Positions 1-35,914 of a stretch of DNA of 35,914 nucleotides are shown piece by piece. The notes below the pieces were generated by a model, which did no database searches, was not told the origin of the DNA, and saw only the letters and a program-made list of their open reading frames with translations. Position 1 is the first letter of the stretch. Every line of letters starts with the position of its first letter. Origin of the DNA: Microcystaceae cyanobacterium (GTDB taxonomy: Bacteria; Cyanobacteriota; Cyanobacteriia; Cyanobacteriales; Microcystaceae); assembly GCA_041746575.1 (NCBI GenBank), contig JBGTGT010000052.1, positions 1 to 35,914 of the forward strand, written 5' to 3'. The position numbers and the translations under genes were made by a program.

Positions 1-140
1 CGAAATTTTGTGGAAATTTATCAAATATGAATGGGTTCAAATCAACACTTATGAGAGTTGGACTAGCTTACTTAACTATCTGAAAAAAGTGCTTGACAAC
101 TTTGGCACAGAATATGCAATTAATTTTGTCTAGGTACTTA
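1..140 (+). mobile_element. Right end of an IS630-family element (3' part of transposase, 2..133, plus terminal repeat and TA target)
   Basis: Frame 2 reads EILWKFIKYEW...LKKVLDNFGTEYAINFV* (stop 131-133), resembling the C-terminus of cyanobacterial IS630 transposases after the PELNxIExLW motif. It is followed by ...CTAGGTACT-TA, ending in the TA target typical of IS630. Not in the ORF track because it is partial. Confidence 0.85.
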
Positions 141-179
141 ACATAGAAGAATGTCTGGGAAGTTTTAGATCCTTTAAGA

Positions 180-197
180 CCCCTCCCCTCCCCTCCC
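180..197. repeat. (CCCCT)3CCC tract; G-quadruplex-capable on the minus strand
   Basis: CCCC T CCCC T CCCC T CCC read directly at 180-197. Confidence 0.8.
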
Positions 198-248
198 TCT
201 TATAACTCTCTTTCTTCTCTCCAAACAGAATGTAATGCAGATAGCCCT

Positions 249-475
249 ATGTCTGATGAAGAGTTAAAAAATCTCATAGAGAAGCCATTCAAGCCTTAGC
301 CGATTCTGTAGCACAAGATAAAAAAGAATGAAGACGCGATCGCCGTCAGATGTTTGAATGGATTTCTCGACTAGCCGCCGCTCAAGCTGATTTTTATGAG
401 TCACGAGCGGATATTGATGAAAGATTAGCGGAAATCTTAGACCGATTAACCCCAAAGTCCAACCCTGATCAATAG
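249..475 (+). pseudogene. Decayed small coiled-coil hypothetical protein gene
   Basis: ATG 249 gives MSDEELKNLIE. After a frameshift the sequence continues AIQALADSVAQDKKE*RRDRRQMFEWISRLAAAQADFYESRADIDERLAEILDRLTPKSNPDQ* (stop 473-475), with an internal TGA where Trp (TGG) would fit. It resembles, from memory, a cyanobacterial MTDEELKQLIESNAKAIQAL-type family. Confidence 0.65.
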
Positions 476-493
476 CTTACGGACTAGCTGAAC

Positions 494-531
494 AGTACAG
501 GCTTGATAGGTTAATTTAGTGTCTGTACTAT
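494..531 (+). promoter_or_regulatory. sigma70-type promoter TTGATA-N17-TACTAT bracketed by an inverted repeat (putative autoregulatory operator)
   Basis: -35 TTGATA at 503-508 and -10 TACTAT at 526-531. Inverted repeat AGTACAGGC (494-502) / GTCTGTACT (521-529) matches at 8/9 positions. Confidence 0.6.
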
Positions 532-544
532 CTTGACTAACTGT

Positions 545-811
545 GTGGAAACAAAAGCGACAATCAAAATAGATAAGATGTTATGGAAATCCTTCCAACA
601 TCTCGCAAGAGTTAACGGTTCTAATGCTTCTCAGGAAATTAGGGCATTTATTACTTCTTATGTTTCTAATCAAGGTGATATAGAAATTCCTAATTCTGTA
701 CAGACCCAAGTACAGCCGTCCCTACAGACTGATTTAAGTGAGTTACAAGAACGCTTAACCTCCGTAGAAAACTTGCTGGTTAGTTTTGTAAATACTCAAA
801 AAGACGGCTGA
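545..811 (+). CDS. Small ribbon-helix-helix-like DNA-binding protein with C-terminal coiled coil
   Basis: KATIKID (alternating beta strand), then KMLWKSFQHLARVNG and SNASQEIRAFITSYV, fits the RHH (CopG/Arc/ParG) pattern; the tail LSELQERLTSVENLL is coiled-coil-like. GTG 545 is preferred to TTG 533 because 533 lies upstream of the likely transcription start. Confidence 0.65.
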   Translation: METKATIKIDKMLWKSFQHLARVNGSNASQEIRAFITSYVSNQGDIEIPNSVQTQVQPSLQTDLSELQERLTSVENLLVSFVNTQKDG

Positions 812-1047
812 GAACATCAAAAGCGAATTAATCATACGTCTCTCTTGTTAACCATATCAGTCCCTATTAGGGACGATTAATCAATATTTAGACTGACTCG
901 TACTCAAAACCCTTGAATGTAGAATAATATCAACTATTGTATATGAATAGTCAAACTCAGTAAAAAGGGTAAGATTTTGGGAAATACTCTTACACTTTAG
1001 AGTGCTATAAAACCGTTGAAAGTATTGATATAAGGGAGTTTTGGAAA

Positions 1048-1120
<73 letters not shown>

Positions 1121-1143
1121 AAGTCGTTTTCTAACGCTTAACC

Positions 1144-1173
1144 AGCATAACAAACCTCAAATCATTTTGACAA
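1144..1173 (-). promoter_or_regulatory. Putative tRNA-Phe promoter
   Basis: Minus strand TTGTCA-N18-TATGCT with an extended TG motif, ending 23 nt upstream of the tRNA 5' end. Confidence 0.5.
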
Positions 1174-1302
1174 GACTTCAGCGTAAAAATTTTTGATTCC
1201 TCTACGATAAGAGACTTGTTTAAAGTTTCCTATCAAAATCCATCAATCTATTGAACTCAAAGTTACGCTAATAAAAAGACGCTTTTACCTTAATTCTCCC
1301 CA

Positions 1303-3588
1303 ATGTTCCTAGACCTTCAGCAACGTTTAGGGGATGCCCCCTCTTTCAAAACCGAAGAATCGCTTATTTTTCGCATCTTAGTCCAGCTTTTGGTCATTAT
1401 TGGCATTATTGCTACGGATTTGGCCGCAGGGACTTATATGAGTATCTGGGCAATCCCTCTAAGTATGATTGGCGCCGGATGGAGTTGGCGACATCGTAAG
1501 CATAAGAATGTGGCAGTCAAATTTATGTTAGTCATTGCCATGGTAGGAATATTGGTCTTTTTTCTAAATAAACTGGTAGTGAGTCTGGGAGATAGTCGTC
1601 TGGCGTTAGCAGAATTATTGGTACAACTTCAGGTTTTGCATAGCTTTGACTTACCGCGTCGCAAGGATTTAGGCTATTCCATGATGATTGGATTAGTGCT
1701 TTTAGGAGTGGCAGGAACGATTTCGCAAACCTTAATTTTTGCAGTGGCTTTATTGGTCTTCCTTTGTGTAGCCTTACCCACTCTAATTTTAGATTATCGT
1801 TCCCGTTTGGGGATAGAACCGATTGATCGACGACTACAAGACACTGTTTCGCCTTCTTTTCCCTTAAAAAAGACAAAAACCTTCTATTGGTCTTTGATTT
1901 CTCCCCTCCCTCCTCGCCAATTGGGGCTTTTTTTCCTATTAACGTTGGGGTTAGGCTTACTCATCTTTGTCGCCATGCCTCGCTTTCCGGGCTATCAATT
2001 ACAAACATTTCCTGTCAGCAGTCCTGTTAATTCAGAAAATCAACAATTTGATGCAGAAAATCGCAAGATTCAGAATCCGGGCTATCTCAAAGAAGGCAAG
2101 GCAGGGAAAGACGGTTTAAATGGTAATAGCCCTATTACCGGACAAGGAGAAATAGATAAAACCTTTTATTATGGCTTCAATAGCCAAATGAATCAGAATT
2201 TACGGGGACAAATGCAACCGCAGGTGGTTTTACGGGTTCGTTCTCAAGCCCCCGGTTTTTGGAAGGTGATGTCCTTTGATCATTATACGGGACAAGGTTG
2301 GGAAATCAGCGATAAAGATGAAATCGCTAAACTCGATACTTACTACGCTTATCGGTTTTATTTACCCGGATTAACTACTATCGTCAACACCAAGCGAGTG
2401 GTTCAAACCTATACTGCTGTTTCTTATTTACCTAACGTCATTCCTGCTTTATATTCCCCTAAAGTCGTCTTTTTTCCCGCTCAAGAAATCGCCTTGGATA
2501 ACGAGGGAAGTCTGCGAGCGCCGCTAGGGTTATTGGAGGGTTTGACCTATACTATTATTTCTGATGTTCCCTATCGGGATCGTACTGCCTTGGGACAGGC
2601 AAAAGGAATTTATCCTAAGGCAATTATTGAACGTTATCTAGAAATTTCACCAGAAATTGCCCCAACAATCCGACAAAAAGCTGATGAATTACTGGAAAAA
2701 TCCCCCAAACCGATTACCAATCCCTATGAAGCGACACTCTTTTTAGCCCAACAGTTGAAAAGTCAATATGAAATTCGACCTGATTTACCTTTTTTAGGCG
2801 AAAATGAAGACTTAGTTGAGGCTTTTCTCTTTAAATATGGAGGAGGCTACCCTGATCATTTTTCAACCGTGTTAACGATGATGTTGCGATCGCTGGGCAT
2901 TCCGGCACGATTAACAACGGGATTTACCTCTGGGCAGTTTAATCCGTTCACAGGCTTTTATATTGTCAAGAATACGGATGCTTATGCCTTAACAGAAGTC
3001 TATTTTCCAAATTATGGCTGGTATGGTTTTGATCCTATTCCTGGCCACGAATTGATGCCCCCTTCCTTTGAAGAACACGAAGCATTTAGCGTAATTCGTC
3101 AATTATGGCACTGGATCGCCGGTTTTGTGCCGCCTCCGATTCTGGACTTTGTTAATTTTCTTTGGCGTAGAGTTCTTGAGGCGTTAGCAACGGTTATCGG
3201 CTGGCTTTGGTCACTGATTTCTGGTAGCATTCTCGGCGTGCTATTTGGGCTTCTAGGGGCAATTGGACTCAGTTTTTTGGGATGGTTAGGGTTTTTACGT
3301 CTGAAAGCAAGGAATTTATCCCGTCGTTTAGCTAAGTTACCACCTATTGCTCAAATTTACAATCAAATGCTACAATTTTTGCAAAAAAAAGGATATCCAA
3401 AACATCCTGCTCAAACGCCTTTAGAGTATGTAGAAATCTCTCGTCAACAACATCCGCCCCCTATTGCTGAGATCATTGAAAAGATTTCCCAAGCTTACGT
3501 TGACTGGCGTTATGGTCAAATTGAACAAAACAATGCAGATTTACGTCAACAGTTAAACCAGTTAAAGCGAGAATTCACTCGAAGATAA
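1303..3588 (+). CDS. TgpA-like membrane protein (DUF3488 + transglutaminase-like + DUF4129), catalytic Cys and His substituted
   Basis: N-terminal TM bundle, FDHYTGQGW motif, core GYPDHFSTVLTMMLRSLGIPARL...DAYALTEVYFPNYGWYGFDP, and C-terminal QTPLEY...YVDWRYG (DUF4129-like). Confidence 0.9.
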   Translation: MFLDLQQRLGDAPSFKTEESLIFRILVQLLVIIGIIATDLAAGTYMSIWAIPLSMIGAGWSWRHRKHKNVAVKFMLVIAMVGILVFFLNKLVVSLGDSRLALAELLVQLQVLHSFDLPRRKDLGYSMMIGLVLLGVAGTISQTLIFAVALLVFLCVALPTLILDYRSRLGIEPIDRRLQDTVSPSFPLKKTKTFYWSLISPLPPRQLGLFFLLTLGLGLLIFVAMPRFPGYQLQTFPVSSPVNSENQQFDAENRKIQNPGYLKEGKAGKDGLNGNSPITGQGEIDKTFYYGFNSQMNQNLRGQMQPQVVLRVRSQAPGFWKVMSFDHYTGQGWEISDKDEIAKLDTYYAYRFYLPGLTTIVNTKRVVQTYTAVSYLPNVIPALYSPKVVFFPAQEIALDNEGSLRAPLGLLEGLTYTIISDVPYRDRTALGQAKGIYPKAIIERYLEISPEIAPTIRQKADELLEKSPKPITNPYEATLFLAQQLKSQYEIRPDLPFLGENEDLVEAFLFKYGGGYPDHFSTVLTMMLRSLGIPARLTTGFTSGQFNPFTGFYIVKNTDAYALTEVYFPNYGWYGFDPIPGHELMPPSFEEHEAFSVIRQLWHWIAGFVPPPILDFVNFLWRRVLEALATVIGWLWSLISGSILGVLFGLLGAIGLSFLGWLGFLRLKARNLSRRLAKLPPIAQIYNQMLQFLQKKGYPKHPAQTPLEYVEISRQQHPPPIAEIIEKISQAYVDWRYGQIEQNNADLRQQLNQLKREFTRR

Positions 3589-3610
3589 TCATCATTTTTT
3601 GAAAAATAGT

Positions 3611-3740
3611 TGTAGAAGTCCCCACCCAAAGTTACTTTAGCTAAAAATTATAGATAACTTGAATAGGGATGAATCCAAGCAACCCAGCTCGGATCGGTGA
3701 AGCAGCGACACTGCCTGCGGTTAGTTGGGGAGGATGTCAC
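3611..3740 (+). mobile_element. Putative non-autonomous IS200/IS605-derived miniature element (PATE-like): fused left and right ends
   Basis: AGAAGTCCCC...GGGATGAAT resembles a left-end hairpin and overlaps GAATCC...GGGGAGGATGTCAC, which resembles cyanobacterial IS605 right ends. Internal stems include AAGTTA/TAACTT and GCAG/CTGC. No coding capacity. Confidence 0.5.
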
Positions 3741-5662
3741 CGAAGTAAATCTAAATCTATCACAAAATTCTTGCCATCATCATAGATTCGTTGTCTTGTA
3801 TTGCCCAATTGTTTTAAGTTATCCTGAAAATCAAAGGTGAGTCTTGCTTGAGCTTTACGCCAAGAGTCTTTTTTGGTGTTCACTCTTCCTTTCAGCAAAT
3901 TAAAGGGAAAGTTTGCTTCCTCAGCATAAGCGTAGGCGACATACCGAATAGATTGGGATTTTAGATAAGTTGCTAAGGCTTCACTTCCTTCAAAAAAAGG
4001 CATCCCGGGTGGTGGACTAAATTGCCCTGGATAATCTGCGAGAAAGATTTGATTTCTCTTAAAATCTAGCAAAAAAGGCTTACTCAATCGGGTTAAAATA
4101 GGAGCTTTTGGGGGAATGGCTTCTAACATTTGGGTGTATTGATTCGCCTCTTGCGCGGAAAAAAGATTGACTCCATTTAAGCCCGCCATACTACTCTTAA
4201 AATTACCAATAATGTATTTTTGGGGAGAGCCAAGATTCACCAGAAGCCAACTGCCGATCAAGAAAGCGATAATCGCCGACTGATAGCGAAACGGATTTTG
4301 GGATTTGATCTTTGCCAATACTAAAGTTATTAATATTATCAAAGTCGGCACAACAAAAGGAACTGAGTACCGGTAACTAATATCTCCTCCCGTCGCAATA
4401 GAGAGTAAAATTTTCCCCAATAAGGTACTAATAATAAGAGGGAGAATAGAACCTCGGCTGATAAGCTTTTGTCTTCTTTGCCCGATAACTAGAAGGCTGA
4501 GTAAGAAAATTCCTAAGAAATCAGGCTCAAAGAAAGTTGTTTTAGTGATTTTATAAAGGGTGGCTATTGTTAATTTGCCATAAGGAGCGATCGGCGTTCC
4601 ATAGACAGAACCATGGTATCCTTTTCCCAGTAAAGGATATAAAAAAGTTCCTGCTGACGAGTGCATTAGAAGCATCCAAGACCCCAGAAAAATGATAAAT
4701 AAGCCGATAAAACTCAAAATTTCATAAAGGGCTTTTTTCTCAAATCGAGTATCAATGAGGTGAAAAAAGTAGCTTAGGCTAAGTAAAATTAGGGTAGAAA
4801 TAATGAGGTTCGTTTTTAGGGCGCAAAGGGCGGCGGCAATTAAAGCAATTATACAAGCATTAACAAGAAAATGAGGAGAGTTTCTAAGTTGCTTAGAGTT
4901 GAGAAATCTAAACAGACTGAAAACCAAAATAATAGCCGTTGTAACAGCCGCTATATTAACATTTTTTATATTAATAAGCAAAAATAAAAAAAGAATAGAA
5001 ATAATGGCTTTTGCAGGCGTTTTCTTTTCTATACAGAAGCTTAAAATAAGGATAATAACCCCTAACAAACCAACGCCAGAATCAATGATTTTCAAATTAA
5101 CTTCAGACAGCACACTCAGGACGAAAGTATCTAAAAAGGACTGTCCTCCTAGGGAATAGTTTCTTCTCGCACCAAACGGATCTGAACTGATAGAACCCGT
5201 TTGCAACATTTGCTGAGGGAAAACGAAATACGCATGATAATCATCGTGGGGATTAAAAGTGTTATTAGAAATACTTCCAGCATATCGTAATAAGATGAGC
5301 AAGCTAACTATAATGGTAGCGATTAAAAGTACCCTATCTTTTCGGCAATGGTTAATATATTGAGAAAGAGACGTTATCCTTAAATCTCTCGCTTTATAAA
5401 TGTCAATCAATCCGTAAGCAAAACCTATCCCCAAATAGATTAAAATGACTTCTTTGGAGACGGTTGCTGTCCCATTTAACACACCTCCTACAAAAACGCT
5501 AAATGCGATCCCCCAAGCCATTTTTTGTCCCCAGTCAACAGGCTGTTTCGGTAAGAGAAAGCGATTGAGAATTCCCCCCCAACCGATTAAAGATAAGAGA
5601 ATAGCGATTCCCCATATAAAGGCAAAAAAGTAGGAAGTAATAGATAGGATTTCGTTGGGCAT
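3737..5662 (-). CDS. Polytopic membrane protein, putative GT-C-fold glycosyltransferase
   Basis: 641 aa with many hydrophobic segments, an acidic pair in an early loop (FNPHDDYHAYF) and a C-terminal soluble domain. The ORF is secure; the function is inferred. Confidence 0.6.
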   Translation of the reverse strand: MPNEILSITSYFFAFIWGIAILLSLIGWGGILNRFLLPKQPVDWGQKMAWGIAFSVFVGGVLNGTATVSKEVILIYLGIGFAYGLIDIYKARDLRITSLSQYINHCRKDRVLLIATIIVSLLILLRYAGSISNNTFNPHDDYHAYFVFPQQMLQTGSISSDPFGARRNYSLGGQSFLDTFVLSVLSEVNLKIIDSGVGLLGVIILILSFCIEKKTPAKAIISILFLFLLINIKNVNIAAVTTAIILVFSLFRFLNSKQLRNSPHFLVNACIIALIAAALCALKTNLIISTLILLSLSYFFHLIDTRFEKKALYEILSFIGLFIIFLGSWMLLMHSSAGTFLYPLLGKGYHGSVYGTPIAPYGKLTIATLYKITKTTFFEPDFLGIFLLSLLVIGQRRQKLISRGSILPLIISTLLGKILLSIATGGDISYRYSVPFVVPTLIILITLVLAKIKSQNPFRYQSAIIAFLIGSWLLVNLGSPQKYIIGNFKSSMAGLNGVNLFSAQEANQYTQMLEAIPPKAPILTRLSKPFLLDFKRNQIFLADYPGQFSPPPGMPFFEGSEALATYLKSQSIRYVAYAYAEEANFPFNLLKGRVNTKKDSWRKAQARLTFDFQDNLKQLGNTRQRIYDDGKNFVIDLDLLR

Positions 5663-5787
5663 ATATTATGCTCTTTAGTTGTTTAAATTTAATTTTGTAA
5701 AAATCTTTTTTCTAAACAAAGGAATGGCATTAATTTAGCACAATCTCTTGGACTTGTCTAGTCTAACGAATACGAGTTTGAGTTCTT

Positions 5788-7590
5788 TTATTTTTCTAAA
5801 TTGTCAAAGGAGGTTTTTAAAATGCAATTGGACTCAATCACAAAAGAAACATCATTTTCAAAAACAGTACATTTTTCTTGAGCAGTTAACAAAACAGGAT
5901 TCATTCCTTTTTCTAATTTTTTTTCAATAGATTGTAATTGTGCCTTAAATGGTGTAAGCCAATCCCCAGCATATTTCTTTTTTCTAAAAGATTGGGTAAA
6001 ATAGTCAGACTGAAAAGCAGATTTTTCTAATAAGAAATAATCAACCCCATATTTTTTAATGAAATCTTTAACTTCAACCGAATTAGAACTGTATTGTGCC
6101 TTAATTAAATCCAGTGTACGCTGGCGAAAAACATTATAGTACCCCAGTTCGTAGGGATGCGCAAATTCACGAGCCACTAAGACTGAGCGTCTGGTAAAAC
6201 TCGGTATTGCTGAGGCTTCTATTGCTAAGGAAGCAATCATTATGTCTTTAGGTTGTTGCTCAAAAAATTGGTAGAGTCGCAGGTTGTTACCTTTGACGTA
6301 GTTATGCGTTAATTTTAAAAAATGACTCGGAGAAATTATAATAATGAATGCTAACGTAACCCCAAAAAATAAAAGAAATAATCTCTGCCAAAAACGAGAA
6401 GTATAATTCTTTAGTCTTTGGTTAGACAAAGAGGATAACTGTCTTAAAAGGGCATCTAATAAAATAACTAAAACAAGGGCTGTGGCAAACCGACTTGCGT
6501 ATTGCAATCCCGATCCATAACGATTAGGCAAATAAAGCTTAAATAGAGTCAGGTGAGCTAAGACAAAAAGCCCCAATGATACGATGATTAATTGCAAAAT
6601 AATCGTTGTTTTGCGATGAAGGAATTTAATTAAAGGAAAATAAGAAGAATAGCAAATGAGTATCGGCAGTAAAAGTCCTAGATATAATATTTGGGGCTCA
6701 AAAACTCTTTGCAGTTGGAGTCCACTCCGAGGAGATTCAAGGAAATAGAAGGAGAGATTTTTAAAGAAAAATTCTACTCTTCCTCCTTTCTGAAACTCTC
6801 TCATTGCTAATGCTTGAACTTTAGTAACAATGGGATCGTATTGAGATGGAATGAGGGCATAGTATAAAACAATTATAATAATTAATGCTAAACCTGATAG
6901 ACATAGCAAAAGTTTGCTTTTATCTAAAGTAAAACGACGAGGAATTCCCTTTTTCCACAAAAATAATTGTAAGAAGAGAATTCCCGCTAAAGGTAATAAT
7001 AAGATTTGATAGAATCCTCCTAGTAAGGCAATCATTCCTAAAAAGAGCCAGCGAGAATTTCGGAGAAAATAGTATAAGGTTGCCAAAAAAAATAAAGGAC
7101 CAAATGCTCTCGGGGTAGCAGTAATTAAGGTATCATAGTTCCACAGTAACTGGTTCAAAAAAACCGATGAGAAAAACCCAACTAAGGGGACAGGGAGCAT
7201 CTCGAAAGCCAGTAAAAAGCCATAAGCAGTTGTGAGTAACCCTAAAATGGGAGGAATGATTTTACCAACGGTAATTGCATCAATTCCTAATAAAGCAAAT
7301 AAACGATACAAAGTCAGATAACCATAGGGTTCGTTACTGATATAATAATTTGCCAGAAAATCGTTAGGAAATAGGTCTGGGTCTATAAATTTGAGCAACC
7401 AAGTGATATGAATACGAGCATCATCTTGTATAGAATAATCATATCTATAAGCCACTATTAAAGCCATGATACCGAAGAGGGCCGCATAAATTAAACTAAG
7501 ACTTAACCAGAATAATGTTCTCGGCCGAGTGATTTTGTCAGTAGGGGCAGTTAACCAAGATGAAAAATTAGACGAAAAAAAAGTTAGCAT
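5788..7590 (-). CDS. Polytopic membrane protein, putative GT-C-fold glycosyltransferase
   Basis: 600 aa with a DD motif right after TM1 (YSIQDDARIH), a TPRAF motif, more than 10 hydrophobic segments and a C-terminal domain ending FIKKYGVDYFLL. Confidence 0.6.
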   Translation of the reverse strand: MLTFFSSNFSSWLTAPTDKITRPRTLFWLSLSLIYAALFGIMALIVAYRYDYSIQDDARIHITWLLKFIDPDLFPNDFLANYYISNEPYGYLTLYRLFALLGIDAITVGKIIPPILGLLTTAYGFLLAFEMLPVPLVGFFSSVFLNQLLWNYDTLITATPRAFGPLFFLATLYYFLRNSRWLFLGMIALLGGFYQILLLPLAGILFLQLFLWKKGIPRRFTLDKSKLLLCLSGLALIIIIVLYYALIPSQYDPIVTKVQALAMREFQKGGRVEFFFKNLSFYFLESPRSGLQLQRVFEPQILYLGLLLPILICYSSYFPLIKFLHRKTTIILQLIIVSLGLFVLAHLTLFKLYLPNRYGSGLQYASRFATALVLVILLDALLRQLSSLSNQRLKNYTSRFWQRLFLLFFGVTLAFIIIISPSHFLKLTHNYVKGNNLRLYQFFEQQPKDIMIASLAIEASAIPSFTRRSVLVAREFAHPYELGYYNVFRQRTLDLIKAQYSSNSVEVKDFIKKYGVDYFLLEKSAFQSDYFTQSFRKKKYAGDWLTPFKAQLQSIEKKLEKGMNPVLLTAQEKCTVFENDVSFVIESNCILKTSFDNLEK

Positions 7591-7858
7591 AATATTTGTT
7601 TAAAACCCGATGAATAATCTCTATAAAAAAAACAATTTCAGTGTAAATAATTATTTCTAATTTATTAGAACCCAGTAGCTTTTGACTAATTTTCCGCGCT
7701 CAAGAAGAGCAGTACTAAGGAAATAAACCCAGAATTTAAAAGGAAATTGTTGATTGATCATATAGAAATACCTAGGTTTAATGAATAAAAACAACCTAGC
7801 ATAATACTCAAAAATTGTCTAGATCAATTAATACCCATTATTACTCAGTTAACTTAAC

Positions 7859-8758
7859 TTAACCCATGCGTTTATCAATCATATCGGCTAATAGCGCAAA
7901 CATGGCAATCTGCGTAGCCGCAATTAACAAAATAAGCGTGCTTTCAGTTAAATCACCTCGTAATAAGTCCTGAGTCAGTGTGAGCAAAAACCCAGCAAAA
8001 AATAGTCCTGAAATTGGTAAGAAAAGTTTAAGCGGCGCAAAATAAAGACCGGTGCGCAAAATTAATTTGACAAACCGTAAGGTATCTCGAATCGGTTTAA
8101 TCTTACTTTTTCCTTGTCGCGCATGATAGTCAATGGGTTCATAATGAACTAAATAATGATTGGTGAGCATTGCGACCGTAATCGTTGTGGTAAAACTAAA
8201 AGTATTCGGTAAAATATTCATAAACTGTTCAGCCACGCGCTTAGGAAAAACCCTTAAGCCACTGTTCATATCAGGGATGCGACTGTTGGTAATCCATTCA
8301 GCAAAACGGACCAAAAACCACTTAGGAATCTTACGAATCGTGGGATAAGTAACATTTTGTCCAATTCTTGCCCCCACTACCATGTCTGCTCCATTCATCA
8401 AAGAAACTAAACGGGGAATATCTTGATTAGGATAAGTTCCATCACCGTCAGTAATCACGATCAGAGGATATTTCGCATGACGAATTCCCGTTTTTAAAGC
8501 GGCACCGTATCCCTGATTTCTGCGATGTTCAATGAGATGAATATCCTTAAAAGAATGAAGAGTTTCGCCTGTTTTATCCCTAGAACCATCGTTTACCACG
8601 ACAATTTCATAAGGATAAGGGCAAGCCGAAGATTTAAGCGTTTCTTGTAAATGGGTAAGGGTGGGTGCAATTCCGTCTTCTTCATTGTAAACTGGGATGA
8701 CAATTGAGAAAGCCAAAGCGGTTGTCTCTTTATCTTGTAAAGCATTCGGTGAAATCAT
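7859..8758 (-). CDS. GT2 glycosyltransferase, DPM1/GtrB-like (polyprenol-phosphate sugar synthase)
   Basis: SIVIPVYNEE, VVVNDGSRD, NQGYGAALKTG, DxD motif (TDGDGTY), DMNSGLR, R-x-G-K-S-K and two C-terminal TM helices. ATG 8758 is the first ATG in frame. Confidence 0.9.
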   Translation of the reverse strand: MISPNALQDKETTALAFSIVIPVYNEEDGIAPTLTHLQETLKSSACPYPYEIVVVNDGSRDKTGETLHSFKDIHLIEHRRNQGYGAALKTGIRHAKYPLIVITDGDGTYPNQDIPRLVSLMNGADMVVGARIGQNVTYPTIRKIPKWFLVRFAEWITNSRIPDMNSGLRVFPKRVAEQFMNILPNTFSFTTTITVAMLTNHYLVHYEPIDYHARQGKSKIKPIRDTLRFVKLILRTGLYFAPLKLFLPISGLFFAGFLLTLTQDLLRGDLTESTLILLIAATQIAMFALLADMIDKRMG

Positions 8759-8759
8759 A

Positions 8760-9473
8760 ATGTCGCAAACCAAAGGAATTGATTACTTCGGGAAAAAACT
8801 TCCCTTTTCCGGATTACACAGTCAAACTACTGTTAAGTTTAGACGGAAAATTTATGATTTTCTCAAGCAAGCGATTGGAGGTGTCGAGGGCAAAACTTTT
8901 CTTGACCACGGATCAACCCCAGAAACGACCAGAGAAGCTAGTAATTGCTTTATTCGCTGGCTTTTGGCAGATAATGCACGAGTTTATGCCACTTCTCCCG
9001 AAGAAATTAGCCATCTTGAACAAATATTCTCCGAATTAAGGGTTTTGCCTTGGCCTCCCAGTCTTGATAAATTACCTCGAATTGACTATATCATTTCATC
9101 AGCTGTCATCGAACATGTAGGTTCTGAATCATCCCAAATTGACTTTATCAGAAGTTTATTAACGCTTCATCCCCATATCCTTTTAACGACACCCAATCGT
9201 TATCATTGGTTAGAATTTCACACAAAACTTCCTCTGCTGCATTGGTTACCCAGAAAAAGTCATCGTGCCATGCTACGTTTGCTGGGATTGAAATTTTGGG
9301 CGATGGAAAAAAATCTGCGATTATTATCCGAAAAAGATTTAACCGACATTGTCAAAAAAGCCGCTCAAATCAGTGATAGGGAGGTCAATTTAACATGGTA
9401 TAAACCAAAATTACTCGGTCAAGTTTCTAATTTATGTATTCTGATTCAAGCCGCTCCTATCCAGTCCACTTAA
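8760..9473 (+). CDS. Class I SAM-dependent methyltransferase-like protein
   Basis: FLDHG motif I, IDYIISSAVIEHVG and LLTTPNRY..LEFHT.LPLLHWLP, typical of glycan-cluster methyltransferases. ATG 8760 is preferred because the ATG at 8697 overlaps the GT2 catalytic domain. Confidence 0.8.
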   Translation: MSQTKGIDYFGKKLPFSGLHSQTTVKFRRKIYDFLKQAIGGVEGKTFLDHGSTPETTREASNCFIRWLLADNARVYATSPEEISHLEQIFSELRVLPWPPSLDKLPRIDYIISSAVIEHVGSESSQIDFIRSLLTLHPHILLTTPNRYHWLEFHTKLPLLHWLPRKSHRAMLRLLGLKFWAMEKNLRLLSEKDLTDIVKKAAQISDREVNLTWYKPKLLGQVSNLCILIQAAPIQST

Positions 9474-9502
9474 GCTTAGACTAATCAAAAATCTAAAAAT
9501 CT

Positions 9503-10444
9503 GTGAAACCCATTTTAGCGTTAATTAAGCCCTATCTTCGCTGGATTATTGTTGGAGGAACGCTCTTTTTCTTATTGAAATCTTTTAAAGATCATTGGCA
9601 AGAAATAGCAGAAATCCAAATTACCGCCAGAGGATGGCTTTATTTAGTTCTTGCTTTATTAATTACTACTGTTGCCCATTTATTTTCGGGTTCAGTTTGG
9701 ATTCTTACCTTAAAAGCCTTGAAACAACCTATCGAATGGTTATGGGGGTTACAAGTTTATTTAAAAACCAATATTGCTAAATATTTACCGGGGAATGTTT
9801 GGCATTTTTACGGTCGTATTGTTGCCCTAAAAAATAGGGGAATGCCCTTAAGTGTTGCCAGTTTCAGTGTTTTATTAGAACCTCTTTTGATTGCGGCGGC
9901 GGCTTTTATGGTGGCTTTAGTGGGATTAGCATTAGGAACGTGGTCTTTTCAGGCACTTCCTATTAATCAGGGGTTACGAAGCTTATTATTTATCATTTTG
10001 GCAGCGGTATTGATCGGTATTCATCCGATTATTTTAAATCCTATTTTGCAAATTATTAAAAAATTAAAGGTTAAAGATAATCCTAACCTAACGATACGAA
10101 TTGAGTGTTATCCTTGGCTTCCTTTAATCAGTTCTCTTGGATTTCTGATTCTACGAGGCGTAGGTTTTGTTTTAACGTTAGGGGCTTTTATGTCTCTTAA
10201 TTTAACGCAAATTCCTTTACTATTTAGTGTTTTCAGTTTAGCGTGGTTATTAGGTCTAATTATTCCGGGCGCACCGGGGGGTATTGGCGTATTTGAAACC
10301 ACGGCTTTAATTTTTTTGGAGCAGGCCTTTTTTCCGGGATTACTGCTGAGTGCGCTGGCGGTTTTTCGAGTCATTAGTATCACCGCAGAGGTGATTGGGG
10401 CGGGTTTAGCCCTGCTCAGTGAAAAAATCGGAAAGACGAACTAA
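9503..10444 (+). CDS. UPF0104 / LPG-synthase-TM (flippase-like) membrane protein
   Basis: NIAKYLPG and IPGAPGGIGVFE...AVFR motifs in a polytopic membrane protein. Confidence 0.85.
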   Translation: MKPILALIKPYLRWIIVGGTLFFLLKSFKDHWQEIAEIQITARGWLYLVLALLITTVAHLFSGSVWILTLKALKQPIEWLWGLQVYLKTNIAKYLPGNVWHFYGRIVALKNRGMPLSVASFSVLLEPLLIAAAAFMVALVGLALGTWSFQALPINQGLRSLLFIILAAVLIGIHPIILNPILQIIKKLKVKDNPNLTIRIECYPWLPLISSLGFLILRGVGFVLTLGAFMSLNLTQIPLLFSVFSLAWLLGLIIPGAPGGIGVFETTALIFLEQAFFPGLLLSALAVFRVISITAEVIGAGLALLSEKIGKTN

Positions 10445-10473
10445 ACTAGGGAAGGGTCTTTTTACCTTTTGTA

Positions 10474-11379
10474 ATGTTTATGGTCACTCAACCCCTTTCT
10501 CAATCCGCTCTGGAAATATTAACTTGGAATTGGCAAAATTACGCCATAAAATACACAGTGATGGGGGAAGGACAGCCTCTGTTGCTCATTCATGGCTTTG
10601 GGGCTTGTCTGAGTCATTGGCGTAAGAATATTCCCGTTTTAGCTCAACAAGGTTATCAAGTATTCGCCCTTGATTTATTGGGGTTTGGCGGTTCAGATAA
10701 ACCCAACTTGGACTACCACCTCGATCTTTGGCAACGGCAAATTAAAGCTTTTTGGCAAGAACATATCCAAAAACCAACGATATTTATTGGTAATTCTATT
10801 GGGGGACTGCTGAGTTTAATGATAATGGCTCATAATCCTGAAATGACGGCCGGTGGTGTTTTAATTAATTGTGCAGGAGGCTTAAACCATCGTCCAGACG
10901 AATTAAACCTGCCTCTACGCTTAATAATGGGACTATTTAGCCACGTTATCCGTTCTCCTTTGACAGGAAAATATGTCTTCAATGCTATTCGTCAGAAATC
11001 TCGCATTCGTCGGACATTGTATCAAGTTTATCAGGATAGACAGGCAGTTACCGATGAGTTAGTGGAAATGCTCTATCTTCCTTCCTGTGATATCGGCGCA
11101 CAACAAGTCTTTGCCTCCGTTATCACCGCACCACCGGGAGCTAAACCGTCAGAACTCTTGCCTCAGATTCAATCTCCCCTCTTAGTATTGTGGGGAGAAG
11201 CCGACCCTTGGACACCGATTACAGGGGCAAAAATCTACCAAGAACGGGCAGAATTAGACCCCTATACAGAATTTTATGCGATCGCACAAGCTGGCCATTG
11301 TCCTCACGATGAGAAACCCGAACAAGTCAATCAATTTATTTTGGATTGGTTAAAACAGACCCAACCCCAACCCACCTGA
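10474..11379 (+). CDS. Alpha/beta-fold hydrolase
   Basis: LIHGFG oxyanion motif, DLLGFGGS, nucleophile elbow GNSIGG, WGEADPW and GHCPHDE. Confidence 0.92.
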   Translation: MFMVTQPLSQSALEILTWNWQNYAIKYTVMGEGQPLLLIHGFGACLSHWRKNIPVLAQQGYQVFALDLLGFGGSDKPNLDYHLDLWQRQIKAFWQEHIQKPTIFIGNSIGGLLSLMIMAHNPEMTAGGVLINCAGGLNHRPDELNLPLRLIMGLFSHVIRSPLTGKYVFNAIRQKSRIRRTLYQVYQDRQAVTDELVEMLYLPSCDIGAQQVFASVITAPPGAKPSELLPQIQSPLLVLWGEADPWTPITGAKIYQERAELDPYTEFYAIAQAGHCPHDEKPEQVNQFILDWLKQTQPQPT

Positions 11380-11389
11380 GCTTAAAATC

Positions 11390-13309
11390 CTAAAGGGGGG
11401 TTTCAGAATCGGCATAAAAGATGAATTTGAGATAGCCCTCATCGAGATTTTTGCTATTACGCTCTGCGGCAAACGTCCCACACGTGCCAATGATTCCCTC
11501 GTGATGGATAGGGTTTTGTCGAACAACCCAAAGCAGTTCACCATCCTCTAGGTTAATTTTAGAAGTGAGGGTGATAGGGGCGGAGAGGTCTGATAAAGTT
11601 TCGAGCAAAGGGGTTGCACCATTTTGTCTGCCATATCTTTGTTCATAACGATTAAGCATCCCTTTAAAATCACTGAGGCGTACCTTCGGCACATTGGTTT
11701 GAGCGATCGCTTTATCGGGGACAATTTTCAGGGAAGAACCAGCAGTATTACGAAAATAAACGGCTTCAGTTCCCGCTGGACAAGTGATTTTAGCAAAATT
11801 GGGCGGATAGCTTAAGGCTTTAGTGATAATTGTGCCACCAATGGTTAAAAAGACCAGCGCGCCACCGACGAACCAAAGGAGTATCGGGGATTCCTTCACC
11901 ACTGGCAGTTGTTGCAATTTTCGCCATTCCATCTTACGCACCAGTGCAGTAAACCCTAACGCCGGAAGAACCGCAATAAAGGGAACGGTTGCCATATAAG
12001 GACGCATTCCCGCATCCCAAGGAGGAACAAATGGCACAGATAGCAAAATCCCCAAAGTTGCCGCTAATAGCATTGAGCCAATCGGGGTTAGACGTTGACG
12101 ATAAAGACTAAAAAGACCCATCAAACTTAAGATTTGGAGTCCGATGTTAAGCTTAGCACTGTTGTCTTCAGCCGTTGCCACAAAAGCAAAGACAAAATCA
12201 TCCCAGACAAACATCTTCCACGCTCGCCAGCATCCCTGTACCAAACTGAAGGGATTTTTGCGTAGAATCTCAAAGATAATTTGATAGATGCGTTGCGCCT
12301 TGTCTTGATCACTTAGCTCAAAGACTTCTGGGTGTTGCTTATAAATCGTTAGCCAATTGCCATTGACTAAGAGTCCATAGAGAGAGTAAGAGAAGTTAGA
12401 AAATGAAGTGACATCTGGAGGAGAAGTGAGCTTAAAAATTAATGAATTCAACGCAAATCCTAGAAAAACTAAGCTAAATCCCCCTAAAATAAAGCGAACA
12501 GAAAACCGAGCCGTTCCCCGAAACTGCCAAGCTCCCCAAATAATGAGGGCAGGCAAGATAAAAAATGTCCCCGCACGGGTATTGAGGGCAAGCGTCAATA
12601 AGAAAATACCGAACAAACAGGAATTAATTTGATATTTAGCCGCACCTCGCCAGATAAAGGCTAATCCTAATGCCCCTAGCGCAATGCCTAAACTTTCCGT
12701 TGAAGCAGTACCAAGATAAACCCGATAATACATAAAAGAGATCAGCAAAACGATCACGGCGGCGGCAGTGCCATGACTGCGTTGAACTTCACGAGCGAGC
12801 AAGAAACAAGCGATCGCGGTGATCAATACCAATAAAGCTAGGGTTAACTGCCAATTTTGCTGGGTAAGTTTGAGTAAAGTGGCTAAAACTCCATGCGCTA
12901 ACGGTCGCCAAGCGGCAATATCCCAAAACTGTCCGCCTTCCAAGAAATTCAGCGCACTGCTGTAATAACCGGCGGTATCTGTGAGGGTTAGCAGTCCAGA
13001 TAGGACAAAAGCACTTAGATTCAATCCACTGCGCCAAATCCCCGATAATTGCACCGCAAAAAGAGCCAGTGTTGCCGCAAAACTGGTGAGGATTCCCCGC
13101 CATCCTGACGGCAGATAGGCAAAGTAGAGAAAAATAAAACTGCCTAAGAAAAAAAGAATCGCATCCTCTGACAAGACAATTTGGCTAATTTTGCCGGGGA
13201 CACCAATAATCAAAATGGCGGCATAAAGCAGTAGACCAACCGCTATAATTCCGAGCGAATACAACCACTGACGAGCGGAAAAAGGGAGAACGGGTTCTTT
13301 CATTTCCAT
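11390..13309 (-). CDS. Polytopic membrane protein, putative GT-C-fold glycosyltransferase
   Basis: 639 aa with loop motif LTDTAGYY...WRPL, STESLG and LNTRAG (D..Y, R-P and TE motifs seen in PMT_2/GT-C-like proteins) and a C-terminal soluble domain. Confidence 0.6.
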   Translation of the reverse strand: MEMKEPVLPFSARQWLYSLGIIAVGLLLYAAILIIGVPGKISQIVLSEDAILFFLGSFIFLYFAYLPSGWRGILTSFAATLALFAVQLSGIWRSGLNLSAFVLSGLLTLTDTAGYYSSALNFLEGGQFWDIAAWRPLAHGVLATLLKLTQQNWQLTLALLVLITAIACFLLAREVQRSHGTAAAVIVLLISFMYYRVYLGTASTESLGIALGALGLAFIWRGAAKYQINSCLFGIFLLTLALNTRAGTFFILPALIIWGAWQFRGTARFSVRFILGGFSLVFLGFALNSLIFKLTSPPDVTSFSNFSYSLYGLLVNGNWLTIYKQHPEVFELSDQDKAQRIYQIIFEILRKNPFSLVQGCWRAWKMFVWDDFVFAFVATAEDNSAKLNIGLQILSLMGLFSLYRQRLTPIGSMLLAATLGILLSVPFVPPWDAGMRPYMATVPFIAVLPALGFTALVRKMEWRKLQQLPVVKESPILLWFVGGALVFLTIGGTIITKALSYPPNFAKITCPAGTEAVYFRNTAGSSLKIVPDKAIAQTNVPKVRLSDFKGMLNRYEQRYGRQNGATPLLETLSDLSAPITLTSKINLEDGELLWVVRQNPIHHEGIIGTCGTFAAERNSKNLDEGYLKFIFYADSETPL

Positions 13310-13357
13310 AACAAATGTGTAGATAATGGGGTTGACTGAAGGTTCAGAACAAAGGCA

Positions 13358-14734
13358 TCAGCGAAACTTAATTTTTTTCGCCGCATAGAGACACATTTTT
13401 AATAAAACTAGGCCTTCTTTAAAATGTTGAATATTAGAAGTGCCATAACTTCTTGGATCGTATCTGACGGGAATGTCTTGAATTTTTAACCCCAGTTTTG
13501 CCGCTCCGAAAATGAGATCAAAATCTCCAAAGGGATCAAATTCTCCGAAGTAGGAACGGTTAGCGGCAATCTTTGAGTAGTTTTCTTGTGAAAGCACCTT
13601 TGTGCCGCACAACGAATCTTTAATTTTTGTGTTCGTTAGATAAGATAATAACCAAGCAAAGAAACGATTTGCCATTCGATTTAACCAAGGCATAGCTTTA
13701 GGATGAATGGGATAGATCAGACGGCAACCATTGGCATATTCACATTGACCTGAAGCGATCGCTTGAAAAAAATAAACTAAATCTTCAGGTCTGACGGTTA
13801 AATCCGAATCCAGAATCATCAGCACATCTCCTGTCGCCATGCCAAATCCTTGACGCACCGCATCCCCTTTTCCTTTTCCCTTTTGTTGGGCAATTTTGAT
13901 ATCCCATTGCTCGCCGTATTTTGCTTGAACCCTTTGGATTTCTTGCCAAGTATTATCTTTTGAATGACCTTCAATAAAAATAATTTCAGTGTGTCTACCT
14001 AAGCGAGGCATTCGGGTTACGCAACTTTCAATATTTCCCGCTTCATTGCGAGCTGGAATAACAACAGAGCAGGACATTTCTAGTTGTTCTGGCGTTATTT
14101 GAGGTCTGGGGCGAGCAATGACATACTCGGTTAAACATAAGTCATTAATGAGGGGTAAAGGGGCTAAAAATTTATTGAAAAGTGTAAATAATAAAGGAAA
14201 TCGTCGGGGAAATAACATCCGTTTCTCATGATTAATCACCTCAAAGTTTTCAAGATCAAGCAGATTTTCGATGTCGTGATAGCTAATCCAGTTTAAATGA
14301 CTAATCGGCATTCTTTGTTTGAGAACAGTAGCGAGTTTGAGAATCATTTCCCAACCCGGATTATGAAAAGTCAAAATAATTTTGCTATTTGGTTTACAAA
14401 CTTTATGAATATTATTGAATGCTTTTTGAATATTTTCGAGATAGCTAACCGTGTGAGGTAATAAGATAAAATCAAAGGTTTGATCAAGCTCAAAAGATTC
14501 TGGTTCACCGATTTGAAAAGAACAGTTTGGCAGTTTTTGTTGTGCTAGTTCAATGGCCTCTGGATTAATATCAATCCCCACGCCTAGACGGGGATTTAGT
14601 GCGCCTAATAAATCCCCTGTTCTCGTTCCAACCGTTAACACTTCTGAATGAGGGGGAATAAAAAATTGATGGGTTTTCTCAATATCTTTATAGTAAGCAA
14701 GATTCTTATGTCTCCAGCGTTCTAAGGAAATCAT
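13358..14734 (-). CDS. Fused class I methyltransferase-like domain + GT2 glycosyltransferase
   Basis: N-terminal VLTVGTRTGDLL...GIDIN...FDFILL; C-terminal SVVIPARNEAGNI, EGHSKD, GKGDAVR, ILDSDL, DSLCGTK and FDPFGDFDL. Confidence 0.9.
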   Translation of the reverse strand: MISLERWRHKNLAYYKDIEKTHQFFIPPHSEVLTVGTRTGDLLGALNPRLGVGIDINPEAIELAQQKLPNCSFQIGEPESFELDQTFDFILLPHTVSYLENIQKAFNNIHKVCKPNSKIILTFHNPGWEMILKLATVLKQRMPISHLNWISYHDIENLLDLENFEVINHEKRMLFPRRFPLLFTLFNKFLAPLPLINDLCLTEYVIARPRPQITPEQLEMSCSVVIPARNEAGNIESCVTRMPRLGRHTEIIFIEGHSKDNTWQEIQRVQAKYGEQWDIKIAQQKGKGKGDAVRQGFGMATGDVLMILDSDLTVRPEDLVYFFQAIASGQCEYANGCRLIYPIHPKAMPWLNRMANRFFAWLLSYLTNTKIKDSLCGTKVLSQENYSKIAANRSYFGEFDPFGDFDLIFGAAKLGLKIQDIPVRYDPRSYGTSNIQHFKEGLVLLKMCLYAAKKIKFR

Positions 14735-15062
14735 GGAACGGGTAACTCCTAATTCTAAGATTTATTTTAAGGTATTGACAATTAAAGCTAGAGTAGCATA
14801 GCACAGTCAAGTCTGCTGATCAATGAATGGGCAATAAGACAATGTGTAAAAAAGCCATAATGGGGGTATTTTGCCCAAAAGTTAGATATGATCGTGCGAT
14901 TGAAGTTCTCTTTTTTGGGAGAACTATCATCCCAAATTCTGTTCATCGCTCCTTCTTAAAGGCAAGCTCGATAGGGTCAAAATTCATATCTATTCTCATA
15001 ATATTGACAAGAAATGTTAGTAAGAAGATTAATCGGTTTAGAGACGTTATCAAAGTCAAGTC

Positions 15063-15899
15063 TTACCGTTTTTGCCAAGAAGAACCCCCGTAATAAACAC
15101 CGATAGCAAGTAATCCTAAAAATAATAATCCCATCATTCCGGCTAAAGGATTATGATCAATTCCAGTAATCCACGGATGAACGATATTAGGATAACTCAC
15201 TAATTTGCCCACGTTAATAATATAGTATCCCCAGACTAAGCCCGCATGAAGTCCAATATTCATTCCTAATTGATTCCCCCATTGTCGCTTAGATATTACT
15301 AAAATAATTCCTAATAAGACTAAAGCCGGAAATTGAGGAAATGTTCGCTTGATTTCGTCTATAGGTTTTAAAAAATGAAGGGTTGCAAAAATAATTGCAT
15401 TTAACCAAAGGCTCGTTTTCAAGGAATAATCTTTTTCTAGTTCGATTAATAGCCAACCGCGAAAAAATAGCTCTTCTGCTAAAGCAATTAATGAGGCACT
15501 TAACCACCCTTCAATAATAATTTTTAATAGAAAAAAAGAAGAAGATTTTAAATAAATCCAGCCTAAACTTCCTTCAACAATAAATAAAATTAAACTAAAA
15601 AGATAACCAATGCTAAGTCCTGTTAAATAATTAATACCTGTTTTTCTTGTCCAAGTCAAACCATAATACCCTAACCATTGAGGAACTTGATACACCCATT
15701 TATTCCATCCTTTTAACAGGAAGATAAATGCAAGGTATAATAATCCCATTGTTAAAATAGTCACTAAATTTGGATTATCGGAAATGCTTAAATAAAGGGG
15801 AATGGCAAACGGTAGCCAAATCACCATCAAACAAAGTAAAAAAAGAGGAATTCTAATAAAAACGGGATAAGTAGCAATGAGCGGTAAGTTTTTTAACAT
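15063..15899 (-). CDS. CPBP (Abi/CAAX protease-like) intramembrane metalloprotease
   Basis: EELFFRG, FATLH and GLHAG motifs. Confidence 0.92.
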   Translation of the reverse strand: MLKNLPLIATYPVFIRIPLFLLCLMVIWLPFAIPLYLSISDNPNLVTILTMGLLYLAFIFLLKGWNKWVYQVPQWLGYYGLTWTRKTGINYLTGLSIGYLFSLILFIVEGSLGWIYLKSSSFFLLKIIIEGWLSASLIALAEELFFRGWLLIELEKDYSLKTSLWLNAIIFATLHFLKPIDEIKRTFPQFPALVLLGIILVISKRQWGNQLGMNIGLHAGLVWGYYIINVGKLVSYPNIVHPWITGIDHNPLAGMMGLLFLGLLAIGVYYGGSSWQKR

Positions 15900-15968
15900 T
15901 TTTAATTTAAGACTTTATTGATGTTATATAATAAAAAATAATTTAAAAAATGAAATTAGTAACATTTT

Positions 15969-18080
15969 ATGTTCTTGTTTGACGACTATCAAGGAGAAAA
16001 AGTTATAAAATATGCTGACTTGTTTTGTGGTATCGGGGGATTTCGTATTGCCGCTAATCAAGTCTTCCAAGAAAATTTAATTCAGCATAAATGTGTTTTT
16101 TCATCGGATATAGATCCTTACGCTCAAAAAACATATCAAGCAAATTTTCAAGAAACACCTCAAGGTGACATCACACAGATTATAGCAGACGAGATTCCTG
16201 ATCATAATCTCTTATTTGCGGGTTTCCCATGCCAACCTTTTAGTATCTGTGGTGATTTAAAGGGATTTGAAGATACTCGTGGTACATTATTTTTTGAAAT
16301 TGCTCGAATTTTGTCTAAGAAGCATCCTTATGCTTTTATTTTAGAAAATGTTAAACAATTGGTGGGACATCAAGAAGGAAAAACGCTCAAGATAATTATT
16401 AGCACTCTAGAAGATTTGGGTTACTCTGTTTACTATAAAGTATTAAATGCTTTAGATTTTGGTTTACCACAGAAAAGAGAAAGAATCTTTATTATCGGAT
16501 GTTTAGATCCGCTTTCTTTTAAATGGGAACAATATTATGCTCCTTTGAAACCTCTGGGTCAAATATTAGAAAAAAATGTTTCACTTTCTTATTACGCTTC
16601 AGATAAAATCCAAAAAAATCGGCTCGAAAAATACGCAGGAAAGCCTTATAATGAACCGACAATTTGGCATGAAAATAAAGCAGGACATATCAGTGCCTAT
16701 CCCTATTCTTGTGCGATGAGAGCAGGTGCATCTTATAATTATTTATTAGTTAATGGACAAAGAAGATTAACCGAACGAGAAATGTTACGTCTTCAAGGAT
16801 TTCCCGATTCTTTTAAGTTTGTTGGTTCTTATACTACTACTCGAAAATTAGTGGGTAATAGTGTCGCTATTCCTTGCGTGTTATATGTTTTGCGCTGTTT
16901 ACTAAAATCCGCCTGTAATTTTAAGAATCATTTTTCACTAACACCTAATTCTAGTAAGATAGATCGTAATTATGTACAACTGTCACTTTTTAATAAAACT
17001 AATATGGATCTCCAAGAAGCTAAAACAAGACTCGACTTAATTATGAAAAAATCTCGGACTCGTTTTTATAAACCTATTCAAATTGCTGAGACTCTCTACC
17101 ATTCGAGAGTTGAAGGAAGTATTAATATTTTAGATATAAAAACTTATAGAACATCTTCAATACAATGGAGAGATCAGATTACTACTAATTTTTATGGGCA
17201 TCATTCTACATCTTCTAGTAGATATCAAGATGACATTTGGAATAATCATGCTATGCCACCGCATATCCTTAATATTTTAGACCAAGAAAATAAACAAAAC
17301 TTAGGTCTAGTAGAAACCTATATTTATAGTAAATTTATTGAAAGGCAAGGTGTGATTGCTGCCGTAATTGAAAAAATTAAAGAATCTCGTAATTTACCTA
17401 AAGATTTTTATCTTAAAGATTTATTATCTTTATTCAGAAAGCAATCTGAAATTAAAAGAAATATTGATAAGTGCTATGAAATTATCACTTATAGCTTATT
17501 TGAAACAATTATTCGCAGTCTTAAAGTTCAAATAACAGTCAAAGTGCCTCAAGACAATTATAAGTTATTAGAAGAATTTCAGGATTTAACTAAAGTCTTA
17601 TTAAACGTTGGTACAACTCAATTAGAGTGGACTGAGCTAGCACATATTTATAGAGTTGGTGTTACAAATACAGCTGATAGAGGTTTAGATATGTGGTCAA
17701 ATTTTGGCCCCGCTATTCAAGTTAAGCATCTCACTCTTAAGATCAATGATGCAGAACATATTGTCGACCAAGTTGAAAGTGATCATATTGTAATTGTCTG
17801 TCGAGATGCAGATGCTAAAATTATCGAGGCCATTATGAAACAGATTGGATGGGGACAAAGAGTAAGAGGAATTGTTACCGAAACACAACTAGAAAAATGG
17901 TACAATAATTGTCTAAGAGGTCAATTTACTGAAACCCTATCACCCCTTTTATTCGACCTATTGATTCAAAGTTTTGAAAATGAATTCCCCGAAGCAACTG
18001 ATCAAGCAACGCTTATAGAAAAATTTTGTCAAAGTCGAGGTTATTCTACTATAAATCTTCCTGAGTTTTGGAAATCATAA
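15969..18080 (+). CDS. Fused C5-cytosine DNA methyltransferase + HaeII-family restriction endonuclease (predicted RGCGCY)
   Basis: aa 1-~315 carry DLFCGIGG, GFPCQPFS, ENV, QKRERI, RLQGFP and GNSV, with a TRD (WHENKAG...YSCAMRAGASYNYLLV) recalled as M.HaeII/M.NgoI-like. From Met346 (ATG 17004) the sequence has KKSR..FYKPIQIAE, STSSSRYQD and ADRGLDMWSNFGPAIQVKH, recalled as HaeII-like. There is no stop between the halves. Confidence 0.85.
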   Translation: MFLFDDYQGEKVIKYADLFCGIGGFRIAANQVFQENLIQHKCVFSSDIDPYAQKTYQANFQETPQGDITQIIADEIPDHNLLFAGFPCQPFSICGDLKGFEDTRGTLFFEIARILSKKHPYAFILENVKQLVGHQEGKTLKIIISTLEDLGYSVYYKVLNALDFGLPQKRERIFIIGCLDPLSFKWEQYYAPLKPLGQILEKNVSLSYYASDKIQKNRLEKYAGKPYNEPTIWHENKAGHISAYPYSCAMRAGASYNYLLVNGQRRLTEREMLRLQGFPDSFKFVGSYTTTRKLVGNSVAIPCVLYVLRCLLKSACNFKNHFSLTPNSSKIDRNYVQLSLFNKTNMDLQEAKTRLDLIMKKSRTRFYKPIQIAETLYHSRVEGSINILDIKTYRTSSIQWRDQITTNFYGHHSTSSSRYQDDIWNNHAMPPHILNILDQENKQNLGLVETYIYSKFIERQGVIAAVIEKIKESRNLPKDFYLKDLLSLFRKQSEIKRNIDKCYEIITYSLFETIIRSLKVQITVKVPQDNYKLLEEFQDLTKVLLNVGTTQLEWTELAHIYRVGVTNTADRGLDMWSNFGPAIQVKHLTLKINDAEHIVDQVESDHIVIVCRDADAKIIEAIMKQIGWGQRVRGIVTETQLEKWYNNCLRGQFTETLSPLLFDLLIQSFENEFPEATDQATLIEKFCQSRGYSTINLPEFWKS

Positions 18081-18122
18081 GATTTATTTTTATAGATTAT
18101 TAGCCTAAAAATATATCGCATT

Positions 18123-19199
18123 CTATGCCAAATAATCCATTACTGCTGCTGCAATCTCTTGATTGCCGTTTTTAGATAAAGCAGTATTTAAACGAGGAGG
18201 ATTTAAGGGTTGTCTTAGAAAATCCCAATTTCCCTTAAAAAAGACCTCTGGGGTAATAATTTGGTGATGACTATGGTCTTGTAATCCCTTCAATAATAAA
18301 GGCGTTTCTGGAAAATCATCCCGCGTCAACGAAATGAGGGGGATATCTAAACGCATTGCTTCCGCGAAGGTACTAAATCCTGGTTTTGAGATAATTCTTC
18401 CTACTAAAGGCATAAAATCAACGGGACGATAACAAGAACGAGAAATTTTGCGAAGATTGGGTAAATTAGGAGTATCTTGGTCAAATGTAATAAACTGCCA
18501 ATCGGGAAACTGTTCTAAATGATGATACGGAATTGCGTGTAAACCCAATCCTCCAAAGGTTAATAAGACGGTTTTTTGAACATCTGCCGTTAAATTAAAT
18601 TCTTCTTGGAGACCAGAAACACTGTAGCAAGGATTTCCTCCCGTTAACCCTGCATTGCTAATATTCGAAAAGGCAGACATTTTTTCCGACATCGGCAGAC
18701 GAAATAAGCGATCGCATTGGTGATAACCTTCTTGTATCCATTGCACAATCTCTTGAAAATCTTCTCCCCAAGCTTGATAAATAAAATCCCAGCCAAAATT
18801 ACCGATCATCCAACAAGGAATCTTTGCTTTTCGAGCAATAACGGCTACTAAAGCGGGAATATCCCCCAAAACCAAATTGACTTCATTGGTGCGGATAAAA
18901 TCCACCTCTGCATTCACAATTCCCTCTTGTTGAGCATAAATATGCCGCATTTTCGCGCTTGTTGTTGCCTTATCCATGGTAATGCTATCGGATTGAATGA
19001 CGCCCACATCAAACGCACGAGGACGATGAATAAAATCCCCTATAATGTAGGATTCTAATAACCAACGAGGAGCAGTGGTCACCAGAATCAGTAAAATATC
19101 TGGACAATGTTGCTGAATCACCGAGGCAACGGAAGCTAAACGGACAGCATGACCAAAACCATGGCCGGTAATGGCAAGATAAAGGGTAGGTCGAGACAT
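18123..19199 (-). CDS. GT-B-fold glycosyltransferase-like protein (resembles the N-terminal domain of plant L-arabinokinase)
   Basis: ITGHGFGHA, DVGVIQSDS, NFGWDFIY, LTFGG and ISKPGFSTFAEA. Start placed at MSRPTLY. Confidence 0.8.
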   Translation of the reverse strand: MSRPTLYLAITGHGFGHAVRLASVASVIQQHCPDILLILVTTAPRWLLESYIIGDFIHRPRAFDVGVIQSDSITMDKATTSAKMRHIYAQQEGIVNAEVDFIRTNEVNLVLGDIPALVAVIARKAKIPCWMIGNFGWDFIYQAWGEDFQEIVQWIQEGYHQCDRLFRLPMSEKMSAFSNISNAGLTGGNPCYSVSGLQEEFNLTADVQKTVLLTFGGLGLHAIPYHHLEQFPDWQFITFDQDTPNLPNLRKISRSCYRPVDFMPLVGRIISKPGFSTFAEAMRLDIPLISLTRDDFPETPLLLKGLQDHSHHQIITPEVFFKGNWDFLRQPLNPPRLNTALSKNGNQEIAAAVMDYLA

Positions 19200-19296
19200 T
19201 AGCATTATTAAGCAAACTTCCCATCCATTTAAGCACAGGGAACACACCTACGTTAAAATCTGATCTAAGTATTCATACCCCTATTAAAACGTCTTC

Positions 19297-21174
19297 ATGA
19301 CCCAGCTTAAAGAAAAAACAATGATATCTTCTTTTTGGCAAACCTTTGAAAAAAATCCAAAATTCACTTGGGGATTTTCGCTCATTTTACTGATTATTAT
19401 TAATTTTGTGGCTTTCATTTGGAATTTAGGCGCAACAGGGTTAATCGATGAAACTGAACCCTTGTTTGCAGAGGCGGCGCGTCAGATGACAGTCACAGGA
19501 GACTGGATTACCCCTTATTTTAATGGCGAAACCCGCTTTGATAAACCCCCCCTTGTTTATTGGCTAATGGCCATTTTTTATCAATTGATTGGGGTGAATG
19601 AATGGTCTGTCAGATTACCCTCTGCTTTAGCGGCCATTGCTCTCACCATTTTATCCTTTTTTGTCTTAAAAAACTTTGGCTTTGCGACCCCTTCAGCATC
19701 CCATCCCGACCAAATTTCTGCCCCTAAAGTTCAGCGTCAATTATGGATTTCTGCTTGGATTGGTTCGTCTTTGGTGGCGTTAAATTTGCAGACCCTTTTA
19801 TGGTCTCATCAAGGGGTTTCTGATATGCTTTTGAGTGGTTGTATGGGAACTGCGTTGTTATGCTTTTTCTGGGGATACACTCAAAGTCAAAATTTAACCT
19901 CAAATCAATCTCAATTTAACTTATTCACACCCATTACTAATCGTTGGTATTTGGCTTTTTATATCTTAACGTCATTAGCCGTTTTGACCAAAGGGCCGGT
20001 GGGAATTGTTATTCCCAGTTTAATCATTTTAGCCTTTTTATTTTATGCGGGAAACTGGCAAACGGTTTTATTTAAAGAAATGGGAATTGTTTGGGGAACA
20101 CTTCTCTTTTTGATTATGACAGTTCCTTGGTATATTCTGGTTATTCAACAGAATGGTCAAGCTTATATTAATTCTTTCTTTGGTTATCATAATTTTGAAC
20201 GGTTTACAGGGGTTGTTAATGGACATTCTGCGCCATGGTATTTCTATTTTCTCATTGTTTTAGGGATGTTTGCTCCTTGGTCAATGTATTTACCCCTTAG
20301 TTTCATTCGCTTACGCTTTTGGCGACGAAAGTTTTGGCAACAACAACCGAGAAACGGTCAATTTGGTTTATTTGCTTTCTTTTGGTTGAGTATTATTTTC
20401 GTTTTCTTTACCATTGCTGTGACTAAACTTCCTAGTTATACCTTACCTTTGATTCCGGCGGCGGCCTATTTAGTTACCTTAACATGGACTCAAGAATTCA
20501 GTCGTGAATTACCGAAAAGTCAAACCCAAAAATATAAAGGATTATCCATTAGTATTGGGTTTAATTTACTCTTTCTAATAGCCTTAAGTGTTGGCTCTTT
20601 TCTATTACCTGGCTTAATTGGAACTGATTCAGCGATGCGAACGCTATCTACGCTTTTGCAAGAATCTTCCCTTACTTTAGTCAGTGCTGGAATTTGGCTC
20701 ATCACTGCAATTCTAACCCTTGTTTTTTGGTTAAAACGGCGACAATGGCGATGGATTATTGTCACTAATATTATTGGTTTCTTGGCGTTTATTGCCTTTT
20801 TCGTGCAACCCATAAATTTAATTGTTGATCAAGTTCGGCAATTACCCTTAAGACAAATCGCAGACGTTATCACAGAAGTTCAAAAACCCAACGAAAAAAT
20901 CATGATGGTTGGTTTCAAAAAACCGACAATTACGTTTTATTCTCATCAGAATACGGGTTATTTTTGGTCAGTTTATCCCGATCAAAATGATCCTGCAAAA
21001 GCATTCCTTAACGCCATTCCAAATACCTCAGATTATCCCTCTACTCTCCTTTTAATTGGAGAACCTAGTCAAATTGAAGAATTAAAATTAACCCCTAACG
21101 ACTATCAAATTGTTGCCGAAAAACCTCCCTATCGCCTTGTTAGAGTGGAAAGAAAATTACTCGAAAGAATTTAA
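19297..21174 (+). CDS. ArnT/PMT-like (GT83/GT39) lipid-linked glycosyltransferase
   Basis: LIDETEPLFAEAARQM...GDWITPYFNG..RFDKPPL, RLPSA, LTKGP and TKLPSY. Confidence 0.92.
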   Translation: MTQLKEKTMISSFWQTFEKNPKFTWGFSLILLIIINFVAFIWNLGATGLIDETEPLFAEAARQMTVTGDWITPYFNGETRFDKPPLVYWLMAIFYQLIGVNEWSVRLPSALAAIALTILSFFVLKNFGFATPSASHPDQISAPKVQRQLWISAWIGSSLVALNLQTLLWSHQGVSDMLLSGCMGTALLCFFWGYTQSQNLTSNQSQFNLFTPITNRWYLAFYILTSLAVLTKGPVGIVIPSLIILAFLFYAGNWQTVLFKEMGIVWGTLLFLIMTVPWYILVIQQNGQAYINSFFGYHNFERFTGVVNGHSAPWYFYFLIVLGMFAPWSMYLPLSFIRLRFWRRKFWQQQPRNGQFGLFAFFWLSIIFVFFTIAVTKLPSYTLPLIPAAAYLVTLTWTQEFSRELPKSQTQKYKGLSISIGFNLLFLIALSVGSFLLPGLIGTDSAMRTLSTLLQESSLTLVSAGIWLITAILTLVFWLKRRQWRWIIVTNIIGFLAFIAFFVQPINLIVDQVRQLPLRQIADVITEVQKPNEKIMMVGFKKPTITFYSHQNTGYFWSVYPDQNDPAKAFLNAIPNTSDYPSTLLLIGEPSQIEELKLTPNDYQIVAEKPPYRLVRVERKLLERI

Positions 21175-21199
21175 GATAATTACGCTTTGTTTATGGGGC

Positions 21200-22549
21200 T
21201 TATCCTTCCTTATTTCCTGTTCCTAAAGGGTAACGTTGAATCTTAATTTGGGAAAGACGCGGCCCCTCTGCTTCTATTACGGAAAAAGTACAATTGTTGG
21301 CAGTTAAACTTTCGTTCAGTTGGGGAATTTTTTGCCACTGATATAATAAAAATCCGCTTAAGGTTTGATATTCATCGGTAAGGGGAATATCGAGATCCAA
21401 TAACTCATTTAATACTTCTACATCAATCTGCGCTTCCACTAAAAAGGTTTGATCGTCAATAATTTGTAGAGGAAAAGACTCCGTTTTCTTATTATTTACC
21501 TGTTCCCCTAAAATTTCATCTATAATATCCTGTAAGGTAATCAAACCCGACGTTCCGCCAAATTCGTCCACCACCATTGCCATTTTAAGATGCGATCGCT
21601 GCATAACCGATAATAACTCATTCAAGGGCATGGATTCGGTCACAAATTTAACGGGTTTAACCCAACGACGAATTGGACTCTCTGGCGTTAATTCCCCCGC
21701 TAACATGGGGATAGATAGGTCTTTAAAGTCAATCATACCCCGAATATCGTCTAAAGACTCTCCTTTGATAGGATAACGGGAATGTCCCATTGTGGTTACT
21801 TCTTGCAATAACTCTGCAAAGGTAGCTGTTTCGGGGATGGCAACCAATTGCGTGCGGGGAATCATCGCTTCTTCGGTGATCACTTCACTAAATTCAAAAA
21901 TATTGCTTAATAATTCTCGTTCTTCTGCTTCTAATCCTGTGGATTCTCGTTCTGTCGCAATGATTAACTGTAGCTCTTCAGGCGTCACCTGATTTGACCA
22001 ACCCTTTAAGGGATCTTTTAAGCCTATCGTGCGCAATAATAAACGGGTAGATTGATTTAAAATCCAGATAAATGGGTTAAAAATACGAGAAATTACGCCA
22101 ATGGGAGGGCCGAGAAAGCGGGCAACCTGTTCAGAATAGACAAGCGCAACGGATTTCGGGCAAAGTTCCCCTAAAACAATTTGCAAATAAGCAATGAAAA
22201 AGAAAGCGATGGGCAGAGCTAAGGTGTGAGAAAGAGATGCTGGTAGCGGAAATGGGAAAGGAAACCCGATTAATAGCTGTTTAATCAAAACTGCCGTTGT
22301 ATTTTCCCCAATCCAACCGAGGGCTAAACTGGCAAGGGTAATCCCTAATTGAGTGGTAGAAAGCAGACGATCAATACTGCGTTGTAACGATTGTACCGTT
22401 TGCGCCTGTATATCCCCAGCCTCCACCAGTTGACTAATGCGCGATCGCCTGACGGAAACCAAAGAAAATTCGGCGGTGACAAAAAAAGCATTCAAGGCGA
22501 TTAAGAGAATAACCGCCCATAACCGCAACATGATATCTTGGCCGGTCAT
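21200..22549 (-). CDS. CNNM/hemolysin-family protein (DUF21-CBS-CBS-CorC_HlyC)
   Basis: NAFFVTAEFSLV, TQLGITLASL, GELCPK, MIPR, HSRYP, VVDEFGGTSG and YQTLSG. Confidence 0.93.
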   Translation of the reverse strand: MTGQDIMLRLWAVILLIALNAFFVTAEFSLVSVRRSRISQLVEAGDIQAQTVQSLQRSIDRLLSTTQLGITLASLALGWIGENTTAVLIKQLLIGFPFPFPLPASLSHTLALPIAFFFIAYLQIVLGELCPKSVALVYSEQVARFLGPPIGVISRIFNPFIWILNQSTRLLLRTIGLKDPLKGWSNQVTPEELQLIIATERESTGLEAEERELLSNIFEFSEVITEEAMIPRTQLVAIPETATFAELLQEVTTMGHSRYPIKGESLDDIRGMIDFKDLSIPMLAGELTPESPIRRWVKPVKFVTESMPLNELLSVMQRSHLKMAMVVDEFGGTSGLITLQDIIDEILGEQVNNKKTESFPLQIIDDQTFLVEAQIDVEVLNELLDLDIPLTDEYQTLSGFLLYQWQKIPQLNESLTANNCTFSVIEAEGPRLSQIKIQRYPLGTGNKEG

Positions 22550-22557
22550 AAATTAGG

Positions 22558-23229
22558 TTAGGGGGTTAAAGGAATATCTTTGATCGTTAATTGTCGTTTT
22601 TGTTGAGGATAATCAGTCAGTTTCAAGGTAATCGTCTTTTTTTCTGCAACCAAGTTCATGGGGATTCGGATTACCCCTTCAAAAGCTCTACGGTTAGCAG
22701 GGAGCATTTCAGGCAAACCCTCAACGATCACCCCTATGTCTTGCCCTTCATCATCTTTCACTTCTAAAAAACTATACAAAAATCTGACGGCTTCTGTCCC
22801 ATCGTTGGTCAAATTAACCAATAATACCTGTTCATCGTCCGCTTGCTTAATCTCTAGTAATTTGAGGGTAACGTCTTGATCTGTCGTTGCTAAGGGAAGC
22901 GTCTGTTTAACAGGAGTTTTTTCGTCTTTTTTCTCGCTATTTTCAGCTTTTTGAGCGACTTTATCCTTTTTTTCTGTTTTATTATAGTGATAAATCTGAT
23001 TGTAAACTTGGGTTAAAATGGTTTGTTCTTTTATCGGTTTGAATGTTTGCGGTTTTTTATAAGTTTTCTGCTTATTGGTCAGTTTACGAGTAGGGTTATC
23101 TTCAGGCTGGCTTACCCCTTTTAAGGCGGCTTCTCCCATGCGATAGCTAATATAACCACTGGCAGCCCCAGCCCCTAATATAAAAAAGAGTAAGATGCTA
23201 GAGACGGTCAATAGAGACTTGAGTTTCAT
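22558..23229 (-). CDS. Hypothetical membrane-anchored protein
   Basis: N-terminal TM helix, charged linker and beta-rich C-domain (VRFLYSFLEV). Lies 8 bp upstream of the CNNM gene, so probably co-transcribed. Start placed at MKLKSLL. Confidence 0.75.
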   Translation of the reverse strand: MKLKSLLTVSSILLFFILGAGAASGYISYRMGEAALKGVSQPEDNPTRKLTNKQKTYKKPQTFKPIKEQTILTQVYNQIYHYNKTEKKDKVAQKAENSEKKDEKTPVKQTLPLATTDQDVTLKLLEIKQADDEQVLLVNLTNDGTEAVRFLYSFLEVKDDEGQDIGVIVEGLPEMLPANRRAFEGVIRIPMNLVAEKKTITLKLTDYPQQKRQLTIKDIPLTP

Positions 23230-23352
23230 TGGGTTAAATTTAAACACAATTTTGCGATTATTATACCCTAGTTTTTGTATCTCAATAACCCGTAACCCGT
23301 CAGCCGTAAAAAACCTGCGTTATAAACAATAAATTTAGTAAAAAAATAATCT

Positions 23353-23381
23353 TTGCATTTGAACATGATAATGATTATCAT
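23353..23381 (+). promoter_or_regulatory. Perfect Zur box overlapping a sigma70 promoter
   Basis: TGATAAT-G-ATTATCA (23366-23380) matches the cyanobacterial Zur 7-1-7 consensus and lies within TTGCAT(23353)-N17-TATCAT(23376). Confidence 0.85.
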
Positions 23382-23406
23382 TTATAGATAAACTCGAGAG
23401 ATTCCT

Positions 23407-24372
23407 ATGCTAGAAACCTTCAATCTTTTACCAGTCACTGTTCTCACGGGCTATCTAGGGGCGGGAAAAACCACCCTTCTCAACCGCATTCTTACTTATG
23501 AACATGACAAAAAAGTCGCTGTCATTGTCAATGAATTTGGCGAAGTGGGTATTGATAACCAATTAGTCATTGAGGCAGATGAAGAAATTTTCGAGATGAA
23601 TAATGGCTGTATTTGCTGTACCGTGCGAGGAGATTTAATGCGAATTATCGGAAATTTAATGAAACGACGTCATAAGTTTGATCATTTAGTCATTGAAACA
23701 ACTGGACTTGCGGATCCTGCTCCTGTCATCCAAACTTTCTTTTTTGATGAGGATATGCGCGATCAATTGCTATTAGATGCTGTCGTCACTGTAATTGATG
23801 CGAAACATATTCAGCAGCATTGGGAGGCAGATGAAGCCCAAGAACAAATTGCCTTTGCTGATATTATTCTCTTGAATAAAACCGATTTAGTGACCCCTGA
23901 AGACGTAGAAGCTTTAGAAAAGCGTATTCAGGGGATAAATGCAATGGCGAAAATTTATTGTACCCAAAACGCAGAGATAGAAATGGAACAGATTTTAGGG
24001 GTAAAAGCCTTTGATCTCAACCATGCCCTAGAAATTGACCCCGATTTCCTCACCGAAAATGCTCACGAACATGACGACACAGTGTATTCTATCGCTTTAG
24101 TGGAATCAGGCGCGTTAGACATAGAAAAATTAAACAATTGGCTGGAAAATTTACTGAGAACCCAAGGAAAAGACATTTTTCGCATGAAAGGCATCCTCAA
24201 TATAGCGGGGGCTAATGAACGCTTCGTTTTTCAAGGAGTGCATATGTTGTTAGATGGCAAACGTGACCGTTTGTGGAAGCCAGAGGAAAACCGTAAGAAT
24301 GAATTGGTCTTTATTGGTCGTAATTTAAATGAAACCCAACTAAAAAAGGATTTTCGGGCGTGTTTAGTTTAA
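23407..24372 (+). CDS. COG0523/CobW-family G3E GTPase (zinc metallochaperone)
   Basis: [29 protein letters not shown] and a CobW_C domain (FRMKG, FQGVH, LVFIGR). Confidence 0.95.
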
Positions 24373-25430
24373 AAAATACTGTCTCATACGAACCCTATTG
24401 GTCAGAACAACTATCTGAATACATCACAGCTTTAAAATGGTCAAAAGAGGGCAGTTTAGCTGCTAGTTCAGCTATTGGAGAAGTTATCCTCTCTCAACAT
24501 AATTCAGAGCAGTTCGAGCTTATTCTTTCTCCTTCTGATACCCAAGGGCAATCGATTGATTGTTTAGCATTTTCCACCGATGGACGGTTTTTAGCGATCG
24601 GGGGACAGGATGGCAAGGTGAGAATTTGCCAAATTCAGCCAAAATTCAGCCCGATTAAGGTTTCAGAAAGAGAAAAGCATTGGATTGAGCATTTAGCATG
24701 GCATCCCACCCAACATCAATTAGCCGTGAGTCTGGGGCGTTATGTGCAAGTTTGGGATGGGGTTTTAGGGAAAATTATTATTACCCTCCCCTTTGAATTT
24801 TCTTCCGTGTTAGATTTAGCTTGGCATCCGTTAGGAGACTATTTAGCCGTTACGGGAAATGGAGGAATTAAGGTTTGGAATCTTAAAAATGAGCCAAATG
24901 ATCCCATTCTCTTACAAATTCCTGCTGCTGCGACCCAAATCGCTTGGTCACCTGACGGAGAATATCTGGCGACCGCTTGTCTTGATCATACCCTCTTGGT
25001 GTGGCGGTGGGGCAACCCTGATCCTTGGAGAATAAGCGGATTTGGCAGTAAAGTGCGTAATTTAGCTTGGTCAACCCTGAAATCAGGCATTGCACCTTTA
25101 TTAGCGGTTTCAAGTTATGAGGATATTTTTGTCTGGAAAAAAGAGCCAACAGACGATAACGGCTGGATTTCACGGAGCTTAAGCTTACATAACGGGATTA
25201 TCGTGGATTTAAGCTTTCATCCTGACTCCCTTCTTCTCGCTTCCGTAGGGGAGGAAGGAATATTATTATTGTGGAGCAAAGCGAAAAAATTAGCCCAACG
25301 CTTAACTTCCGTCTCAGAGGGTTTTTCCTGCTTAGATTGGCATCCTTCTGGCGACAAATTGGCAGCAGGGGGACAAGATGGGAAAGTAATGATTTGGTTG
25401 AAATCTAACCGGGGTAAGGGGTTTGGTTAA
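24360..25430 (+). CDS. WD40-repeat beta-propeller protein
   Basis: Repeated LAW/FHP.G..LA..G.DG.V..W units. The GTG start overlaps the GTPase stop by 13 bp. Confidence 0.9.
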
Positions 25431-25448
25431 CTAATGAGAGCGTATAAG

Positions 25449-25472
25449 TGTCTAAACAGAATTATTTAGACA
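25449..25472. terminator. Hairpin between convergent genes
   Basis: TGTCTAAA-N8-TTTAGACA. Confidence 0.45.
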
Positions 25473-25508
25473 GTCTGATAACAATTTATTTTAATAGAGT
25501 TTATGGAT

Positions 25509-26390
25509 TTATTTACGGAGTTTACTCAATACTTTCAAAAATATTTTACCTCTATGAATGACGTGAGGACGAGTTAAAATGCCCTGAGAAGGACTCAATA
25601 ATAAAGCCAATAAAAAAAAACCTGTCACCACTAAAACAATAGCTGCCCCTGATGGCACATTTAAGTAATAGCTTAAGTAAATCCCAATAACACCGCTAAT
25701 ACTGCCAATAATTGCCCCTAGTCCCATCATTTGATGCAACTCTTTGACCAATAAATAAGCAGTGATACTCGGACCTACTAATAAAGAAACCATTAAAACC
25801 ACGCCAACCGCTTGCATACTTGCAATAATGGTTAAAGTAATCGCAGAAATTAAGCCTAAACGAATCCAATTGACTGGTAAGCCAATGGCTTGCGCTCCTA
25901 GTGGATTAAATGTGTAAAAGAGTAATTCTTTATAGAATAATCTAATAAAAAATAAGACAACAATAGTGATCGTTAAAGTACGTATACCATCTGCTTGAGT
26001 AATTCCTAAAATATCACCAAAAAGAAAGCTGTGAAGATCGATTCGACTGTTTAATAGGGTAATTAAGAGGATTCCCAAAGCCAAAAATCCTGAAAAAACT
26101 AACGCCATTGCTGTATCAATTTTAACCTTTGACTGGGATTGAATCCACGAAATTACTAAAGCACTCAATGTTCCTGAAATAAACGCACCTAAAAAAATAT
26201 CAATTCCTAAATAAAAAGCGATCGCTAATCCGGGTAACACTCCATGGGCAATCACATCCCCCAATAACCCCATCCGCTGCACAATCAAATAACTCCCCGT
26301 CACAGCACACAAACTTCCCAATAAAAAAATATTAATTAGGGCATTTCGCATAAATTCAAAGGTTAAGGGTTCAAATAGTAAATCAATCAT
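25509..26390 (-). CDS. znuB: Zn/Mn ABC transporter permease
   Basis: GDVIAHGVLPG, LFGDIL and QAVGVVL (ABC-3 family). ATG 26390 overlaps the ATPase stop (ATGATTGA). Confidence 0.88.
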   Translation of the reverse strand: MIDLLFEPLTFEFMRNALINIFLLGSLCAVTGSYLIVQRMGLLGDVIAHGVLPGLAIAFYLGIDIFLGAFISGTLSALVISWIQSQSKVKIDTAMALVFSGFLALGILLITLLNSRIDLHSFLFGDILGITQADGIRTLTITIVVLFFIRLFYKELLFYTFNPLGAQAIGLPVNWIRLGLISAITLTIIASMQAVGVVLMVSLLVGPSITAYLLVKELHQMMGLGAIIGSISGVIGIYLSYYLNVPSGAAIVLVVTGFFLLALLLSPSQGILTRPHVIHRGKIFLKVLSKLRK

Positions 26391-27126
26391 AATTATTGTT
26401 AGCAGAATAACGATTAAGTAAAATGATATTATCTCCATAGGCAAGTTGCAGATTTTCAGGGGTAATTACCTCAGACCGAGAACCATTAGCAATGAGTTTT
26501 TTATTAATGAGCAAAAACCGATCATATTCTCTTGAAGCTTCTCGTAATTCATGACCCACCACTAATAAAATTTTGCCCTTCGTTTTTAATTCTTCAAATA
26601 CGTCAAATAGCATCGCTTCTGTTTTCTTATCTACCCCAATAAACGGTTCATCAAATAAAAATAATTCTGCTTCCTGTGCTAATGCTTGCGCTAAAAAAAC
26701 TCTCTGTTGCTGTCCTCCTGACAACTCTCCGATGGGACGATGTCTTAACTCCCACATTCCTACTCGTTCTAAGGATGTTTGAACAATGGCTTTAGATTGA
26801 CGAGAAAGAGAGCAAAATAATTCTTTATAGCGAATGCGTGCCATAATTACCACATTTTTTACCGTAATTGGATAATCCCAGTCAATTTGCGCTCTTTGGG
26901 GAATATAAGCCACTTGCCCCAACTGTCGAGATAAAGCACGAGAATGAAAAGTAATGCCTCCTTGTGCTATGGGAATTAAACCTAAGATTGCTTTGATTAA
27001 TGAGCTTTTTCCTGCTCCATTTGGTCCAATAACCCCGATAATCTGCCCAGATTCTAGGCAAAAGCTGACATCTTCAACGGCGATAACCCCTCGATAGTTG
27101 ACAGCGAGATGCTGAACTTCTAACAT
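26383..27126 (-). CDS. znuC: Zn/Mn ABC transporter ATPase
   Basis: GPNGAGKS, YIPQR, LSGGQQQR and LFDEP. Start placed at MLEVQHL because the longer ORF start falls at the Zur box. Confidence 0.88.
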   Translation of the reverse strand: MLEVQHLAVNYRGVIAVEDVSFCLESGQIIGVIGPNGAGKSSLIKAILGLIPIAQGGITFHSRALSRQLGQVAYIPQRAQIDWDYPITVKNVVIMARIRYKELFCSLSRQSKAIVQTSLERVGMWELRHRPIGELSGGQQQRVFLAQALAQEAELFLFDEPFIGVDKKTEAMLFDVFEELKTKGKILLVVGHELREASREYDRFLLINKKLIANGSRSEVITPENLQLAYGDNIILLNRYSANNNYD

Positions 27127-27143
27127 GGCTTTTTGTATTAAAA

Positions 27144-27158
27144 TGATTATCATTATCA
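27144..27158. promoter_or_regulatory. Zur box in the divergent znuC/znuA promoter
   Basis: TGATTAT-C-ATTATCA, 1 mismatch to TGATAATnATTATCA, in a 60-bp intergenic region. Confidence 0.8.
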
Positions 27159-27186
27159 TATAAGATCATATAGGATTGAGGCAACG

Positions 27187-28163
27187 ATGTTAAAATTAAA
27201 TCAGTTCGTCGGATACGCTTTATTGATCGGGCTAGTCAGCTGCACTTCTTCCCCCAAATCCACAGTAGATAACCGCAATAAACCTCTTGTGGTGGCGACA
27301 ACCAGCGTTTTATGTGATTTAACAAAGCAAATTGCTCAAGAGTCCATTGATTTGCAATGTCTAGTCGATGCAGGGGTTGATCCTCATGTTTATCAACCTA
27401 CACCTGAAGATCGAAAAGCGATTGATGAGGCGCAACTAATTCTTTATGGGGGTTATAATTTTGATGCCAATTTAGTCAAATTAATCGAAGCGACGGGAAA
27501 TTCTGTCCTAAAAGTGGCTGTTCACGAAATAGCTGTGCCTGATCCTCTAAAAGGGGGTTCAGACGAGATCATAGTCATGAAGAGGAAGCAACCACCTCTG
27601 AAACGGCACCTGATCCCCATGTGTGGCATAATCCGAATCATGGTATCGCTATGGTCAATGTGATTTCCCAAGAACTGACTCAATTACAACCAGAAAAGGC
27701 GCAACAATACCAAGAACGGGCTAATTCAATTAATACCGAATTAACCCAAATTGATCAGTGGATTACAACGCAAATTGTCACGATTCCCCCAGAAAAGCGC
27801 AAATTAGTCACCACCCATGATGCTCTCGGTTACTATGTCAACGCCTACGATCTTGAGTTTGAAGGAGCTTTAGGGGGATTTAGCACAGAAGAGTCACCTA
27901 CTGCTGCACGGGTCAGTGAATTAGTCAAAGAAATCAGAAAAACCGAAGTTCCCACCATTTTTGCGGAAACATCCGTAAATCCCAAGCTTATCGAGATAGT
28001 CGCCAAAGAAGCCCAAGTCACTGTTTCCGAGCGGGAATTATATGCAGATGGGTTAGGAAAAAAGGGAACAGACGGAGATTCTTACCAAAAAATGTTAATT
28101 GCCAACACCCAGACGATTGTTACAGAATTAGGGGGACATTACACCTTTTTTTCGGCAAAATAG
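27187..28163 (+). pseudogene. znuA: Zn/Mn ABC substrate-binding lipoprotein, split by a 1-nt frameshift near 27566
   Basis: Lipobox LVSC and DPHVY are in the first frame; DHSHEEE...DPHVW, THDALGY and YADGLG are in the -1 frame. Adding one base at GAC GA^GAT CAT restores GSDEDHSHEEE. This may be a sequencing error. Confidence 0.8.
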
Positions 28164-28281
28164 GGATAATGAGAATAGTTATTATGCTAAAAAGAAACAT
28201 TCTCAGTTATAACCCGAATAATTATCACATCACATTTCAAATCGTTCAATCGTTCAGTATCAATGCAGGAGATGTTCAATC

Positions 28282-29205
28282 ATGACAGCTACCCCTTTAT
28301 CGCCCCCTCATTTTCAAGGAATCGTCCATCAATTTGTCTGGAATTACCAAAACGGCTCATTTCAGATGACTTATGAAACCTTTGGGCAAGGTGAGCCTAT
28401 TTTGCTCCTTCCGGCCTTTAGTACCGTTTCCAGCCGAACAGAAATGGCAAAAATTGCCCAAGACTTAGCCTCAGATTATCAAGTCACTCTCTTAGACTGG
28501 TTGGGCTTTGGAGACTCAGAACGACCTAATTTAGACTATCAGCCCTCTCTTTATCAGCAATTATTAACAGATTTTGTGACAAGTTGCTTCGATCAATCCA
28601 TTATCGTCATTGCATCAGGTCACGCATCGGGTTACGCTCTGAGATTGGCTCAAACCCACCCTCATCTTATCCAACAAATCGCCCTCATTGCCCCCACTTG
28701 GCGCGGCCCTTTACGAGTGATGGGAGTAAACCAAAAGTTGCGAAAGAGTCTTAAAAATCTTGTTAGAATGCCACTTATTGGACAATTCCTCTATTATCTA
28801 AACACCACTCCGTCTTTCTTACGTTTTATGTATCGTCGTCATGTCTATGTTGATCAGACGAAACTAACGCCAGACTTTATCACCCACAAACGCCAAATTA
28901 CTCAACATCAAGGAGCAAGATTTGCACCTGTTGCCTTTGTCACCGGAGAAATTGACCCTTTTAATAATCGCTCTGAAACTTTGTCCCTAGTTGCTTCGCT
29001 TTCTCAACCGATTTTAATAATTATCGCCGAACAAGCCCCCCCTTCTTCTAAAGCAGAAATGGAAGCGATCGCCTATGGCTCGCCTTCAGCGAACGCCCAA
29101 CTTCCTAACGTAACCGCCATTCGAGTATCCGGAACATTAGGAGTTTATGAAGAATTTGCCGAAGAAGTATCCCACGCGATACGGAATTTTAGGCAAAATA
29201 GTTAA
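28282..29205 (+). CDS. Alpha/beta-hydrolase-fold protein, non-canonical catalytic motifs
   Basis: LLLPAFSTVSSR, DWLGFGDS and APTWRGPL. The elbow reads SGHASG rather than GxSxG, and the C-terminal GTLGVYEE lacks the usual His. Confidence 0.85.
   Translation: MTATPLSPPHFQGIVHQFVWNYQNGSFQMTYETFGQGEPILLLPAFSTVSSRTEMAKIAQDLASDYQVTLLDWLGFGDSERPNLDYQPSLYQQLLTDFVTSCFDQSIIVIASGHASGYALRLAQTHPHLIQQIALIAPTWRGPLRVMGVNQKLRKSLKNLVRMPLIGQFLYYLNTTPSFLRFMYRRHVYVDQTKLTPDFITHKRQITQHQGARFAPVAFVTGEIDPFNNRSETLSLVASLSQPILIIIAEQAPPSSKAEMEAIAYGSPSANAQLPNVTAIRVSGTLGVYEEFAEEVSHAIRNFRQNS
29065..29096 (+). repeat. 24-nt short dispersed repeat inserted in frame at a HIP1 site
   Basis: GCGATCGC-CTATGGCTCGCCTTCA-GCGAACGC: a HIP1 site and a HIP1-like copy 24 nt apart, with internal hairpin TCGC-CTTCA-GCGA, encoding YGSPSANA. 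Confidence 0.7.
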
Positions 29206-29217
29206 TAAAACAGCTTT

Positions 29218-29238
29218 TGACTCTTTATGGCAGAGTCA
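29218..29238. terminator. Hairpin between convergent hydrolase and uvrA
   Basis: TGACTCT-N7-AGAGTCA immediately after the uvrA stop. Confidence 0.45.
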
Positions 29239-32115
29239 TTAAAATAACAAGGGCTTCAAATATTCTCCTGTATAAGAAGACGGATGATTCGCAACCTCTT
29301 CGGGAGTACCTGTTACGATAATTTCTCCTCCTTTGTCCCCTCCTTCTGGCCCCAAATCAATAATCCAATCACAACAACGAATCACATCTAAATTGTGTTC
29401 AATAACGACAATTGAATTGCCTTTATCAACCAACCGTTGTAGAACATTTAGTAGATGATGCACATCATAAAAAGATAATCCGGTTGTGGGTTCATCAATT
29501 AAATATAAGGTTTTTCCGGTAGCGCGGCGCGATAATTCGGAGGCGAGTTTGACCCGTTGCGCTTCTCCCCCTGATAATGTAGGAGCAGGTTGACCTAGTT
29601 TAACATAGCCTAAACCCACATCGACCAAGGTTTGTAAACGATTCACTGCACGAGGAATATTTTCAAAGACCTTTAACGCTTCTTCAGCAGTCATATTTAA
29701 CACATCCGCAATGGAATATCCCTTATATTTAACCTGTAATGTTTCTCGATTGTATCTTGCCCCTTTACAAACCTCACACTGTACATAAACATCAGGTAAA
29801 AAATTCATTTCAATTACGTTTACCCCTTGCCCTGAACACGCTTCACACCGTCCACCTTTGACATTAAAAGAAAATTGTCCTGCTTTGTAACCTCTGGCTT
29901 TCGCTTCGATTGTTTCAGTAAAAATTGCTCGAATGACATCAAAAACTCCCGTATAAGTGGCAGGATTAGAACGAGGCGTTCGTCCGATCGGGGATTGGTC
30001 AATTACAATCACTTTATCAACAAAATTTAAGCCTTTAATTTCTTTTAATTGTTTTGGAAAAGGCACATTTCGACTTAAATGGTGTTGTAAAGCAGGATAT
30101 AACAATTCATTAATTAAAGTAGATTTTCCTGAGCCAGAAACTCCTGTAATACAGACTAATTTTCCGAGGGGAATTTCGACATCAATATGCTGTAAATTGT
30201 TTTGGAAACAATCTTTTAAAACCAACTTTTTATGATTGCCTATCCGTCTTTTTGAAGGGGCTTCAATCTTTAATTTTCCAGATAAATAAGCTCCTGTTAA
30301 AGAATTTTTTGCCTTAAGTAAGGTGTTAAAATTTCCTTCACTGATAATTTCTCCGCCATGAATACCTGCTTTTGGTCCAATATCAACCAAATAATCTGCA
30401 TTGCGAATGGTGTCTTCATCATGTTCTACAACAATTAAAGTGTTGCCTAAGTCTCTTAACTTTTTTAAAGTGGTTAATAGACGATGATTGTCCCGTTGAT
30501 GGAGTCCAATACTCGGTTCGTCCAAAACATACAAAACCCCCGTTAAACCTGAGCCAATTTGTGTTGCTAAACGAATGCGTTGTGCTTCACCGCCTGATAA
30601 GGTCATTGCCGGCCTATCTAAGGTTAAATAATCTAACCCCACATCTAACAGAAATTGTAAACGCTCCTTAATTTCTTTGAGGGCTAATTCACCAATTAAA
30701 GCCTGTCTTTGGGTTAATTGTAAACGATTGATTCTTGCTAAAGATTCTTGAACAGAAACACAGGTTAAATCCGTAATATTATGTTGTCCTAGCTTCACGG
30801 CTAAAGTTTCCGGTTTTAAGCGTTTTCCCTCGCAGGTTTCACAAATTTGATTGACAATATATTTTTCCAATTTCTGTTTAATTAGATCCGAACTGGTTTC
30901 TTGATAATTGCGATCTAATAATTGAAGAATTCCCACAAATTTTCGATAGTAACCCTTCTCTCTGTTGTAGCGGGAATCATTGGTCATCCAGATTTGTTCA
31001 TCTGTGCCGTATAATAAAAGCTTTTGCTGTTCTTCAGTTAATTTAGACCAAGGGGTTGACAGTTCAAAACCAAACGCTTCTCCTAAACTATCTAATAAAG
31101 AAAGATAATAAGAATTGTCTTTATCTGACCAAGGAGCGATCGCTGCATATAACGGTTTATTAGGGTCTGGAATCACTAAATCGGGCGAAAAAGTGCGTAA
31201 ACTGCCTAAACCATGACAACTAGGACAAGCCCCATAAGGAGAATTAAAAGAAAATAAACGAGGGGATAATTCCTCCATAACTGCCCCATGTTCAGGACAA
31301 GCGAAGTTCTCAGAAAAAACAATTTCTGGGGGTAATTTTCCAGCCAGATTTTCTTCTTTATCCGAATCATTACTTTCAGGATTAATGCCGACTAAATCAA
31401 CAATAGCAATTCCTTCTGCTTGCTTCAAACAAGTGCTGAGAGAATCTACTAATCTTTCTTGAATTCCCTCCTTTTTGATCAAACGATCTATGACAATTTC
31501 AATATTATGTTTATGATTTTTTTCCAACTCAATGTTATCCGATAATTCTCGGACTTCTCCATTAATTCTGACTCTGATAAAACCCTGAGACGCTAAACTC
31601 GATAATAACTGTTTGTGTGTTCCTTTTTTGCCTCGGATCACTGGTGCAAGTAATTGAAAACGAGTCCCCTCAGGTAAGACCATAATGCGATCGCACATTT
31701 GGTCAATGGTTTGGGGTGCGATGTTACGCTGGCAATGGGGACAATGGGGTTCGCCCGCTCGACCAAAGAGTAGTCTAAGATAATCATAGATTTCTGTGAC
31801 TGTACCGACCGTGGAACGCGGATTGTGAGAAGTTGACTTTTGATCGATGGAAATAGACGGACTTAACCCTTCAATCGCATCAACATCGGGTTTATCTAAT
31901 TGTCCCAAAAATTGCCGCGCATACGCACTCAAAGATTCTACATATCGCCGTTGTCCTTCAGCGAAAATCGTATCAAACGCCAGAGAGGATTTACCTGATC
32001 CAGAAACACCCGTGAAAACAATAAGTTGATCACGAGGAAGGTCAAGATTGACGTTTTTTAAGTTATGTTGCCGTGCGCCACGAATGCGAATGGTATTAGG
32101 GTTGGATGAGGTCAT
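29239..32115 (-). CDS. uvrA: Excinuclease ABC subunit A
   Basis: GARQHNLKN, two GVSGSGKS Walker A motifs, two LSGGEAQR signatures and zinc-finger Cys pairs; 958 aa. Confidence 0.99.
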   Translation of the reverse strand: MTSSNPNTIRIRGARQHNLKNVNLDLPRDQLIVFTGVSGSGKSSLAFDTIFAEGQRRYVESLSAYARQFLGQLDKPDVDAIEGLSPSISIDQKSTSHNPRSTVGTVTEIYDYLRLLFGRAGEPHCPHCQRNIAPQTIDQMCDRIMVLPEGTRFQLLAPVIRGKKGTHKQLLSSLASQGFIRVRINGEVRELSDNIELEKNHKHNIEIVIDRLIKKEGIQERLVDSLSTCLKQAEGIAIVDLVGINPESNDSDKEENLAGKLPPEIVFSENFACPEHGAVMEELSPRLFSFNSPYGACPSCHGLGSLRTFSPDLVIPDPNKPLYAAIAPWSDKDNSYYLSLLDSLGEAFGFELSTPWSKLTEEQQKLLLYGTDEQIWMTNDSRYNREKGYYRKFVGILQLLDRNYQETSSDLIKQKLEKYIVNQICETCEGKRLKPETLAVKLGQHNITDLTCVSVQESLARINRLQLTQRQALIGELALKEIKERLQFLLDVGLDYLTLDRPAMTLSGGEAQRIRLATQIGSGLTGVLYVLDEPSIGLHQRDNHRLLTTLKKLRDLGNTLIVVEHDEDTIRNADYLVDIGPKAGIHGGEIISEGNFNTLLKAKNSLTGAYLSGKLKIEAPSKRRIGNHKKLVLKDCFQNNLQHIDVEIPLGKLVCITGVSGSGKSTLINELLYPALQHHLSRNVPFPKQLKEIKGLNFVDKVIVIDQSPIGRTPRSNPATYTGVFDVIRAIFTETIEAKARGYKAGQFSFNVKGGRCEACSGQGVNVIEMNFLPDVYVQCEVCKGARYNRETLQVKYKGYSIADVLNMTAEEALKVFENIPRAVNRLQTLVDVGLGYVKLGQPAPTLSGGEAQRVKLASELSRRATGKTLYLIDEPTTGLSFYDVHHLLNVLQRLVDKGNSIVVIEHNLDVIRCCDWIIDLGPEGGDKGGEIIVTGTPEEVANHPSSYTGEYLKPLLF

Positions 32116-32544
32116 AGAGACACAACTTAACAGTCCTTAATAATGATAACGGTTATCTTGAGATTAAGGGTACGAAGTCAAGAATGGTAAGGATTCTTGA
32201 AAAAGCACAATGAATAAGGATAATGCTCGATATCTTGAGGAAGAACTACAATAATACCAACATTTTAATGTTTAAGTTGACAATATTTTTTTCGATAGAT
32301 AGCATTCGAGCAAAAATTCAATCCCTCACATTTCCTAACGTATAATCTTGCCTTTACCCCTAAGCTAAATTAGTGTTATTGCTGATGCTAGGCACATTGT
32401 TAGGGTCATTTTGAGGGTGCGCGCAACTTTTCAATTTTAACTTTAGTAACCATAATCGTTTATGACTTGACTTTCCGCCTATCATATTTTGTTGAGAAAG
32501 CTTATTCTCTCTCTGAAAACCAATTTAATGTCAAAGAAATATTT

Positions 32545-33621
32545 ATGATCAATCGTCAGGATCTCATCCAGTTACAGAGTCTAAGAAGCAGACCTGCTCT
32601 ATCCCTTTTATTGCCGACACATCGCACTTCACCAGAGAATAAACAAGATCCGATTTTGGTCAAAAATTTAGTCAACGAGGCGAGAGCGCGGCTGTCTGAA
32701 GAATTTTCTAAGCGTGAGTTAGCTCCATTCGTCCAAAATCTAGAGAAACTGGTCAGCGAAATTGAATATCCTCACACCCTCGACGGTTTGGCTCTATATA
32801 TAAGTCCTGTCTTTGCTAAACTCTATTATCTTCCTTTTGCAGTCCCCACACGGGTGATCATCGATCAAACCTTTGCCACACGAGATTTGGTTTATGGCAT
32901 GCACCGCTCCCTGCGTTATTGGGTCTTATTGCTCAGTCAAGCATCCACTCGTTTATTAGCGGGGACAGGAGAAACCCTCGAAGAAGTGGTTGATCAAAAC
33001 TTCCCGATGCAAATGACAGGGCCAGGAGCAACCACCGCACTTCCCTACGATTCGGATTCAAGCTACCTAGACGACAGACATCGTCGTTTTTTCCAACAGG
33101 TAGATAACGCTTTTTCATCCTATACTCAGAATGAAGTACTGCCCTTGGTTGCGGGCGGTGTTGATCGCCAAGTAGCCTTCTTTCAAGAGGTTTCCCAACA
33201 TAATCAAGCAATAGCAGGAACGCTCAGTGGTAATTTTGACAAAGCGACTCCTCATGAACTCACCCCATCTGTCTGGTCAATCGTACAGTCCTTTCGGGAG
33301 ACCCAACAAATGAACGCTTTACAGGAATTAGAAGATGCCGTCAGTGCGCAAAAGGTTGTTTCTACCATAGAAGAGGCGTGGCGACTGGCTAACGAAGGCC
33401 GAGGAAAATTGCTGTTGGTCGAAAAAAACTATCATTTACCTGCAATCATGACTGAAAATAACCAGCTTGAGTTGGTCGATGCAGCGGGTGGCACAGAGGT
33501 CATGGACGATGCCGTGGATGAAGTGATAGAAGTTGTCTTAGCGAAGGGAGGGAATGCGGTTTTGGTAGAAGATGGAGCATTATCAATTCATCGCAAAATC
33601 GCTCTAATTTTGCGCTACTGA
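32545..33621 (+). CDS. baeRF3-like protein (bacterial aeRF1/Pelota-superfamily homologue)
   Basis: SLLLPTHR..PENKQDPI.VKNL, IDQTFATRDL..., RYWVLLLS...RL, GRGKLLLV, DAVDEVIE.VL.KGG and IALILRY C-terminus. No GGQ motif. Start placed at ATG 32545. Confidence 0.8.
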   Translation: MINRQDLIQLQSLRSRPALSLLLPTHRTSPENKQDPILVKNLVNEARARLSEEFSKRELAPFVQNLEKLVSEIEYPHTLDGLALYISPVFAKLYYLPFAVPTRVIIDQTFATRDLVYGMHRSLRYWVLLLSQASTRLLAGTGETLEEVVDQNFPMQMTGPGATTALPYDSDSSYLDDRHRRFFQQVDNAFSSYTQNEVLPLVAGGVDRQVAFFQEVSQHNQAIAGTLSGNFDKATPHELTPSVWSIVQSFRETQQMNALQELEDAVSAQKVVSTIEEAWRLANEGRGKLLLVEKNYHLPAIMTENNQLELVDAAGGTEVMDDAVDEVIEVVLAKGGNAVLVEDGALSIHRKIALILRY

Positions 33622-33648
33622 TGTTAATATCAGGAAAAAATAAGATAA

Positions 33649-33826
<178 letters not shown>

Positions 33827-34750
33827 ACGTGAGTTCGACGAAAATTTATAGAGGAAAGGAAAGCACCAGCTTTATGCTAGAAGCAGCGTTCACTGAGGTC
33901 TGGTGCTATGGAGCTAAAATCTCGCCTCGATCTTACCGAGGTATTTTGTGATGTAGATGACTTCTATCAAGGATTTGAACAGCATTGTGGTTCCATCCCT
34001 CAATTGGCAGCATCAATTGGAGAAAAAAGGTGTCGTTCTCGTCTGAGTGTAAGTGAAGTCATGACCATTGTAATCGCTTTTCATGGGTCAGGTTATCGGA
34101 CTTTCAAAGAATTTTACACTTTACAAGTTCTTCCCCATTGGGAAAAAGCGTTTCCTAACCTAGTTAGTTATAATCGATTCGTGGAACTCATGCCTTGGTC
34201 GCTGATGTTACTCTGTTGTTTTTGGCAGACTCGCCAAGGAGAAATCACTGGAATTAGCTTCATTGATTCGACTCCAATAGAAGTATGTCATCCAGCACGC
34301 AGCAGTTCACACAGAGTTTTTGAAGGCTTAGTTGGATGGGGTAAAAATTCTGTTGGATGGCATTATGGCTTTAAACTTCATTTAATTATAAATGAGCGAG
34401 GAGAATTATTAGCTTTTAAGCTCACTCCAGGCAATACAGATGACCGTAAACCTGTACCTAAGTTAACACAAGATTTGATTGGCAAATTATTGGGAGACCG
34501 AGGATATATTTCTCAAGAACTCTTTGAAAAGCTCTATGAACAAGGACTTCAATTAATTACTCGTCATAAAAAGAAGATAAAACAAAAGTTAGTGAAACTT
34601 ATTGATAAAATTTTACTTCGTAAGCGTTCTTTAATTGAAACGGTTAACGACCAACTCAAAAATATCTCCCAAATCGAACATTCGAGACATCGTAGTATTT
34701 GGAACTTTTTTGTTAATCTCTTTGGGGGACTGATTGCTTATACTTATTTA
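33827..34750 (+). mobile_element. IS982-family element 1, interrupted near its 3' end
   Basis: Left end ACGTGAGTTCGACG at 33827; no matching right end in the window. Confidence 0.85.
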
Positions 34751-34756
34751 ACCTGA
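33908..34756 (+). pseudogene. IS982 transposase, C-terminally truncated
   Basis: FCDVDDF, FIDSTP, GFKLHL, GDRGY, IETVNDQLKN and EHSRHRS. It ends AYTYLT*, with the stop supplied by the next IS and without the KKPSL tail seen in the neighbouring transposase. Confidence 0.85.
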
Positions 34757-35714
34757 GTTCGGGATAAGAAAAAGGACAGGTAATAAACTGAAAATAACAA
34801 CTTTCTTCAGCTAACCTGTCCTATGTTGAGTTTAGACGCTTTGTTTTGTCATGTAGATGATTTCTGCTCCTGTTTTGAAGCTCAATGGAGAAAAAAATTG
34901 TTGAATCATGGAGCAATCAAACGTTTTAGAGCTAAAAATCTCTGTTTAAGCGAAATCATGACAATTCTAATCGCTTTTCATCAGAATCACTCCCGTAATT
35001 TCCAGCATTTCTATCTCAATCATGTAAAACAACAATGGCACTTGGCTTTTCCTGGACTTCCAAGTTATCAGCGATTTGTTGAATGGATACCCTCGACCCT
35101 GATTCCTTTGTGTGTCTATCTCAAACACTGTTTTGGGCATTGTACAGGTATTGGTTTTGTCGATTCAACTAGCCTAAAAGTCTGTCATAATCGTCGGATT
35201 GGTCGTCATAAGGTCTTTGATGGTTTAGCACAGAGGGGGAAAACTTCTGTAGATTGGTTTTTTGGCTTTAAACTTCATTTGGTGGTCAATGAGTTGGGTC
35301 AAATCTTAAATGTTACTCTTACTCCTGGCAATATCGATGACCGTCGCCCTGTTCCCAAGCTCCTTCAAGGTCTTTTTGGCAAAATTTTTGCTGACCGGGG
35401 TTATGTCTGCCAAAAACTGGCCAATCAACTTCTTGAAGAATTGAAGATTCAATTCTTTGCCAAACCACGCCGTAATATGAAGAATAAGTTAATGCGTCTT
35501 CATGACAAGCTTTTATCCCGTCAACGCTCTATTATCGAGACCCTTAATGACCAACTCAAGAACATTTCCCAGATTGAACATTCGAGACATCGATCGCCTG
35601 TTAATTTTTGCGTTAATGTTCTATGCGGATTGATTGCTTATTGTCATCAGGCAAAGAAGCCTAGCCTTCATCTCGACTGGCTTTTACCTCAATCTGCTTA
35701 ACCCGAACTCAGGT
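34751..35714 (+). mobile_element. IS982-family element 2, complete (964 bp)
   Basis: Terminal inverted repeats ACCTGAGTTCGGGATAAG and CTTAACCCGAACTCAGGT (17/18 match), flanked by TA on both sides. Confidence 0.93.
34823..35701 (+). CDS. IS982 transposase (intact, 292 aa)
   Basis: FCHVDDF, FVDSTS, ADRGY, IETLNDQLKN and KKPSL. Confidence 0.95.
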   Translation: MLSLDALFCHVDDFCSCFEAQWRKKLLNHGAIKRFRAKNLCLSEIMTILIAFHQNHSRNFQHFYLNHVKQQWHLAFPGLPSYQRFVEWIPSTLIPLCVYLKHCFGHCTGIGFVDSTSLKVCHNRRIGRHKVFDGLAQRGKTSVDWFFGFKLHLVVNELGQILNVTLTPGNIDDRRPVPKLLQGLFGKIFADRGYVCQKLANQLLEELKIQFFAKPRRNMKNKLMRLHDKLLSRQRSIIETLNDQLKNISQIEHSRHRSPVNFCVNVLCGLIAYCHQAKKPSLHLDWLLPQSA

Positions 35715-35914
35715 TATATGAAATCGCTGAATATTTGCTACAGATAGAGCGTCTAAAATAAAATTCCATCCGGTGATTGAAGCAATTGTTGTTGAGGTTA
35801 ATTCTAACAAAACTTGAGATAATTTACTTCTTAATTCCTCTGAATTATTAAACAATTCCCACTTGAGATGCTTCTTGATTTCTTTCCACAATCGTTCAAT
35901 GGGATTGACTTGCG
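35715..35914 (-). mobile_element. Right end of a second, different IS630-family element
   Basis: Minus strand reads QVNPIERLWKEIKKHLKW...SITGWNFILDALSVANI. The element ends at TA 35715-35716, abutting IS982 element 2. Confidence 0.85.

Follow-up and report, generated by a model that had tools for sequence, protein, structure and literature searches.

A single-frame fusion of a C5-cytosine methylase and a HaeII-family nuclease in a Microcystaceae cyanobacterium

Can a Type IIP restriction-modification system that makes 5-methylcytosine (m5C) exist in nature as a single chain? The question is raised by a 2.1-kb gene in the window (the whole stretch of 35,914 nucleotides analysed here, from a Microcystaceae cyanobacterium), and two others come with it. 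Do nested in-frame starts tune the balance of methylase to nuclease, and do the methylases of restriction systems ride the replication clamp? From sequence comparison, we lean towards reading the gene as a functional read-through fusion of the HaeII/NgoAI type that probably also yields free nuclease. It would be the natural counterpart of a fusion that, in the literature searched, has so far only been engineered.

The frame and the systems it resembles

The gene is made up of the following parts, with the evidence for each in brackets.

15969..18080, + strand: fused methylase-nuclease open reading frame, 703 aa plus stop (Pfam, PADLOC, contigs of three runs)
15969..16919, + strand: C5 cytosine methyltransferase, residues 1-317, with FCGIG, PCQ, ENV, QKRER and GNSV (PF00145, TIGR00675, M.HhaI match)
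16554..16853, + strand: methylase target-recognition region, about residues 196-295, WHEN...PYSCAMRAGASYNYL (alignment with L154)
16920..17003, + strand: linker, residues 318-345, read as former methylase tail plus four codons and predicted to be disordered (pLDDT, split-methylase tails)
16977..16991, + strand: QLSLF, residues 337-341, a sliding-clamp-binding-like motif conserved in the linker (conservation; predicted docking on own DnaN)
17004..17006, + strand: internal ATG, Met346, the nuclease start codon in split systems (Met at 54/55 fused junctions)
17004..18080, + strand: HaeII-family restriction endonuclease, 358 aa (PF09554 1-338/338; 78/83 conserved residues)
17676..17729, + strand: putative nuclease centre D570-R-G-L-D574...Q584-V-K586-H587 (about 100% conserved in 256 stand-alone nucleases)

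The Pfam matches are PF00145 at residues 14-309 (E 7e-84) and PF09554 (RE_HaeII) at residues 351-692 (E 6e-129, 338 of 338 model positions), and PADLOC finds MTase_II over residues 10-317 and REase_II over 346-693. Frame, Pfam and PADLOC thus agree on what the initial annotation had read from the letters alone, one 703-aa frame with a C5 methylase followed by a HaeII-like nuclease, and the HMM search that it proposed matches both domains, PF09554 across the whole model. All five methylase motifs that it called intact are where it put them (F19-x-G21, P87-C88-Q89, E126-N127-V128, Q168-x-R170-x-R172 and G296-N297-S298-V299); ATG 17004 does encode Met346, and DRGLDMWSNFGPAIQVKH spans residues 570-587. 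The methylase half also matches TIGR00675, and its structure model matches M.HhaI (E 2e-23). In the AlphaFold model the halves fold separately (pTM 0.47), with a disordered linker at residues 322-345 (pLDDT <50).

HaeII/NgoAI-type Type IIP systems encode these two proteins in this order, and HaeII itself recognises RGCGCY. For the pair at locus L154, in a Neisseria gonorrhoeae record, identity to the window gene is 54% in the methylase and 42% in the nuclease, the target-recognition region matches closely, with a near-identical segment, and the methylase also ends in a tail of this kind (QLDLL); the pair, however, consists of separate genes with an ATGA overlap, whereas the window gene is one frame. 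NgoAI recognises RGCGCY, makes 5mC and is reported in 25 of 25 N. gonorrhoeae strains (PMC6789123). By inference the L154 pair is NgoAI, the record being unannotated at that place. From these likenesses the fusion is predicted to work like a HaeII/NgoAI Type IIP system, although it lacks the separate genes of one.

Nuclease and methylase likewise share one polypeptide in Eco57I, MmeI, BpuSI and HaeIV. Type IIC/IIG enzymes are, in the texts available, amino-methylases, mostly nuclease first, with one shared specificity module and cleavage outside the site, whereas in the window gene a full Type IIP nuclease follows a C5 methylase that has a target region to itself. The gene has the single frame of Type IIC without the typical IIC/IIG anatomy. 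The 12 proven Type IIC enzymes of PMC3039593 (Table 2) are all m6A; the type is mostly nuclease-first and gamma-class, BtgZI being an exception that is likewise methylase first and has Q in place of E in its nuclease motif (PMC4081073). Domain and model evidence agree with the original description: the C5 methylase comes first, each half is a module of its own, and typical Type IIC/IIG enzymes are built differently.

The literature searched, which left REBASE, most subscription papers and supplements outside its scope, so that a prior listing of such genes is possible, held no description of a natural m5C methylase-nuclease fusion, and no natural m5C Type IIP fusion appears in the available text of PMC12707154, PMC3850674 or PMC6158711. 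The only m5C single-chain Type II enzyme in that literature, again with REBASE outside its scope, is the engineered RM.Eco29kI, obtained by removing the stop between head-to-tail genes (Mokrishcheva 2011, PMC3039593). RM.Eco29kI likewise combines an m5C methylase and a palindrome-cutting Type IIP nuclease in one chain and indicates that such a pair remains functional when fused, with phage restriction 100-fold below that of the two-gene form; its authors predicted natural derivatives like it (PMC3039593). The artificial enzyme is nuclease first, with a GIY-YIG nuclease, a two-glycine hinge and the internal Met removed, whereas the natural gene is methylase first, with a PD-(D/E)XK-assigned nuclease, a 28-residue linker, and tail motif and Met kept. 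Natural read-through between adjacent co-oriented Type IIP genes is also found in the C protein-nuclease fusion NsoJS138I (Liang and Blumenthal 2013, PMC3850674); fusions of that type have a regulator instead of a methylase as partner and were experimentally tested, whereas the window gene is known from sequence. PMC7559349 concerns HaeIII in its available text and is not relevant.

Recurrence, the junction and the internal start

The fusion recurs in independent genomes, a check that the initial annotation had called for, and does so in multiple clades. Of 7999 candidates scored, 7975 passed, and among the best 120 of these, in which domain order was checked, at least 57 proteins including the query carry both domains, all methylase-first. 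By a strict cut, 35 of these 57 are full length (among the matches listed). The fused group at about 60% identity bears cyanobacterial names where named and that at about 45% gut-anaerobe names where named, and large fused clusters hold 431, 108, 35 and 17 members, many of equal length. The claim that the fusion is unusual is weakened by at least 56 other proteins with the same join (among the matches listed) and by joins to other nuclease families, and so common an architecture makes the single gene less surprising than was first held. Split systems are nonetheless the majority: among 45 loci with both halves read as DNA, 7 are fused, the window counted, and 38 split. Matches to PF09554 occur in 19 of 401 genomes of the phylum, with 3 of the 11 full-length ones in frames of 705-724 codons. 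On the Bacillota side, 2 of 401 and 1 of 4 sampled genomes have the family, none of them in fused form, and a metagenome scan, dominated by unrelated C5 methylases, found both halves in 4 of 80 loci, all split. Matches of 668-690 aa without PF09554 were also considered as fusions; the five scanned are double methylases.

A nuclease tree of 310 rows (FastTree), 54 of them fused, requires 23 or more changes of state. The reliance on gene calls for the stand-alone labels inflates this count: P0127, labelled stand-alone, is the C-terminal part of a fused frame in L048. Annotation that calls just one half can conceal such fusions. A tree of 46 hand-picked rows with long-branch rows omitted (LG+G4 quick; 22 rows fused and the others split, 21 of the latter checked at DNA level and 3 labelled from gene calls) still requires at least 6 changes and rejects a single fused clade (p-AU 1.8e-42), so the join is recurrent, although neither count separates gain from loss. 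Within the cyanobacterial group, 27 fusions share one motif, four codons and Met spacing, a constancy which suggests that the fusion is old and has reverted in some cases.

How did the join arise? The window junction reads QLSLF-NKTN-M, and in the stand-alone relative L001 the methylase ends QLSLF-stop, followed after 2 nt by the nuclease ATG. Other split methylases end in QISLFK (L056), QLNLF (L092) or the QLDLL of L154, and a clamp-like tail is found by pattern count in 13 of 38 split HaeII-type methylases and, with a stricter pattern that makes the counts not strictly comparable, in 4 of 48 general C5 methylase tails, where it is uncommon. At L044 the junction is QTTLFD-TGA-ATT-ATG, in frame, and at L028, from the same genus, it is QTTLFD-GAA-ATT-ATG and read through. 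The split tails and the L044/L028 pair together identify the linker as the former tail of the methylase joined to the former spacer, and the fusion likely arose, to judge from these junctions, by loss of the stop codon of the upstream methylase. The likely route is thus visible: on many occasions, head-to-tail genes lost the stop that separated them. The join has probably occurred, and been tolerated, again and again instead of being invented once, although in the cyanobacterial clade it has long persisted.

Sliding-clamp-binding peptides follow the consensus QL[SD]LF, which QLSLF at residues 337-341 matches from within the disordered segment (pLDDT <50). Against a variable linker, the 27 cyanobacterial-type fusions conserve Q in 24, L in 27 and F in 25 cases, with 2, 0 and 2 changes in the respective columns. 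When residues 316-349 were modelled with DnaN of the same genome, the score was 0.68 against 0.06 for the best control, at a mark reached by 51 of 78 solved pairs and 2 of 108 mismatched pairs; contact agreement across runs was at least 62%, partner pLDDT at least 46, and the interface covered residues 333-341. The QLSLF region is therefore predicted, by this model, to dock in the cell's own DnaN, and resemblance to solved clamp-peptide complexes may account for the pass. The literature searched contained no paper that describes a clamp motif in the methylases of restriction systems.

Of 55 intact junctions, 54 retain Met at the nuclease start, against a Met background frequency of 1.3% (among the matches listed; 57 both-domain rows, 2 without a junction dropped), the exception being P0005, which has Ile. 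In the 27 cyanobacterial-type fusions the Met column has 1 change against a mean of 9 in linker columns; D347, A351 and K352, just past Met346, are equally conserved, and Met346 could be kept for a structural reason instead of as a start codon. For the gut-type group, 18 of 25 junctions encode purine-rich, Shine-Dalgarno-like dipeptides (background 9.5%), and the fused locus L161 has GAGGGGG 10 nt upstream of the ATG; L161 is the only gut-type fused junction read as DNA, because the Bacillota-side genome sampling yielded no fusions. Such a signal is absent from the cyanobacterial fused group (0 of 27). The earlier remark that ATG 17004 has no obvious Shine-Dalgarno is true, but split cyanobacterial systems often lack one at the nuclease start too. 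ATG 17004 also has the weakest RNA folding among the seven internal ATGs of the gene (percentile 0.09); as a general start signal weak folding was rejected, with percentiles of 0.05-0.91 over seven fused loci. Since the native tail and the nuclease's own Met are kept at the junction, free nuclease is probably also made from a second start at ATG 17004, a product that had been raised as a possibility from the start and that the 54 retained Met residues favour.

Alternatively, the gene may encode a true single-chain Type IIC enzyme, in which only the 703-aa product exists and the monomer would methylate at once while cutting awaits dimerisation, giving a timing on entry into a new host cell. The clade of 27 proteins with its fixed motif-to-Met spacing is old and stable (tree length about 5 changes per column in a 31-row set), it shows no Shine-Dalgarno-like signal, P0005 has lost the Met, and timing of this kind has been argued in theory for Type IIC enzymes (PMC12707154). 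Against it stand the retention of Met across independent fusions and of a ribosome-binding signal in the gut-type group, and split cyanobacterial nucleases likewise start without a Shine-Dalgarno. We regard the single-product reading as rather unlikely and prefer a read-through fusion with a second, internal start.

Target site, mechanism and the state of the nuclease

From the target region and the nuclease family, the fusion is predicted to methylate and cut RGCGCY. The two sites that a manual scan had placed in the window, at 1471 and 2517, are the exact count. Across the genome the site is depleted eightfold (153 observed, 1190 expected, O/E 0.13) and ranks 7-9 of 2080 six-mer classes; the genome-wide count proposed initially thus does find depletion, but not a specific one, since GTGCAC, GGGCAC, GAGCAC, ATGCAT, TTCGAA and GAGCTC are equally depleted. 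Among 44 genomes, in which related ones are not independent, the ratio AGCGCT/AGCGCA is at most 0.11 in all 6 fusion-bearing ones and in 5 of the 11 whose split pair is intact, and it is 0.01-0.06 in four genomes (G401, G404, G218 and G020) in which P0001 found no close homologue. The depletion fits long-term restriction and does not single out the fused gene. In the assembly (G000, 99.8% complete) no other methylase with the same target region turned up, so that protection of the host would come from the fused methylase.

For a read-through fusion with an internal start, the following course is proposed. Loss of the stop in the upstream methylase gene would put a HaeII/NgoAI-type system in one frame, and the long product would shield the RGCGCY sites of the host through its methylase half, made only within the fusion. 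The nuclease half would dimerise and cut unmethylated sites of incoming DNA. Ribosomes would also start at ATG 17004, leaving the cell with both fused and free subunits, and QLSLF may tether the protein to the replication clamp and so allow prompt methylation of new DNA. Natural methylase-nuclease joins are predicted to act in anti-phage defence.

Is the nuclease half still active? It keeps 78 of the 83 residues that are at least 95% conserved in 256 stand-alone nucleases, among them D570, D574, Q584, K586 and H587, all about 100% conserved there, so the D...QxK centre noted at the outset as intact-looking is indeed present and conserved. The five deviations in P0001 include A568T, near D570; 148 of the 256 stand-alone nucleases have none, and the closest stand-alone relatives have a comparable 4-6 each. 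The HaeII nuclease family is put in PD-(D/E)XK by PMC3424549 and left unassigned, as subtype P, in PMC2441816. In the model the catalytic stretch has pLDDT <50, and matches to nucleases reach only Z 4.4-5.8, so that the models do not confirm this fold. No solved structure related to the nuclease half was found by sequence, nor by Foldseek at E 0.001, and a wide structural search gave leads only, at Z 7.0 or less throughout, the top one being Cdc6/Orc winged-helix domains against nuclease residues 1-116; another is EcoT38I (Z 5.8, rmsd 11.3, 247 aligned).

It might be supposed that the nuclease half is weak or dead, a passenger on what acts as a methylase, and that the gene is becoming an orphan methylase like those of its relatives, a reading that we consider quite doubtful. 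Seven related genomes (L049-L055) hold a close methylase with no adjoining nuclease, the nuclease halves of the fused relatives L002 and L063 are broken, that of L044 is interrupted by an insertion sequence, the second fusion of this genome is broken as well, and the five deviations point the same way. The window nuclease, however, is full length, without stops and with its putative catalytic residues intact, and the site is strongly avoided in all six fusion-bearing genomes. Divergence of the nuclease relative to the methylase, moreover, is no higher in fused nucleases than in split pairs (medians 1.70/1.36/1.44 for 35 fused, 1.81/1.60/1.43 for 30 split), with no sign of relaxation.

It is hardly credible that misassembly created the join and that the genes are separate in the organism: an extra T in the T run at 16987-16991 would restore a stop directly after QLSLF and the support is contigs and not raw reads, but 26 other proteins have the identical motif, four codons and Met spacing, fused clusters hold many members of equal length, and 15600-18400 is unbroken and letter-identical in the contigs of three separately assembled runs. 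These runs (X1-X3; 0 other letters, 0 gaps) come from one study that is possibly the window's own source, and therefore argue against an assembly slip without being independent occurrences; a fourth metagenome run covers the region only piecewise. The check for a stop or indel in the linker thus turned up neither in these contigs.

Other fusions, host and neighbours

The join is not confined to HaeII-type nucleases. Atlas clusters pair PF00145 with SacI, Eco47II, HinP1I, HpaII, HaeIII, BsuBI/PstI and MutH families (50-458 members, assigned automatically; two rows score at least 0.90, and the others are leads as to the pairing of domains only). An HpaII fusion of 706 aa (L177 in G411) reads QLELF, five residues, Met, and a SacI-like fusion of 728 aa in G401 and G150 (L172, L174, L175), whose second half resembles SacI-family clusters (score 0.98), reads QLEIL, four residues, Met. 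Like the window gene, both have a clamp-like motif 4-5 residues ahead of an internal Met. The window's own genome also holds a SacI-like fusion, with a stop after codon 532. The gene is one member of a broad and apparently uncharacterised class. A bolder proposal, which we hold to be unlikely as a whole, is that m5C read-through genes form an unrecognised Type II class, marked by a clamp motif, 3-5 codons and a nuclease Met across unrelated nuclease families, in which a clamp-tethered chain would act beside free nuclease, methylation would be coupled to the fork, the ratio of starts would set restriction strength and the fusion would be selected, not merely tolerated.

HIP1 is a cyanobacterial trait (PMC4390886), and 1780 HIP1 sites mark the host as a cyanobacterium. 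The gene is AT-rich, as first noted, its GC (32.4%) falling in the lowest 1.6% and its GC3 (20.5%) in the lowest 0.6% among 1557 long ORFs. Its lack of HIP1, once taken as a sign of transfer, is rejected as such because 82 of 198 ORFs of 600-800 aa in the same genome lack it too. Lateral acquisition is only half upheld. Low GC and the different neighbours among which relatives hold the system fit a mobile cassette. On the other side, identity to the methylase of a same-genus genome is 70%, a level similar to that of the host genes on either side (66-71%), and RGCGCY depletion this deep suggests that the lineage has been exposed for a long time. No empty insertion site was found in the two same-genus genomes, in both of which the flanking genes lie on separate contigs with other neighbours. 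A promoter scan gave 14 sites against 12.1 expected, none above chance. Beside the fusion lie a CAAX-protease gene, divergent from it, and a glycosyltransferase-like gene, convergent with it; nothing there was recognised as Vsr, a controller or a mobility gene. Restriction at RGCGCY would hinder transformation of such cyanobacteria. In the 310-row tree, the nearest relatives of the fusion lie within the cyanobacterial group.

Other fusions with C5 methylases and a two-gene system

G000, the genome that carries the fused C5 methylase and HaeII-type nuclease, holds a second methylase-nuclease fusion and an ordinary pair of separate genes, and a further fusion is found in the comparison genome G411:

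L172:2819-4417, continuing to about 5002 (G000 contig C116): second fusion, SacI-like second half
L177:1611-3731 (G411): C5 methylase-HpaII nuclease fusion, 706 aa
L173:2056-4099 (G000 contig C126): two separate genes, the upstream one for an Eco47II-family nuclease and the downstream one for a C5 methylase

At the junction of the SacI-like fusion the clamp-like motif QLEIL is followed by four residues and then Met368; in the HpaII fusion QLELF lies five residues ahead of an internal Met. In G000 the SacI-like frame breaks off after codon 532 at an in-frame stop; uninterrupted 728-aa versions occur in G401 and G150. GAGCTC and further GDGCHC words are strongly depleted in G000. The Eco47II-type pair adjoins an integrase-like ORF. 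The methylase family of the main fusion is also joined to a glycosyltransferase domain, Vsr or a second methylase (P0060-, P0097- and P0063-type proteins).

HaeII-type systems and orphan methylases elsewhere

HaeII-type systems are present on 13 viral contigs (L158-L170), fused in a single case (L161). In G413 the nuclease gene is interrupted:

L044:4135-5270 (G413): insertion sequence, about 1.1 kb, within the start of a HaeII-type nuclease gene

The partner methylase at this locus terminates at an in-frame TGA.

A close relative of the fusion's methylase is encoded in the same-genus genome G402 (L049:4019-5008), and no nuclease partner was found for it in that assembly, which is 77% complete. 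AGCGCT occurs 3776 times in the whole G402 genome, as against 29 in G000 and 39 in G401; AGCGCA is found about 570 times, GGCGCC 17 times and HIP1 at 1908 sites. A model linking a highly iterated palindrome to an orphan methylase is outlined in PMC4390886. By analogy with it, AGCGCT in G402 is a candidate for a new palindrome of this kind, linked to the orphan methylase. Of the four RGCGCY variants, just one reaches an extreme count in G402, and the remaining orphan-bearing genomes are not extreme (ratios 0.04-2.2).

Further genes in the window

3737-7590, 11390-13309, 22558-23247: four ORFs, 641, 600, 639 and 229 aa
27187-28163: ZnuA-like binding protein, divided between two frames of 158 and 180 aa that overlap
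33908-35701: two DDE transposase genes in tandem where the contig ends, 282 and 292 aa

The four ORFs listed first have no Pfam match at E 0.001 and are situated among glycosyltransferase genes. The ZnuA-like frames cover Pfam model positions 1-83 and 101-262, and a frameshift is the likely origin of the split.
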